A DNA stretch of 64,000 nucleotides from Candidatus Bathyarchaeota archaeon (GTDB lineage: Archaea; Thermoproteota; Bathyarchaeia; Bathyarchaeales; Bathycorpusculaceae): NCBI GenBank assembly GCA_963770845.1, contig CAVYRC010000013.1, forward strand, positions 51,628-115,627, given 5' to 3'. This document shows, piece after piece, positions 1 to 64,000 of the stretch. Under the pieces are notes generated by a model. The model saw nothing but the letters and a program-made list of their open reading frames with translations. It had not been told where the DNA came from and made no database searches. Made by a program: the position numbers and the translations under genes. The first letter of the stretch is position 1. Each line of letters begins with the position of its first letter.

Positions 1-60
1 AAGCAAGCGGACCAAAGGCTTAAAACGCCACTCTGGCAATATATTTTCTGACTAAGAATT

Positions 61-510
61 ATGTACCTGATTAAAAAAGTTAACTTAAAACCTATCAATC
101 CTAGCACATTACCTATAACAAAAAGGGCATACAATACATTTTGCATTACACTATCTTTAGATAATGAACCTGAAGACGATTGGAAGGGAATTTTCAAAGA
201 AGAAGTAAAAAGTTTTTTTCAGCTACCTGCATTCCCAAAAAGGCAAGGTTTGGCAAAACCCCTCCCCCAAACAACCTATCAAGTTGACTTAGGTGACGAG
301 ACAATTACACTAATTACGAATCTGGAAAACTTCCAAAAAGACATCAAAACAGTAATGCGGTTAGTGGAAAGGGTAAATGATAGAGTTGAAAAACAAAATA
401 TAGAAGCAAAACATAGAAAGCAAGCAGAAAAAATGGAGTCTGAAAGAAACCAAAAAATCATAGAGGAAATGCGGGAGTCTTTAAGGAAAAATCCACCATC
501 GCTCCAATAA
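61..510 (+). CDS. hypothetical protein with C-terminal coiled coil
   Basis: 149-aa ORF, AT-rich, charged helical C-terminus; no family recognised. Confidence 0.6.
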   Translation: MYLIKKVNLKPINPSTLPITKRAYNTFCITLSLDNEPEDDWKGIFKEEVKSFFQLPAFPKRQGLAKPLPQTTYQVDLGDETITLITNLENFQKDIKTVMRLVERVNDRVEKQNIEAKHRKQAEKMESERNQKIIEEMRESLRKNPPSLQ

Positions 511-669
511 TCTAACATCCATAACTCCCACCCTAACTGCCAGGACGGGATTCTGGCTACGTTTTGTTTTTGCGTTCTGTATATGATATGGTTGGATTAG
601 AATTCAGTTTGAACTACACCTAAAACTTTTTGAAGGTTAAAGTTGCTCATTAAACAAGGATAAATCTTG

Positions 670-804
670 ATGGATAAAGCTAAAATTAAAGATGAAATGT
701 GCACGTGTGAGCATCTCAAAAGTGAGCATTCGTATTTTTTGGATAGAGTATGCACTAAACCAAAATGTGAATGCTACAAGTTCGTTTTGAAGGATGAAAA
801 ATAA
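670..804 (+). CDS. 44-aa Cys/His-rich metal-binding microprotein
   Basis: Hand translation MDKAKIKDEMCTCEHLKSEHSYFLDRVCTKPKCECYKFVLKDEK; CxCxH-x3-H...C-x4-CxC pattern; below ORF-track cutoff. Confidence 0.6.
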   Translation: MDKAKIKDEMCTCEHLKSEHSYFLDRVCTKPKCECYKFVLKDEK

Positions 805-1132
805 AAGCCTAATTTTTTAGACGGCACATGATGATTGAAAACTTTATAGCATCAAAGTATTCATAATGAAAAATGTGCGCCATTAAACAGGCAACAATAC
901 CTGAATTCAGGCTATAAGGAGCATCTCAATTCCGACTGTACTCTTACCCTATATTGAATATAGGTTTCTTTAGAACCATATATCTATAGCTTAGGCGCAT
1001 AGTTATTGAAGTATATACTTATTCTCTGCAAACATGAAGAAAAAAGCCGGTTTTACGTAACAGCTAATATACTTGAACATTTAATTATGGTTCCCTTTGA
1101 GCGAAACCTACTCTCAATAAAGGAGCGGCGCT

Positions 1133-2821
1133 GTGTTTAGCAAACTCTGGAACACATTAAACAACCTGTCATCTAAAAAACACCTAAAGTACACCCTCTA
1201 CCTCTCAGCAATCATCATCTTCTTCGCTTTAATCCTTGTTCCCCCCATTATTGGCATCTTAACTAAAGCCGGCTCATTGCAAAACGTCTTCGATAACCCA
1301 TCGTTGATGAATACTGCTTTAAACGCTATTGCAGCATCATTCATTATAGGCTTAGTCGTTGCCGCCTTGGACTTGTTAGCTGGGATTCCCCTCGCTTGGT
1401 ATATTACTCGAGGAAAATCCAGGTGGCTAACGGTCCTAGATACATTGGCGGACTTGCCCTTCGTAGTACCAACCGCCGCTTTAGGTTATTCTCTTCTGTT
1501 ATTCTGGAGTTCAAGCGGAGGAATATCTGATTTATTTGGTCATCCCTTCGTTTCACCAGGCTGGCTACTTGTTATGTTGCTGCATTTCACTTTTTCTTTT
1601 CCAGTTGTAGTACGCGTAATTGTCGGCGCCTTGCTTGACTACAAAATGGAGTATGAACGGGCGTCCCGGACACTTGGCGCTCCACCCTTAACAGCTTCAA
1701 GAACAGTAACCTTCCCAATAATCAAACCCTCCCTAATTGCAGCTTACACACTTGCATTTGCAAGGTCCCTCTCTGAAACAGGTGCAACTTTCATAGTAGC
1801 AGCAGGATTATTTCTCAACGGACCAGTATTTATCCAAACAGTAAGCAACCAATTCAAAAGTGGCGCCATATCTCAAGGAACCTACGAGGGCGCAACTGTT
1901 TTTGCAAGCCTAATCTTGATTGTTGTGTCTTTAACCATTTTTGTCTTAATACGAGTTATAGGTCAACGAATGAAGCTTCCTTTCGGTCATGGTTTACCCC
2001 GTTTTGAGGCAAAATTAAGCTACAAAAAAGCGGCTTGGGCACGTAACGGCATAGCCTTAGGGGTTTTCTTGATAATTGTGCTCATTCCTTCAATGTTTGT
2101 CGCGTTGCCTGCTTTCCAAGCGATCACAACAGGAACGACTTTAACAGATGCGTTTTCCGGTTCAGGAGTTTGGGCAAGTTACTGGCAGAGTCTTACCTTA
2201 TCCTACAGTTTAGCTGCAATCGTTACAGTTTTGGGAATTGCATTAGGGTTGCCTATGGCTATTCTTATTGCACGCAAAACCTTCGGTAAATGGCTTTCAG
2301 TGTTGCTTGATACTCTGATAAATGTTCCAATAATTGTTCCATCGATTGCCCTAGGGGTTTCCTTAAAGTTCTTTTGGACTGGCGTCCCAGGCATTCCAGA
2401 GTTCATACTATTGGTCTTTGCCCACCTAGCAATTACTTACCCGTATTTTGTGCGGTCTATGTCAGCGGCTATGGAGCGAATAACCATCGACATGGAAGAA
2501 GCAGCCAAAACGTTGGGAGCCAAACCCTTTGCTGTCTTTAGGACAATCGTTTGGCCAATAACAAAATACTCCATCCTTTCAGGTGCAATCATCGTCTTCA
2601 CCCGCAGCGTTAGTGAAACAGGCGCATCTTTGGCTGTTGCTTCAAAGTTACAAACAGCTCCAGTCTTGATAGTAAATTGGGTCAACTCAGTCAGAGGCGC
2701 CATTGGTCCAATCGTTGGAGTCAACGAATTAACTGTGGGCTTAGCATGCGGATTGCTGATACTGTTCAGCTTCATTATACTGCTGGTCCTAAGGCTCTTA
2801 ACTAGAAAAGGAAAAGTCTAA
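1133..2821 (+). CDS. ABC transporter permease, two fused BPD_transp_1 domains (FbpB/ThiP/CysTW-like)
   Basis: Two EAA loops (YERASRTLGA, MEEAAKTLGA), about 12 TM segments. Confidence 0.9.
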   Translation: MFSKLWNTLNNLSSKKHLKYTLYLSAIIIFFALILVPPIIGILTKAGSLQNVFDNPSLMNTALNAIAASFIIGLVVAALDLLAGIPLAWYITRGKSRWLTVLDTLADLPFVVPTAALGYSLLLFWSSSGGISDLFGHPFVSPGWLLVMLLHFTFSFPVVVRVIVGALLDYKMEYERASRTLGAPPLTASRTVTFPIIKPSLIAAYTLAFARSLSETGATFIVAAGLFLNGPVFIQTVSNQFKSGAISQGTYEGATVFASLILIVVSLTIFVLIRVIGQRMKLPFGHGLPRFEAKLSYKKAAWARNGIALGVFLIIVLIPSMFVALPAFQAITTGTTLTDAFSGSGVWASYWQSLTLSYSLAAIVTVLGIALGLPMAILIARKTFGKWLSVLLDTLINVPIIVPSIALGVSLKFFWTGVPGIPEFILLVFAHLAITYPYFVRSMSAAMERITIDMEEAAKTLGAKPFAVFRTIVWPITKYSILSGAIIVFTRSVSETGASLAVASKLQTAPVLIVNWVNSVRGAIGPIVGVNELTVGLACGLLILFSFIILLVLRLLTRKGKV

Positions 2822-2871
2822 AATGATAACCAACAAAGCCAACAAACAGCCAATAAAAAGGAGAACAAAAA

Positions 2872-3972
2872 ATGCCTGATATCCGAGTTGTAAATTTAAC
2901 AAAGAAATATGGCAAAGTATACGCACTAGACAATGTTAGTCTCACAATCCATGATCAAGAATACTTTTCTTTGCTGGGACCGAGCGGCTGCGGCAAAACC
3001 ACCCTCCTTAGGCTAATAGCGGGGCTAATTGAACCTGACAGCGGCGAAATCTACATTGGCGACCGACGAGTCGACAAAGTGCCACCTGAAGACAGAGACA
3101 TCGGCTTTGTTTTCCAAACATTCGCTCTGTTTCCTCACATGACAGCTTGGAGCAACGTCATCTACGGACCCAAAGTCAAAAACTACGATGCGAAACAGGC
3201 TGAGACTATTGGACACGAAGTTTTGGAGCTTGTAAAACTTAACGAACGATTGAATGCTTATCCCAGCGAGCTTAGCGGTGGCATGATGCAAAGAATCGCT
3301 GTTGCGCGTGCGTTGGCTGCGGGTGCCAAGACTCTGCTTTTGGATGAGCCGTTGGGACAACTTGACGCTAAAGTTCGCAACGAGATTCGCTATGAGATTC
3401 GCAGGATGGCAAAAGACCTCAAATTAACTGCAATCCATGTTACTCATGATCAAGCTGAAGCCATGTCCATTTCAGACCGTATTGCAGTTATGAAAAAGGG
3501 CAAGATTGTTCAGGTTGGGACTTCGCAGGAACTCTATATGCATCCGAACAGCTTGTTTGTTGCCCACTTTATCGGCGAATCCAACTTTTTAGAAGGCTAC
3601 ATCAGTAAGGCTAATGGTCAGTCAGACATTGAGTTGCGGCAGGGCTTAGTTGTTAAAGCTTTCAACGACTTGAATATTAAGACTGGTGAACGGGTAGTTT
3701 TAGCTATTAGACCTGAAACATGCGAAATGAAGAAGGGGCATTTTGAGGCGGAGAACAGTTTGTTTGGTAAAGTAGAAAAAACTACCTTTGAAGGAATCGT
3801 TGTCCGATACGAAATTAGGCTTGATAACGGCGACCGCTTCGTAATCAACCGACCTTCTCTGACAGAGGACTGGGTTAAGATAGGTGAAGATGTCACGATT
3901 ACTTATCCGCTGGATAAAGCCCATCTGTTCCCGTATCCAGAAACTGGTTTAGCCGAGGAAATAAAAGTCTAA
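2872..3972 (+). CDS. ABC transporter ATP-binding subunit (PotA/FbpC-like, C-terminal TOBE)
   Basis: Walker A GPSGCGKT, signature LSGGMMQR, Walker B LLLDEP, HVTHDQ. Confidence 0.95.
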   Translation: MPDIRVVNLTKKYGKVYALDNVSLTIHDQEYFSLLGPSGCGKTTLLRLIAGLIEPDSGEIYIGDRRVDKVPPEDRDIGFVFQTFALFPHMTAWSNVIYGPKVKNYDAKQAETIGHEVLELVKLNERLNAYPSELSGGMMQRIAVARALAAGAKTLLLDEPLGQLDAKVRNEIRYEIRRMAKDLKLTAIHVTHDQAEAMSISDRIAVMKKGKIVQVGTSQELYMHPNSLFVAHFIGESNFLEGYISKANGQSDIELRQGLVVKAFNDLNIKTGERVVLAIRPETCEMKKGHFEAENSLFGKVEKTTFEGIVVRYEIRLDNGDRFVINRPSLTEDWVKIGEDVTITYPLDKAHLFPYPETGLAEEIKV

Positions 3973-4090
3973 CAATATTTTTTTGCCAGCTATTCTCTTT
4001 TTGGTTTTTTTCTGGCGATAAGCAAGCGTTTAATCAAATTTATTAAGGAAGCATATCTTAAATTACTAACAAGATAGGTGCTACTATTTT

Positions 4091-4589
4091 ATGACTCATA
4101 GCTTTGAAGCAAAAAATCAAAGCATCAATTCCTTATCGCTGAGTATATTTATCATAATAGTTTCCGCAGCGATCTTGGCTTCGGTTTTGAGTTTTCTACA
4201 TCCTGGGTTTATCAGTTCCCTCTCTGGGGGAACTTATGTTTCAGGCGGAACCATTTACGATGCAATTTACGTGATTCTGACTGTAGCAACAGATGTGCTC
4301 TACCTTTTTGGTGGAGGTGTGATCGTCTTTGGCGCACTACTGGTAACTATACGTTTTATTCAGTTAAAACTCAAAGATCCCTATCAACCATCCTTTTCCA
4401 CACGTTATCTTATCGGGGTACTTGACGTTAAGTCTAAACTTTTTCATCGGTGCCGAAATCGTTCGTACTGTTGCTGTTAGAACATATGAAGAGTTTGCTC
4501 TTTTGATTCTAGTTATAGGCAGCAGAGGGCTTTTTAGCCTGATTCTTTATTTGGAAAGACGTTGGCATGGAACAACAGAAACAGAATAG
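4091..4589 (+). CDS. DUF1622-like membrane protein (frameshift near 4410)
   Basis: Continuation in shifted frame LSGYLTLSLNFFIGAEIVRTVAVRTYEEFALLILVIGSRGLFSLILYLERRWHGTTETE* matches the DUF1622 pattern. Confidence 0.7.
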
Positions 4590-4933
4590 TGGGTGCATTC
4601 GTTTTTTTATATGATTGAAAAACTATGAAATTTTTGCATATTTTTGTGCTTAAAATTTAAAAGCAAGTGAAGTATTTCTATGTGAACTAGCTCGGGGTAG
4701 TATGGGAGAAATATGTGTTAAGGGAGAGAGCATACTAGGCGACTATGCTGAAAATCAAGTCGTCTTGCCCGCAGACACTTGTCTCTCAATTAAAGATAAT
4801 TTCGGGTTTTTGTACAGTTTTGATGCAGATAAACTTAAATATTTTCAAGGCAAGGCTGTTGGTTATAATAAGTGCAAATTTAACGCTATCCATGGGGCAG
4901 CTTTGATGGTTGAAAGTAAGGGAGCGCGAAAGA

Positions 4934-5284
4934 ATGAATTTTGATCTAATTATTGCAGGGTTCATTGCATTCACATTAATCTTCGTCTCAACTTTAGTAA
5001 TCTATGCTTTAGGCAAACGGTCAGCCCCTAAAACCGTCATAAGCGAAAATGAACAAGCTGCCTACGCTTGCGGCGAAAAAGTAATTTTCCGAGGAGTAAA
5101 AATCAACGTATCCCTCTACAAGTATCTGATTTACTTCGTAATCTTTGACTCATCAGTTTTGGTTCTGGCTTTTGCCTCATTCGGATTAGTTGGTGCAAAT
5201 CATCTGAACCCTCTTCTTTTAATCATTTACCTTGGCATCATTCTTGCCGCAGGCCTGGTTGTTGTTGAAGGAGGAAAAGAATAA
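4934..5284 (+). CDS. NuoA-like membrane subunit of energy-converting hydrogenase complex
   Basis: 3 TM, YACGE loop, YLIYFVIFD motif; first gene of operon. Confidence 0.85.
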   Translation: MNFDLIIAGFIAFTLIFVSTLVIYALGKRSAPKTVISENEQAAYACGEKVIFRGVKINVSLYKYLIYFVIFDSSVLVLAFASFGLVGANHLNPLLLIIYLGIILAAGLVVVEGGKE

Positions 5285-5829
5285 TGACAGACACAAAAAC
5301 ATGGGCACGTGTAAAATCGCCTTGGGTGTTGCACTTTAACTCAGGAGCCTGTAACGGTTGCGACATAGAAATAGTCGCTTTATTGACACCAAAATATGAC
5401 GTTGAGCGGTTCGGAGTAAAACTTGAGCCCTCACCGCGCCACGCAGACGTATTGTTGGTGACTGGTTGCGTAACTCAGCAATGTGCCGAACGGCTAAAAC
5501 GGGTATACGACCAGATGCCCCAACCAAAATTCGTCGTCGCAATAGGCGCCTGCGCATGTAGCGGCGGAGTCTTCGAAGGAAACTACAACGTTCTTGGCGG
5601 CGTAGACAAAGTAATTCCAGTTACAGCTTACATACCTGGATGTCCACCGCGTCCAGAAGCAATTTTAGATGGAGTGGTAAAGCTTCTAAATGCGCTAAAT
5701 CCACCAAAACCAAAAAAGCAGCCCAAACAGCCTGAAGCGCCAAATCAAGAGGTTGCAAAATTGGAAGCTGCTATTGCACAGGAAGCTAAGCCAATAGTTG
5801 AGGAGGCAAAACAAATTGTCAAACAGTAA
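5284..5829 (+). CDS. NuoB/EchC-like [NiFe]-hydrogenase small subunit
   Basis: CNGCDIE, SPRHAD, GACACSGG, PGCPP; CxxC (hydrogenase type) rather than tandem CC of complex I. Confidence 0.95.
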   Translation: MTDTKTWARVKSPWVLHFNSGACNGCDIEIVALLTPKYDVERFGVKLEPSPRHADVLLVTGCVTQQCAERLKRVYDQMPQPKFVVAIGACACSGGVFEGNYNVLGGVDKVIPVTAYIPGCPPRPEAILDGVVKLLNALNPPKPKKQPKQPEAPNQEVAKLEAAIAQEAKPIVEEAKQIVKQ

Positions 5830-7394
5830 AATAGACATCTTAAAAGTAGTCGAATCAAAACTTGGTAGTAAAGTCCAAATCCAACCCGGATATCTAAGCA
5901 CAGGAACCATAATTGCCCAGAACGGCTTGCACCGTGATGTCATAAAAGCCATGATTGATGCAGACGAGAAAACTGGTATAACAGCGATAACTGGACTTGA
6001 CCTTGGAGATAACTTGGGCGTCTACTATCATGTCCATGCTTCCAATGCTTTTGTAACAATCAAGGCTGAAGTGCCAAAAGTAAACCCCAAAATCCAAACA
6101 ATAATTGACCTTCACCCCGGCGCCGTTTTCCATGAACTGGAAGTAGCAGACCTTTTGGGTGTACAGTTCGAGGGGCATCCAATGTCAGGACATTTTGTCC
6201 TTTCAGAGAACTGGCCTGAAGGCGTCTATCCGCTGAGAAAAGATGTCAAGGCAAGCGAAGTAAAACTTGTCCCCACACCGCCATCAGAAGAAATTAAACT
6301 ACCTGAGAATGAACGGCTAGTAAAAATCATCATAGGTCCCCAGCATCCAGCGCTATTGGAGCCAGAAAAATTCGCAGTAACCGTCGAAGGCGAGACAGTA
6401 ACAAAAGTTGAACCCCGTATTGGCTACGTTCATCGGGGAATAGAGAAAGCAACTGAATCACGCACATATCTACAAGATGTTTACTTGGTCGAACGCATCT
6501 GCGGCATATGCAACAGCATTCACGCCTGCGGTTTCGTTGAAGCTGTAGAGAAGATTGCGAAAACTGAGGTTCCAGAAAGAGCCAGGTACTTGCGCGTAAT
6601 CGCTCTGGAACTCAACAGGCTGCACAGCCACCTTTTGACTTTAGGTCATGCTGGACTAGAAATCGGCTACGAGACGATATTCCAGTATTTCTGGAGAGAC
6701 CGCGAACCCATAATGGATTTAATCGAGCTAACTAGTGGCAACCGTGTTTACTCATCACTTATGACAGTTGGCGGTGTGAGACGCGACATTAGAGACACTG
6801 ATATTCCCAAAATTAAATCTGTCCTCAAAACACTCCGTGGACAATTACCTTTCTACAGGCAAATCTACGAAAATGAACCAAGCCTAAAACTGCGTATGAA
6901 AAACGTGGGTGTACTGAGCAGAGAAGACGCCTTAAAGCTTTCAGTGGTTGGTCCAGTAGCTAGGGCTTCAGGCGTTGACATCGACGTTCGTAAAGACGAG
7001 CCGTACGAAGCATACGGCGAAATACCTTTCAAAGAAATAGTCTACACCACCGGCGATACATGGGGGAGAATGAATGTTCGAATGGATGAGGTTGAGGAAA
7101 GTATCAACATCATCGAGTACGCAGTCGACCACCTGCCCTCTGGACCCTTCAGAATAGCCACCCCCTAGAAGCGTGCCAGTAGGCGAAGCCGTGAATCGTG
7201 TTGAAGCACCCAGAGGAGAACTCTTCTATTATGTACGAAGCAATGGCACAGACAAACCTGACCGCGTTAAAGTCCGCACACCAACATTCGCTAACATACC
7301 CTCTTTCCTCAAAACAGCCATAGGAGAAAGCATTGCCGATGTCCCAGCCAACTTTGTCAGCTTAGATCCCTGCTTCTCATGCACCGACCGGTGA
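5816..7394 (+). CDS. Fused NuoC/NuoD-like group 4 [NiFe]-hydrogenase large subunit (frameshift near 7160)
   Basis: NuoC-like N-part (ELEVADLLGVQFEGHP...YPLRKD), GPQHP, L1 ERICGIC, EAPRGE, L2 DPCFSCTDR*; TTG start at 5816 after GAGGAGG. Confidence 0.92.
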
Positions 7395-7401
7395 CCCCAG
7401 A

Positions 7402-8403
7402 ATGATTGATTACCTCCTCTTGATCTTCAGAATTCTTGTCTTCCCAGGCTTCACATTCATACTACTGTTGACTCTGTTCTGTGATTGGATGGAGCGTAAA
7501 ATCGAGGCACGCATTCAAAACCGCGTTGGACCAATGGTAGCAGGTCCGGCAGGTATTCTTCAGCCACTTGCAGACTTCATAAAACTGCTAACAAAAGAAG
7601 ACATCGAGCCAAGAGATGCCAAAAAAATTATTTTCCGGTATGCTCCCCTTTTAGCGTTTGCAATCATGATTTTTGCTTTCTGTTTCCTACCAATTGACGG
7701 CGCCAGCGTTCTATCAACAACCGGTTTTGGCGGCGACCTGATTGTTATATTGACGTTTGCATCAATCGCCAACTTTTTACTGTTCATGGCTGGGTGGGCA
7801 TCATGCAATCCTTATGGCACTATTGGCTCAGCGAGAGTCTTAACCCAGTTCTTAGGCTACGACATCCCGTTGTTCTTAATCGCCCTAACACCAGCATTCA
7901 TCGCAGGGAGCCTACAAATCGCAAATATAGCTTCACTCCAAGCAGGCACCTTTCTTCCCTTCATAATCCTGGTGCCATGGGCGTTTGTCTTGTTCATGAT
8001 AACTATGCAGGCGGAGCTTGAAAAAGACCCCTTCGATGTGCCGCATTCTGAAAGCGAGCTTGTCGGCGGATTAGAAACCGAGTACACAGGCGCAAAACTT
8101 GCATTTCTCCACCTTACACGTGATGTGCAAGTAGTTTTTGGAGCAGCTTTAGTGGTGGAACTATTCCTTGGCGGTCCCTACGGACCAGTTATCTTTGGTC
8201 CATCTTGGATCTGGTATAGCATATGGTTTGTGCTGAAACTCTTGGCAGTCGTACTCATATCTGAGTACATCACAACCGTGGTTGCCCGTTTCCGCATCGA
8301 CCAAGTCCTCTCCGGCAACTGGAGAATCCTCTTACCTGCAGCTTTGCTGTCCTTGATGCTTACTGTCGCATTGGTAACATGGGTTTACCCTTTGGTGGCG
8401 TAA
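7402..8403 (+). CDS. NuoH/EchB-like membrane subunit
   Basis: ERKIEARIQNRVGP, LQPLADFIKLLTKE, PFDVPHSESELVGG. Confidence 0.95.
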   Translation: MIDYLLLIFRILVFPGFTFILLLTLFCDWMERKIEARIQNRVGPMVAGPAGILQPLADFIKLLTKEDIEPRDAKKIIFRYAPLLAFAIMIFAFCFLPIDGASVLSTTGFGGDLIVILTFASIANFLLFMAGWASCNPYGTIGSARVLTQFLGYDIPLFLIALTPAFIAGSLQIANIASLQAGTFLPFIILVPWAFVLFMITMQAELEKDPFDVPHSESELVGGLETEYTGAKLAFLHLTRDVQVVFGAALVVELFLGGPYGPVIFGPSWIWYSIWFVLKLLAVVLISEYITTVVARFRIDQVLSGNWRILLPAALLSLMLTVALVTWVYPLVA

Positions 8404-8407
8404 CAAG

Positions 8408-8860
8408 ATGACGGAAAAGAAAAAATCACGTATATCTCCGATATTCAAACGGGCAGCCTCACACATATTCACAAAGCCAGCAACCACAAAGTATCCATTC
8501 GTAAAACCTGAACTTCCTAGCGATGCCCGCGGCAAAATAGTCTATACAATTGATTCTTGCAACATCATCGACATTGGAACAGGCTCAGGTGGATTGACTT
8601 TAGATGTAAAATCAATCGTTGGCTCCAATTGTAGAGTCTGCGTTCGAGATTGCCCAGCAGGCGCGATTGAAATCGTTGAAGTCGAAGGCAAAAAACGACC
8701 GCAAATTAGGTTCGACAAATGCATTTTCTGCCATCAATGTGTGGAAAGCTGCCCTAGAGATGCAATTAAGAGCTCAGTTTTCTATGAATTAGCAACAACT
8801 GACAAATGCGCGTTAATCCAGAAGCCAAAACCAAATGCTAAGGAGACAAAACCCCAATGA
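8408..8860 (+). CDS. NuoI/EchF-like 2x[4Fe-4S] subunit
   Basis: TTKYP...RG, C-x23-CRVCVRDCP and CIFCHQCVESCP. Confidence 0.9.
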   Translation: MTEKKKSRISPIFKRAASHIFTKPATTKYPFVKPELPSDARGKIVYTIDSCNIIDIGTGSGGLTLDVKSIVGSNCRVCVRDCPAGAIEIVEVEGKKRPQIRFDKCIFCHQCVESCPRDAIKSSVFYELATTDKCALIQKPKPNAKETKPQ

Positions 8861-9319
8861 TCTTTGAAATCCTCGCTGTAGGCTTAATAATTTCAGCCGT
8901 ATTGGCCCTATTCCTAGACGAAGTCGTCTATTCCGTTGCTGCTTTAGCAGGAACTTTCTTTTTTGTAGCGTTAATTTACGTTCTAAATGGCGCACTATAT
9001 GCTGCAATCTTTCCAGTTCGCCGTGGGCATTGGCACATTAGCTATCCTGTTCTTGTCAGGAGAAATGTTGGGTGATAAACCAGTAAAGAAAACTTCGGCA
9101 AAACGCACAGGCGCTTTAGTCGGCATCGGCGCGGTTTTATCGTTGCCTGCAATTTTCCTCTCTGTTTCTGGTTCAACCACAACCACTTCCGACATATCCA
9201 TCGGAGATGCCTTGTGGAATGTGAGGGGCTTGGATGTTGTTTTGCAAGCTATAGTTATTCTTACGGTGGCGCTTGGAATAGCCATTGTCTTATATGAAAA
9301 GCGGAAGGGTGGTCAATAA
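8857..9319 (+). CDS. NuoJ-like subunit (frameshift near 9010)
   Basis: ORFs 8857-9075 and 8987-9319 join into a hydrophobic NuoJ-type protein between nuoI and nuoK. Confidence 0.8.
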
Positions 9320-9633
9320 TGGACTTTGTCATATTATCCTTAGTTATGCTGGCAATCGGCATCTATGGCTTGCTAACTAATCGTCAACTCCTAAAAGTCT
9401 TCATATCCGTAGAGTTAATCGCAACGGCTGCTACGTTAAACTTTGTGATGTTGGCGACAAGCCAAGGCTTAGGGCAGGCATTCCTGATATTAGCTTTCTC
9501 AACAGACACCGCTGTCAGCGGCGTAATCTTAGCGTTGCTTGTCGTCGTCTCCAAAAAGTATGGGACAAGCGACATGGGCAAAATAATTCAGATGTTGCAA
9601 GACAAAGGCGAAAGCGAGGATGAAGTTCAATGA
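9319..9633 (+). CDS. NuoK-like subunit
   Basis: IGIYGLL..R.LLKVFISVEL, 3 TM. Confidence 0.9.
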   Translation: MDFVILSLVMLAIGIYGLLTNRQLLKVFISVELIATAATLNFVMLATSQGLGQAFLILAFSTDTAVSGVILALLVVVSKKYGTSDMGKIIQMLQDKGESEDEVQ

Positions 9634-11555
9634 TACTTGAAGAATTCTCTGCATGGTTTGTTTGGGTTATCCCCCTCTTTGCAAGTTTATTTGTTCCCGT
9701 AATCGGAAAATACAGCGACAAAGCCGAAACTACTTTGTTGTAGCTATAGCTGCGGTTACTGCGTCGTTGGCGCTCTCAATGGTTCCAAGCGTCTGGAACG
9801 GAACTGGACAAGCCTTAACCACTGGTTCAGTTAGCTGGCTTCCCGGCATCAGCGCAGGCGTCTACATTGACCCCCTCAGCGTACTCTTCACCTGCTTGAT
9901 CGGTTTCTTCGCATTAATCATCGCTGTCTACTCCATCGGCTACATGAAAGGCGAAGAAGGCTTATCACGATACTACTACCTCATCTTGCTCTTCATCGGC
10001 TCCATGATTGGCTTAGTCCTTGCCGACAACATGTTGCAGATGTTCATATTCTGGGAAATGGTAGGGCTTATGCTCCTATGCCCTGATTTCGTTCTGGTAC
10101 AAGAAACCCGAATCAATCCGTGCAGGTGTCAAAGTTTTCATAATGACCCGCATCGGCGACATCGCTCTGCTTGCAGCCATCGGCATACTGTTCTTGATGT
10201 TTGGTACCTTGAGCTTCCGCGGCGTAATAGCAGGCATTCAAGCAGGCGGCTTCAACATGGACTACATGGTTATCGTTGCATTCCTAGTTTTAGGCGGCGC
10301 AATCGCAAAATCAGCCCAGCTTCCACTGTTCACATGGCTATATAGCGCAATGGAAGCCCCAACGTCAGTCAGCGCACTGCTTACACGCAGCCACAATGGT
10401 CAAAGCAGGTGTCTACCTACTCGCAAGATTCATCCTCATCTTCTCAGTTGCACCGCATCTAATTGCTGCGCTTGCAACCCCTCTGGTTCCCAGTAATCGC
10501 CTGGATAGGCGTCTTAACCGCCATCGTCGGCGCAACACTCGCATTAACCACCACCGACATCAAAGGAGTACTCGCGTACTCCACCGTCAGCCAAATCGGC
10601 TTCATGATGGCTGGTTTAGGCGCAGCAATTGATGGCGCAGCTATCCGTCGGCTGGTTTGCAAGCCTATTCCACATGGTCAGCCACGCGTTCTTCGAAGGT
10701 CTCGGATTCCTCCTCGCAGGAGGCATCATACACGCAATCGGCACAAGAGACATGCGATTAATGGGTGGCTTACGAAAAGCCATGCCTATCTCTTTCGCTT
10801 TGATGGCTATAATGATTATAACCACTAGCGGTTTGCCACCGTTTGCCGCGTTCTTCAGCAAAGGCTTAATCATAACAAGCGTAACCGAAATCGGCAACCT
10901 CATACAAACAATTATGCTCTACGCAACCACTGCAATAACGTTTGCTTATGTTGTGCGCATGTTCAGCTTGGTCTTCATGGGTAAAGAATCTGAACACCTA
11001 CAGAAGCAGCATGTACATGAATCACCAAAAGTCATGCTTATCCCCGCTGCTATCCTCGCTGGCTTCTGTATCATCTGGGGCTTATCTGAACCATTAGTTG
11101 CAAGCTTCATGCATGTAAATCTGGCAGAAGGCTTACTTGGCGCTTTCTTCAACATCGAAACACCCATATTCTGGCTCTGCTTATCCCGACAGGTTTAATC
11201 GCTTACTTCACCTACTACAAAGGCTTCCAAGGTGTCCGTAACGTTGCTGCAGGCAAAAATCCCCTATCAACACTACTCAATCACGCTTACTTCTTCGACG
11301 ACTTCTACAATCGTATAGGTAAAGGATAAACAGCTTCTCTGAAGGTCTCACACGAGTTGAAAACGCTCTGTTCGGACGCTATCCAGACGCATGCAGGTAC
11401 AAAAGTAAGCCACGCCGCAGACCCAGGACATGCAACGACCCTCAAAGAAGGGACCCTCGACATCGTTTAGAAACTATGTTGCAGCAGCAGTGGTCGGTTT
11501 CATACTGATCGTTGTGCTAATGATATTAACCGGAGCTCTAGGTATAGGAGTGTAA
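9630..11555 (+). CDS. NuoL/MrpA-like antiporter subunit (multiple frameshifts)
   Basis: Fragments contain FIFWE, TRIGD, KSAQLPLFTWL..AMEAPT.VSALL, AYSTVSQIG, HMVSHAFF; ATGA overlap with nuoK. Confidence 0.88.
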
Positions 11556-11559
11556 AAAA

Positions 11560-13158
11560 ATGACTCTACCAATTCTTCTATCAGTATTCGCAATACCCAC
11601 CATAAGCATCCCATTCGTTTACTTAACAGGAAAGAAATCGCCCAAGGCAGCAGCAATCTTTGTTGCCTTAATCGCGCTAATCAACATAGGCTTGGTTCTG
11701 TCAACTGTGCCTACAATCCTTAACAGTGCTAAACACGTTTACACAGAATCCTACACTTGGATACCCACATTAATCAACACACAATTCTCGCTGTTTTTAG
11801 ATGGCATGAGCGCTTCAGTTGCCCTAATCAGTTTAGTGCTTATCTTTGTGGCAGCAGCTGTTACTCAATTAACTACATGGCTGGAAAAAAGAACCTGCCC
11901 GTCATACTACGCCCTGCTATGCATGCTCTCAGTCGGCTTAGTCGGCGTCTTCCTAACTTCCAACATGATTCTGTTCTACTTCTGCTGGGAACTCATGCTT
12001 GTCCCCGCCTACTTCATAGTCGGAGAATGGGGATACCGCAACAGCTACAAATCTGCGTTTAAACTCTTCATATTCACCCATGCAGGCGCCGTCTTTGTTC
12101 TCTTGGGCATCGGAGCAATCTACTACTTAACAGGCACCACAGACATGTTTGCTGCGCAAGCACAACTCATGACGGCTGCCCCAGACATCATCAAATGGAT
12201 CCTAATCGCCCTAACCGCTGGATTCGCAGTTAAAATGGCGGTTTTCCCAGTCCATATGTGGTTACCTGACGCTCACTCAGAAGCACCCGCACCAATGTCC
12301 GCACTACTTCAGCGGAGTCATCATCAGCGCAGGAGCTTACGCAATTCTGCGTTTATCCTTCGGAATTGTTTTCCCAGCGGTCGGAGCGGCTTTCGGAACA
12401 AACTTCCTCTATGCATTATCAATCGTTGGAGTTGTTACAGCGTTCTTCGGCTCATTCCTCGCATTAGTTGCAACTGACATAAAACGTGTCATAGCATACT
12501 CAAGTATCGCCCACATGGGCTACATTATGTTTGGGCTCTCACTGTTCCCAGTAGCTTTAGCCAGCGGCAACCCAGTGTTTCTTGCCTCCGCTTCAGCCAT
12601 CGCCATAGTCGGAACAGTACTGCACATCATCACCCACGCAGCAAGCAAAGGTCTCTTCTTCCTTACCGCAGGCGGAGTCATGCATCAAACCGAAGAACGA
12701 GATATCCGCAAGATGGGCGGCTTAGCAAGCAAGATGCCCTTCACAACAGTTTCAGGAACCATAGCTGCTTTAAGCATCGCAGGAGCACCACCGCTCGCAT
12801 GCTTCATCAGTGAATTCCTGATCTTCATCGGCGCATTCCAAATAATACAACTCGACAACTTCTACATCCTACCCACAGCACTTATGCTGATCGCAACAGT
12901 GTTCTCGTTGGCTTATTCGTTAAGGTTTGTTTCAAAAGTGTTCCTTGGAACATCCAAAGATGAAGCAGGCGCAGAAGAAGCTCACAAAGAAGTCTTCTGA
13001 ACACATAAAGAGAAGAAGCCCACAAAATCGTTGACGTACCAGTCTACATGAAAGTATCCTTGGGAATCTTGGTGGTTCTGGTTGTACTCATCGGAATTTA
13101 CCCGACGTTCTTTATGAATCTAATTCAGACAGTGACATTTGGAGGCGACGGTGAAACG
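11560..13158 (+). CDS. NuoM-like antiporter subunit (frameshifted)
   Basis: FCWELMLVP, KMAVFPVHMWLPDAHSEAPAP, AYSSIAHMGY, FISEF; no stop seen before the nuoN ATG. Confidence 0.88.
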
Positions 13159-14676
13159 ATGGTACAAATCATTGACGTAATATTACCCATATTCACTCTG
13201 GTAATCGCAGCATTACTTACCATCCCAATCTTCAAAATAATTCGAAAACAAAACAACCACAAAACCGCCCTAACCCTGGCATGGTTCTTAGCTGTCTTGC
13301 TCATCGCAGGCATAACCGTAGCCAACCTTGCATTATCTTATTACAGCACAGCTAACCCACCGCCATTAAACTTGACATTAGACGGCAGCACCTCAACGGC
13401 AGTCACAAGCTCCTTCCTGATTGACGCCGTATCGATCTACATGGCAATAATCATCGTAGCCGTAAGCGCAGTAGTCATAGTATACACCGTGTTCTTCATT
13501 AACTCAAACGAGCGCCCATCAGACCGATACTTCGCCATAATGCTCATACTCACCGCAGCATTATTCGGCGCAGTTCTCTCAGGCGACCTCTTAACATTCT
13601 TCATCTTCTGGGAAGCCGCAACAGCAGCCGCAGCGTTCCTTATGATGTACCGCAAAAACGCATTCAGCCTCAACGCCACCCTAAAGTTCCTCGTCATGGT
13701 CATCATCGCTTCAGCATTCGTGCTATTTGGACTCTCAATCATTTACGGCATAACAGGCAGCCTAAACTACATCGCGGTCCGAGAGGCTTAACTGGGACCG
13801 TTGCGGCAGACCAAAACCTGCTCATCATCGCCTTCGTCTTCATAGCCGCAGGCTACGCAATTGAAGCAGCAATCGTACCCTTCCACTTCTGGCTACCAGA
13901 CGCATACACAGCAGCACCAGCTCCATCAGCAGCTTTCCTCTCAGCACTCGTTGACCAAGGCAGCTACTACATCGTAATCAGAATACTGCTCTACATCATC
14001 ATTCCAACTGGTCCAAACCAAGTGTTAGACTGGACATTCATGTTAGCCATCCTGGCAGCCTTAACCATGATAGTCGGCAACATCTTTGCCCTAATCCAAA
14101 ACGACGTAAAACGCCTCATCGCATACATCTGCGTCGCAGACGTCGGCTACAACCTCGTCGCCATCACCAGCGTAAACTCGCTTGGGTTGGCAGGTAACCT
14201 GTACTTCTTCCTAATCGGCGGCTTAACCACAGCCTTAGCATTCATGGCAATCGGCATCATAAACAGCTATGGCATACAAAACGCTTAGCGACTTCGCTGG
14301 ATTAGGCAAGAAAGTGCCTTGGTCAGCTTAGCCCTAGTAATGGCAGGCTTATCTTTTGCTGGTGTACCACCACTTGGCGGATTCATCGGCAAATACTTCG
14401 TGTTCACCGCAGCACTCGCAAGCAGACTTAGCATGGCTAGCTGTCATCGGTGTCTTAACAAGCGTACTACAAACCGCATACATCTTCCGCCTCATGAACG
14501 TCATGTACTCAAAGAAACCCAAAGACGAAACCGCCATCAAAGAAAACAAACACATCCTCATCCCCGTCTTCATCCTCGTCGCTGCGATCTTCATCTTAGG
14601 CTTGTTCCCCGACATCGTCTTGCAACTAATACAGCCAGCCGCACAACAACTATCTGCACTAATTCCCTCTCTCTAA
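13159..14676 (+). CDS. NuoN-like antiporter subunit (frameshifted)
   Basis: FIFWE, PFHFWLPDAY..AP, NDVKRLIAY, SFAGVPPLGGFIGK. Confidence 0.88.
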
Positions 14677-15010
14677 AACTAACCTACTATGAACAAACTA
14701 AGAATTGGGCTCTATTTGCCCAACTTATTTTTGTTTTTTCAGTTTATTATCCAATAGCGACAAAATATTTAGTTTCCTTTGTCCTTGTTTTGAAAGAAGA
14801 AAAACTTGCAAAACAGCATTTTCTTCTTCTCGGCTGTTTAATAGAATTAGCTTTTGTTGGTCGTAGGATTTTAATGTCTGTCTGGTTGTTGATAGAACCT
14901 TTTTTTCCATGTTGTTTGTTGTTGATTGGCAAGAGGTTGTTCAACGAGTCTTAGTTAGTGTTGATTTAAGTTAACCAAGGTCTAAAAAATGGGTGAATTG
15001 ACCTGCTCTG

Positions 15011-16256
15011 CTATTTTCGGATTTGTCCATCACCCAAAACAACGTATTTTGTTGTGGTTAGGTGCTGGACACTCATGGGTCCTCGTGCATGCAGTTTTTG
15101 GGTGCTGATGCCGATTTCTGCGCCAAGCCCAAATTGGTTGCCGTCGGTGAAGCGTGTGGATGCGTTCCAGTAGACTGCGGCTGAATCGACTTCTTTTATG
15201 AATTGCATGGCTTTGCCAAAGTCTGCTGTGAGGATGCTGTCAGAGTGGTGGGTGCCGTACTTGTTGATGTGAGCTATGGCTTCGTCTAAGCCTTTGACGA
15301 CTTTGACGCCCATGATTAAGTCAAGGTATTCGGTGTACCAATCCTGCTTCAGTTGCGGCTTTAACGTCGGGGACGATTTTGCGGGTTTCTTCGTCGCCTC
15401 GGACTTCAACGCCATTCTTGCGCAACTCAGCAATTACCACTGGCAGGTATTGTTTGGCGATTTTGCTGTGAACAAGTAGTTTCTCTGCGGCGTTGCAGAC
15501 TCCGGGACGCTGGCATTTAGCGTTAATTACGATGGGTGTTGCTTTTTCTAAGTCAGCGTCTTCTTCAACGTAGATGTGGCAGTTGCCCGTTCCTGTTTCG
15601 ATAACAGGAATCCGTGACTTCTCAACCACTGTTTTGATTAAATCTGCGCCGCCTCGGGGAACCAAGAACATCAATGTATTCTCGCATACCCATCAGTTCT
15701 TCGGCGACTTTGCGGTCAGGTGAATTTACGACTTGAATCGCGTCAACGGGTACATTTGTTGCTGCTAAGTGCTTCGCGGAGCACTTCGCCGATGGCAACG
15801 TTTGAGTTTAATGCGTCTGAGCCGCCTCGTAGAATGACTGCGTTGCCTGATTTGATGCAGATGCCTGCTGAATCGGAGGTGACGTTGGGGCGGGATTCAT
15901 AGATTACGCCGACTACGCCCATGGGGACGCGGACTTGGCTGATTATCAAGCCGTTAGGGCGTGTCCATGTGCTTAGAATAGTGCCAATGGGGTCAGGCAG
16001 AGCGGAGACTTCCCTGAGTTCCTTTGCCATGGTTTGAATTTTCTTTTGGTCCAATGCTAAACGGTCAAGCAGTGCGGCTTTGACGCCTTTAGCTTTGGCT
16101 GCTTCAACATCGACTTTGTTTGCAGCCAAAATCTTCTCTGTGTTAGCTTCCAAAGCGTTTGCCATCTTTGCAGAGCGCAGTGTTTTTGGCGTCCGCTGAA
16201 AGTTTGCCCATTTCAAATGCGGCAGCTTTGGCTTTTTGGCAGATTTCCTGTATCAT
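15011..16256 (-). CDS. proA: gamma-glutamyl phosphate reductase (frameshifted)
   Basis: [56 protein letters not shown]. Confidence 0.95.
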
Positions 16257-17385
16257 TTTTTCTTCCTCAATTAGGTGTATGTTTCGGTGCTCGATAACCT
16301 CTTTAGGTTTATCGGCGCCGAGTTTTTTGTGTACTTCTGTTACTTGTAAGCCTTTAATTAGGTTTAACTGGCTGCTGTTGAAGTTGGGGTTGCCCGTGCG
16401 AATTCCACTTGGTTTTCATCTTCTAGGCTAACTACGTCGCCTTCGTTGAAGATGCCGACAACCTTGGTTACGCCCACTGGCAGATAGGCTGGAGCCTTCC
16501 AGAATCGCTTTTTTTGCGCCTTCGTTAACGTGAATTGTGCCTTTAACTGCTGCGCCATAAGCTATCCAGCGTTTTACCGCGGGCATGCGGCTTTGAGGTT
16601 TAAAGTATGTGCCAACATCTTTGCCCGCAAGAATGTCAACGATGACGTTTTCTCTTCGGCTGTTAGCTATGACGACAGGGATGCCGCAGGATGTGGCGAT
16701 TTCGGCAGCTTTGATTTTGCTTTGGATTCCACCTCTGCCCAAGTTTGCTTTTACCGTTCAGAGTAGCTTTTGAGTTCAGCGGTGATTGCAGTCAACGGTT
16801 TTTATGAGTTCTGCTCCAGGCTGCGAAGGGTCAGCTGTGTACAATCCCTCAACATCAGAGAGGATAATTACTAAATCAGCGCATACTGCTCCTGCAACGA
16901 GCACTGAGAGGATGTCGTTGTCGCTGAAGTTTACTTTGTAGCCTTCTGTCCGCATCAGTTCGTCAACGGAAACTACGTCGTTTTCGTTTATTATCGGAAC
17001 CACGCCGATCTTGAGAAGCAAACCTAAAACGTCGCAGGTGTGCACGTACGATGCTCTGTTGGAGAGGTCCTCTGCAGTTAGCAGTATCTGTGCAACTTTT
17101 AAGCCGAATTTTTTGAAGAGTTCACGATACATTGCCATCAAGAACGCTTTGCCCAGTTGCGGCGGCTGCCTGCTGAAAAGCCACATCTTTGGGTTTGGGG
17201 GGAATTTCAAGTTCAGCTATCCCTGCTGCAACGGCACCTGAGGTCACAAGAACCATTTTGTCGCCTTGCTTGGTTGCGGCTGCTATTTGACTTGCTAGGT
17301 TCTGCATTTCTTGTTGGTCAAGTTTTCCATCGCTGGTTGTTATGCCGCTTGTGCCGACTTTAACCACAATTAATCTTTTAGGCAT
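16257..17385 (-). CDS. proB: glutamate 5-kinase with PUA domain (frameshifted)
   Basis: VVKVGTS, VTSGAVAAG, IINENDVV, FSDND, GRGGIQSKIKAA, C-terminal PUA. Confidence 0.95.
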
Positions 17386-17561
17386 CGTTTTATCCCTTTA
17401 ATGTATACAGACTTATTTGAAATAGGTTTGACTTGCTTAAAAATGCAACCAAAGCTGAGATTGAAAATTCGTTTTTGTTGACTTAAAATCTATATTTCAC
17501 ATTTATTTTGCCTAGATTTTTTTAGAAAAATATATAAGGAAAATGGGCATCCGTGTCAAAC

Positions 17562-19791
17562 ATGTTCATTCCCTTACAAGCATTAGCATCATTATCGATT
17601 AATCCCAGTTGTCTTTTGGATTGCACCCATTGCAGGCATAATCGCAGTTGTTGCTTCGCTTTTACTCATGTACAGAATCGGTAAAATGAGTCCTGGCGGA
17701 CCAAAAACAGTTGAAGTCGGCAACGCAATCAGGGAAGGCGCCTATGCTTTCCTAAAAAGACAATACAAAACAATCGCTATAATTACAGTAGTTATTTTTG
17801 TTCTACTGTGGATTGCCTTACCCCTTAAAGGTACACCTTATGGGATAGGTACTGCAGCAGCTTTCTTGGTCGGCGCAGTTGCCTCCTTGGCTGCAGGCTA
17901 CATCGCTATGGATAACGCAACCAAAGCCAACGTGCGCACGGTAGCGGCGGCAAAAGACTTTGGTGCAGAAAAAGCGTTAAAAACCGCGTTTTACGGCGGC
18001 GCCACCATGGGCATGGCGGTCGTCGGTTTATCCCTTTTGGGTGTAAGTTTTCTCTTCTTGCTCTACGGCGGCTACACTGCTATGTTCAACACATTGGATG
18101 TTTCCGAAGCTGCCAATCTTGGAAGAACCGCAGCAAGCGGAATCGTCGGTATGGGTTTTGGTGCCTCATTAATTGCTTTGTTTGCCCAGCTTGGCGGTGG
18201 AATTTACACTAAAGCTGCAGATGTCGGCGCAGACCTTGTCGGAAAAGTTGAAGCAGGCATCCCTGAAGATGACCCACGCAACCCAGCAGTCATCGCTGAC
18301 AACGTCGGCGACAACGTTGGTGACTCAGCAGGAAGAGGTGCAGACCTATTCGAATCAGCCACTGGGGAAAACATCGGTGGCATGATTATCGGTGGCTTAA
18401 TCAGCATCGCCACAGGAAACCTAATCTTCCTGATTTTCCCGCTGATCGCACGAGCCTTAGGAATCTTTGCTACCTTAGTCGGCATGCCCTTTGTTAAACT
18501 CACTCAAGCAGAAGCCAAACACCCAATGAAAGCACTAAGAAAAGGTCTCATGGTAACAACAATTGTCTCTGGTATCCTGTTTCTGTTCGCTACAATTTTC
18601 CTCTTAGGAAACGGTTCATTCTCGATGACATATCTTTACCTCTACTTCGCCTTACTTTCAGGTTTAGCAGCAAGCGTTGCAATCGACTATATTACTGACT
18701 ATTACACGGGAAGCGAACGAGGTCCAGTTGGAAGAATTGCTAAAGCCAGCGAAACAGGAGCAGCAACGAACATCATCACAGGCTTCGCAGTCGGACTTGA
18801 AACAACAATGCTGCCAATAGTCTCACTGGTAATAGCACTCATAGTATCATACTTCCTTGGAACCCAATTTGCAGACTCATGGAACGCCACTCACGCAGCA
18901 TCACAATATATTGCGCCTCTAATCGGAGGAATCTACGGAACCACTTTAGCAACTATGGGTATGCTCGCAGTGATGGGCATGGTCTTAGCTTTAGATGGCT
19001 TTGGCCCAATCGCTGACAACGCCGCAGGCATTGCAGAAATGTCCGGCGAAGGCGGCGCAGAAGAAACCATGGAAGCCTTAGACGCAGTCGGAAACACAAC
19101 TAAAGCACTAACCAAAGGCTTTGCACTCGGGTCAGCACTACTTGCGGCACAACTGCTATTCCAAACTTACGCTTCAGAGGTTTCTGCAACTTCAGCATAC
19201 GCTGGAAAAGCATTCGTCGTAGACATCTCTAACCCGGCAGTCCTCATCGCAGGATTCATCGGAGCAATGCTACCGTTCTTCTTCAGCTCACAAGCCATCA
19301 GCGCAGTAGGAAAAGCAGCAGCAGAAATGGTCGCAGAAGTCAGACGACAATTCAAAGAAATCCCTGGCATCATGGAAGGAACCGGTAAACCTGACTACGG
19401 AAAAGCAGTAGACATCAGCACAAAATCAGCCCTCAAAGGCATGGTACTTCCAGGATTAATCATCGTAGTCGTTCCAATCATTATCGGTGTCCTACTTGGC
19501 CCAGAAGCAGTCGGCGCACTCGTAATCGGCGCAACACTTTCAGCAGTTCCACTAGCACTATTCATGAACACAGGCGGAGGAGCATGGGACAATGCAAAGA
19601 AATTCATCGAATCAGGCCACTATGGCGGCAAAGGCAGTCCAGCACATGCAGCAGCAGTAGTCGGCGACACAGTCGGAGACCCACTAAAAGACACAGCAGG
19701 ACCAAGCCTACACGTACTCATAAAACTGCTCAGCACGCTCTCAATCGTCTTCATCCCGCTGTTCCTAAACCTATTGCAACTGATCCACTAA
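17562..19791 (+). CDS. hppA: membrane-bound H+-translocating pyrophosphatase, K+-independent type
   Basis: DVGADLVGKVE, DNVGDNVGD, GNTTKA (Lys variant), GDTVGDPLKD; ATG at 17562 is out of frame with ORF 17668, implying an N-terminal indel. Confidence 0.95.
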
Positions 19792-19923
19792 GACAGCAAA
19801 ATCTGGGAAGTTTTTTCTTCCCCAAAAATTTTTTATATTTTTTTTGAGTTATTTCTTCAGCTTTTTCCGCAGTATATTTTTACTTCGCCACATATTCACC
19901 TATGCAAACTGAAGTGCGTCTGC

Positions 19924-21015
19924 TTGAAGATTATCGAAAAAAATCTACCGCAAGGCTTCGTTAAAGTGGTTCCAGATTCGCCAGATGACCTTTGGCACCT
20001 CTACAACGTCATCTACAATGGCGATGAGGTTTATGCTTACAGTAGTCGAGCCATAAAAAGCGACACCGAAACCTCGCGTCCCAAGAGCGCTGAACGGGTT
20101 TCCGCGTTTATGGGGGTTAAGGTTGAGTCGGTTGGTTGGGACAAATTCCTAGGGAAGTTGCGGGTTCACGGCTTAATTTGCCATGCACCAGATATCATTC
20201 CAACAGGCGCTCACCATACACTCAGCATTGCGCTCAATCAACCCATGACGATTGTAAAGAAGGAATGGCCAAAACATCTCCTTGATAGACTTACAAGGGC
20301 AAGCGAAACCGAGAAGCCCATTCTTATAATCTCCATCGATGATGAGGGCTTTGCGGTAGCTGAAACCAAGCAATATGGAGTGGAAACCCGCGTTGACCAA
20401 CGCATGAGACTGCCTGGTAAACAGGATGCCGATAAACGGGTTGAAGCTACAAAAGCATACTTTAAACTCGCATTAACCAGCTTAAACAATCTGTGGAGCA
20501 AGAACCATAATCCCATCGTTATCATCGGTGCAGGCTACGTTAAAAATGACTTTGTAAAATACCTAAATGAAGAATCAAAGGAAATGTCCAAAGCGGTTGT
20601 GGATGTTAAGAGTGTTAATAATGGGGGCACAGCAGGAATCGATGAAGCATTACGTTCAGGCGTTTTATTGAAAGCAGCGCATCAGCTTCGGGTTGTTGAC
20701 GAAACCGAGACAATGGAAGAAGTTATGAAGCGCTTGGGTAAGGGTGAAGGAACAGTCACTTATGGTCTGGATTCGGTAGGGAACGCGGTGATGATGGGTG
20801 CAGTTGAGAAGCTAGTGGTAGCTGACACGAAGCTGAGGGATGCAGATGAGCAGATGCGCCTCAAAATAGAGGACTTAATGCATCAGGTTGAAAAGCGCAA
20901 TGCATCCATAACGGTGGTCAGCACAGAGCATGAAGCAGGCGCAAAACTCCTGTCGCTTGGCGGAATCGTAGCATTGCTAAGGTTCCCAATATACAGGGAT
21001 ACAGCCACGGCTTAG
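19924..21015 (+). CDS. pelA: mRNA surveillance / ribosome rescue factor pelota
   Basis: DDLWHLYNVI..GD, PGK, HEAGAKLLSLGGIVALLRF. Confidence 0.95.
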   Translation: MKIIEKNLPQGFVKVVPDSPDDLWHLYNVIYNGDEVYAYSSRAIKSDTETSRPKSAERVSAFMGVKVESVGWDKFLGKLRVHGLICHAPDIIPTGAHHTLSIALNQPMTIVKKEWPKHLLDRLTRASETEKPILIISIDDEGFAVAETKQYGVETRVDQRMRLPGKQDADKRVEATKAYFKLALTSLNNLWSKNHNPIVIIGAGYVKNDFVKYLNEESKEMSKAVVDVKSVNNGGTAGIDEALRSGVLLKAAHQLRVVDETETMEEVMKRLGKGEGTVTYGLDSVGNAVMMGAVEKLVVADTKLRDADEQMRLKIEDLMHQVEKRNASITVVSTEHEAGAKLLSLGGIVALLRFPIYRDTATA

Positions 21016-21117
21016 TCAAATTGAATAATCAATTTTCTAAAATTTTGTATTCGTTATCTATTTTGAGTAAACTTTACAAGACAATGAGTTTGTAAATGAT
21101 AATTAAGAGGTTATGGC

Positions 21118-21822
21118 TTGAAAACGGTTATGGCAGTAGCGCTCGTTGTTGTAGCAGTCTTGGTGACTTCAGCTGTTTGGTATTTTATGATTAATAACGA
21201 GCTGTTTACTGAACGCAACACGAATCCAACCCCAAGCCCAACACCAACTTTTCATCCAACAACACCTTCACCAACGCACACACCAACTTCGACCCCGAGA
21301 CCTTCTCAAGCGCCGGTATCGGGCACAACTAAGCCTTCTACTCCGGAGTTCGCTTTACAGTTCGCAGATCACTCATATGACGTGCCCCCAACTTACAAGA
21401 CAGATCCATATACAGGAAAGACTGTGGTGGACAGTTCGGGTTACCATGTAGATAACCGTACAATCGATGTTATAATTACAAATCAACCATTCACATCGGG
21501 CTCACAGAATGGTAATGATACTGTACTGTACTATTACATTCGTCATAAGGGACATTTTGAAGATTGGACGGAGGACTCAAGCATTAACTATCCAGGCACT
21601 ATTCAAGTATCTAATACTGGTTCCACAATAGTGAGTTTTTCTCTGCAATATTGGAATATTCCTGTAGACGGTCAAGTTGATTTTCAAGTTAGGGCAGTGA
21701 TAGGATACTCCTACAGCCATGAACCCTTATACTGCGGTGATTCATCAAATTCCTTTGTCATGGTGGGGCAAAGCGAATGGAGCAGCACACGAACAATAAC
21801 TTTGGGCACCCCCACTCCATAG
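21118..21822 (+). CDS. membrane-anchored/secreted protein with Pro/Thr linker
   Basis: N-terminal hydrophobic segment, (PT)n linker, beta-rich domain (SYDVP..DPYTG..NQPF). Confidence 0.75.
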   Translation: MKTVMAVALVVVAVLVTSAVWYFMINNELFTERNTNPTPSPTPTFHPTTPSPTHTPTSTPRPSQAPVSGTTKPSTPEFALQFADHSYDVPPTYKTDPYTGKTVVDSSGYHVDNRTIDVIITNQPFTSGSQNGNDTVLYYYIRHKGHFEDWTEDSSINYPGTIQVSNTGSTIVSFSLQYWNIPVDGQVDFQVRAVIGYSYSHEPLYCGDSSNSFVMVGQSEWSSTRTITLGTPTP

Positions 21823-21953
21823 TCTTCTTTATAGTTGTATACATATTTTTACAGGAGAAAACAAGGCATGAAAACTTGAATTAAGAGTTAAACAAATCAA
21901 AAGCTTAGGATCTAAAAAAAGTGGAGACTAAAGAAGGGCTTATGAACGATGGC

Positions 21954-22163
21954 TTATTTTTCTCTTTGCACAACAAAAGCAATTTTGACAACCGCTCTGT
22001 ATTCAACGATTTTGTTGTTTTCCACTTTTGCCTTGCAACTTTTCAGGTAAATAGATTTAATGTTCTTGATTGTCAATGCTGCTTCTGCCAACGCGTTCTT
22101 TGTCGCATCTTCCCAGTCTTTTGGTGAGCTGCCTATTAGCTCTATGATTTTTACAACTGCCAT
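21954..22163 (-). CDS. dodecin family protein
   Basis: KIIELIGSSPKDWEDA..NA...EYR..VKIAF. Confidence 0.9.
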   Translation of the reverse strand: MAVVKIIELIGSSPKDWEDATKNALAEAALTIKNIKSIYLKSCKAKVENNKIVEYRAVVKIAFVVQREK

Positions 22164-22267
22164 TTCTTAAACTCTCCAATATATTATATGTGTAACTATC
22201 TATTATTTTTTGCATTGATTGCATAAAGTTTTTAAGAAGTTCAATTCATAGTTATTGTGGTGATATT

Positions 22268-22453
22268 GTGTCTGAACCAGTTTTTGAGTGGTATAAAGAT
22301 AAAGCAGGAAAATACCGTTTTAGGTTGAAAGCAGCTAACGGAGAAATAATAGCAGTCAGTGAAGGATATGCTTCAAAAGAGGGCTGTGTAGGCGGCATTG
22401 AATCTGTTAAGAAGAACGCTCCAATAGCCAAAATAGTGGAAGCAAAAGAGTAA
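22268..22453 (+). CDS. YegP/DUF1508 (HVO_2922-like) small protein
   Basis: FEWYKDKAGKYRFRLKAANGEIIAVSEGY. Confidence 0.9.
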   Translation: MSEPVFEWYKDKAGKYRFRLKAANGEIIAVSEGYASKEGCVGGIESVKKNAPIAKIVEAKE

Positions 22454-22874
22454 AAGCAGGATGCCAAAGACGCCGCAGAATCAAAAAAGACTGCTGAAAA
22501 GGCAAACTTTGAGAGCGACATTTTTCTTAATGTCTCCTTTTTTTATTTTTCAATTTCTTTCTCGAGTTTGAGAATAAGAGAGGACAAATTACTACCAAAG
22601 TGAGAGAGAGTAGTAATAGTCGTAATATGGTGAGTTCGAGAGAGAGAAAGATAAGGAGCTATAGATTTTTCTGAGGAATTATTCGGAAGCAATTACTTGT
22701 TTGGGACTCGAAAGCTTGAAAAATTCAAAAAATTTTCTTTCGATGATAGTTGATTTTGATTTCAAGGATTACGAATGAATGGGTTTAAGCTTTTTATATC
22801 ATTTTTGATGCCTTTATAAATAGATGCTTTATATACTCCTATTCTAATTTAAATACTCTTGACCGTGAGTTGAC

Positions 22875-23438
22875 ATGAGTAAAAGAAAACCAATCATTAA
22901 CATCCAAAACATTGTGGCCTCAGTCTCACTTAACCAAAAAATTGACCTACAAAAAATCGTTGAAAAATTCCCACAAACAGAATACAACCCCAGCGTTTTC
23001 CCAGGTCTAGTCTTCCGTCTAAAAAAACCAAAAACAGCCACCTTAATCTTCGGCACAGGCAAAATGGTGTGCACAGGTGCTAAATCCGAAAAGGAATCAC
23101 GTAGTGCAGTAGAAAAAGTCGTCAAGGAACTCCGCGGTGAAGGCATCCAAATTACAGAAAAACCTGTCGTAATGATCCAAAACATCGTAGCTTCGGCAGA
23201 ACTTGGCGGAGAAATCGACCTTGAAAGCCTAGTTTACAAGCTCAGCAAAGTCATGTATGAACCCGAACAGTTCCCAGGTGCAGTCTACCGCATGGATGAA
23301 CCCAAAGTTGTGTTCCTAATCTTCAGCGCTGGAAAACTCGTTTGTGTCGGAGCCAAAAAAGAAGAGCAAGTCTACGAAGCAGTCGATAAAATCCAGCAGC
23401 TACTCGAAGAAAAAGAACTCATCTACTACCCCTCTTAA
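22875..23438 (+). CDS. tbp: TATA-box binding protein
   Basis: Two repeats NIVAS...YNPSVFPGL / YEPEQFPGA, LIFGTGKMVCTGAKS. Confidence 0.97.
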   Translation: MSKRKPIINIQNIVASVSLNQKIDLQKIVEKFPQTEYNPSVFPGLVFRLKKPKTATLIFGTGKMVCTGAKSEKESRSAVEKVVKELRGEGIQITEKPVVMIQNIVASAELGGEIDLESLVYKLSKVMYEPEQFPGAVYRMDEPKVVFLIFSAGKLVCVGAKKEEQVYEAVDKIQQLLEEKELIYYPS

Positions 23439-23464
23439 ACCTCTTTTTTGACTCAACCAATAAA

Positions 23465-23481
23465 GCAGACTCATAGTCTGC
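23465..23481. terminator. hairpin between convergent tbp and nucleotidyltransferase genes
   Basis: GCAGACT-cat-AGTCTGC perfect 7-bp stem with nearby T tracts. Confidence 0.4.
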
Positions 23482-23521
23482 CCTTGTTTTTTCAAAACAT
23501 TTTGTTTCAACTAAAGTAGAC

Positions 23522-24226
23522 CTATGTTTTCATTCTTCGTCTAACCGCAGGATTTTGCTCGGATAGCTTTTTCAAAGCCAGCTCAAAAGTTTCGTCCTGT
23601 AACAGCTCTTTTTTAACAAAAACTCCAGTTCTGCCTACTTCATCGCGCCTTAGCAAAGCATGAACTCTATCAAACACGGTCTCAGCTGCTACCCCCAAGA
23701 CTTTCGCTGCAAACTCTTCCTTACCAACAACACTACTCTCAACATGACCCTTTTCAGTTGGTTCGATGAGCATAAGCCGTTTATCCACCCCTGCGACACG
23801 AACATTCGCCTTGAGCTGTGCAAGATTCACTTCACCGCCAAACCGGTAAAATTCACGTTCCACGCGACGCATCTCCATTAATGGAAACGAGACTGTTTTG
23901 TTCTCGTCGATTTCAATGTGAGCTTTCATGGCGTAAGATGGAGTGGCTTGAACAATAAAACGAGAGTTGATGGGTATTTTGGCTTTTTCAAGAGCTGATT
24001 CAACAATGAAACTGCTTTGTACTTCAGGAATGAAAACGTCCACGTCGCTGCCCAATTTTACGTCTCCTCTAGCTATACTGCCATGCGTCAGCGACCTCAG
24101 ATGAAACGCTTCCAGCGCGTCCATAATCCAAACCGCCTTTTCCCGTAGCCCTTTTAGCTGTTGCCATCGTAAGCCAGTGTAGGTTACTTCTTTATGTTCT
24201 CCTTGTTTAGTTGGTCTAACAGCCAT
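23522..24226 (-). CDS. archaeal predicted nucleotidyltransferase (COG2413-like)
   Basis: HGSIARGDV..GSDVD, RVAGVDKRL, GRTGVF. Confidence 0.85.
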   Translation of the reverse strand: MAVRPTKQGEHKEVTYTGLRWQQLKGLREKAVWIMDALEAFHLRSLTHGSIARGDVKLGSDVDVFIPEVQSSFIVESALEKAKIPINSRFIVQATPSYAMKAHIEIDENKTVSFPLMEMRRVEREFYRFGGEVNLAQLKANVRVAGVDKRLMLIEPTEKGHVESSVVGKEEFAAKVLGVAAETVFDRVHALLRRDEVGRTGVFVKKELLQDETFELALKKLSEQNPAVRRRMKT

Positions 24227-24696
24227 GTTTACCCACTAAATCTATCCTTTAGTGCGACATTATTTATTTAGTTTAATTAACCAATTCTGGAACAAATACG
24301 CCAATTTTGCTATTTTGTTTTTCTGAAAATTTTATTCCGTCTATTTCAACGAAAAATTCCAAGTATCTAAAAAGACAAATGCAAACACATACTCATACAA
24401 AGGAAATTCCCTTCAAAGCATCTTGCTGATGCTTCTGCTCATCTCGGTTTAGATATTACTCTTAGCCAAAATAACAAAAGAAATAATTTACTTTGTCACC
24501 CTACAATTCAGTTTGTCTGTCACTGTCATACGTGTAAAACTAAAAAAAACAGTGAATAAGGACTTCAAAAGTCAAAAAGACACGACATATTTTTTAATTC
24601 AATTCTGAGGTATTCTGCATATTAACTATTGATTCATAATCCTTTACTACTCAATTCATGCAAATCTAATTGTACGTTTAAGGTGGATATCTGTTC

Positions 24697-26904
24697 ATGA
24701 AAATCCGTTGGAAAACACTGCTTATATTCGTAGTGATAGGATTGATCTTAATGACAGTTCTCTACCAGTTTTCTCAAAAAATAATGTTAGACGGCGTAGC
24801 AGAAACAGAGAGCAAAGAGGCTATATCGAACGCTCAAAGATTCATCACCAATTTGAACTTAGAACTGCAGGGCTTCAATTCAACAGTCAAAGACTGGGCA
24901 TCGTGGGACGACACATACCAATTCATTGAAAACAACAATACAGCCTATATAGATTCAAATCTGCCAGACCAGACATTTATTCATCTGGGACTAAACTTTA
25001 TGCTTTTCATAAATCAATCTCGACAATTAGTATTTGGCAAGGCATTCGACCTAGAAAATCAAACAGTCATTAACCTCCAAGATGCCCAAATAAGTCAGAT
25101 TGCAAACAACAATTTCCTTTATACAAACGATATTAGCCAAAGCGAGGGAGGACTTATTCTTTTCGAAGGAACTCCAACGCTTGTAATCTCACAGCCTATT
25201 CTAACAAGTGCCGGAGAGGGACCAGTTCGTGGAGCTCTCATTATGGGACGTTTTCTTGAAAAATCGGAGACTGATTCCCTAGAAGAAGCTGTAGGGTTAC
25301 CCTTTGAAATATTTGCTATAGGCAGTTCTCAGATGCCTGCGGATTTTCAAATAGCAAGCAAGAGTCTATCATTCAAAGAGCCAGTCTTTGCTCATGTCAC
25401 AAACGAAACTAATATAGCAGGCTACGTTTTGCTCCAGGATGTAAGCGGCACACCAATTGTCATAACAAGAGTCGATACTTATAGGTCCGCTTACTTGCAG
25501 GCAAAAAATAGTCTCAATTATCTTATTGTCTCATTTGCTGTTCTAGGAATTGCCATTTTTGCGGCCACTGCCTTTTCGATGGATAAAATAGTGCTTTCAA
25601 GAGTGAGCCGACTTACCAATGATGTAACCAAAATAGACCCTAAGAGTGAGCAGCGGGATTATGTATATGTTAAAGGAACTGATGAATTATCGAATTTGGG
25701 CTGCAAAATTAATGGCATGATTACTACGATACAGGATTCTCGTGATGAACTTAAGAAATATGCAGAAAGCCTTGAAAGGAAAGTTGAAGAAAGAACTTTA
25801 GAATTGAAGAAAGAATCAAGAGAAGCTCAAAAGCATATTCGCTGCTTCTCCAGATACCATTTTAGCAGTTGACCTCCAAAATAAATATAACGGAATGCAA
25901 CAAGCAAATGTACGAATCTTCTGGTTATTCTCGCGACGACCTTATTGGAAAATCAGCGTCCTCATTTCTGTCTGAAGCTGATTACAAGAGAATCTTGAAG
26001 AGGGTTGAGGAAATCAACGAAAACAGGTCAGCTATTCATGTTGAGTGTAGCATCATTAAGAAGGATATGTCTGTATATCCCGCTGAGTTGACTATAGGTT
26101 CTCTGCGGGATTCTCAAGATGTTCCATTCGGTTATGTGGTGATGATTCGAGATTTAACTGAGAAGAAAGAAATAGAGCAGAAGCTGTTCTAATGCGGAAA
26201 GATTAGCTGCCATCGGGGAGTTGGCAGGAATGGTTGGTCATGACTTACGTAATCCGTTAGCCGCTATCAAAAACGCTGTCTATCTCTTAAAAAAGAAAGG
26301 GGCTGCACTCTCAGAAGACCAAACTAAGACTTGGCTTGAAATAATTGAGAAGGGAATTGACCATTCTGACAAAATCATCAACGACCTCTTAGACTATGCT
26401 AGGAATGTGCATTTAGAACTGGAAGTGACATCAGTTAGGGATGTTCTGATAAATGCCCTGGCAATGGTAAAAATCCCGGAAAATGTTAAGGTCATAAACG
26501 CTATTTCAGAAGAGTTCACCTTAAGAATCGACAAGAATAAAATCGAACGCGTCTTCATCAACCTTGTCAAGAACTCAATAGATGCTATGCCAAACGGAGG
26601 CACCATCACGTTATCCTGCATCCAAAAAGCTGGCAGCGTTGAAATTACTTTCGCAGATACTGGCACAGGCATACCGGAAGAAATCATGCCAAAGATTTTC
26701 TCTCCTCTTTTCACTACGAAGGCACAAGGCATGGGTTTCGGCTTATCCATATGCAAACGCATGGTTGAGGCACATGGAGGAACAATAACGGTTGAAACTG
26801 AGAAAGGCAAAGGTACAGTATTCAAGATTACTTTCCCGATTAAAACTAAACAGATACCTGAAACAGGCCTCTTTAATGCTCAGTTCTCAGAATTAATTAT
26901 ATGA
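24697..26904 (+). CDS. CHASE4-HAMP-PAS sensor histidine kinase (two frameshifts)
   Basis: DWASWDDTY (CHASE4), DELSNL (HAMP), PAS, HDLRNPL, DTGTGI, GMGFGL. Confidence 0.9.
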
Positions 26905-27075
26905 GCAACATATTCTACTTGCTGCTCAATCTGATTCAGAAAACACAAGTTTTAGGATATTAGACGCCCTACTTTGTCAGAGGCAGAAAAAAGAAAGATG
27001 TGTCGGAGAATGAGATATCTCCAACTAAACCTTCATTTAGTATAATTAACCAATCAAAGCATCGAAGGAAAACCG

Positions 27076-28020
27076 ATGGATACCCATCTCTGCAACGCCT
27101 GCAAAACCCGCGAAGCCTTCTTCTATAGGCAATATTCAGGAGAACGACTCTGCAAGCGCTGCTTCACCGAATCCATCGAAGCAAAAGTGCGACAAACCAT
27201 CACGCGTTACCACATGCTAAACTTTGATGACCATCTGGCGGTTGCGGTTTCAGGCGGCAAAGACAGCCTCAGTATCCTGCATATTTTAGCCAAACTGAAG
27301 CGTTCACGACCAAAAACCACCCTTACCGCAGTAACAGTGGATGAAGGGATCAAAGGCTATCGTGACGAAGCCCTGGAAATCGCAGCCAAAAACTGCAAAC
27401 AATTAGAAATTCCACATCATATAGTCTCATTCAAGGAACTCTATGGTTTCACGCTAGACGAAATGATTTGTGGGGTACGCGAAAAAGGACATACCGCATT
27501 GACAGCTTGTGCATACTGTGGTGTCCTACGCCGAAAAGCAATCAACACTGGCGCAAGACAGGTAAAAGCAACCAAAATCGCCACGGGACACACCCTTGAC
27601 GATGAAGTACAGACTATTCTTATGAACATTTTACGTGGAGACATCGCACGGTTAGCTAAGGAAAAACCCGTAACCACCGAAGTACACCCCTTGTTTGTGC
27701 AAAAAATTAAGCCGTTCTGTGAAATCCCAGAAAAAGAAAGCGCCCTCTACGCTTACATTAAGAAAATCGCGTTTCAAGACACTCCATGTCCCTATGCTTC
27801 CGAAGCGTTGCGTAATGATGTCCGGGGAATGCTCAATCGCATGGAGGAGAAGCATGCTGGAACCAAGTTCACCGTTTCCAAAGCCCTTGAACGTTTGCGT
27901 CCTGCACTCGAAGAAACTGCAGCGAAAGAGGCTGAGGATTTTAAGACCTGCGTCGAGTGTGGTGAGCCATCAGCGTTGGATTTATGCAAGGCATGCGAGT
28001 TGCTGCGGCAGTTGCGTTAA
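27076..28020 (+). CDS. tRNA 2-thiolation protein TtuA/Ncs6 family (TIGR00269-like)
   Basis: N- and C-terminal Zn fingers, SGGKDS PP-loop, CAYCGVLRR, GHTLDD, CPY. Confidence 0.92.
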   Translation: MDTHLCNACKTREAFFYRQYSGERLCKRCFTESIEAKVRQTITRYHMLNFDDHLAVAVSGGKDSLSILHILAKLKRSRPKTTLTAVTVDEGIKGYRDEALEIAAKNCKQLEIPHHIVSFKELYGFTLDEMICGVREKGHTALTACAYCGVLRRKAINTGARQVKATKIATGHTLDDEVQTILMNILRGDIARLAKEKPVTTEVHPLFVQKIKPFCEIPEKESALYAYIKKIAFQDTPCPYASEALRNDVRGMLNRMEEKHAGTKFTVSKALERLRPALEETAAKEAEDFKTCVECGEPSALDLCKACELLRQLR

Positions 28021-28226
28021 GGTTTTTTGCGGTTGATTTTCTGGTCGCTTTTAAGTTTACGCAGCATTTCTGATGCTTCAAAAGCGGTGTTTGCGGATGC
28101 TACTCTTTGAGCTTTTTGGAGATTAACATTTGTGCCGCAGTAGGGGCAAATCTTTGTTTTCTGCCCGAAATTACAAAGCATTAAACCACCGCATTTTGTA
28201 CATTTCACGATTTGCGTTACGCCCAT
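28017..28226 (-). CDS. DUF1922-like Zn-ribbon protein
   Basis: CTKCG...KTKICPYCG. Confidence 0.75.
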   Translation of the reverse strand: MGVTQIVKCTKCGGLMLCNFGQKTKICPYCGTNVNLQKAQRVASANTAFEASEMLRKLKSDQKINRKKP

Positions 28227-28335
28227 TTTGGAGGTTACTTCCGAAAGCCTTTTCACCAAACAGGTTGATAACAGTTTGGTAGGGAACAGAGAGCGTTATG
28301 AGCGTGGATAAAGAAACGGTTAAAACTAGGTCCAT

Positions 28336-28659
28336 ATGACGGATTTAGCGGTTGCATACTTCAAGAAGGAAGGTTATAAGGTCAACAGCAAAGATGTTAA
28401 ACTGGAAGGACACAGTGGCGTATCAAGGCATTTTGACTTGATTGTACAGAAAGGTAGGCTCGAGCAGGGTGTTTGGGTAAGAGATTGGAACCGCACAATT
28501 GGCGTCAACGTAATCATTAATCTGGATACTTCTTCTGAAGATGTAGACCTGTCAAGTCCAATCATGATTGGCGAAAAATTTAGTGACCACGCCAAATCTT
28601 ATAGTAACAGACGGAAAATCACGCTTTTAACCAAGCAAAAAATCGGCAGCTTCCGATAG
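28336..28659 (+). CDS. small PD-(D/E)xK / Mrr-like fold protein
   Basis: LEGHSGVSRHFDLIV and FS..AK.Y.....I.LL patterns typical of archaeal Mrr-like domains. Confidence 0.6.
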   Translation: MTDLAVAYFKKEGYKVNSKDVKLEGHSGVSRHFDLIVQKGRLEQGVWVRDWNRTIGVNVIINLDTSSEDVDLSSPIMIGEKFSDHAKSYSNRRKITLLTKQKIGSFR

Positions 28660-28660
28660 C

Positions 28661-29242
28661 TTACTCTTTCAGGTACTGGTCTGTTAATCCTTCGCGTTCA
28701 AGCATACCGAGCCAATCCACAATACCAGCATGGCATTTCTTGCCTTTATCCAAAACATCAAGGATTTCAGCTACATCCTCATCCACAGTTTTCCCAGTCA
28801 CATCCAATTCACAAACCTTACCACTCTGCGTCTGCATGGCTTCAACGAGGCAAGAATCAAGGATTTCTGCAGACAGATTCTCGTAGAGTTTGGCATCGCT
28901 AAAACCACATTTCTGCATGAATTCTTTGAGTTCCTTGGGGTTTCGTCGCAAAACGATGACGTTAGTGACTTGGCTGTTTGGAGTGACTGCGGCTGCGTAG
29001 TGTCCATCGACTATAATGTTGTCGTTGGTTGAGGTTTCTATGGTTTCTTTGAGTTTTTGCTGCATTGCTTCTTCGTCTATTATTATAGTTTGGCGTTCTG
29101 TGTCTTCGCCCAATATTAGGTTGTAGGTTATCGCAAAATCTGTCAGGTTAATATATTGAGCATCTAGTTTGGCGACAAGTTGTTTTGCAGTGGAGGTTTT
29201 TCCAACACATGGAGTGCCCGTGATGAGAATGACGCGTTTCAT
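28661..29242 (-). CDS. adenylate kinase AK6/Fap7 family
   Basis: ITGTPCVGKTS, IIVDGHY, ENLSAEILD. Confidence 0.9.
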   Translation of the reverse strand: MKRVILITGTPCVGKTSTAKQLVAKLDAQYINLTDFAITYNLILGEDTERQTIIIDEEAMQQKLKETIETSTNDNIIVDGHYAAAVTPNSQVTNVIVLRRNPKELKEFMQKCGFSDAKLYENLSAEILDSCLVEAMQTQSGKVCELDVTGKTVDEDVAEILDVLDKGKKCHAGIVDWLGMLEREGLTDQYLKE

Positions 29243-29477
29243 GGAAGAACCTTTGTTTGGCACGTAAATATTGGTTTTGGCTCGGATGCCCAGACACCCC
29301 CCTTCAACCCCAATTTTTTTTCTAAATCTCATCTATATAATCAAATTAGTTCTATGTTGGTAACTTCAAGGACTCTCCTTGCCAATTATCTACCTCGCGC
29401 GCGAAAAGGCTGGATAAAACTTGGACTCCTTAACTTTTTGAGGGTATGTTTATTGGTTGCGACCACTCAATTGGCGT

Positions 29478-29791
29478 GGGCTGGCGAGTTGGTGTGTGGC
29501 TGTCGGACCCAAATTAGGGTCTGAGGAAACTCCGCCCACATGTAGAATTGCAGTACCCTCAGGGTACAAGGCGAGAGCCTTGGCAACGGAGCAGAAACGA
29601 AACGTCCACCCGGACTTGGCTATGAGACATTTGTGATGTCGAGTGCGCCGGAGTGGAAGCGGTGAAACGGCCGTCCTGCAAGTGGAAAGGGCAAACAGTC
29701 GCCGATGAAGAATCTACCGGAAGGCGCGGGTAGCCCGATTAGCCGAATGCCACAGATAACAGAAGGCGGGTTACGACCAACACACCAGCCC
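29478..29791 (+). ncRNA. rnpB: RNase P RNA (archaeal, probably type A)
   Basis: GAGGAAACTCC (CR-I), GCAGAAAC, TGAAACGG, AACAGAAGGCGGGTTA (CR-V), terminal GGGCTGG/CCAGCCC pairing, GC-rich intergenic. Confidence 0.95.
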
Positions 29792-29973
29792 AATTCGTTA
29801 ATAAAACTCTTATGATTATACTCCTCGTAACCGAGGTCTCTATCTTGAACATCTTCTAATAAGCAAAAATGGAATCCTCTGTTGACACAGCACACCACAA
29901 TTAGGTATAGTCGCGAAATCTTGACGAAAACACTTTTTAATGCTTCCCGAACCAATTGAACTTAGATATAAAA

Positions 29974-30444
29974 ATGTCTTTAAATCCCTCAAGAAAGGTC
30001 ACCCTGTTGCTAGGTTTGTTGGTTATTCTCATAATGTTCATTGGGTATGTCGCATACATAGAAATCAATAACAATACCTCCTCAACACCTGCTCCAACAG
30101 AAAAACCCACCAACTCATCCAGTACCCCGTTAGTAACTGATTACTCGATAATTATTCCAGAAATATATCATGTGGGCTTTGGTGTAGCTGAAATAAACAT
30201 AAAGTTCATCGCGCCATCGCCACTTCAAAACATACAGACTCAAACAGATTTTTCCGCTACTAAATTACCCATTACACTATCAACGAATCTAAACAATACA
30301 ACCAACTCAATTCTTCCAGCTATCGTTAACGGAACCACAATTAGCATTAAAGTTGATGTCTATTGGTATACAATGAGTACGGATAATCCAAGGGAACTTG
30401 TTGCTTCTCAGGAATGGAATGAAACAAAATACGTTTACATGTGA
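29974..30444 (+). CDS. hypothetical single-TM exported protein
   Basis: N-terminal TM, Ser/Thr/Pro linker, NxT/S sequons. Confidence 0.65.
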   Translation: MSLNPSRKVTLLLGLLVILIMFIGYVAYIEINNNTSSTPAPTEKPTNSSSTPLVTDYSIIIPEIYHVGFGVAEINIKFIAPSPLQNIQTQTDFSATKLPITLSTNLNNTTNSILPAIVNGTTISIKVDVYWYTMSTDNPRELVASQEWNETKYVYM

Positions 30445-30667
30445 TAACTTGTCTATTTGTTCTGACTTCTTCTAAAACCTTATAACTAGACAACAACAAA
30501 TAGGACCTCTCAGGGATTAGATGGATTAGATATGAGTGAATGTAAGTAAAAAATTACTGATCCCAATGGCGAGTTACATCCAACATATCGGCCCACTACA
30601 ATGCTTTCTTTTGTAAAGAAAGCTTTTAAAGAAAATAGAGCATAACTCACGAACAAAGGCACTGAAG

Positions 30668-31505
30668 ATGAAACGCCGCATATACTTATTTTTAATTTTT
30701 CTAATTTGCGGCATTAGCTTACCTTCTCTTTCAGGCTTGCTAGTTTTCCCTTTTTCAATGGTGCCCGCTAAATTAACGCTTGTATACGCGTTAATACTTT
30801 CATCTATTTTTTTATTGGTTACAATTTTTTTGCGCACCCGCAAATCAGTGAAATGTTATTGGCAAATCTTCTTTGCGTTTTTCATAGCTTCTTTAGCTTT
30901 GTTTATCGACTTCCTCATAAACATGCCATCAGATACAATGAACACTCTAGTTTTAGACATGTTGGTTAGTGCTTCAATAATTGTAAGCACGATAATTTTA
31001 TTGACTCGAATTTCTGGTAATTCTTTTGGCTCGATTTTCCTAAAGAAAGGAAACATAAAGTTAGGACTGATATTTGGACTCACAGGCTTTTTCTTCTTTG
31101 CATTAACTTCTATTCCAGCGGCACAGTATTTGTTTCAAGCTCAAAACATAAGCTTAGACAAAGTAATTGCTTGGATGCCTTGGATAATGCCTATTGTGCT
31201 GCTAAATGGAGTTAGAGAAGAATTATTGTATAGAGGGCTTTTCCTGAAAAAACTTCAGCCTAAGCTCGGGTTAAAAACTTCTAATCTTTTGCAGGCAATA
31301 ATCTTCTCTCTGAGTCACTCAGTAGCTGGAGTAGGACTTAATGCTTATACGCCTTTTATTTGGATTCTTGTAATCTTTACATTCTCTCTTGGGCTTGCTT
31401 GGGGCTACATCATGCAACGCACAGATAGCATATCTAGGCTCAACTCTGTTTCACGCTGGAACAGATATTCCTGTTTTCATAGGAATTTTCTCAAATACCT
31501 TCTGA
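30668..31505 (+). CDS. CPBP/Abi (CAAX-type) intramembrane metalloprotease (frameshift near 31430)
   Basis: EELLYRG, FSLSH, shifted-frame STLFHAGTD. Confidence 0.88.
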
Positions 31506-31542
31506 CTGGAAAAACATGAAGTGCTCATTAGAGTAAGGCTAA

Positions 31543-31857
31543 CTATGGACTGAAATTTACGGTGTCAATTCTGTGATGTTCTACTTCGGGTTGCTTTTCA
31601 AAAAAAGGCTCTACTTTGTCCATTGTGGATGAAAACAACTCTCGAGATTCTAGAAAGGACTTATTATCCTCCCACATAGTCAAGATTATTGCAACGTCGT
31701 CATCGTCGCATGAAAACATCGAAACATACCCTCGATACCCTTTTGCGTTTCGCACAAGTTTGTTTAGTATAAGGTCTAACTCGGCAAAGCCTTCTTCACG
31801 TTTTCCAGATTTAAAGAAAAACTTTGCTATTCTTGCGACAACCAACTTACACACCAA
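31543..31857 (-). CDS. ABM-like dimeric alpha/beta barrel protein
   Basis: KSGKREE...GYRG...ILTMWED. Confidence 0.7.
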   Translation of the reverse strand: MVCKLVVARIAKFFFKSGKREEGFAELDLILNKLVRNAKGYRGYVSMFSCDDDDVAIILTMWEDNKSFLESRELFSSTMDKVEPFFEKQPEVEHHRIDTVNFSP

Positions 31858-32170
31858 AATAAGATTATTTTTTTAGGATTTAACCTTTTACAAGTCTTTA
31901 GTTAACCTTGATAAATCTCCGCTTCGAGTCGCTCTGCTTCCTCTTTGCCGAACGAATTCACTAGGAGCTGAACGCTAAACTCTGTCTTGCAACAACTTAT
32001 TTTAAAAAGATTTACTGTGAAAAGCGTTTGACCAACAAATCCAACTTCCTTAATTTAAGGGACACACGGAGACTTAAAGCTAAGTTTTGAGAAAACGAGG
32101 TTTTAAACATATAAAGCTTGATTTGACGGTTAAAAGGGAAAATAAATGCGTTTAGAAGTGTCCGAGTACG

Positions 32171-32464
32171 TTATTCTCGGCATTCTGAAATTTCTGGGTG
32201 TCTGCTTAATTCATCAATAGACTTGTTTAGCAGTATGTTGTCTCCAGTTTGAGCAACCAATGACATAGGCAAGCATACGGTTGAGCTTCTGAATCTTTTT
32301 TTGAATCCAAGGTCTTCAGATGCTGGTTTTGACAACTTGACATGTAAATGGGTAACATTCCAATTCGTAGTGTTTATTTCTATCCCGTTAACATTTCCGA
32401 GGTCAAAACCGCCTGCACAAATAACATACATTCCAGTAAGTTTTTCAAAGGTCACCAAAATCAA
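32171..32464 (-). CDS. PRC-barrel domain protein
   Basis: L.GMYVI...G..LG.V..IEI....W.VTHL...GDNILL. Confidence 0.8.
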   Translation of the reverse strand: MILVTFEKLTGMYVICAGGFDLGNVNGIEINTTNWNVTHLHVKLSKPASEDLGFKKRFRSSTVCLPMSLVAQTGDNILLNKSIDELSRHPEISECRE

Positions 32465-32631
32465 TCGCCATTTTTTGTATAAGCAAAATCATGAATATAA
32501 TTCTTTCCATAATTACAACTCGGCCTCTAAAAATTTTAAATAATCTTTAAAATCAAGTTTATACAGTATGGAAACTGTTATAATCGTATATGCCACTATA
32601 CTATTATCAAAAAAAAAGGATGAAAAACAAA

Positions 32632-32763
32632 ATGCCAAAATTAACATTCACCGTGAGCCATGAAAACGACACACGGTTAAGAGAAAAAAATCGCCATAAA
32701 GGCGACATATCATGCATAATAAACGACGCATTAGACCAATACTTCAAGAAGACAGAACAATGA
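32632..32763 (+). CDS. ribbon-helix-helix (CopG-like) microprotein
   Basis: Hand translation MPKLTFTVSHENDTRLREKNRHKGDISCIINDALDQYFKKTEQ; beta strand followed by S.II..AL..Y helix; alternative ATG at 32620. Confidence 0.7.
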   Translation: MPKLTFTVSHENDTRLREKNRHKGDISCIINDALDQYFKKTEQ

Positions 32764-33145
32764 CAACAGAAATAGGAATAACAACACGGTCCAATAAATT
32801 ACTAAGCCCTAAGACAGGGCTCTTAAGGGCAACTGATACCTAGCGAACAGATGACCCGCTTTAAACTGTACACTCCCACACTCTTCCCTCCGCGAAGTAG
32901 GTTTTTGTCGCCACGTAACCATTGGGTTCCAAAAATCAACAACGCATTGTATTGACAAACTATGGTCCTTTTATAAAAAAATGTAATTTGGAAATGTTGA
33001 ATCTCGGCACTTTTTTTAAAATAAATGTATTATCTGAATTGTGGATTCAATATCTTTAATACTGTATTCAAGGCCCATAATATCCTTTAATGAGGGTTGA
33101 CTGTGTCTGATTCAAATACTTCTCTCTTTCGCCTCAGTCAAGAAT

Positions 33146-34590
33146 ATGACTGCCGAGTTAAGGGAAAGTGAAGAGAAGTATCGTTCATTGTTTGACAACA
33201 TGCTGGATGGTTTTGCATATTGCAAAATGGAATTTGATAAAGCTGGCAACACCTGTTGATTTTGTCTATCTAGAAGTCAACGATGCTTTTGAGAAGCTAA
33301 CAGGGCTAAAAAGGCAAATCGTTGTTGGTCGAAATGTTACTGAGGCAATTCCAGGTATCAAAGAAACTAACCCAGAATTATTTGACATCTACGGTAAAGT
33401 TTCTAAGACAGGTAAGGCAGAAAGGTTCGAAGTTTTTCTTGGCCCTCTAAAAATCTGGCTTTCTATTCTTGCATATAGTCCAAAAAAAGGCTATTTTGCA
33501 GCAGTGTTTGAGAATATAACTCAGCGCAAACTAACTGAAACTGCTTTGATTGAGAGTCAACAGAAGTTTAGTGCTTTGTTTGATGCGAATCCTGAGGCAG
33601 CGGTTTTCTATGATGCAAATTTTCGTGTAATTGAGGCTAATCATCGGTTTAGCAAGCTATTTGGGTATTCGCTTGATGAAATCAAAGGAAAAGATATCAT
33701 AGAACTCATTGTTCCTGATGATGCAAAAGAAGAAACGAAGACTATCCGTGAGAGAATCAAATCTGGTTTGGTAGAAATTGTTACTACTCGGAAAAGGAAA
33801 GACGGAATTGAAATTCCACTATTGTTAACTGGAAGTCAAGTGTGTTTAGGTGATGAAGTAATCGGTTCTATGTTTGTTTTCAAGGATATCGGTGAAATAA
33901 TTACTGTGCAAGAAGAACTAAGTCAAGCGCTATCATAAATCGCAACTGCTTAATGAGAAATTAGCCGTTGTCGGCAGTTTGACTAGGCACGATGTCAGAA
34001 ATAAACTGTCAACAATCACTAATTATTCTTATATTTTGAAAAAGAAGTACGCTGATAGACCTGATATTGTTGATTGTTTAGGTAAAATGGAACAGTCTGT
34101 TAAGGATTCCGTGAAGATATTTGATTTCGCTAAAGTTTATGAGCAGTTGGGCGTTGAGACACTTGTTAATGTTGATGTGGAGAAGACTGTTAATGACGCT
34201 GTTGAGATGTTTTCTGATTTACCCTTCAAAGTGGTTAATGAATGCCATGGCTTAAATGTTCGAGCCGATTCTCTGCTAAGACAGCTCATCTATAACTTTA
34301 TTGACAACACAAGAAAATATGGCCAAAAAACAACAACTGTTAAGGTAAGCTACCAAAAGACAGCTCAAAGTGGTTTGCAGCTGACCTACGAAGACGATGG
34401 TGTAGGTATATCCTTAGAAAATAAACAACAAATCTTCAAACAAGGATTTAGTACTGGAGGCAGCACAGGCTTTGGATTATTTTTGTCCAAGAAGATGCTG
34501 GAAGTCTACGGTTGGACAATAACTGAAGAAGGTAAACCCGGAGAAGGAGCAAAATTCGTAATAACGATTCCGATGCCTCAATCGATGTAG
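33146..34590 (+). CDS. cytoplasmic PAS-PAS sensor histidine kinase (frameshifted)
   Basis: LRESEEKYRSLF, two PAS domains, RHDVRNKL, YEDDGVGI, GSTGFGL. Confidence 0.85.
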
Positions 34591-34684
34591 TCAAACCTAC
34601 CTTCAAACAGAATGGAAAGGTATGGATTAGACATAATCAAGTAATTCTTGTTTTCTTCACGCGAGGCTCTCTATTCTTAATTTT

Positions 34685-34846
34685 TTGATCGCTTTAAAAG
34701 AAGATCAAAGGTTAGTAGAGTTAAGGAAGATCAGGGAAGCTGTTGAGAAAGCGCCTTCGACAACACCGCCAAAAGCTCTATGGACTGAATTCAAGGACTT
34801 CCTGTCAAAATACAAGCTTTTAGGGCTTGCTGTCGTGTTAATATAG
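34685..34846 (+). pseudogene. mscL: truncated large-conductance mechanosensitive channel N-terminus
   Basis: ELRKIREAVEK...LWTEFKDFLSKYKLLGLAVVLI* resembles MscL S1 helix plus start of TM1, then stops. Confidence 0.6.
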
Positions 34847-35021
34847 CAATACAGAAATGCTTGACTGCCGTATTGTTTATTGAGATGGATTTTGTGGTTT
34901 ATCGTAGATATTTTGATTCTCCTAATTGTGGGGGCTGTATGTATAAAGCAAGCAGTTACTGTTGGGGGCAATGTTCGTTTAATATTTGGAAAAAAGATAG
35001 AGAATACTGAGGCTTTTAGAG

Positions 35022-35360
35022 TTGGATTCGGTTTTGGAAAAGACTTACAGGCTTATCGTTAGAGTGGTTGGCTCTCAAAGAAATAAACCAATCCCGGATG
35101 TTAACGTTAAGGTTTTTAGAGTAGAAAAAGGACCAATAACGCCCAAACAATGGACTGAAAATCTCAGAAATGGAACTCCATTTAAAACGTTGATAATCTC
35201 AATGAGTACCTATAGTGATGGTACCGTAACAGTTGAGCTTCCAGAGGGTGTTTATGAAGCTAAAGTCGAAGGATACGGTTTAAATCAGGTTTGCGAATTA
35301 ACTCAAAATCTTGAAATTCTTTTTATTGAACCGAAAAAACATTGGTGGCAAAAATCTTAA
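35022..35360 (+). CDS. hypothetical protein, carboxypeptidase-regulatory-like beta sandwich
   Basis: KPIPDVNVKV...T..DG.....LPEGVYE..VEGYG. Confidence 0.6.
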   Translation: MDSVLEKTYRLIVRVVGSQRNKPIPDVNVKVFRVEKGPITPKQWTENLRNGTPFKTLIISMSTYSDGTVTVELPEGVYEAKVEGYGLNQVCELTQNLEILFIEPKKHWWQKS

Positions 35361-35596
35361 CCCATGTTTGCGAAGAAATTCCTGGAATAGACATTTGTTT
35401 ATAAGTATAGTTTGCTTATATTACTAGCGAAGAGTCTCTTTTGTACTTGGGTTTGGGTTTAGTGTCGGATACTTTTCAAAAAATAGAAGCGAAACAAAAT
35501 GTTGATATTAAAAGTCAAATTGAAAAATTGTGTTGAACCTAAATTAACTAACCATAATAATTACGTGAATAACAACAAGAGAGGCGACGCAACTAC

Positions 35597-35803
35597 ATGG
35601 TGAGCCTAGGTAACTTGGCCCAGTGCCCGCAATGTACTCGAATGGGACGTGTTGTTTGGATTTCGCAAAATGGACAGATTATAGGAATCCGATGTTCTGC
35701 AAGTCACCGCTTAGAAAGTTATCCTAATTCATATGGATTTACGCGTTCTCCTTCCAAGGCAAACAAGAATAGTGTTTTTCTCGTTAACAAAGAATCATTG
35801 TGA
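35597..35803 (+). CDS. small Zn-ribbon protein
   Basis: CPQC...C...H. Confidence 0.6.
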   Translation: MVSLGNLAQCPQCTRMGRVVWISQNGQIIGIRCSASHRLESYPNSYGFTRSPSKANKNSVFLVNKESL

Positions 35804-35816
35804 CTCTTCGATAAGT

Positions 35817-36401
35817 ATGTTGCAAGAAAACTATTTGCTCTCTAGCAAAATAAAGATAGCTCCGGAAAACGACCAAACTGCCTTCTCTAAGCATTTTGGT
35901 TTTTACAAAAATTATTCTCTTTTCATTTTGAAAGCATTAAGAAAATCCTCCTTTCAAGAATTTCTATACTACATGCTCTTATCAGAAAACATTGAAGAAA
36001 AGAATGTTAATACTGTGGACATCAAAGTCTTTCCTGCTCCCAGAAAAAACGGTTTCAATATCGTTGGCAAATGTGACACTTTTAGGGGCAGGATTCGCAT
36101 TTATCCAAAAACCTTTAACTACTGTTCTGCGTTCAGGAAAAAATATGGAAAAGACTACCTATTTGCATTCGTAGGGAATAGAGCTAGAGCGGCTCTAATA
36201 CATGAATTGCTGCATCTAAAATATGTCAGCGATGAGAAGAAGGTGCAGAAATTGACTGATATCTATTTTTCCACGTACATGAAAAAGCGGCTTGAAAAAG
36301 ATTCAAATTTGATATCATTACATGACCTAATATTTGCTTCGAAAAAGCACACACCTTTTGGAAAGAAAACGACAGGCTACAATATACAATTGGACAGTTG
36401 A
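35817..36401 (+). CDS. putative zincin-like metallopeptidase
   Basis: GKC....I.I and ALIHELLHLK (HExxH). Confidence 0.6.
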   Translation: MLQENYLLSSKIKIAPENDQTAFSKHFGFYKNYSLFILKALRKSSFQEFLYYMLLSENIEEKNVNTVDIKVFPAPRKNGFNIVGKCDTFRGRIRIYPKTFNYCSAFRKKYGKDYLFAFVGNRARAALIHELLHLKYVSDEKKVQKLTDIYFSTYMKKRLEKDSNLISLHDLIFASKKHTPFGKKTTGYNIQLDS

Positions 36402-36465
36402 ATATTCGCAGTCATCAACGTAAAAAATGTTGAAGGGGCTTCAACACAAATAGACTCTCAGTTTT

Positions 36466-37116
36466 CTACACTTCTAAACTAGCTCGTTTGTTGATAGCGG
36501 CTCCGGTGACTGCTTCAGGGAATTTTTCTCTTAGTCTGTTCTCTGCAGCTACTTCTGCTTCTTCCAAGATCTGCAATGCATCTGCACTTGCCATTATTGT
36601 GTTTACTGGCGCGTCGTTGCCTTGATTAGTGGATGTGCATATATCTGAGAGAAGGTTTCCTATGTTTCCCAGTTCCATGCTTGCTTCTGGAAGGATACTG
36701 CACATTTCTGAGCGGATACTGTTTAACATGCCCTTGGCTGGACTCAATATTGTCACTAAGTCACCCATTTCTGAAACTGTGCTAAGTCGCATGGAAACGC
36801 TTTGAAGACCGAGGGAGGCGTGTGAGAGCATTTTTTCGACTTTACGTATTTCGCCGAGCTCTGTAGCAAATATATTTGCCCGCGCCGTATCCCGTTCTGT
36901 CATGGCTTTCACGACACGTTGAAATATTTCTTTATCACGCATCTCAAAGCGGTTGACAGCAGCATCCAACGTTCTAGTTTGAGCATCAAGCCGTTGCGTG
37001 ACCATACCAATTTGTTCTTTTAGGTTTTCCTGCGGCTTGGCAATGTTTTTAATCTTTGATACAACTGAAGGTGTTTCCTCTTTTTCTTTCCACTTATTGA
37101 TAAACCGGTTACCCAA
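36466..37116 (-). CDS. Snf7/ESCRT-III (CdvB-like) protein
   Basis: Long helical hairpin, RANIFATELGEIRK, MRLSTVSEMGD, A..ILEEA...AE..L.E.FP. Confidence 0.85.
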   Translation of the reverse strand: MGNRFINKWKEKEETPSVVSKIKNIAKPQENLKEQIGMVTQRLDAQTRTLDAAVNRFEMRDKEIFQRVVKAMTERDTARANIFATELGEIRKVEKMLSHASLGLQSVSMRLSTVSEMGDLVTILSPAKGMLNSIRSEMCSILPEASMELGNIGNLLSDICTSTNQGNDAPVNTIMASADALQILEEAEVAAENRLREKFPEAVTGAAINKRASLEV

Positions 37117-37325
37117 ATTAGCTGTCTCCTTTGCGCCACTTTAGGAGCGAGGCAATAAAAGAGTGTTCTACCTGTTAAGTTAAAACTCAGCTCTAGAAAT
37201 TGCTGGTTTTTAATTTTCTCTATAAAACATCGCGAAGGCTAAGGAGTTGGACTCCATCGATTTTTTGGGAAAGCAATGGAAACCAGATGAAATTTGTATT
37301 TAAACTAGCATTAAACTGGTCCATT

Positions 37326-37857
37326 CTATACTTGGAGGTTAGCGGCTTCAACGCTTCGACGCAGCAACCTGGATCGAGTTTCAGCACGAACTCTCTTATC
37401 GGTTACCTGAAGATCAAGGTCTTTGGCGGTCAGCTCCAAAATTTTTTGTATTAAAATTTGTGCGGCTTCTGCAACTTCTTTAACAGGTAACGTTTCTTTT
37501 TCGCAGATTCCGGGGCAGCAGGAGGAAAAAGGAAAATTCAGTTCCAACTCAATTTTGTTATTCTCGTAATCGTAATCCGCTATAGTGAAGGGTTCCAGCC
37601 TGCAAACTGCTGGTCTCACCTCATAGACTTGCACATTTATTGTTTTTACCCAAGAAAAAACAGCTGTCGTCGTTTTTTCTGCGGATCCAGCGGATACCCG
37701 ATTCATCGGGGCGCTCTAAGAAATCCTTGAATCCTTTTGCTTCTAACTGTTTTTGTTCTCTCTTGCTTACGTCAGGTGGCTGCATCCGACAGCAGACTCC
37801 ACAGTTCTGGCATTTGAAACCCACTGAATCGGGGAAGATTACATTTTTAAAGTTCAA
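37326..37857 (-). CDS. YkgJ/CxxCxxCC Fe-S or Zn cluster protein (frameshift near 37620)
   Basis: FKCQNCGVCC, CFFL....C..YE.RP.VCR.EPF, CPG. Confidence 0.85.
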
Positions 37858-38131
37858 GGTAAATGAAAAAGGGGAAAAATGGTTTATTTAGATTGCGTGA
37901 TAAAAGACGGATTTGTCCTTGCTCGGTTGCCCCATTTTCTAACATGAAAATCCATGTCTTATTACAGGTGAACATGCAACTGCAAAAAGTGAACGGGAAG
38001 GTTTGTTCGTTAAAAGACCATTAAATATGACGGCGCACTACACGCAATTGTAGACGTGTTCAACACACAAACAGAAATACCAAAATAGCACAATCTTCCC
38101 GGTCATACGTCAGTGCGAAAGGCATTCTATG

Positions 38132-38632
38132 TCAGTAGAGTGAGGCCACGATTGCGGTGACTGTTCCTTGAATATGTGGAACTTTTTCCTGTATATGAGC
38201 AATAAGCTGTTTGAGATTTTCTTTGTCACTTGCTCTTACCGCAGCAATCACATCGTAGGGTCCTAAAACTGTGTCAGCTGATAAGATCTGCGGAATCGCT
38301 TGAAGTTTTTCTTGAACCGTTTCCAAGTTTCTCGGCTGGGTATTCAGGAATAGGAAGGCGTAGGGTTCTTCAGTATAGGGTTTTCCTTCTGAGATTACTA
38401 TGAGCGTTTGGGTTCGATCAACGAGGGATTCCTGGGGGGCTATTTTTCTGATTGGGTTAAACCATTTGCTGAAGAATTCGTCGAGACCCTTTAGGTCGCG
38501 TATTTGTATGAGGATATCTACGGGTCCAAAAAGCAAAAAGACGTCTTTTTTGGAAAGGTTTAGTTTTATGAGTTCATCTAATACTCGGTTGAAAGCACCT
38601 ACTTTACAGGACAAGCCCATATATGCTTTCAT
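38132..38632 (-). CDS. tandem Lrp/AsnC ligand-binding (RAM) domain protein without HTH
   Basis: Two repeats with FGPVDI / LGPYDV. Confidence 0.8.
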   Translation of the reverse strand: MKAYMGLSCKVGAFNRVLDELIKLNLSKKDVFLLFGPVDILIQIRDLKGLDEFFSKWFNPIRKIAPQESLVDRTQTLIVISEGKPYTEEPYAFLFLNTQPRNLETVQEKLQAIPQILSADTVLGPYDVIAAVRASDKENLKQLIAHIQEKVPHIQGTVTAIVASLY

Positions 38633-38846
38633 AACTAATCAAGAATCAATTATGTCTGCTGGTTGATAAATATAACGAAAATGCAAAAATTCACTTGTCA
38701 GCTAATAGCAATGGATAATTTGTTCCTATTCAAGTGAATTAACCATTTTTTTGAATTGAATCAACTGCTCTTTTTTTAAAGAGTGGACGAGAAGGGCTTA
38801 AAAGATATTTTAGAGACCGTTGATATTTGAGGTAAGAGTGACCAAG

Positions 38847-39050
38847 ATGCCTGCTAAAGTGTCATTTAACCCTGAAAAAATACGCAACCAAAAAAGAACT
38901 ATCGGTGCAATCGCGATAGCACTCCTATTGATTTTCACAGTACTCGCTTTCTTAGGATGGATATCTTTTATTGTTTGGGTTTTGGCTGATTTGGTTGTAG
39001 CCGCATTGGCTAATTTGCTGCTCAGAAGAGTTGGAAGAACTCCCCTCTAG
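38847..39050 (+). CDS. small two-TM membrane protein
   Basis: Hydrophobic hairpin flanked by basic residues. Confidence 0.6.
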   Translation: MPAKVSFNPEKIRNQKRTIGAIAIALLLIFTVLAFLGWISFIVWVLADLVVAALANLLLRRVGRTPL

Positions 39051-39052
39051 CT

Positions 39053-39364
39053 TTACTGTCGATACTTGGGGCGTTTAGATTCTTTTACCCAAAAATCAGG
39101 GTCATCTACCTGAATAATCTGGACTTCGCAAATGTTACGAGGATCAGTTATCACAGCGCGGAATTTTGAGGGCAAACTAGGATCTGCTAAAAACGTCATT
39201 CGGGATTCCTCAAGCTTTTCCGCTATGCGTTCACATTTTTTATTGGCATAACCGCCGTACTTTATGCTTTTTCCTTCAATGATAGCTTTGTCAAAACCGT
39301 CTTTGCTGCACTGGATGAGTTTGACACCGTCTCGTATGAACCAGAATCCAGAAGTTTTGGGCAT
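39053..39364 (-). CDS. hypothetical protein
   Basis: 103-aa ATG ORF with normal composition. Confidence 0.6.
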   Translation of the reverse strand: MPKTSGFWFIRDGVKLIQCSKDGFDKAIIEGKSIKYGGYANKKCERIAEKLEESRMTFLADPSLPSKFRAVITDPRNICEVQIIQVDDPDFWVKESKRPKYRQ

Positions 39365-39834
39365 GATTATCGGATAGCTATAGGCTTGAGTGATTGTTAT
39401 TAAGATTACCCATTTAGCTGCAGGATTTGTGCCTCAGAACCTACTGTATTGTCCAGTCATTTTTGGAGAGACAGAACTAACTGAAACTCCAACTCTTTAC
39501 GTGCAATTGTCATCATAGGCACCTTGCATTTCATGTTAGTTAATTGAGTTTAGGCTTAAAAAAGGAGTATATGCCTCCGAATTCGTATAACTGACATCAT
39601 CGCTGGGACTACCAATCCCCTCTCAGACTGACGTGTTATTCATCATTGGCATATTCAAGCATACGCACATGAAATAAAAGTATTAACCGGAAAACTACCT
39701 CGCGCTTTTCAGGGGTTTATCCAAATCTTGAAAAATATTTCTGTTTATCAGAAATAAAAAGATACAAACTAGCTAAACAAGGGATAAAAAAATGAAACAA
39801 TAAGGGAGAGAGCATAAACGATTTTTAGACCAGT

Positions 39835-39927
39835 TTAACTAGTCTGTGTTTTGCTCTGCTTTGCCTTTTTTGCTTTTCTTTTCTCGTCTCGCTCTTTCTT
39901 AGTTAACGGTTTTTCTTTTTTCGGCAT
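39835..39927 (-). CDS. 30-aa highly basic peptide
   Basis: MPKKEKPLTKKERDEKRKAKKAKQSKTQTS; GGAG upstream; co-oriented downstream of tfs. Confidence 0.5.
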   Translation of the reverse strand: MPKKEKPLTKKERDEKRKAKKAKQSKTQTS

Positions 39928-40007
39928 TTCGGATTGTTCTCCGGATTGAACTCTATACCGTAATTGCCTTTAATAGCTTTCGAAAGATGCAGACAACTGA
40001 GCGATTT

Positions 40008-40352
40008 TTAAGTGTATTCCCTAAAGGTATGCCCGCATTTTGTGCAACGCATAAATTGAGTAGACGCCTCGTCGCCGCCCCGAGTCTGCACCTGCCAAAC
40101 AAACACCTCATTGTTCTCGCATTTTTCGCATTTTATTTTGATAGTTTGCATGGTTTTGATTTTTTGGTCTTCTTCAGAGATAACGGTCATAAACGGCTTA
40201 GCTTTAGGCTGAATGACTGCGCCGGTTCGCGCTTCAGTCTTTCTATCAGCTGGCTGCTTGGTGAAATTACATTTGGTACAGCATAAGACAAACGAGGTTG
40301 CACCGGTTTTTCTGAGTTCCAGACGACAACCGCATGTTGGACAAAACTCCAT
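40008..40352 (-). CDS. tfs: transcription factor S (transcript cleavage factor)
   Basis: MEFCPTCG N-ribbon, CEKC...QTRGGDEASTQF.RCTKCG with acidic DE pair. Confidence 0.92.
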   Translation of the reverse strand: MEFCPTCGCRLELRKTGATSFVLCCTKCNFTKQPADRKTEARTGAVIQPKAKPFMTVISEEDQKIKTMQTIKIKCEKCENNEVFVWQVQTRGGDEASTQFMRCTKCGHTFREYT

Positions 40353-40486
40353 GAATCAGAATCCTTCTATAACTCACCATAAAACATACAAATGAGATAT
40401 AAGGCTTATTTTTTTAATCAGAAAATTCTGGAACAAACATAAAACCTTAAATTAAAACATCTATCAGGGTTAACAGAGGTAGTAAA

Positions 40487-41134
40487 ATGGCAAGTGGAGA
40501 TATTCCCAAGAGTGAATGGCAAACAATCGAACATGCACTTGCGTATTTGACGAGAGCAGATAGGTTACCCCATCGCACGGAAGGAGAAAAAGCACTGTTA
40601 GATCAGATTCCTCAAAATACCGAGCGAGTTTTGGATTTGGGTACTGGCGATGGCAGGTTGCTTGCGCTTGTAAGACTTAATAACCCCGCCGTTGAGGGAG
40701 TGGCTTTGGATTTCTCTGACCCGATGATTGAGCAAGCCCAAAAACGCTTCGCAGACGACAAGCACGTAAGGATAGTTAAGCATGATTTTAGTCTGCCGCT
40801 CCCATCAGAGCTTGGCAATTTTGACGCTGTAGTCTCCAGTCTGGCAATTCATCATTTGATGCACCCAAGAAAAAAGCAACTCTACACCGAAATATTTAGC
40901 CTGCTAAACCCCAAAGGAGTCTTCTGCAACCTAGAACATGTCTCTTCAGCGACCGAGAACCTTCACTCGAAATTCTTAGCAACTATCGGTTGGACACCTG
41001 AGAGCGAGGACCCCTCAAATAAGCTCCTAGATGTAGAAACACAACTTCAATGGCTTAGGCAGATCGGATTTATGGATGTGGACTGTGCATGGAAATGGCT
41101 TGAAATAGCGCTTCTTTGCGGTTTTAAGCCCTAA
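40487..41134 (+). CDS. class I SAM-dependent methyltransferase
   Basis: VLDLGTGDG, LDFS, FDAVVSSLAIHH. Confidence 0.92.
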   Translation: MASGDIPKSEWQTIEHALAYLTRADRLPHRTEGEKALLDQIPQNTERVLDLGTGDGRLLALVRLNNPAVEGVALDFSDPMIEQAQKRFADDKHVRIVKHDFSLPLPSELGNFDAVVSSLAIHHLMHPRKKQLYTEIFSLLNPKGVFCNLEHVSSATENLHSKFLATIGWTPESEDPSNKLLDVETQLQWLRQIGFMDVDCAWKWLEIALLCGFKP

Positions 41135-41210
41135 TTTATAGCGCTAAACTCATTGATAGAAAGCTATTAATAACAATTGCCTAACAGGATTACTAGGAGT
41201 TTTTAAAACA

Positions 41211-41711
41211 TTGACCACAGAAATTGAGCAAATAAACTGGATGCACTGGATCTACCGCTTAATAGCGCTAATAATCGACAGCATAATTACCGGAATTGTT
41301 GGAGCCATAATATACTTCATCCTCTTCATACCGCTTATTTTTTCAGGCGCAATCTTTGGAATCGTCCCATGGTGGGGTGGCACATTTCTACTTCCGTTTA
41401 CCTATGGCATAATCCTTGTTATTTACAGCGTTATACTGGAAATCTCATGGGGCGGAATGACAGTCGGAAAAAAACTTTTAGGACTACAAGTACAAACCAC
41501 CAGCGGCGGCAAAGTAACTTTTGACAAAGCGTTCCTCAGAAACATCAGTAAAATCTACCCGCTATTTCTATTCCTCGACTGGCTAATAGGCATCCTGACA
41601 CCTGGAAACAAAATGCAGAAATATACTGACCGTATGTCAGGAACAATGGTTGTCCAAATAAGCCAACCATTCGGAACAACACCGCCTCCACCACCGCCTC
41701 CACCAACCTAA
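41211..41711 (+). CDS. RDD family membrane protein with poly-Pro tail
   Basis: RLIALIID, G.TVGKKLLGL, LRN, Q...DR.SGT. Confidence 0.9.
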   Translation: MTTEIEQINWMHWIYRLIALIIDSIITGIVGAIIYFILFIPLIFSGAIFGIVPWWGGTFLLPFTYGIILVIYSVILEISWGGMTVGKKLLGLQVQTTSGGKVTFDKAFLRNISKIYPLFLFLDWLIGILTPGNKMQKYTDRMSGTMVVQISQPFGTTPPPPPPPPT

Positions 41712-41816
41712 AAACCATATTTTTCCTTTTTCTTTTTCTTCAAAACTTATTTTATTAAAAAAAATTTAAATAGCATCCAACAAAAGTATAAAAATTGAAG
41801 AGGAAAAAAGCACGAG

Positions 41817-42149
41817 TTAATTTTGTTTAAATTCTTCTATCCACGTTTTGAAAGCATTTCCACTTAGCCCTCTGCCAAGTTGTGCGTCAAGCCGCTTGCA
41901 AACTTTGCCCTCTTCAAAGAAAATAATAGTGGGAACCGCAGGTATGTCGTAATCGTCCCATAGCGGGTTATCATAGTCGTCTAAGAGTACATGGACCACG
42001 TTTTTGAAGCCTAAGCTAGCCACTTTTTCGTTGAATGTTGGCACAAATCCAACGCAAAAAGGGCACCAGGAAGCGTAAAACAATGCGAGAACGTTCTTGT
42101 TTTTCTTGAGTTCGGCGTCAAGGTCTTTTTTCGTGTATATTTTATTCAT
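41817..42149 (-). CDS. thioredoxin family protein
   Basis: FYASWCPFC, AVPT. Confidence 0.9.
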   Translation of the reverse strand: MNKIYTKKDLDAELKKNKNVLALFYASWCPFCVGFVPTFNEKVASLGFKNVVHVLLDDYDNPLWDDYDIPAVPTIIFFEEGKVCKRLDAQLGRGLSGNAFKTWIEEFKQN

Positions 42150-42275
42150 GCGCTCACATGTTAAAAAACGGTTTTAGGGTTTGATAAACATGCCGTTTTC
42201 ATCGCTTTATCAATGCAAACAGATAAACAAGCAACACCTAAAATAACCAAAACCACAGATGATAGAGCGAACCAG

Positions 42276-42998
42276 ATGAAGCCTAAAAATTACAAACGCG
42301 GATATCCAGTTGCGGTCTTGGTTGGGATAGAACAGGACCATGCTGCATTATGGCAAATTTTTAGCCAAGTCGCTAAACACCAGCAAACCATCCCCCTAAA
42401 CGGCGATAGAAAAGATCAAAAAGCCCTCTACAGCTTCCATGAAACCATCATTAACGCATTAAGACCCGTCCTAAAAGAGGGTGTAAGAAGCATGGTTGTA
42501 GCTTCGCCGCCAAGGACTAGTTACGCACAGGAATTTCTGAGCCATGTAAAAGCTCATCATACCTGGCTTATAAAGGGAACAAACAAAGCCAGTTTCTCAC
42601 AGATAGTGGGCTCTGCAAGCTCGCCTCCACAAGTAGCTGTCTTAACAAAAACCTCAGCGTTCAAACAGATAATACAGGAAAATGCAACTGAAGAAACCGA
42701 GAATCTACTTGAAATCCTTGAGAAGCGTCTAAGTAAAACGGATAATCTGGTGCTTTTTTCGTTGCAGGAAGCAGAAACCCTCATCTTAAACCCACAGGCA
42801 CCTGGAAAACCCCAGCCTGAATACTTAATGTTAACAGATGATTATCTTGCGGGAACTCGCCAGAAGAACCGAGTGAATCGACTTATGATGATTGCGGCGA
42901 AGAACGGAGTTAAAACGCGCGTGATAAATGCTGAATCTAAAGCTGGTGCACGTCTTACGCAATTGGGCGGGATCGTTTGTTTGGCAAAACTCGATTAA
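42276..42998 (+). CDS. pelota/eRF1 domain 2-3 paralog lacking the N-terminal domain
   Basis: VVASP..(F), C-terminus AESKAGARLTQLGGIVCL parallels pelota STEHEAGAKLLSLGGIVAL. Confidence 0.7.
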   Translation: MKPKNYKRGYPVAVLVGIEQDHAALWQIFSQVAKHQQTIPLNGDRKDQKALYSFHETIINALRPVLKEGVRSMVVASPPRTSYAQEFLSHVKAHHTWLIKGTNKASFSQIVGSASSPPQVAVLTKTSAFKQIIQENATEETENLLEILEKRLSKTDNLVLFSLQEAETLILNPQAPGKPQPEYLMLTDDYLAGTRQKNRVNRLMMIAAKNGVKTRVINAESKAGARLTQLGGIVCLAKLD

Positions 42999-43002
42999 GC
43001 TG

Positions 43003-43734
43003 TTACAGAAAGCCTTCGTGCTTTAACTCCGTAATTGAGATTTTGCATTTGTGCAATGCAGTTGCTACCAACGCACCTGAAACGCCAAGATCTTTGAGTT
43101 CAACCAAATCATTGATGTCTCGAACTCCGCCGCCAACATAAACATCAACTTCGATTTCCCCGATTACCTTCTTGAGGAAACCCAAGTTTACACCTTCACC
43201 GCTGCCAACCCGCGCCAAATCTAAAACAATAACCTGAGAAACACTCATTCTTTTGAAGTCTTGCAGTAAACAAATGGGACTTAGGCATCCATCAAACCCT
43301 AATTTAACAAGAACTTTTTCACCCTTCAAATCCAGACTGACAACAACTCGGTCGCTTCCGAAAATCTCCACAGCTTGTTCAACAAATTTTTTGCTTCGCA
43401 AGGTCTCTGTACCGATGATAAGTTTCGATATTCCTGCATCAAGGAGTTTTTTGGCTCTTGGGATGCTTGTTATGCCTGCATCAACCATTAATTTTAGGCC
43501 TGTCTCTTCTGCGATGTTTTTTAACGTCTGAAAATTCATGGAGCAATCGATAATGGCATCCAAATCAGCCACGTATAGCTCATTGAAGTCGAGGGCTTTA
43601 AACCTCTTAGCAACCTCCAGAGGCTCTGTTGACTTGAAGAGGACGCTCTTTATAGGTTGGTAGTTGTGTCTTTGACCCTTGACTGCGTGAACTACCTTTC
43701 CGTTTAAGATGTCGATGACGGGGATTATTTTCAA
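43003..43734 (-). CDS. HisA/HisF-related TIM barrel, C1-cofactor-linked type (TIGR00734/Orf17-like)
   Basis: IIPVIDILNGKVVHA..G.R..Y.P, LYVADLDAI, LDLARVGSGEG, GGGVRD, ATALH. Confidence 0.85.
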   Translation of the reverse strand: MKIIPVIDILNGKVVHAVKGQRHNYQPIKSVLFKSTEPLEVAKRFKALDFNELYVADLDAIIDCSMNFQTLKNIAEETGLKLMVDAGITSIPRAKKLLDAGISKLIIGTETLRSKKFVEQAVEIFGSDRVVVSLDLKGEKVLVKLGFDGCLSPICLLQDFKRMSVSQVIVLDLARVGSGEGVNLGFLKKVIGEIEVDVYVGGGVRDINDLVELKDLGVSGALVATALHKCKISITELKHEGFL

Positions 43735-44292
43735 ACGTTAAACCTATCCAAAGATTGAATTTGCCTAATAGAAAAACCTAACTCCTAACAATGCCTAGCA
43801 AAATAAATCAGAAAACCTATCACGCACTAATTTTTAATTCTGGGTTTTTTTGTGTGAAATAGAGAAAACGTAGACGTTTAGTATTGCTGACCCCATAACC
43901 CATAAGGTTACCGCATAAAAGCTATAATCGAAGTATGCTGGTATGCACCCCAAGGCGAAAAACAGTAAGGATAGAAAAACTAGTGTTTTCTCAAAGATTT
44001 GTCTCAAATTGTTTGTCCTCTTTAAAATCTAGAATTTTAAATACGAGGCTAATTTGCCTTTATCTACTAGATTATTTTGTTTTGCCTGCTTAAAAGACTT
44101 TATTCGGAGCCAGTTGGAAAGAGCGTTTAGAGATCAAAAGTCTCCAGCAAATATTAATCTGGTCCTGCTGCTTGTGGCAGTCCGTGGAAGTTGTTGCGCG
44201 TATGAGCCACTTTTACAAGAACTACTAAGAGAAAACAAACGCTCGCGGGAAAACTTTAAAGGCATCAAGTAGCCGCATCAATATGACCTCCC

Positions 44293-45033
44293 TTGAAACT
44301 GCTAATAAGCCCACTAAACCTAGAGGAAGCCCAGGAAGCCATCGCTGGGGGCGCTGACATAATCGACGTCAAAAATCCTGCGGAAGGAGCGTTGGGGGCA
44401 AATTATCCGTGGGTTATCAGGTCAATACAACGAATAACTCCCAAGAAACTGAAGGTCAGCTGCACATTGGGAGAGGTTGGGAATTTTCCGGGATCAGTAT
44501 CCCTAGCTGCATACGGAGCTGCCTCAATAGGTGTCGACTACATAAAAGTGGGGCTGTACGGAATTAAAACAATTGATGAAGCTGTTTTTCTACTTCAAAA
44601 TTTAAGTCGAGCGGCAAAAGAATGTAACCCTAAAATCAAAGTTGCAGTTGCCGGATACGCTGATGCAGAAAAAATCGGCGCAATCAATCCGCTGCTTATT
44701 CCTGAAATAGCTCATAAGTCAAAAGTGGATGTTGCTATGGTTGATACGTCGGTTAAGGATGGAAAAAACCTATTTGACCACATGACTTTGAGGCAATTAA
44801 AAGAATTTGTTGATTTGGCTCATCGTTTTGGATTAGAGGTTGCGTTAGCTGGCTCACTACGAAAACAAGATTTAGCCAAAGTTTATGGTTTGGGTGCTGA
44901 TATTGTAGGCCTACGGGGTGCTGCATGCACAAATAGCAACCGCGCCACAGGGCAAATTACCAGGGAGCTAGTGGCGGAGTTAGCCGGGGTTGTTAGACAA
45001 GCTGAGGCCAAATTAACCGTCAAGAAGGTTTAG
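44293..45033 (+). CDS. mfnB: (5-formylfuran-3-yl)methyl phosphate synthase
   Basis: LLISP...EA..A..GGADIIDVKNPAEGALGA, DYIKVG, MVDT..KDG, LAGSL, G.RGAAC. Confidence 0.95.
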   Translation: MKLLISPLNLEEAQEAIAGGADIIDVKNPAEGALGANYPWVIRSIQRITPKKLKVSCTLGEVGNFPGSVSLAAYGAASIGVDYIKVGLYGIKTIDEAVFLLQNLSRAAKECNPKIKVAVAGYADAEKIGAINPLLIPEIAHKSKVDVAMVDTSVKDGKNLFDHMTLRQLKEFVDLAHRFGLEVALAGSLRKQDLAKVYGLGADIVGLRGAACTNSNRATGQITRELVAELAGVVRQAEAKLTVKKV

Positions 45034-45035
45034 TT

Positions 45036-46172
45036 TTGCATCGTAAAGGGTTTAGCCGCAAGCATGTTTTTGAAGAACTAAAAAAGATCCATGCTCTTGA
45101 CAACCATTATGATAGTGGCAGAATTCTTTGTTCGATGTGTACCAAACCTCATCCATTGGCAGAAAAGGCTTATCGAATGTTTTTTGAATCAAACTTGGGT
45201 GATTCAGGGTTATTTCCGGGAAGCGCCCAGCTTGAAAGAGAAGTCATAGATCAGCTTGCAACCCTTCTCCAAAGCAAAGACGCGGTAGGCTTCATTGTTT
45301 CAGGTGGAACAGAAGCAAACCTGCTAGCGTTGTTAGCGGCAAGAAACATGGCAAAAAACAGCCATCAAGAAGTGGTTCTGCCCGAATCAGCCCATTTCTC
45401 ATTTACAAAAATCTGCAATCTCATGAACCTAAAACCAGTTTATGCAAGGTTGGACAGCGCCTTTAAAGTAAACCCCTCAGAAGTTGAGGGATGCATCAGC
45501 AAGAACACAGTCGCCATAGTGGCCACAGCTGGGACTGCAGAGTTAGGGGCAGTAGATCCAATCGATGAGCTTTCAAAAATTGCGTTAAAACACAGGGTCT
45601 TCCTACATGTCGACGCAGCGTTTGGCGGTTTGGTGATTCCATTTTTACCTGAACCCAAACCCATCTTTGATTTTAGTTTAGAAGGTGTAAAATCCATCAC
45701 CGTTGACCCCCATAAAATGGGTATGGCAGCTATACCCGCAGGTGGAATCTTCTTCAAAGACGCCCAAACGTTGGATAGCATCAAAACCGAAACACCTTAC
45801 CTAACGGATAAGGAACAATACACTTTTATTGGAACAAGGACAGGTGCAGCAGCTGCTTCAGCATGGGCAGTATTCAATACGCTCGGCATTGAAGGGTACC
45901 GAAAAATTGTAGCTGAATGCATAGAAAACACAAAAATGTTCGCCGAGGGCATCAAAAGGGCTGGTTTTGACCTATTGGTAGAACCTACATTGAACATAGT
46001 TGCTTTCAAAGGTCACGATACCCCTGGTTTGGCTGAGAAACTATTGGAGCGCAGCTGGTTTGTCTCTTATGTTCCAAGATATGATTGTGTTAGAATCGTT
46101 GTTATGCCTCATGTTAAGACGGAGCATGTGGCTGCTTTTCTGAAAGATTTAGTTGAAATCGAAAAGCTTTAA
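45036..46172 (+). CDS. mfnA: L-tyrosine/L-aspartate decarboxylase
   Basis: ILCSMCT.PH, NLGD.GLFPG, SGGTEAN, HVDAAFGG, TVDPHKMG (PLP Lys). Confidence 0.95.
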   Translation: MHRKGFSRKHVFEELKKIHALDNHYDSGRILCSMCTKPHPLAEKAYRMFFESNLGDSGLFPGSAQLEREVIDQLATLLQSKDAVGFIVSGGTEANLLALLAARNMAKNSHQEVVLPESAHFSFTKICNLMNLKPVYARLDSAFKVNPSEVEGCISKNTVAIVATAGTAELGAVDPIDELSKIALKHRVFLHVDAAFGGLVIPFLPEPKPIFDFSLEGVKSITVDPHKMGMAAIPAGGIFFKDAQTLDSIKTETPYLTDKEQYTFIGTRTGAAAASAWAVFNTLGIEGYRKIVAECIENTKMFAEGIKRAGFDLLVEPTLNIVAFKGHDTPGLAEKLLERSWFVSYVPRYDCVRIVVMPHVKTEHVAAFLKDLVEIEKL

Positions 46173-46213
46173 GGCACCTTTAAAGTTCCACATCGATTCT
46201 TAGAGGGCAAAGA

Positions 46214-47437
46214 TTGAAGATTATCCTTTACGAGTATGCTTCGGGCGGCGGATACGCTGGACAACAGTTACCCACTGGCGTTTTAGCAGAAGGCTTTGGG
46301 ATGCTACGCAGTGTTGCATCAGACTTTAAAGCGAGTGGACATGAAGTTACCATTCTGTTGGATGCAAGACTATCCAAACTCAATCGTCCAATAGCCGCTG
46401 ATTATTTCTTACCAATAATGCACCCAGAAGAACCTGAAAAAATCTTGACGACCCTCGCAAAAATCAACGATTTAATCTATATCATAGCACCCGAAACAGA
46501 ACAAACACTGCAAACACTTGTGGAACTTGCCGAAAAAACGGGCAAAACAACACTCAACTGCAAGTCAGCTGCCATAGCTAAAGTAGCAAACAAAGCTCTT
46601 CTTTATAGCAATTTGCAGAAAAAAGGGTTTCCAACACCAAAAACCCTATTGCTCAATACCTCGGACACTTGGGCACAGACAAAACAAACCATTAAACGAC
46701 AATTAAACTACCCAGTGGTCTTCAAACCTGTGGATGGAGTTGCATGCAGCGGATTAAGCGTCATCGAAGGAGAAGTCCAAGTAACAAGGGCCATTGCCAA
46801 AATAAGAGCTGAATCCAAATGCTCACACTTCATTGCCCAAGAGTTCGTCAAAGGCAAATCAGTAAGCGTAAGTTTACTTGTCACCGAAAAAAAAGCATTG
46901 GCGATTAGTTTAAACAGGCAAAACATAACCATGGCTGGACCAGAAACGCTTTCAAGTTACAACGGCGGCTGCACTCCATTTGATCACCCCTCTAAAAAAG
47001 AGGCGTTTGATCTTGCGGAAAAAGTAGTCGAGTCATTTCATGGGCTTCAGGGCTATGTGGGTGTTGACTTAGTCTTGGCACAAGATAAGCCCTATGTGGT
47101 TGATGTTAATCCTAGGTTAACAACTTCGTATGTTGGTTTACGAAAAGTTGTCAACTTCAACCTTGCAAACGCCATAGAGAATGCCGTTTTAAAAGGCAAA
47201 CTTCCAGATGATTCGGAAAACCGAGGGGTTGCATGCTTTCTGAAAGTAGAAACACCCAAACCAACTATGGACGCTTTCAATGATTCATCCTATATGGATG
47301 CTGTTGTTTCTCCAGCTTTTCCATTAGAGGATAACGCCCAATCATGCGCCCTTTTAATTGGCAATGGAACAACCTTGGATGAAGCGACGTGTCTTATAGA
47401 AGAAGCTAAAAAGCGATTATGCAACATTATCGGTTGA
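46214..47437 (+). CDS. mfnD: tyramine--L-glutamate ligase (ATP-grasp)
   Basis: YEYASGGG...EGFGML, IIAPE, KPVDG..C.G, GYVGVD, DVNPRLTTSY; operon context. Confidence 0.85.
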   Translation: MKIILYEYASGGGYAGQQLPTGVLAEGFGMLRSVASDFKASGHEVTILLDARLSKLNRPIAADYFLPIMHPEEPEKILTTLAKINDLIYIIAPETEQTLQTLVELAEKTGKTTLNCKSAAIAKVANKALLYSNLQKKGFPTPKTLLLNTSDTWAQTKQTIKRQLNYPVVFKPVDGVACSGLSVIEGEVQVTRAIAKIRAESKCSHFIAQEFVKGKSVSVSLLVTEKKALAISLNRQNITMAGPETLSSYNGGCTPFDHPSKKEAFDLAEKVVESFHGLQGYVGVDLVLAQDKPYVVDVNPRLTTSYVGLRKVVNFNLANAIENAVLKGKLPDDSENRGVACFLKVETPKPTMDAFNDSSYMDAVVSPAFPLEDNAQSCALLIGNGTTLDEATCLIEEAKKRLCNIIG

Positions 47438-47447
47438 GGAAAAAGGG

Positions 47448-48511
47448 TTGGTTGATGTAATAGGCTATGATGTAGGCGGAGCAAACACTAAAGCCGCCTA
47501 TATCAGGGTCAGAGACGGGAAATGTTTCAATGCAAGGGTTGCAGTTGAGTATTTTCCAGTCTGGAAGCACCCTGAAGAACTTGCTGATGTGCTCTTAAAG
47601 CTTAAACATCAATTGTGCGAGTGTAAAATTGACGGCATAGGTGTAACTATGACCGCTGAATTATCAGATGCGTACCAAACAAAACGGGAAGGCGTCAACC
47701 ATATCTTGGGCTGTTTCATGCAGACTTTTACAAATGTGCCCATTTATGTTTTGAACACAGAAGGCAGATTGGAACCAATAGAGGTAGCCCTACGTGAACC
47801 GCTCGGAGTAGCAGCAGCGAATTGGGCAGCAACAGGCTGGCTGGTAGCTCAACAACTGAAAAACTGTGTTGTCGTTGACGTTGGATCCACCAGTACAAGC
47901 ATAATTCCAATATGTGAATGGGCATAGTTGCAGCTCGTGGAAAGACGGATTTGGACAAGCTCCTCTGTGGCGAACTTGTTTACACGGGAAGCTTAAGGAC
48001 GAATGTGGCTACAATAGTGCGGTCCATCCCCATCCGAGACGGCGTTGCAAGCGTATCTTCTGAGCTTTTCGCTTTATCAGCCGACGTTCACTTAATCTTG
48101 GGAAACATCACCATGAAAGATTACACTTGTGAAACGGCAGATGGGCGGGGAAAAACTATAGCAGAAGCTTATGCGAGACTTGCTAGAGTTGTTTGCGCCG
48201 ATACCGAAATGTTAACTCAACAAGAAATAATTAACATGGCAAAATTCATCTGCAAAAGACAAATCCGACAGATTATCAAAGGCTTAACCAAGGTTTACTC
48301 ATATACAAAGTCGCTGATTTCAACGGAGGTTCCATTGGTGGTTACTGGGCTTGGAAAAAACTTTCTCGCAGCCAAAGCCGCAAAAGAACTGAAAGTAGAT
48401 ACAATAGTGGATTTGGAGACTCTGCTGCCTAAAGAAGCGGTTTTAGCTACACCTGCATTCGGGATTGCCCAAATGACCGCAAACAAACTTGAAGGAGACT
48501 CCATCAAATGA
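47448..48511 (+). CDS. mfnF: methanofuran biosynthesis coupling enzyme, hydantoinase A family (frameshift near 47915)
   Basis: GYDVGGANTK, TMTAELSD...KREGV, AAANW, DVGST, GELVYTG.LRT, SELFA..ADV, TADGRG. Confidence 0.88.
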
Positions 48512-49182
48512 ATGCCGCAGTCGTGAAGGTAGGCGGCAGCTTAACGGATTACCCAGAAAAATTAAAGAGATTATGCACCATGTTAAACGAGTTCTCCAAA
48601 AAACATCGTTTAATTGTGGTGCCCGGCGGCGGTGAATTCACAGATGTCACGCGAAGGCTGGACGAAAAGTTTTTTCTCTCTTGCAGTGTATCGCATCGAA
48701 TGGCAATTTTAGGAATGGACCAATATGGTTTGCTGCTTTCAGATTTAATTCCTCAATCAGTTACTGTGACCAAACTATGGGAAACAAAACATGTTTTAGC
48801 TTCTGGTCTTTTGCCGATTTTTTTGCCTTCAAATCTTCTATTTAAGGAAGATCCGTTGGAAAATTCTTGGGACCTTACTTCTGATTCAATCGCCACTTAC
48901 CTAGCTGGCCGATTACAGGCATCGAAAGTTTTGTTAGTTACAGACGTTGATGGCATTTATTCAGATAACCCAAAGACAACACCAGAAGCCGAATTAATCA
49001 AGAGTGTATCCGCGAGCCAACTTGTGGCCTTGAACAAGCGGACAAGTGTGGATCGAGCTTTGCCCAAGTTGCTTTTGAAAGCATCTATTGACTGCTTCGT
49101 GGTTAATGGTTTATTTCCTGAACGGATTGCAGCGATTCTAGATGGACGCGAGACAGTTTGCACGATGATTAAGAGTACCTAA
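48508..49182 (+). CDS. mfnE: [5-(aminomethyl)furan-3-yl]methyl phosphate kinase (amino-acid kinase family)
   Basis: VVKVGGS, VPGGGEF, HRMAILGMDQYG, SWDLTSDSIA, TDVDG. Confidence 0.88.
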   Translation: MNAAVVKVGGSLTDYPEKLKRLCTMLNEFSKKHRLIVVPGGGEFTDVTRRLDEKFFLSCSVSHRMAILGMDQYGLLLSDLIPQSVTVTKLWETKHVLASGLLPIFLPSNLLFKEDPLENSWDLTSDSIATYLAGRLQASKVLLVTDVDGIYSDNPKTTPEAELIKSVSASQLVALNKRTSVDRALPKLLLKASIDCFVVNGLFPERIAAILDGRETVCTMIKST

Positions 49183-49267
49183 TTGTTTGGATTTAATAAT
49201 TATCGAGCATCCACAATATGGAAAATTTGAACAGAAAAAATAGAAAAAGATATTGGAAGATTCAGGT

Positions 49268-49432
49268 TTAGATCTTTTTCTTGTCTAAGACTTCACGGAA
49301 AGTTTTACCGCAGCAATCATACAACGCTATGGTAAGTTGTGTCCGTTTGCCTTTTTTGTCTGGTTTCCCAGCCATCTTCCAAGTTTTCTTTGGTGTCTTG
49401 ACTTCTTTTCCACATGTGGGACATTTTGCCAT
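49268..49432 (-). CDS. Cren7-like Zn-ribbon small basic protein
   Basis: Hand translation MAKCPTCGKEVKTPKKTWKMAGKPDKKGKRTQLTIALYDCCGKTFREVLDKKKI; P.K.W.M...I.LY....GK.FR pattern; TTTAAATA TATA-like box upstream on minus strand. Confidence 0.8.
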   Translation of the reverse strand: MAKCPTCGKEVKTPKKTWKMAGKPDKKGKRTQLTIALYDCCGKTFREVLDKKKI

Positions 49433-49644
49433 GATTATTCCTCTGATGTGAACGTATCATATGTATGTATTTAAAACACTTTCTATCGATTGCCTGATAA
49501 ATGGCTAAAACAGGGCTTTTTTAAACGGAAAAAATGTTGAATTTATCATTTTTTAATGAAAAACCATACCCTTGTGGTGTGTTTTGCGGTGGGCAAACAT
49601 GAAGAAATATTAACCAAAAACTACAAAGTTACGTCCGAGGACAT

Positions 49645-50239
49645 GTGTCGATAGTTGGTTTAGATTTAGCAGGGGTTGAAAATAGACCCACAGGCTTCTG
49701 CATTCTCAGAGGTATGGAAGCTAAAACCTGTTTGGTTTACAAAGACCAAGACATTCTGCAGAAGGTCAGGGAAAGCATCCCCAAAGTAGTGGCTATTGAT
49801 GCTCCACTGTGTCTGCCACCTGGAAGAAAATCAATCGAAGAAAGAACAAGTATTCACCTAAGAGAAAGCGACAGGCAACTCCTCAAAATGGGCATAAAAC
49901 TTTTCCCAATTACGCTGGGACCCATGAGAAAACTAACTCACCGTGGCATTCAGCTAAAAAACATCTTTGAAGCTCAAAAGTTAGTTGTAATTGAGGCATA
50001 TCCTGGAGGAGCACAAGACGTTCTTGGAATACCCAGAAAACAGCGAGGTATCGAGAAATTGTTGGCTGGTTTGGAAAAACTTGGCATAGTAGGACTAAAT
50101 ACCGAATTTAAGTGACCACGAATTAGACGCTGCAACATGTGCTTATGTTGGAAAGCTGTTTTTAGAGGGCGAAGCAGTCGCGTATGGCGAGCCCAATCAA
50201 GTTATTGTCATGCCAAAAGGAAAACCCCTGAAAAAATAA
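49645..50239 (+). CDS. DUF429 family RNase H-like protein (frameshift near 50110)
   Basis: VGLDLA, AIDAPL, IEAYPG, shifted-frame HELDAATCA. Confidence 0.85.
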
Positions 50240-50291
50240 GGGTTTAACTCGGGAGTTAGTCCAGATTATTTAGCTATGAACGAATTTCGTG

Positions 50292-50843
50292 CTACTTTAT
50301 CCAATTTGCCACTGGCTTGTTTCTTTTTCCTACACCCTGCTTTATTTTTGGGTGACCAATGATGAAGGGAACCATCATCGTATAGTTCTCTGGTACACCA
50401 ATATTCTTGAGCGCTTCTGGCTTGTTGTTTAAGAAGTTAATAAAACCCATATAGCATGTTCCAAGCCCCAGCTCATAAGCCTTCAAAAACATGTTCTGCA
50501 CAGCAAGTACGCTATCAAGCAAATTGATGTTAGCCCACTGTTCATCTTTTTCAGCGCATATAAGAATAAGCATGGGTGCATTGTAGCAGACTATGTCGGC
50601 TTCGGTGCAGAACTGTTTGGCTAATGGTGGCATCATTTGCTGGACTAAGAGCTTGGTTTCATCAGAGACATATTTGATCAGTTTCTGGTCTTCAATAATT
50701 ATGAATCTCCAGGGTTCTCTATGCATCCCTGTCGGTGCCCATATGCCGGCTTCCAGCACCGATTCAATTTGTTCTTTGGAAACTGGTTCATTTGTGTAAG
50801 CTCGAACGCTTCTTCTGCCTTTGATACATGCATCTAGTTCCAT
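50292..50843 (-). CDS. nitroreductase family protein
   Basis: RRSVRAY, AP.G...EPWRF, QNMFLKA..LGLGTC. Confidence 0.92.
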   Translation of the reverse strand: MELDACIKGRRSVRAYTNEPVSKEQIESVLEAGIWAPTGMHREPWRFIIIEDQKLIKYVSDETKLLVQQMMPPLAKQFCTEADIVCYNAPMLILICAEKDEQWANINLLDSVLAVQNMFLKAYELGLGTCYMGFINFLNNKPEALKNIGVPENYTMMVPFIIGHPKIKQGVGKRNKPVANWIK

Positions 50844-51014
50844 AATCAAAACCTTCCCAGTGAGAAATGGCAAATCATGTAATAAACTTGGTTCCAAGAA
50901 AAGGCTAAAGGTGTTTGGTTTGGATCCCATTTGTCTATAAGGATGACTTCTGGTCTGCATCCCCCCTGGGGCGATTTCCAGACGAGTGTTGTGAATGATG
51001 ATTGACGGAAAAGG

Positions 51015-51794
51015 CTAGCTTAGTTTACTTTCGCCTTTATTCCAGATGTTTTCAAAATAGGATTCTGCAAGTTTTATGACATTATGATCGTTTGACCACA
51101 AGCTAGGCAAGGGATTTTTCTCAGATATTTGATAAGTCACTTCTTTGCCATCAAATATGTGCATACCAAACAGGTCGGAGTTGCTTGAATATTTTATTTC
51201 AATGAGCAGTTTTTTCGATAGAGATTCTGGCTTTATTGGCGGTGTTTTTCCCCCAATTTTTTGTATGATTATGCGAATTCTTACATTTTTTTGTGCCTTC
51301 TTAAAGAAATACTTATGATTAAATAACATTATATGTAGAATTCTAGCTGGCATGATAACATCTATACTTGTTTGAGCCGATTGAATTAGATTTTCGTGCA
51401 TTCTTAAAAGAAGCCTCATTTCTGAAGTAATTTTAAACTGAGAATTCTCTTCCCGAGAATCTTCTAAGTCACTAGACTGGAAATTTTTCAGAAGCGAATT
51501 GGCTTTCTTTTCAAGCCCAGCAGATTCCTCTCTTCTTTTTTGAAGCAGAATAGAAAGGCTTTCATTTATCGGGGTGGCTTCATAAATTGTTGTTTTCGCA
51601 ATAAGTCTTTCTGCCAAACCCAATTTTTCTAGTGTGAGCAATATTCGATAGGCATCTGTTCGAGCTACACTTGAAATCTTTGAGATTGTTTTTGCGTCTG
51701 CTTTTCCAAGCCTGGCAAGACTTATGTATGTTTTTGCTTGCAAAAAACTTAGTCCCAAACCCGTTAAAGTCTGAATATGTTCTTCTTGAATCAT
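51015..51794 (-). CDS. TrmB-family transcriptional regulator
   Basis: LGLS..QAK.Y..L, R...YRIL..LEKLGL wHTH; C-terminal PLD-like effector domain (IFDGKEV...FENIW). Confidence 0.85.
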   Translation of the reverse strand: MIQEEHIQTLTGLGLSFLQAKTYISLARLGKADAKTISKISSVARTDAYRILLTLEKLGLAERLIAKTTIYEATPINESLSILLQKRREESAGLEKKANSLLKNFQSSDLEDSREENSQFKITSEMRLLLRMHENLIQSAQTSIDVIMPARILHIMLFNHKYFFKKAQKNVRIRIIIQKIGGKTPPIKPESLSKKLLIEIKYSSNSDLFGMHIFDGKEVTYQISEKNPLPSLWSNDHNVIKLAESYFENIWNKGESKLS

Positions 51795-51940
51795 ATTGGA
51801 GCCTTCTAAGTTGGTACTCTTTGTTTATTTGTAGTGTAAACTTTAAGAGTTTTTGCATTGTCAGATGAGCCGCTTCTTACAAATGCTTAAGACTGTTTTT
51901 GGTCGATATTGCATTCACCGAAAAAAGGAGAAGAAAAAAA

Positions 51941-52063
51941 TTGAAATTTGTAAAAACTAAGAAACTAACTACCGCAATCGCAATAATTCTATTGATAACT
52001 ATGATTACTCCACTGGTCACTGTACCTGTTAATGCCGTGATGTCAGATGCAAGTCTCCATTGA
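51941..52063 (+). pseudogene. orphan signal peptide, remnant of a secreted protein gene
   Basis: AGGAG + TTG start, MKFVKTKKLTTAIAIILLITMITPLVTVPVNA then stop 8 codons later; leader resembles that of the 54177-56883 gene. Confidence 0.55.
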
Positions 52064-52116
52064 AGTGTGGGTTCTAATCCTTTCTTTTGTTGTTGACTAT
52101 TAATGGATATTTTCAT

Positions 52117-52218
52117 TTATAGAGTAACTTTCAAGTTAGCTTTGTCATAGATTTCTTTCATTCTTTCCGGTGAGTAATTCAAGTAATGTTTTGCTAAGAA
52201 TACAGCCTTATTCCCGAG
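52117..52218 (-). mobile_element. tyrosine integrase C-terminal relic (retains catalytic-position Tyr)
   Basis: LGNKAVFLAKHYLNYSPERMKEIYDKANLKVTL*; no start codon or upstream domain. Confidence 0.6.
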
Positions 52219-52276
52219 CTACAAATATTTTTAAGAGTAGCGGGCGAAATACTGAATATAGGGAGAAGTTAGGATT

Positions 52277-52780
52277 ATGTCTCTTCTTGATGTGATTTTA
52301 AGTCGACGAAGTATTAGAAAATATGAAAACAAAAAAATACCTCAAGAAATATTGCAACAAATTCTTGAAGCAGGTAGACAGGCCCCTTCAGCTGTTAACA
52401 GACAGCCCTTTCGTTTTGTCGTCGTGAAGGATTGCGAAATAATGAAGGACTTGTGTGATAATTTGATTACCCGTTTTGTCAAATATGCCCCTGTCGCAAT
52501 TGTTGGGTGTGCAGATGTAAAATCGCTCTTGACTGGGAAGTGGGCTGTTGTTGACACTACTATTGCTATGCAGAATATGGTTATTGCCGCATGGGCTTTA
52601 GGGATCGGTTCATGTTGGATAGGAGCTTGTAACGAAGAAAAAGTAAAGAAATTACTAGAAATCCCTGACAAATGGAAAGTTGTAGCTTTGGTAACGCTTG
52701 GTTATCCTGCCGAGCAACCGAAACCAAAAAAGAAGAAACCTATAGAGGATTTATTTAATTTCAACAGTTTTCAGAGCTAA
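52277..52780 (+). CDS. nitroreductase family protein
   Basis: RRSIRKY, APSAVNRQP, QNMVIAAWALGIGSCWIG, LGYP. Confidence 0.92.
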   Translation: MSLLDVILSRRSIRKYENKKIPQEILQQILEAGRQAPSAVNRQPFRFVVVKDCEIMKDLCDNLITRFVKYAPVAIVGCADVKSLLTGKWAVVDTTIAMQNMVIAAWALGIGSCWIGACNEEKVKKLLEIPDKWKVVALVTLGYPAEQPKPKKKKPIEDLFNFNSFQS

Positions 52781-52817
52781 GACGCGAGTTATCCAGATTT
52801 CTATTTTCTAAAATGAA

Positions 52818-52911
52818 TGCTTTATCAGATTTCTCTCAGTAATCTAACACCTTGTGGATGCTTAGCTAAAACACCTTTAGGGGCTATTCCTTGAAAGATG
52901 TCAATGTATCC
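52818..52911 (-). mobile_element. second degenerate tyrosine integrase C-terminal relic
   Basis: GYIDIFQGIAPKGVLAKH-PQGVRLLREI then shifted DKA; same LAKH...EI(Y)DKA signature, Tyr deleted. Confidence 0.55.
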
Positions 52912-52988
52912 ATCAAGTTCCCTCATAATCAATCGGGCATGATTTAGTTTCAGAATTAAGGAGACAATTTCTGGAGTGATCAATTAGG

Positions 52989-53909
52989 CTAAGTTGATAG
53001 GCGCTTAAATCGTTTTATTGCCGACCCAACCAGAAGCACAAAGGCAAGCAAGGGCAAAATTGTTAACCACGAAAACTCTGGAACCGACGGAGTTGGCGTT
53101 GGTGATGCAATAGATGATGCTGATGGAGTAGGAGGCTCTGATGGAGCAGGGGTTTGTGTTTTTGTTGGTGTTGGTGTAACGGGAAGGTCATAAACACCGA
53201 TTGGATTGCTCCTTCCCTGTTTTCCGTCTCCCTCCGTATAGATAAGTGTTGTACCGCCAGCTCTGGTGAGGTTTATTTCACCACTCCAGAAGCCATTAAC
53301 AAAAGCTCCTGTAACTCCATGACCTGCATCATAGAGGTTTTCATGGACAACCAGCATAGTCGACCATGTATTTGTACCGTTGTAACTCGTGAACGTATCG
53401 TTGTACTGGTCTTCCGCTGTTATCCTGATTAGGAATGGGTCACCAACTGTTTGATGACTACTTATGTTGTCAAATCTGAAGTGGTCAAGCACTAAAGGCA
53501 AAAGTGGTCCGCTGGTATAGAATCGGTTACTGTAATAATTTTTTCCTTCTATGTTGATATAAAAAAATGTTGTGCCGCCGCCCTTGTTAAGGGTTACTTC
53601 GCCAGTCCAGACACCGTTGATAAACGCGTCAGTCAACCCAAAACTTTGAGGATAAATAGTATTTGTGATGATTAAATTGGCTGATAATGTGTTTGATCCG
53701 TTGTAGCTTGACAGTGTTTGGTTATACTGGTCTTTTGCCGTAACCGTAATGTTAAATGGAACACCAACAGCCTGAGATCCAAGGGGGTCAAAATCAAAGT
53801 GGTCAAACACTGATTCTACTGTTTGTGCAAGAACAAGTTGAACTGTAAATAGCGAAACTAAGAACAACAAGACAAGAAATCGAGCGAGAGTTTTATTCAA
53901 GTTCCCCAT
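52989..53909 (-). CDS. surface protein with two Ig-like repeats and PEF-type C-terminal sorting signal
   Basis: Signal peptide; repeats DHF.FD...Q.VG.PF.I..TA.DQYN.T..SYNG; PT linker; VPEF + TM + basic tail. Confidence 0.85.
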   Translation of the reverse strand: MGNLNKTLARFLVLLFLVSLFTVQLVLAQTVESVFDHFDFDPLGSQAVGVPFNITVTAKDQYNQTLSSYNGSNTLSANLIITNTIYPQSFGLTDAFINGVWTGEVTLNKGGGTTFFYINIEGKNYYSNRFYTSGPLLPLVLDHFRFDNISSHQTVGDPFLIRITAEDQYNDTFTSYNGTNTWSTMLVVHENLYDAGHGVTGAFVNGFWSGEINLTRAGGTTLIYTEGDGKQGRSNPIGVYDLPVTPTPTKTQTPAPSEPPTPSASSIASPTPTPSVPEFSWLTILPLLAFVLLVGSAIKRFKRLST

Positions 53910-54176
53910 GATTATTCTAAGAAACGGTTTTTAATAAAAGCCTGTTCGTCAAAAAAGACGGCTTCGATGTTATGACAACAAATTAAGAGAAAAGTCAAGG
54001 GTTTGCTGGGGCTCTGGAACCGAAATAGGAAGAATTTTTCTTTAGGAGAAAAGAAAAACGCAAACAAATACGATGAATGCAAACATCGTAAATGAGAACC
54101 AGAAGCCTTCTCAGCCCCAGTTGATTTTCCAAAAAACTAAAAAAGGGAGGGAAAATAGATCCCATTGATTTGCACC

Positions 54177-56883
54177 TTATGGCCGTTTTTTCATCATCAC
54201 TATGGCTAGCATAACTAGCACTATAATGATTAAGACAAACAGTCCAGCAATTGCCGGTAGGAAATATTGATCAGCCATAGATTGAGCCTGTGTTGGAGCT
54301 GGTGTTGCTGTTGCTGTTGGTTCTCCTGCGTAGAATGAGGTTGAGGCTGATGTTGGCCAGTATGAGTTAGAGCCGTCGAAGCTGGCGTAGAGTGTATAGT
54401 CGCCTGAGATGTCTGGTGTCCATGTGTAACCGAATATTCCACTAGGAGTACTTACTGTGGTGCCGATTGCTCGGTAGTTGCCGTTTTGGTCAAGAACGCT
54501 CAATGTGACCGGAACGCCTGTTACGTCGGTTGGCATCGGCTGGTCCTGATAGACATGCTCCATAAATTTGCTCTGGCTTGCATCTGAGATGCATGGTACG
54601 CCGTTGGGGAAGTTCTTTGCAACTTCAGATTGTGCAACGCCTGCTGAAACATCGGTTATGCTGCCTGTGATGCGTATCGGTGTGCCAGTGGTTACTCCAA
54701 GGTCAGGGGCATTAACTGTTATCTTTGTGGGTCCCTTGCCGAAAGCGTAAATTTGGTTGTCGTAGGCGTTTAGTGATAGTAAGACGCCGTTTGCGATTGC
54801 TACTGAGCGGATGTAGGCGCCCAGTTCGCTCCAAGCCAGTGAGCCGTCGGTCATGTTTATAGCTAATAGTTGTCCTCCGTGGAAGAGTGGCGGGTTGTAT
54901 TCGTGTCCGATTGCTAGGTATGCGACTTCTGGTGTGTAGGCTTGCGAGCTGAAGACCCAGAGTGGCCAGGTGCCGTATGGTGTTTCTATGCCTGAGCCGC
55001 CGATTAGGCTGGTGGTGTTGGTGTACCACATTTCTTGGCCAGTTTTTCCGTTGTATGCCCAGATGTCTCCGCCTAAACCGAAGAGAAGCAGTGTGCCGTT
55101 AACTGGTGCGGCTTTAAAGCCAAATGTGTCGAAGGTGTTTGTAGTGCCGGAGGGAGTATCGAGGGTTGATGACCATACTTTCTGGCCGGTGCGGATATTG
55201 AAGGCGTCAATTTTGTTGTTAACCACGTTGGCTATCGCTCTGTAGCCGTCGATGTTACAGCTGGTTGTTCTGGTATAGGGTAGCAGGGATTGGTAGCCAT
55301 CTGCGTATGTGAAGTTCTTGCACATCAAGATGTCGCCTGTTGTGTCATCCATGCTAGCTAACTACCAGCCAACCGGATGTTTCGTCTCCGCCGCCTTGCA
55401 TGATGGTGTATCCGCCTGTGAGTACTACTGCGTCGCCGCCGAGTGGGTTGATTGCATCCATAGCGAGTGCTGGGCTGATGGTTTTGCCGTCTATTTCAGT
55501 GGGTACTGGTTTCGCCCACATAACACCTATACCGAAGTCAATTGCGGTATTTGCTGCTGGAGACCATCCAAAACCGTTGCCGAGTGCTTGTGAGAAGTTA
55601 AAGCAACATAGGACAGGGTGATTTGCAGTGATGTTTACTGAGTCTTTGATAGGTGCAGAGCCGAATGATGGAGCCGGACCGTAGGTGTTAATTGTTCCGA
55701 CTGTGCTATTGATGTAGTAGCCAATCAAGCTACCATATGAGTCTTCCTTGATACTCATCGATGCCCCGTTGACGATGCTTAGCACATACTGGCCAGTTTC
55801 AGCGGAGTATAGGTTGTATGTTGTGCGTCCGCCTGTACTTTGGATCAGTTTTCCGCCGGTTTCTGATGCAGGCAAGTTACCTGAGGTCCAAATGTAGGGG
55901 CCAATTACGCCGTACATGTTTGGAGTCTTCCACTGCGTCGTCATTCCGCATCTTAGGACGGAGGTTGTGTTGATTTTCCATAGTGTTTCGCCTGTGTAGA
56001 GGTCTGTGCAGACTATGCCGTTTGAGTAGCCTGTGGTTTCTGGGTAATATGTAGAATACATTTTGCCGTTCATAATTACTGGTGCATACTGTGGCCAGTA
56101 CTGTCTTGTTGACCAGTAACTGCCTGTGTCTTCGGTTCCGCCTGCGCTGCCGCCTACGACGCCGCCCGCGCCCCAGGTTTTAGTCCAGAGGATGTGTCCA
56201 GATGTTACCGATGGTGTAAAAGGGTTACATAGGCTGCTGACGTTGTATGCGCCGGTTGAGGCAAAGGTTATGGTCCCTAGTCCAAGCCAGGGTCCCATAA
56301 TCTTATACCAGTTCTGAACGTTCTGAGCTGAAACTGGTGTTTCCCAGTAGCTTGTTGGCAGTGGAGTCAATGGGTATGTCGTTTGTATTATTGGTTCTTC
56401 TTGAACGACAAGTGTGTAGACTATGCTTTCGCTTGGGTCTTCTATGAGCCCGCCATTAGTTGGTGGGCCGAATCCGAACCCTGAGCTACCCGCAGTGACT
56501 TGTCCGCCGTAGAACATTTGGAAGGCCCAATTACCAACTATGTCTGGTACGAAGCTGAAGTATGTTCCTCCGGTTGTATCGCCAGTGTATGGACCCATTG
56601 TTTTGACGTTACCGTTTGGATCGGTGATCTTAACTGTCATATTTACTGGTTGGCTGCTGTCAATGAGCGGTGTTGCCAGGTAGAAGTTGACGCTGACTGT
56701 TTGCCCGACGCCGATTGGGTTAGGTGCTACATTGATTTTTGCATAGGTTGAAATATGAGTGCCAGCTGGAATATTTTGCTGGCCGCTTGCAAATGGTAAT
56801 GGTGCTACAAATATAGAAGCTACAATGCAAATGATTAATAACGTAGTCATTGTTGCTAAAGTTTTTTTAGCATTTTTTTTCAA
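54177..56883 (-). CDS. large secreted PQQ-like beta-propeller repeat surface protein (frameshift near 55353)
   Basis: Signal peptide, repeats CTDLYTGETLW / AFNIRTGQKVW / AYNGKTGQEMW / AINMTDGSLAW, YDNQIYAFGKGP, C-terminal Ig-like domain, TM and KKRP. Confidence 0.88.
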
Positions 56884-57189
56884 TTTTGTTTTTCTCCTTA
56901 ATTTCAGTGATTTTGCTACTCTGATTTTTCAGTATTTATGTTTTGTCAGAATATCAAAAATATTGACATAAACTTCAGTATTTTCGCATTAATTCCGAAA
57001 ATATCACCATAATTTTTGTATTAATAAAAACATTACAGGTCACAGTGCAAGTTAATCCAAAATCTTCAATCTGATTTAATTACGAAGAAATAAAGTCTCC
57101 CAACCATGGTATTAATTGGAAAAATGAATTTAGGTAACCCCGAATGATATTATAAGCTCAGCCCTAAACTACACAAGTCATCAATACGG

Positions 57190-58171
57190 ATGGATAGTAA
57201 TAGATAAAGAAATTGACGAGATTGACGCTAGAATTATAGAAAATCTACTGGCAGATGCAAGAAAAAGTTTTATTGAAATTGCACAGGAATGTAATTTATC
57301 CGTTACTACAATATGGGAACGCTTTAGGAAACTTGCAAATGCAGGAATAATCACCGGTTCAACTATTCTAGTAAATCACAGAGTTTTGGGTAGCAAGATG
57401 ACATGTAGTGTTATAGTGGCTGTCTATAAAAATGAAATCAAACATGTCTTTGAATATATTCAAAAACTGCCTTTCAAAATAGTGTTATTATATCAAGATC
57501 CAAAAAATCGCATTGGTCTTATTGTTGGTCTGTGTCACCCAGATGACCTAGGAAAGTTGAAAGAAAGCATAAAAAGGAACACGTTTGTTACCGATGTAAG
57601 GATTGACGTTTGGACTGGCATTAAGAATCTAATTTCGAATGTGGAGATAGGACAACAACAAGGTAATAAAAAAAGTAACATTGAACTATTTGAAGAACAT
57701 ATCATTGAAGGGTATGACTTAGACGACATTGACTATCGACTGATTGATGCTTTAATTCTGAATAGTATGCAGCCATTTGGCAAACTTTCAGAACAGATAG
57801 GCATTTCAGTCAACACCGTATCGAGAAGGTACAAGAGATTGATCGATTGTGGTGTAATTAAATCTACAATTCAAGTCAATGTTCTCAAACTTGGCTATTG
57901 TGCAAATGTCAGTTTTGCCTTGTCTTTTTCGTCCCAAGTTGACCCAAGTGACTTGATAAAAGAAGTTCTAGCAATAAAAAATAATTATTTAACAATAAAA
58001 GTAAGTGGTCCATACGATTTGATTATTCATGTACTATTAAGAGACCTCAATCAATTACTTCTTACCCAGAAACAGATTGCAGATTTACCCGGGATATCAA
58101 GGTTTGAAATGCTGATATATCCTGCTATTCCACCGTGGCCCGTCAGCGGCGGTTATATATCGACATTTTAG
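57190..58171 (+). CDS. double-length Lrp/AsnC regulator (two HTH-RAM units)
   Basis: In-frame from ~57203 IDEIDARIIENLLADARKSF.EIA and second LDDIDYRLI...FGKLSEQIGIS; start uncertain (ATG 57190 out of frame). Confidence 0.85.
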
Positions 58172-58286
58172 TTTACCTTCAACCGATTACATTCCTTCTT
58201 TCATATCTCATTATCCTCCTTGCAGAGCGCTCATAATGTTGTAATTTATGCCCAATATTGCAAAATAACCTCAAATTAAGGTTATT

Positions 58287-58393
58287 TGGTGCCGAGGGCA
58301 GGGTTTGAACATGCGACGACTCGGTCTTCAGCTTCGCCCTCAGTCACGATAAGTAACTGGGTCGAGCGCTCTCCCAGGCTGAGCTACCTCGGC
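58287..58393 (-). tRNA. tRNA-Phe(GAA) with 30-nt non-canonical intron (58333-58362, position 30/31), CCA encoded
   Basis: GCCGAGG acceptor, GCTC/GAGC D arm, CTCG^G-CTGAAGA-CCGAG after splicing, TTCAAA T loop, ACCA end; BHB-like junction. Confidence 0.92.
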
Positions 58394-58487
58394 ACACATT
58401 TGGAAACCAACTCAATTTTTGAGAGCGCTATTAAGTCAATGCACCACATGTTTATTTACGTTTTTGTATGAATAAGGTCATAGGAAT

Positions 58488-59105
58488 TTAGAAGGTTAAT
58501 TTGTTGTAGTGCTTAGGGTTTGAAAACCCTATTTTGTCTATCCATAGCTTGAGCATTTCAGAACCATACAATGCAACATGGTATCCCTCTTTGATATCGC
58601 CACGTAATCGAGCTCTGAAACCATTCTGTTGTAAAACTTCACTTAATTGGTTCGCTAGTACGTTACTGCACGTTCTAAGTTCAATTGTTGGGTAGATTGG
58701 GGCGGTATAGGTTTTCTTGCTGAAGAACAATGTGCCATCTGTATCCATTATCCCACGTATCGTCCATTTGCAATGAAACCACCCTTCGTTTAGTATCAAA
58801 GCGGGGATTGTTACTGTATGAGATTTTCCATTTCCTGTTGGAATGCCTATGTTTTGAAGTAACCTGTAGGCATCTTTTGACTGAAGACGCCACCTTAACC
58901 CTCTTTGATGAGTTCTTAAGGAATACGGTTTCTTTCCAAACAGATTATTGGAAATGAATGAAAGATAGTTGAAGTAATCAACGTCTAGTTTTGGGTCGCC
59001 AGTTAATTCAACCCTGTAACGTGAACCATCCGTCCATAAATTACCATTTCCAATCATTGCTCCGACGAATTCGCAAAGTTCAGGATCAATTTTAATGACC
59101 GTCAT
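58488..59105 (-). CDS. free-standing two-motif LAGLIDADG homing-endonuclease-like protein
   Basis: ELCEFVGAMIGNG and WTIRGIMDTDG motifs, IGFSNPKH tail; no intein splice residues. Confidence 0.85.
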   Translation of the reverse strand: MTVIKIDPELCEFVGAMIGNGNLWTDGSRYRVELTGDPKLDVDYFNYLSFISNNLFGKKPYSLRTHQRGLRWRLQSKDAYRLLQNIGIPTGNGKSHTVTIPALILNEGWFHCKWTIRGIMDTDGTLFFSKKTYTAPIYPTIELRTCSNVLANQLSEVLQQNGFRARLRGDIKEGYHVALYGSEMLKLWIDKIGFSNPKHYNKLTF

Positions 59106-59322
59106 CACTGCAACGTTGAAGTTACCTATATTTGAAATATGCTCTACAAACAGGATTCTAGAATCCATGTGTACAATAGCAATTGGTCAAGTGCTTTTCA
59201 AAGCTGAGATGTACTGAAAACCTGAGTGCGAATTAATCACGTTTACTTAATAATTTCCGAAGACGTTTACAACTCTTAACGGAATATTGTGTGGGCTCTT
59301 GAAAAAAAAGAATAATTAATGT

Positions 59323-59895
59323 TTAATAATTTTCTGTCCAGACTTCAAAGTAAGCTTTTGGGTGAGCGCATGTTGGGCACTTTTCTGGTGCTGAAGTCCC
59401 TTCAATTACTAAACCGCAGTTCCTGCATTTCCATTTAGTCGGTGCATCCTTCACAAACACTTTACCGTTCTGCAGACTCTCAACCAGTTTGTTGTAACGA
59501 CGTTCATGGTAGGCTTCAACTTTGGCAACACTCCGAAAAGTCCAAGCTACATCCTTGAAACCTTCTTTTTCAGCGATGTCGCCAAAGCTAGGGTAAATTG
59601 ACCCCCACTCAGCTTTCTCGCCGGCGGCTGCAGCCTTAAGATTCTCAACGGTTGCGCTCATAACACCCGCGGGGTAAGTTGCTTTAATCTCAACCATTCC
59701 GCCTTTGAGGTGTTTAAAGAAAAGCTCCGCATGCTCCTTTTCGTTGGCAGCGGTCTCCTCGAAGATTGCGCCAATTTGCTCATATCCTTCTTTTTTGGCT
59801 ATGCTCGCAAAGAATGTGTAGCGGTTACGTGCTTGGGATTCCCCTGCAAATGCAGTTAAAAGGTTTTTTTCTGTTTGACTTCCAATAAAATCCAT
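59323..59895 (-). CDS. rbr: rubrerythrin
   Basis: AFAGESQARNRY, EKEH, EAYH, WKCRNCG...CPTCAHP. Confidence 0.95.
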   Translation of the reverse strand: MDFIGSQTEKNLLTAFAGESQARNRYTFFASIAKKEGYEQIGAIFEETAANEKEHAELFFKHLKGGMVEIKATYPAGVMSATVENLKAAAAGEKAEWGSIYPSFGDIAEKEGFKDVAWTFRSVAKVEAYHERRYNKLVESLQNGKVFVKDAPTKWKCRNCGLVIEGTSAPEKCPTCAHPKAYFEVWTENY

Positions 59896-60000
59896 ACGAT
59901 TTAACTCCTACCTTTTGATATCTAAAACTGAAATAAAAGTGTTCCCAGCTTCTTCTTTTTAGATGTCAATGCTTTTATTTTCCATCCACGCATTAGTTGT

Positions 60001-60071
60001 TTTGCCGAATGATGAGAAGGCATTAGATTGACAATTGTTGGATGAAAATTCAGAGTTACTCAGACGGCAAA
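60001..60071 (+). ncRNA. box C/D 2'-O-methylation guide sRNA
   Basis: Terminal stem TTTGCCG/CGGCAAA, C box ATGATGA (60009-15), D' TTGA (60028-31), C' TGGATGA (60039-45), D CAGA (60061-64); 12- and 15-nt guides. Confidence 0.8.
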
Positions 60072-60255
60072 GGGTGAATAACTTTATGGGTGTGGTAACC
60101 CGTAAGGTTATTCACCTGAAGGAATCTCTTAAATAAAGACCAAATGAGAAAGTTCACAAGAGACTACAAATTATCTAACAGTTCCCCAAAAAATTCTTTT
60201 TAGCCTAAATATTAGAATGGGACACCATAATATTTTCATTAAGAAAATTTCCAAC

Positions 60256-60552
60256 TTAAGATGACGACAAACTGCTGTTTTTTGTATTTTCTTTCTTATT
60301 GAATTCTTCAACCATGTGTTTAACTTTCTTTTCGAGCTGTAACTCGTAAGCGTGCTCGGGAACCATAGGCGGCAAAGTATCTTTCTTAATCACATCAACG
60401 GGCTGCACAATTCGTCTTTCTCCTGCTTTAACAGGTACTTTTTCGCCCTCAATGCAATCCTTGAAATCTTCCAGAGCCTCCACAATCCAGTAGCCTTCAC
60501 TTTCTGTAACAACCTTGACCTTGTACAATCCCTTATAGTAAAACTCGCTCAT
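60256..60552 (-). CDS. conserved-looking hypothetical protein
   Basis: 98-aa ORF from ATG 60552 with normal composition. Confidence 0.7.
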   Translation of the reverse strand: MSEFYYKGLYKVKVVTESEGYWIVEALEDFKDCIEGEKVPVKAGERRIVQPVDVIKKDTLPPMVPEHAYELQLEKKVKHMVEEFNKKENTKNSSLSSS

Positions 60553-61044
60553 GAAAACCCGCAACTATTACTAATTTGGTTTTAAAGTAAATAACTCTTA
60601 CTCGACAATCAGGCTTGTGTTCAGAAAGAGGATGCTAAAACTGTTTTCATTGCTTCTTCGAAACCTCGAAGACGTCGAAAATCTTGTCGTCCTCCTCAAA
60701 ACGTTCAATTAACTGTTTTCCTATTTGTCAAAGCGCTTCTTCGACGTTCGAAAAATCAATATCCCCTTATCCTCAAGCGATGGAACCTGAAGATACGTGT
60801 CGTGCTGGGGAGCATCCAACAAGTAGAGTTGTTTTAGTGAAACAGCAAAGGGCACTGACTGTTTTTCTTGGCTATCTTGTAGAATGTGTTGAGCGGTCAA
60901 TGTCTGAGATCCAAACTCGGCAACATGATACCGTCAACTTGTAATGCCACTTGCCCAAGTTTCGCTTCAACTTCACTTCGTTGGAGACAATTGCCCATGT
61001 CATGTTGCTGCTTCAGTCACAACTGCCCTGGTTCAGTTGTCCTT

Positions 61045-62742
61045 CTATTGTTTTTTCTGTTTCTTGCAAATATCAGATATCGCCCGAAGCATTGGTGGAG
61101 GTGTAAAGATGCTGAAAACCCGCGTGTACTTGGGTGCGCCCGCTTCGTTCACTCTGGCTATGCTTCCGCCGCCTCTCAAGTATCCATCTATGAATGCTCT
61201 GGCAACCGATTCAGCTTTAACATTGCTAACAAACGGTTGAAGATAATACCCACTATAATAAAGAAACACTGCTATATCCCAAGCTTCGTCGCCGTCTTGA
61301 GTTGCTTGCTCAAAGTCAATGAGGAAAATGTTACCGTCCTTGGTGATTAGGGTGTTATCTGGCTTAGTATCGCCTAAAGAAACATTGTGAGAATGAACTT
61401 TTGCAAATATCTCACCAACTCTGGCAATATTAACGAGTACACCTTCGAGGGCTACTGGATCGGTTGCTGTCGCTAATTGTTTAATGGAGTCACTAAGGTT
61501 TTCCCCATCTATGTACTCCATAAATACTATTCGCTCAGCATTGCTGACATGTAAAATCTTAGGAACATTAAACCCTTTACTATGTAGAAGTTCGCTAATC
61601 GCGAACTCCTTTGCTAGCCGGGCTTGACCTGAAACCGTAAATGACCTAGCTCTAAAAGACCATACCGTTAATGGGAACCATTTTAGCCCGGACCAATCCT
61701 TAAATCGTTTAGCTATAACTTTGGTGGCGCCGCTTTTGCCGTAAGCATTGATTAGGTATACATCGTTTAGCATACTGCCGAGGTGTTGTACTTCGATGTT
61801 TTCGTTCTGTCCTTTAGGAAGCATTTTTTTTGCAAAGCTTTTGATGTCAATCTTATCGGACAATGAAACTAGCCCTTTAGAGGTTGGGAAGAAAACGTAT
61901 TTCAGAGGATCGATGAAACGGAGGGTTGGGTCAGGCTGCCTTTTCCAATTGATCTTTTGTGTTCTAAGAAAGTCATCTGTGTTTTGGGAAACGATGTTAA
62001 TGAGTTGGGGAACCGCACTGAAAATTGACGTAAAAAGTGTTCGGGGCATGCTCTTAGATAAGTTGATTATTTTGATTTTTGGAGCTTTGGTTTGTGCGAT
62101 GAATTTTTCAGAAATTGTTAGATAATCGTTTGAGGAGACGATTTTTTCTTCTAATTCAATCTGTTTTAGGGCTTCGTTGTAACCGCTGAGAGCTTGCTCT
62201 TCGTTTTCCTGAAGATAGTTCATCAAGTTTGCAAGGTCGTAGGCTTTTGGGGGGAAGATTCGGATCCGATTAGAAAATACCTCGTACATGAAGTATTGTG
62301 GTTTGATTTGGATACGGTGGGAGAGTTCAGGAAAATTCACTGTTAAATTCTCAAGTAACTCAAGGATTAGGCGCTTCTTTAGTTCAACCTCTTTTTCCTG
62401 CAAGTATCCATTACCTTGAAGAGATAAATAAGGAAAAATAAGCTTACTTGCAATAGCCTCTCCAAGAAAACCCTTGTCGACATCGCGTTCAAAAACCCAC
62501 TGGTCAACTGCTAAAACAAAAATTGTCTTGTTATTTACAGTTTTCAGATACCGCATCAGTCTAGGCTGGAAATCCTGGATAACCACTATTATCTCTTGGA
62601 TTGTGCGTTCGTTTGATGTCTTTATCGAATAATTTTCTAATAGAGAGATGGCGGCTATTTTAGATGACCCAGCAATATGTCTGCAAAACTTTAGAGTTTG
62701 ACTGTTTAACTCGAAGGCTTCGTTGCTGGTTATTTGCTTCAA
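61045..62742 (-). CDS. degenerate nucleotidyltransferase-like domain fused to Kdo/Bud32/RIO-like kinase
   Basis: C-terminal VIAKRF, E, FMEYIDG, H...LGDTKPDN, IDFEQA, WDIA. Confidence 0.75.
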   Translation of the reverse strand: MKQITSNEAFELNSQTLKFCRHIAGSSKIAAISLLENYSIKTSNERTIQEIIVVIQDFQPRLMRYLKTVNNKTIFVLAVDQWVFERDVDKGFLGEAIASKLIFPYLSLQGNGYLQEKEVELKKRLILELLENLTVNFPELSHRIQIKPQYFMYEVFSNRIRIFPPKAYDLANLMNYLQENEEQALSGYNEALKQIELEEKIVSSNDYLTISEKFIAQTKAPKIKIINLSKSMPRTLFTSIFSAVPQLINIVSQNTDDFLRTQKINWKRQPDPTLRFIDPLKYVFFPTSKGLVSLSDKIDIKSFAKKMLPKGQNENIEVQHLGSMLNDVYLINAYGKSGATKVIAKRFKDWSGLKWFPLTVWSFRARSFTVSGQARLAKEFAISELLHSKGFNVPKILHVSNAERIVFMEYIDGENLSDSIKQLATATDPVALEGVLVNIARVGEIFAKVHSHNVSLGDTKPDNTLITKDGNIFLIDFEQATQDGDEAWDIAVFLYYSGYYLQPFVSNVKAESVARAFIDGYLRGGGSIARVNEAGAPKYTRVFSIFTPPPMLRAISDICKKQKKQ

Positions 62743-62882
62743 CTGAACACCGACGCTTTAACATAGCAATTGCGTATAGGTGTATTTAAAACAGGTTTAT
62801 GGACTATCGTTAACGGTGCCTATTATTTATGTTCGAATGAAGTAACCAAACTTGTGGCAAGAGCCAGTGGATTTTCTAGTTT

Positions 62883-63287
62883 CTACGGTACTTCTAAGGT
62901 TAAGCCGTTTCTGCATTTTGTGGTTATCATACTAAGGGTTGGTTGTGTTATCTCTGGGGTTGTAGTTGATATTTTCCTGCAGATCATGTTAAGCGAGTCT
63001 TCGGTGTAGTTCAACATGTTTTGTCCATCTTTTGTGAGGCTATAAACTTTTCTTGGGCGTTCAAAATTCATGTCCCAGTGGCTGTCTACGTAGCCTTTCT
63101 TTTCTAGGGTGCCCATTAATGGGTATATGGTGCTTGGTCCGAAGTATACGCCGAAGTTTTTGCGGATTTTAGTGATGACTTGGTAGCCGTGCATAGGTTC
63201 GGTGCTTAGGAATTGGAGTATTATTAGATCTAGGAGCCCCTTCATTAGTTTGGTTGAGGCTTCTTTTTGTGAGCTTGGTTTAAACAT
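62883..63287 (-). CDS. PadR-family transcriptional regulator
   Basis: KGLLDLIIL...PMHGY, STIYP....LEKKG, RPRKVYSLT. Confidence 0.92.
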   Translation of the reverse strand: MFKPSSQKEASTKLMKGLLDLIILQFLSTEPMHGYQVITKIRKNFGVYFGPSTIYPLMGTLEKKGYVDSHWDMNFERPRKVYSLTKDGQNMLNYTEDSLNMICRKISTTTPEITQPTLSMITTKCRNGLTLEVP

Positions 63288-63345
63288 TTTTTTTCTTCCT
63301 GAATTGTATTTTTGTTGAACAGTCTTTCTGTTGTTCGTGTGTACA

Positions 63346-63367
63346 ATATGTCCATATTCGGACATAT
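63346..63367. promoter_or_regulatory. candidate PadR operator
   Basis: Perfect inverted repeat ATATGTCC-N6-GGACATAT (ATGT-N10-ACAT) between divergent padR genes. Confidence 0.55.
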
Positions 63368-63537
63368 CTTGGCGTGTATTGAGTACTTAGTATTACTACA
63401 CCCAGATTTAAACCCTGACACATACACCAAGCATATCCAAACATAACTACGTAATACCACAACCAAACAAAGTTAACATAACTTAAATAAATCCAAACAT
63501 CAACCCATAAACAAACAATTCCAAACAAGGCAACCCA

Positions 63538-63858
63538 ATGTGTGAAACATTAAAAAAACAAATTGTACAACACATAATCAGAAATCTATTAGACATCCAA
63601 CTCCTACGCATTATTCAGGCCCAACCAACATGGGGATACAAAATTAAAAAGCAGGTAGAAACAGACTTCAACGTAAAACTTCGACATGGAGCCCTCTACC
63701 CCACGCTAAGCAACCTTGAAGAAAAAGGCCTTGTTGAAAGCATTAAACAGCAGAAAGGAGGGCGCGCCAGAAAAGTGTATACGATAACTGAAAACGGCAA
63801 AATCTACCTACAAACTTACTACAGTATTCTTCAAGGACAACTTGAAAGCAACAAGTAA
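63538..63858 (+). CDS. PadR-family transcriptional regulator
   Basis: PTWGY, GALYPTL..LEEKG, RARKVYTIT. Confidence 0.92.
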   Translation: MCETLKKQIVQHIIRNLLDIQLLRIIQAQPTWGYKIKKQVETDFNVKLRHGALYPTLSNLEEKGLVESIKQQKGGRARKVYTITENGKIYLQTYYSILQGQLESNK

Positions 63859-64000
63859 CTAACCTAATCAAGCATACTCACTTCTTCAGTTATAGAAAGA
63901 CCATGACTTAACGCCTGTTTGACTACACGAAAAAGCTTTTATCCTAAGAACAATGACAGAAACATAGGCGAAAACAAAATGACTTTAGAATCAAGCAAAA

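Follow-up and report, generated by a model that had tools for sequence, protein, structure and literature searches.

The window analysed here is a 64-kb stretch of an archaeal metagenome-assembled genome (MAG) whose nearest relatives are Bathyarchaeia of soil, peat and wetland metagenomes. At 60001-60071 on the plus strand it holds a 71-nt stretch in which box motifs follow one another in the order C-D'-C'-D, with a terminal stem closing box C and box D. The stretch is intergenic, flanked on one side by a rubrerythrin gene (59323-59895, minus strand; Pfam) and on the other by a minus-strand ORF of 102 aa, for which Pfam gave no family match. Its parts, together with a motif upstream, are as follows.

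59971-59978, plus strand: putative archaeal TATA box (GCTTTTAT), about 26 nt ahead of the base that opens the stem
60001-60007, plus strand: terminal stem, 5' strand TTTGCCG, pairing with 60065-60071
60009-60015, plus strand: box C, AUGAUGA, which fits RUGAUGA
60016-60027, plus strand: D' spacer, 12 nt, with the guide core AAGGCAUU at 60017-60024 and U60023 as the N+5 nucleotide
60028-60031, plus strand: box D', UUGA, degenerate, its GA invariant in the alignment
60032-60038, plus strand: loop of 7 nt between boxes D' and C'
60039-60045, plus strand: box C', UGGAUGA, degenerate, with GATGA kept in most homologues
60046-60060, plus strand: D spacer, 15 nt, with the guide core UCAGAGUUACU at 60050-60060 and U60056 as the N+5 nucleotide
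60061-60064, plus strand: box D, CAGA, a variant of CUGA in which C and GA are conserved
60065-60071, plus strand: terminal stem, 3' strand CGGCAAA, partner of 60001-60007

No other place in the window matches a relaxed C/D pattern with a stem, and box C is absent on the opposite strand of 60001-60071. Rfam searches, run at gathering and at permissive settings, gave no family at threshold; the permissive run returned generic C/D snoRNA families only, all sub-threshold (E 0.05-5), the best being SNORD45 with 22 bits against a threshold of 42. The minimum-free-energy fold of the bare RNA is unremarkable (z -1.5), as expected of an RNA that is scaffolded by proteins. The window also contains an archaeal RNase P RNA and a free-standing minus-strand ORF (58488-59168) with a weak match to LAGLIDADG_3 (E 7.5e-4, below the Pfam cut-off) that adjoins an intron-bearing tRNA at 58290-58393.

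The dual-guide C-D'-C'-D layout had been proposed for this interval in an earlier note on the same DNA, and it is present there, with a terminal stem that covaries among homologues. Two details of that reading do not hold: box D, taken for CUGA, is CAGA, and the spacer between C' and D, given as 12 nt, measures 15 nt. The 7-bp terminal stem described in the note does form in this genome, but only its inner 4-5 bp are general across relatives, the outer two of the seven being particular to this genome.

Both departures from the textbook form recur in relatives. At the second position of box D all of CAGA, CGGA, CTGA, CCGA and TTGA occur, and the GA that enters the sheared pairs is retained despite CAGA. 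In the textbook kink-turn a U-U pair stands beside the sheared G-A pairs, a place where CAGA puts a U-A; Lilley's group is said to have found that kink-turn folding is tuned by the pair at this position. This pair (box C position 5 and box D position 2; columns 14 and 76 of alignment A1, corresponding to window positions 60013 and 60062) is highly variable across homologues, where it takes the forms U-A, U-G, C-C, C-U, A-G, A-U, G-C and C-G. The C-to-D' spacer has 12 nt, about the canonical length, and the C'-to-D spacer has 15 nt throughout the order to which this genome belongs, versus 12 nt in other families of Bathyarchaeia. The first 3-4 nt of the longer spacer, next to C', are a variable insertion, unpaired and outside the duplex, and the N+5 register is unaffected by them because it is counted from box D. 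Ye and colleagues reportedly found that archaeal guides pair over at most 10 nt with their target and that longer spacers loop out.

The earlier note had pointed to the conservation of guides and boxes among relatives as telling, and both guides are indeed conserved. With the region as query, BLAST found counterparts in 23 of the 24 genomes of the same genus as well as in several further families of the order, and among these homologues the D' string AAGGCATT and the D string TCAGAGTTA are invariant. Variation is seen in the loop, the 3-4 nt by C', the pair of bases preceding D', position 2 of boxes D and D', and the stem. Across the alignment TGA..GA of box C is invariant, with U, C, A or G at position 5; box D' occurs as TTGA, TAGA, CTGA or GCGA, varying in its first two positions and fixed in its GA. 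In the stem, 6 of the 7 pairs are altered on both sides among 50 homologues, and the covariation score of 0.248 (0.094 in shuffled alignments) was reached by none of 500 shuffles. A covariance model built on 50 homologues found exactly one copy per genome in 86 of 151 genomes sampled from the class; every one of the 33 from the MAG's own order is among them.

The proposed machinery has further parts in this genome. The motif CTTTTAT precedes the stem at a constant distance in nearly all same-genus relatives, the flanks differing, and an archaeal TATA box is expected about 26 nt upstream, the distance seen here; this conserved position suggests that GCTTTTAT is a putative TATA box with promoter function. 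The genes for Nop5 (PF01798) and fibrillarin (PF01269) lie side by side on contig 15 of the same genome, which also has two matches to the L7Ae family (PF01248).

Since the MAG (66% complete) has no 23S rRNA gene in its assembly, the targets were read on the 23S of relatives, one of them G003, a complete genome of the same genus whose 16S is 97% identical to that of the MAG. The 16S of the window's genome stands alone at a contig end; in G003 the 16S (1.566 Mb) and 23S (0.56 Mb) genes are unlinked on a single 2.35-Mb contig (L192, L022). The guide strings of the window are AAGGCATT at 60017-60024 and TCAGAGTTACT at 60050-60060, and the relatives' 23S holds AGUAACUCUGA and AAUGCCUU, 25 nt apart. 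The 23S genes of G003 and G014 (same genus) and of G040 (another family) all read GGGAGUAACUCUGACUCUCU(C/U)AAGGUAGCCAAAUGCCUUGUC, and the same target strings occur in about ten more Bathyarchaeia 23S genes. The latter came from a pattern scan of genome contigs for both guide strings. Because the two guides mirror the rRNA, the scan also caught 23S rDNA: most of its matches (34 nt) were the opposite strand of that gene and were discarded, as was a bacterial match (L112), a false positive. True sRNA matches of the scan came from Bathyarchaeia and one Wolframiiraptor contig only.

The D guide forms 11 contiguous Watson-Crick pairs with AGUAACUCUGA in the relatives' 23S, which bears out the complementarity to the helix 69 loop claimed in the earlier note. 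Opposite U60056, the fifth guide base upstream of box D, stands the second A of GUAAC (position 2028 of the G003 23S). A match of 10/10 in the guide core was attained anywhere in 16S and 23S by only 2 of 2000 shuffled D guides. The D' guide pairs less extensively: against 23S CCAAAUGCCUUG the alignment runs mismatch, pair, mismatch, eight pairs, mismatch, that is, 8 contiguous pairs and 1 past a mismatch. The mismatch, at position 3 in this order, sets A opposite A and lies two positions from the target nucleotide. That nucleotide, opposite U60023, is the third A of CCAAAUG (position 2053 of the G003 23S), 25 nt downstream of the D target. When 16S, 23S and 25 tRNAs were searched, the proposed site scored best for each guide; the D' target named in the earlier note is thus its best one, but the contiguous pairing on relatives' 23S falls short of the 9 nt that the note had taken as its threshold.

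In an ungapped alignment to the E. coli 23S rRNA, the two targets fall at 1909 and 1934 of a 2899-nt gene. The three uridines of the helix 69 loop are at 1907, 1911 and 1913 of that gene and are the well-known pseudouridines 1911, 1915 and 1917 of the standard 2904-nt numbering. This match gives an offset of +4 and hence A1913 and A1938 as the targets, in agreement with the positions to which the N+5 rule had led in the earlier note. Helix 71 is the hairpin GUCGGG...CCGAC at 1945-1961. Since A1938 takes part in the pairing AUGC/GCAU (in E. coli, AUUC/GAAU), the alignment assigns it to helix 70, on the 5' strand and immediately ahead of helix 71. Of the two helices in the note's title, then, helix 69 is right and H71 is loose.

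The placement of the yeast numbers on the yeast sequence is consistent with m5C2278, Am2280, Am2281 and Gm2288 falling on C, A, A and G. According to the literature, yeast Am2256 is guided by snR63 and Am2280/Am2281 by snR13; Am2256 equals human Am3739 (U46), and Am2281 equals human Am3764 (U15) and Arabidopsis Am2271. The spacing of 25 nt between the two sites is the same in yeast, human and archaeal 23S. Literature numbering and this placement on the yeast sequence together support the correspondence of both archaeal targets to yeast Am2256 and Am2281, and the equivalence drawn in the earlier note, with separate yeast snoRNAs for the two sites, agrees with this. Thus snR63/SNORD46 (U46) and snR13/SNORD15 (U15) guide the homologous nucleotides, 25 nt apart, with two separate snoRNAs where the window has one sRNA. 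None of the Rfam families SNORD46, SNORD15, snR63 and snR13 matched at the gathering threshold, and no sequence kinship with snR63/U46 or snR13/U15 was detected.

Taken together, we consider it likely, with a probability of roughly 0.8, that the 71-nt stretch is an archaeal box C/D sRNA gene that guides 2'-O-methylation of both A1913 and A1938. As judged from sequence, the sRNA would be transcribed from its own TATA-type promoter, and boxes C and D, closed by the terminal stem, would fold into a kink-turn and C'/D' into a K-loop. L7Ae, Nop5 and fibrillarin would assemble on these two motifs, and each spacer would pair with nascent 23S rRNA, so that fibrillarin could methylate the 2'-OH of the nucleotide facing guide base five, counted upstream from D or D'. 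For the D guide this nucleotide would be A1913, which belongs to intersubunit bridge B2a and is the second A of GUAAC in the loop of helix 69; for the D' guide it would be A1938, the third A of CCAAAUG in helix 70, 25 nt downstream. Two nearby segments held at once may in addition aid the folding of domain IV. Among metatranscriptomes, three wetland runs share words with the 1.2-kb stretch around the sRNA; their assembled contigs cover no more than the rubrerythrin gene, from a relative with about 95% identity; they end before the sRNA and are uninformative for a 70-nt RNA.

It is much less likely, although the most serious of the alternatives, that the gene encodes a real box C/D sRNA of which only the D guide methylates (A1913), the D' guide acting as a transient folding chaperone or being a near-orphan. 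The D' duplex, with its one isolated pair beyond eight contiguous ones, fits such a division of labour, as its score was attained somewhere in rRNA by 203 of 2000 shuffled D' guides (about 10%). Orphan guides are also frequent, making up 28% in Pyrobaculum according to the literature. Moreover, other Bathyarchaeia families keep the D guide and have replaced D' by guides to the neighbouring helix 71 strand, which marks D' as the evolutionarily labile half. Yet a site this close to the D target (within 100 nt) is rare by chance, at 9 of 2000 shuffles, and the core AAGGCAUU is unchanged in all BLAST-found homologues of the order, neighbouring positions varying. The target is kept elsewhere as well: in other lineages the D' guide is AAGGCAUUUG, with 10 contiguous pairs at the same site, and one family outside Bathyarchaeia pairs there with a G-U wobble. 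It is on proximity to the D target, conservation and the AAGGCAUUUG lineages with their 10 pairs that the assignment of the D' target is founded.

The families in which D' has moved (L193-L196 and L203) direct it to the strand or the loop of helix 71 and have an unchanged D guide; an example is ACCUGACAA, pairing with UUGUCGGGU, a guide that has slid along the target region.

Both guides have published counterparts, and the novelty implied by the earlier note was overstated in this respect. Dennis et al. 2015 (PMC4644070) describe helices 68, 69 and 71 as hotspots of 2'-O-methylation, with dense predictions around A1912. In their supplement (Additional file 1), Sac-sR113 of Sulfolobus acidocaldarius and Iho-sR91 of Ignicoccus hospitalis carry UCAGAGUUAC before box D, and Sac-sR125 and Iho-sR109 of the same two species carry AAGGCAUUUG there. 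These sRNAs were identified by RNA-seq, and in the cultivated Crenarchaeota the A1913 and A1938 guides reside on separate RNAs. Like the window sRNA, sR113 and sR91 are dual-guide RNAs of about 60-70 nt with the same D guide string and register and the same predicted A1913 target. They differ in having canonical CUGA boxes and 12-nt spacers (CAGA and a 15-nt D spacer in the window), and in the other guide: D' of Sac-sR113 is unrelated to that of the window, and D' of Iho-sR91 aims at the helix 71 strand. As regards membership of the A1913-guide family, UCAGAGUUA is present with the second A of GUAAC at N+5, string and register being identical to those of sR113 and sR91. The second pair, sR125 and sR109, shares the A1938 target of the window D' guide, but has the guide in the D position with 10 contiguous pairs, and its partner D' guide is directed not to A1913 but to the 5' strand of helix 69. 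Box D of the expressed Sac-sR125 is CAGA, as in the window sRNA. The covariance model made from Bathyarchaeia recovers Sac-sR113 in two Sulfolobaceae genomes, and its Sulfolobaceae matches are sR113 and sR125 themselves.

The combination of both guides in one RNA also extends beyond Bathyarchaeia. It is found in unpublished homologues from other Thermoproteota, namely the family with the G-U wobble in its D' guide (f42) and two genomes (G254 and G276) in which the order is permuted: there D' carries the guide for helix 69 and D the one for helix 70, the reverse of the window. A circular permutation of guides of the same kind is known from Pyrobaculum sR56/sR57, and about 45% of Pyrobaculum sRNAs aim both guides at sites at most 100 nt apart (Lui et al. 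2018). The picture is that of an old family of A1913 guides in which the target of the second guide shifts about within helices 70 and 71.

With these observations, Bathyarchaeia gain a well-supported box C/D sRNA; the class is uncultured and widespread, and we found no catalogue of its box C/D sRNAs in the literature. Double guides to neighbouring sites and helix 69 as a methylation hotspot are textbook features of archaeal sRNAs, and the RNA described here is a well-conserved but ordinary guide RNA that changes no concept. The A1913 guide, often paired with an A1938 guide, spans Thermoproteota, from which it follows that two marks shared by all eukaryotes studied are, going by the archaeal predictions, old and widespread in archaea as well. 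This bears on the share of the eukaryotic rRNA methylation pattern that was inherited. The more unusual point is that the 3' end of the sRNA gene resembles an integration site of genomic islands. Two further features of the window are found there.

60072-60119, plus strand: hairpin of 20 bp immediately following the sRNA, with a predicted energy of -31 kcal/mol and no second copy in the genome
60144-60203, plus strand: remnant of an integrase N-terminus, 19 codons, beginning MRKFTRDY

In many same-genus relatives a hairpin of the same shape and of other sequence comes right after the sRNA, and in four of the relatives the hairpin is followed by a 432-aa ORF (MRKYAREW...) matching PF00589, the phage/tyrosine integrase family. 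The MRKFTRDY stub of the window starts where this ORF starts; tblastn of the relatives' integrase against the window gave no further remnant. Two other identities of the hairpin were considered and rejected, that of an H/ACA RNA, as it has neither an ACA box nor a K-turn, and that of a repeated MITE, as it is unique in the genome.

In three relatives the final 20-21 nt of the sRNA gene recur downstream as a same-strand repeat, at a distance of 6 kb in G004, 14 kb in G012 and 30 kb in G002. A conserved motif mirroring the hairpin arm stands before each downstream copy, and conserved inverted arms are thus present at both ends. An integrase lies next to the sRNA in G012 (L244, 1-14701) and in G002 (L245/L246); none was seen in the 6-kb interval of G004 (L243). 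Judging from this comparison of relatives, the 21 nt that end the sRNA gene, comprising the end of the D guide, box D and the 3' stem, probably serve as the attachment site of integrase islands in the genus, with 60072-60203 as a decayed left island end. Such a use of an sRNA gene end would be akin to that of tRNA gene ends elsewhere. We found no report in the searchable literature that links integrases with box C/D sRNA genes as an integration target. The flank beyond the right-hand repeat in G012 has no significant similarity to the flank of island-free relatives, so that the comparison with an empty site gives no proof of the excision type.

With the last 21 nt forming the direct repeat that bounds integrase islands in relatives, and relics of such an element directly beside the sRNA in the window, one could ask whether the stretch plays no part in rRNA modification today, being a dead sRNA gene or being kept mainly as an attachment site. 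We regard this as very improbable. Single-copy conservation across the class and beyond extends to the whole RNA, including the 5' half and the promoter motif, neither of which belongs to the repeat, and it holds whether or not a genome has islands. Integration into a small-RNA gene typically leaves that gene restored, as is established for tRNA genes. Still more remote is a chance array of box-like motifs in AT-rich intergenic DNA, a reading to which the short, partly degenerate boxes and the generic, sub-threshold Rfam matches might have lent themselves, but which is refuted by conservation, stem covariation, register-exact complementarity and the published homologues.

The 14-kb interval of G012 holds, besides the integrase, three large PQQ-type propeller proteins, a TrmB regulator and a radical SAM protein. 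The PQQ-type beta-propellers of this cargo (L244, 1702-13997) carry Ig-like tails. A cassette of the same kind occupies 51015-58171 of the window, where the earlier note had flagged it beside an integration relic at tRNA-Phe. This suggests that PQQ-propeller cassettes travel on integrase islands.
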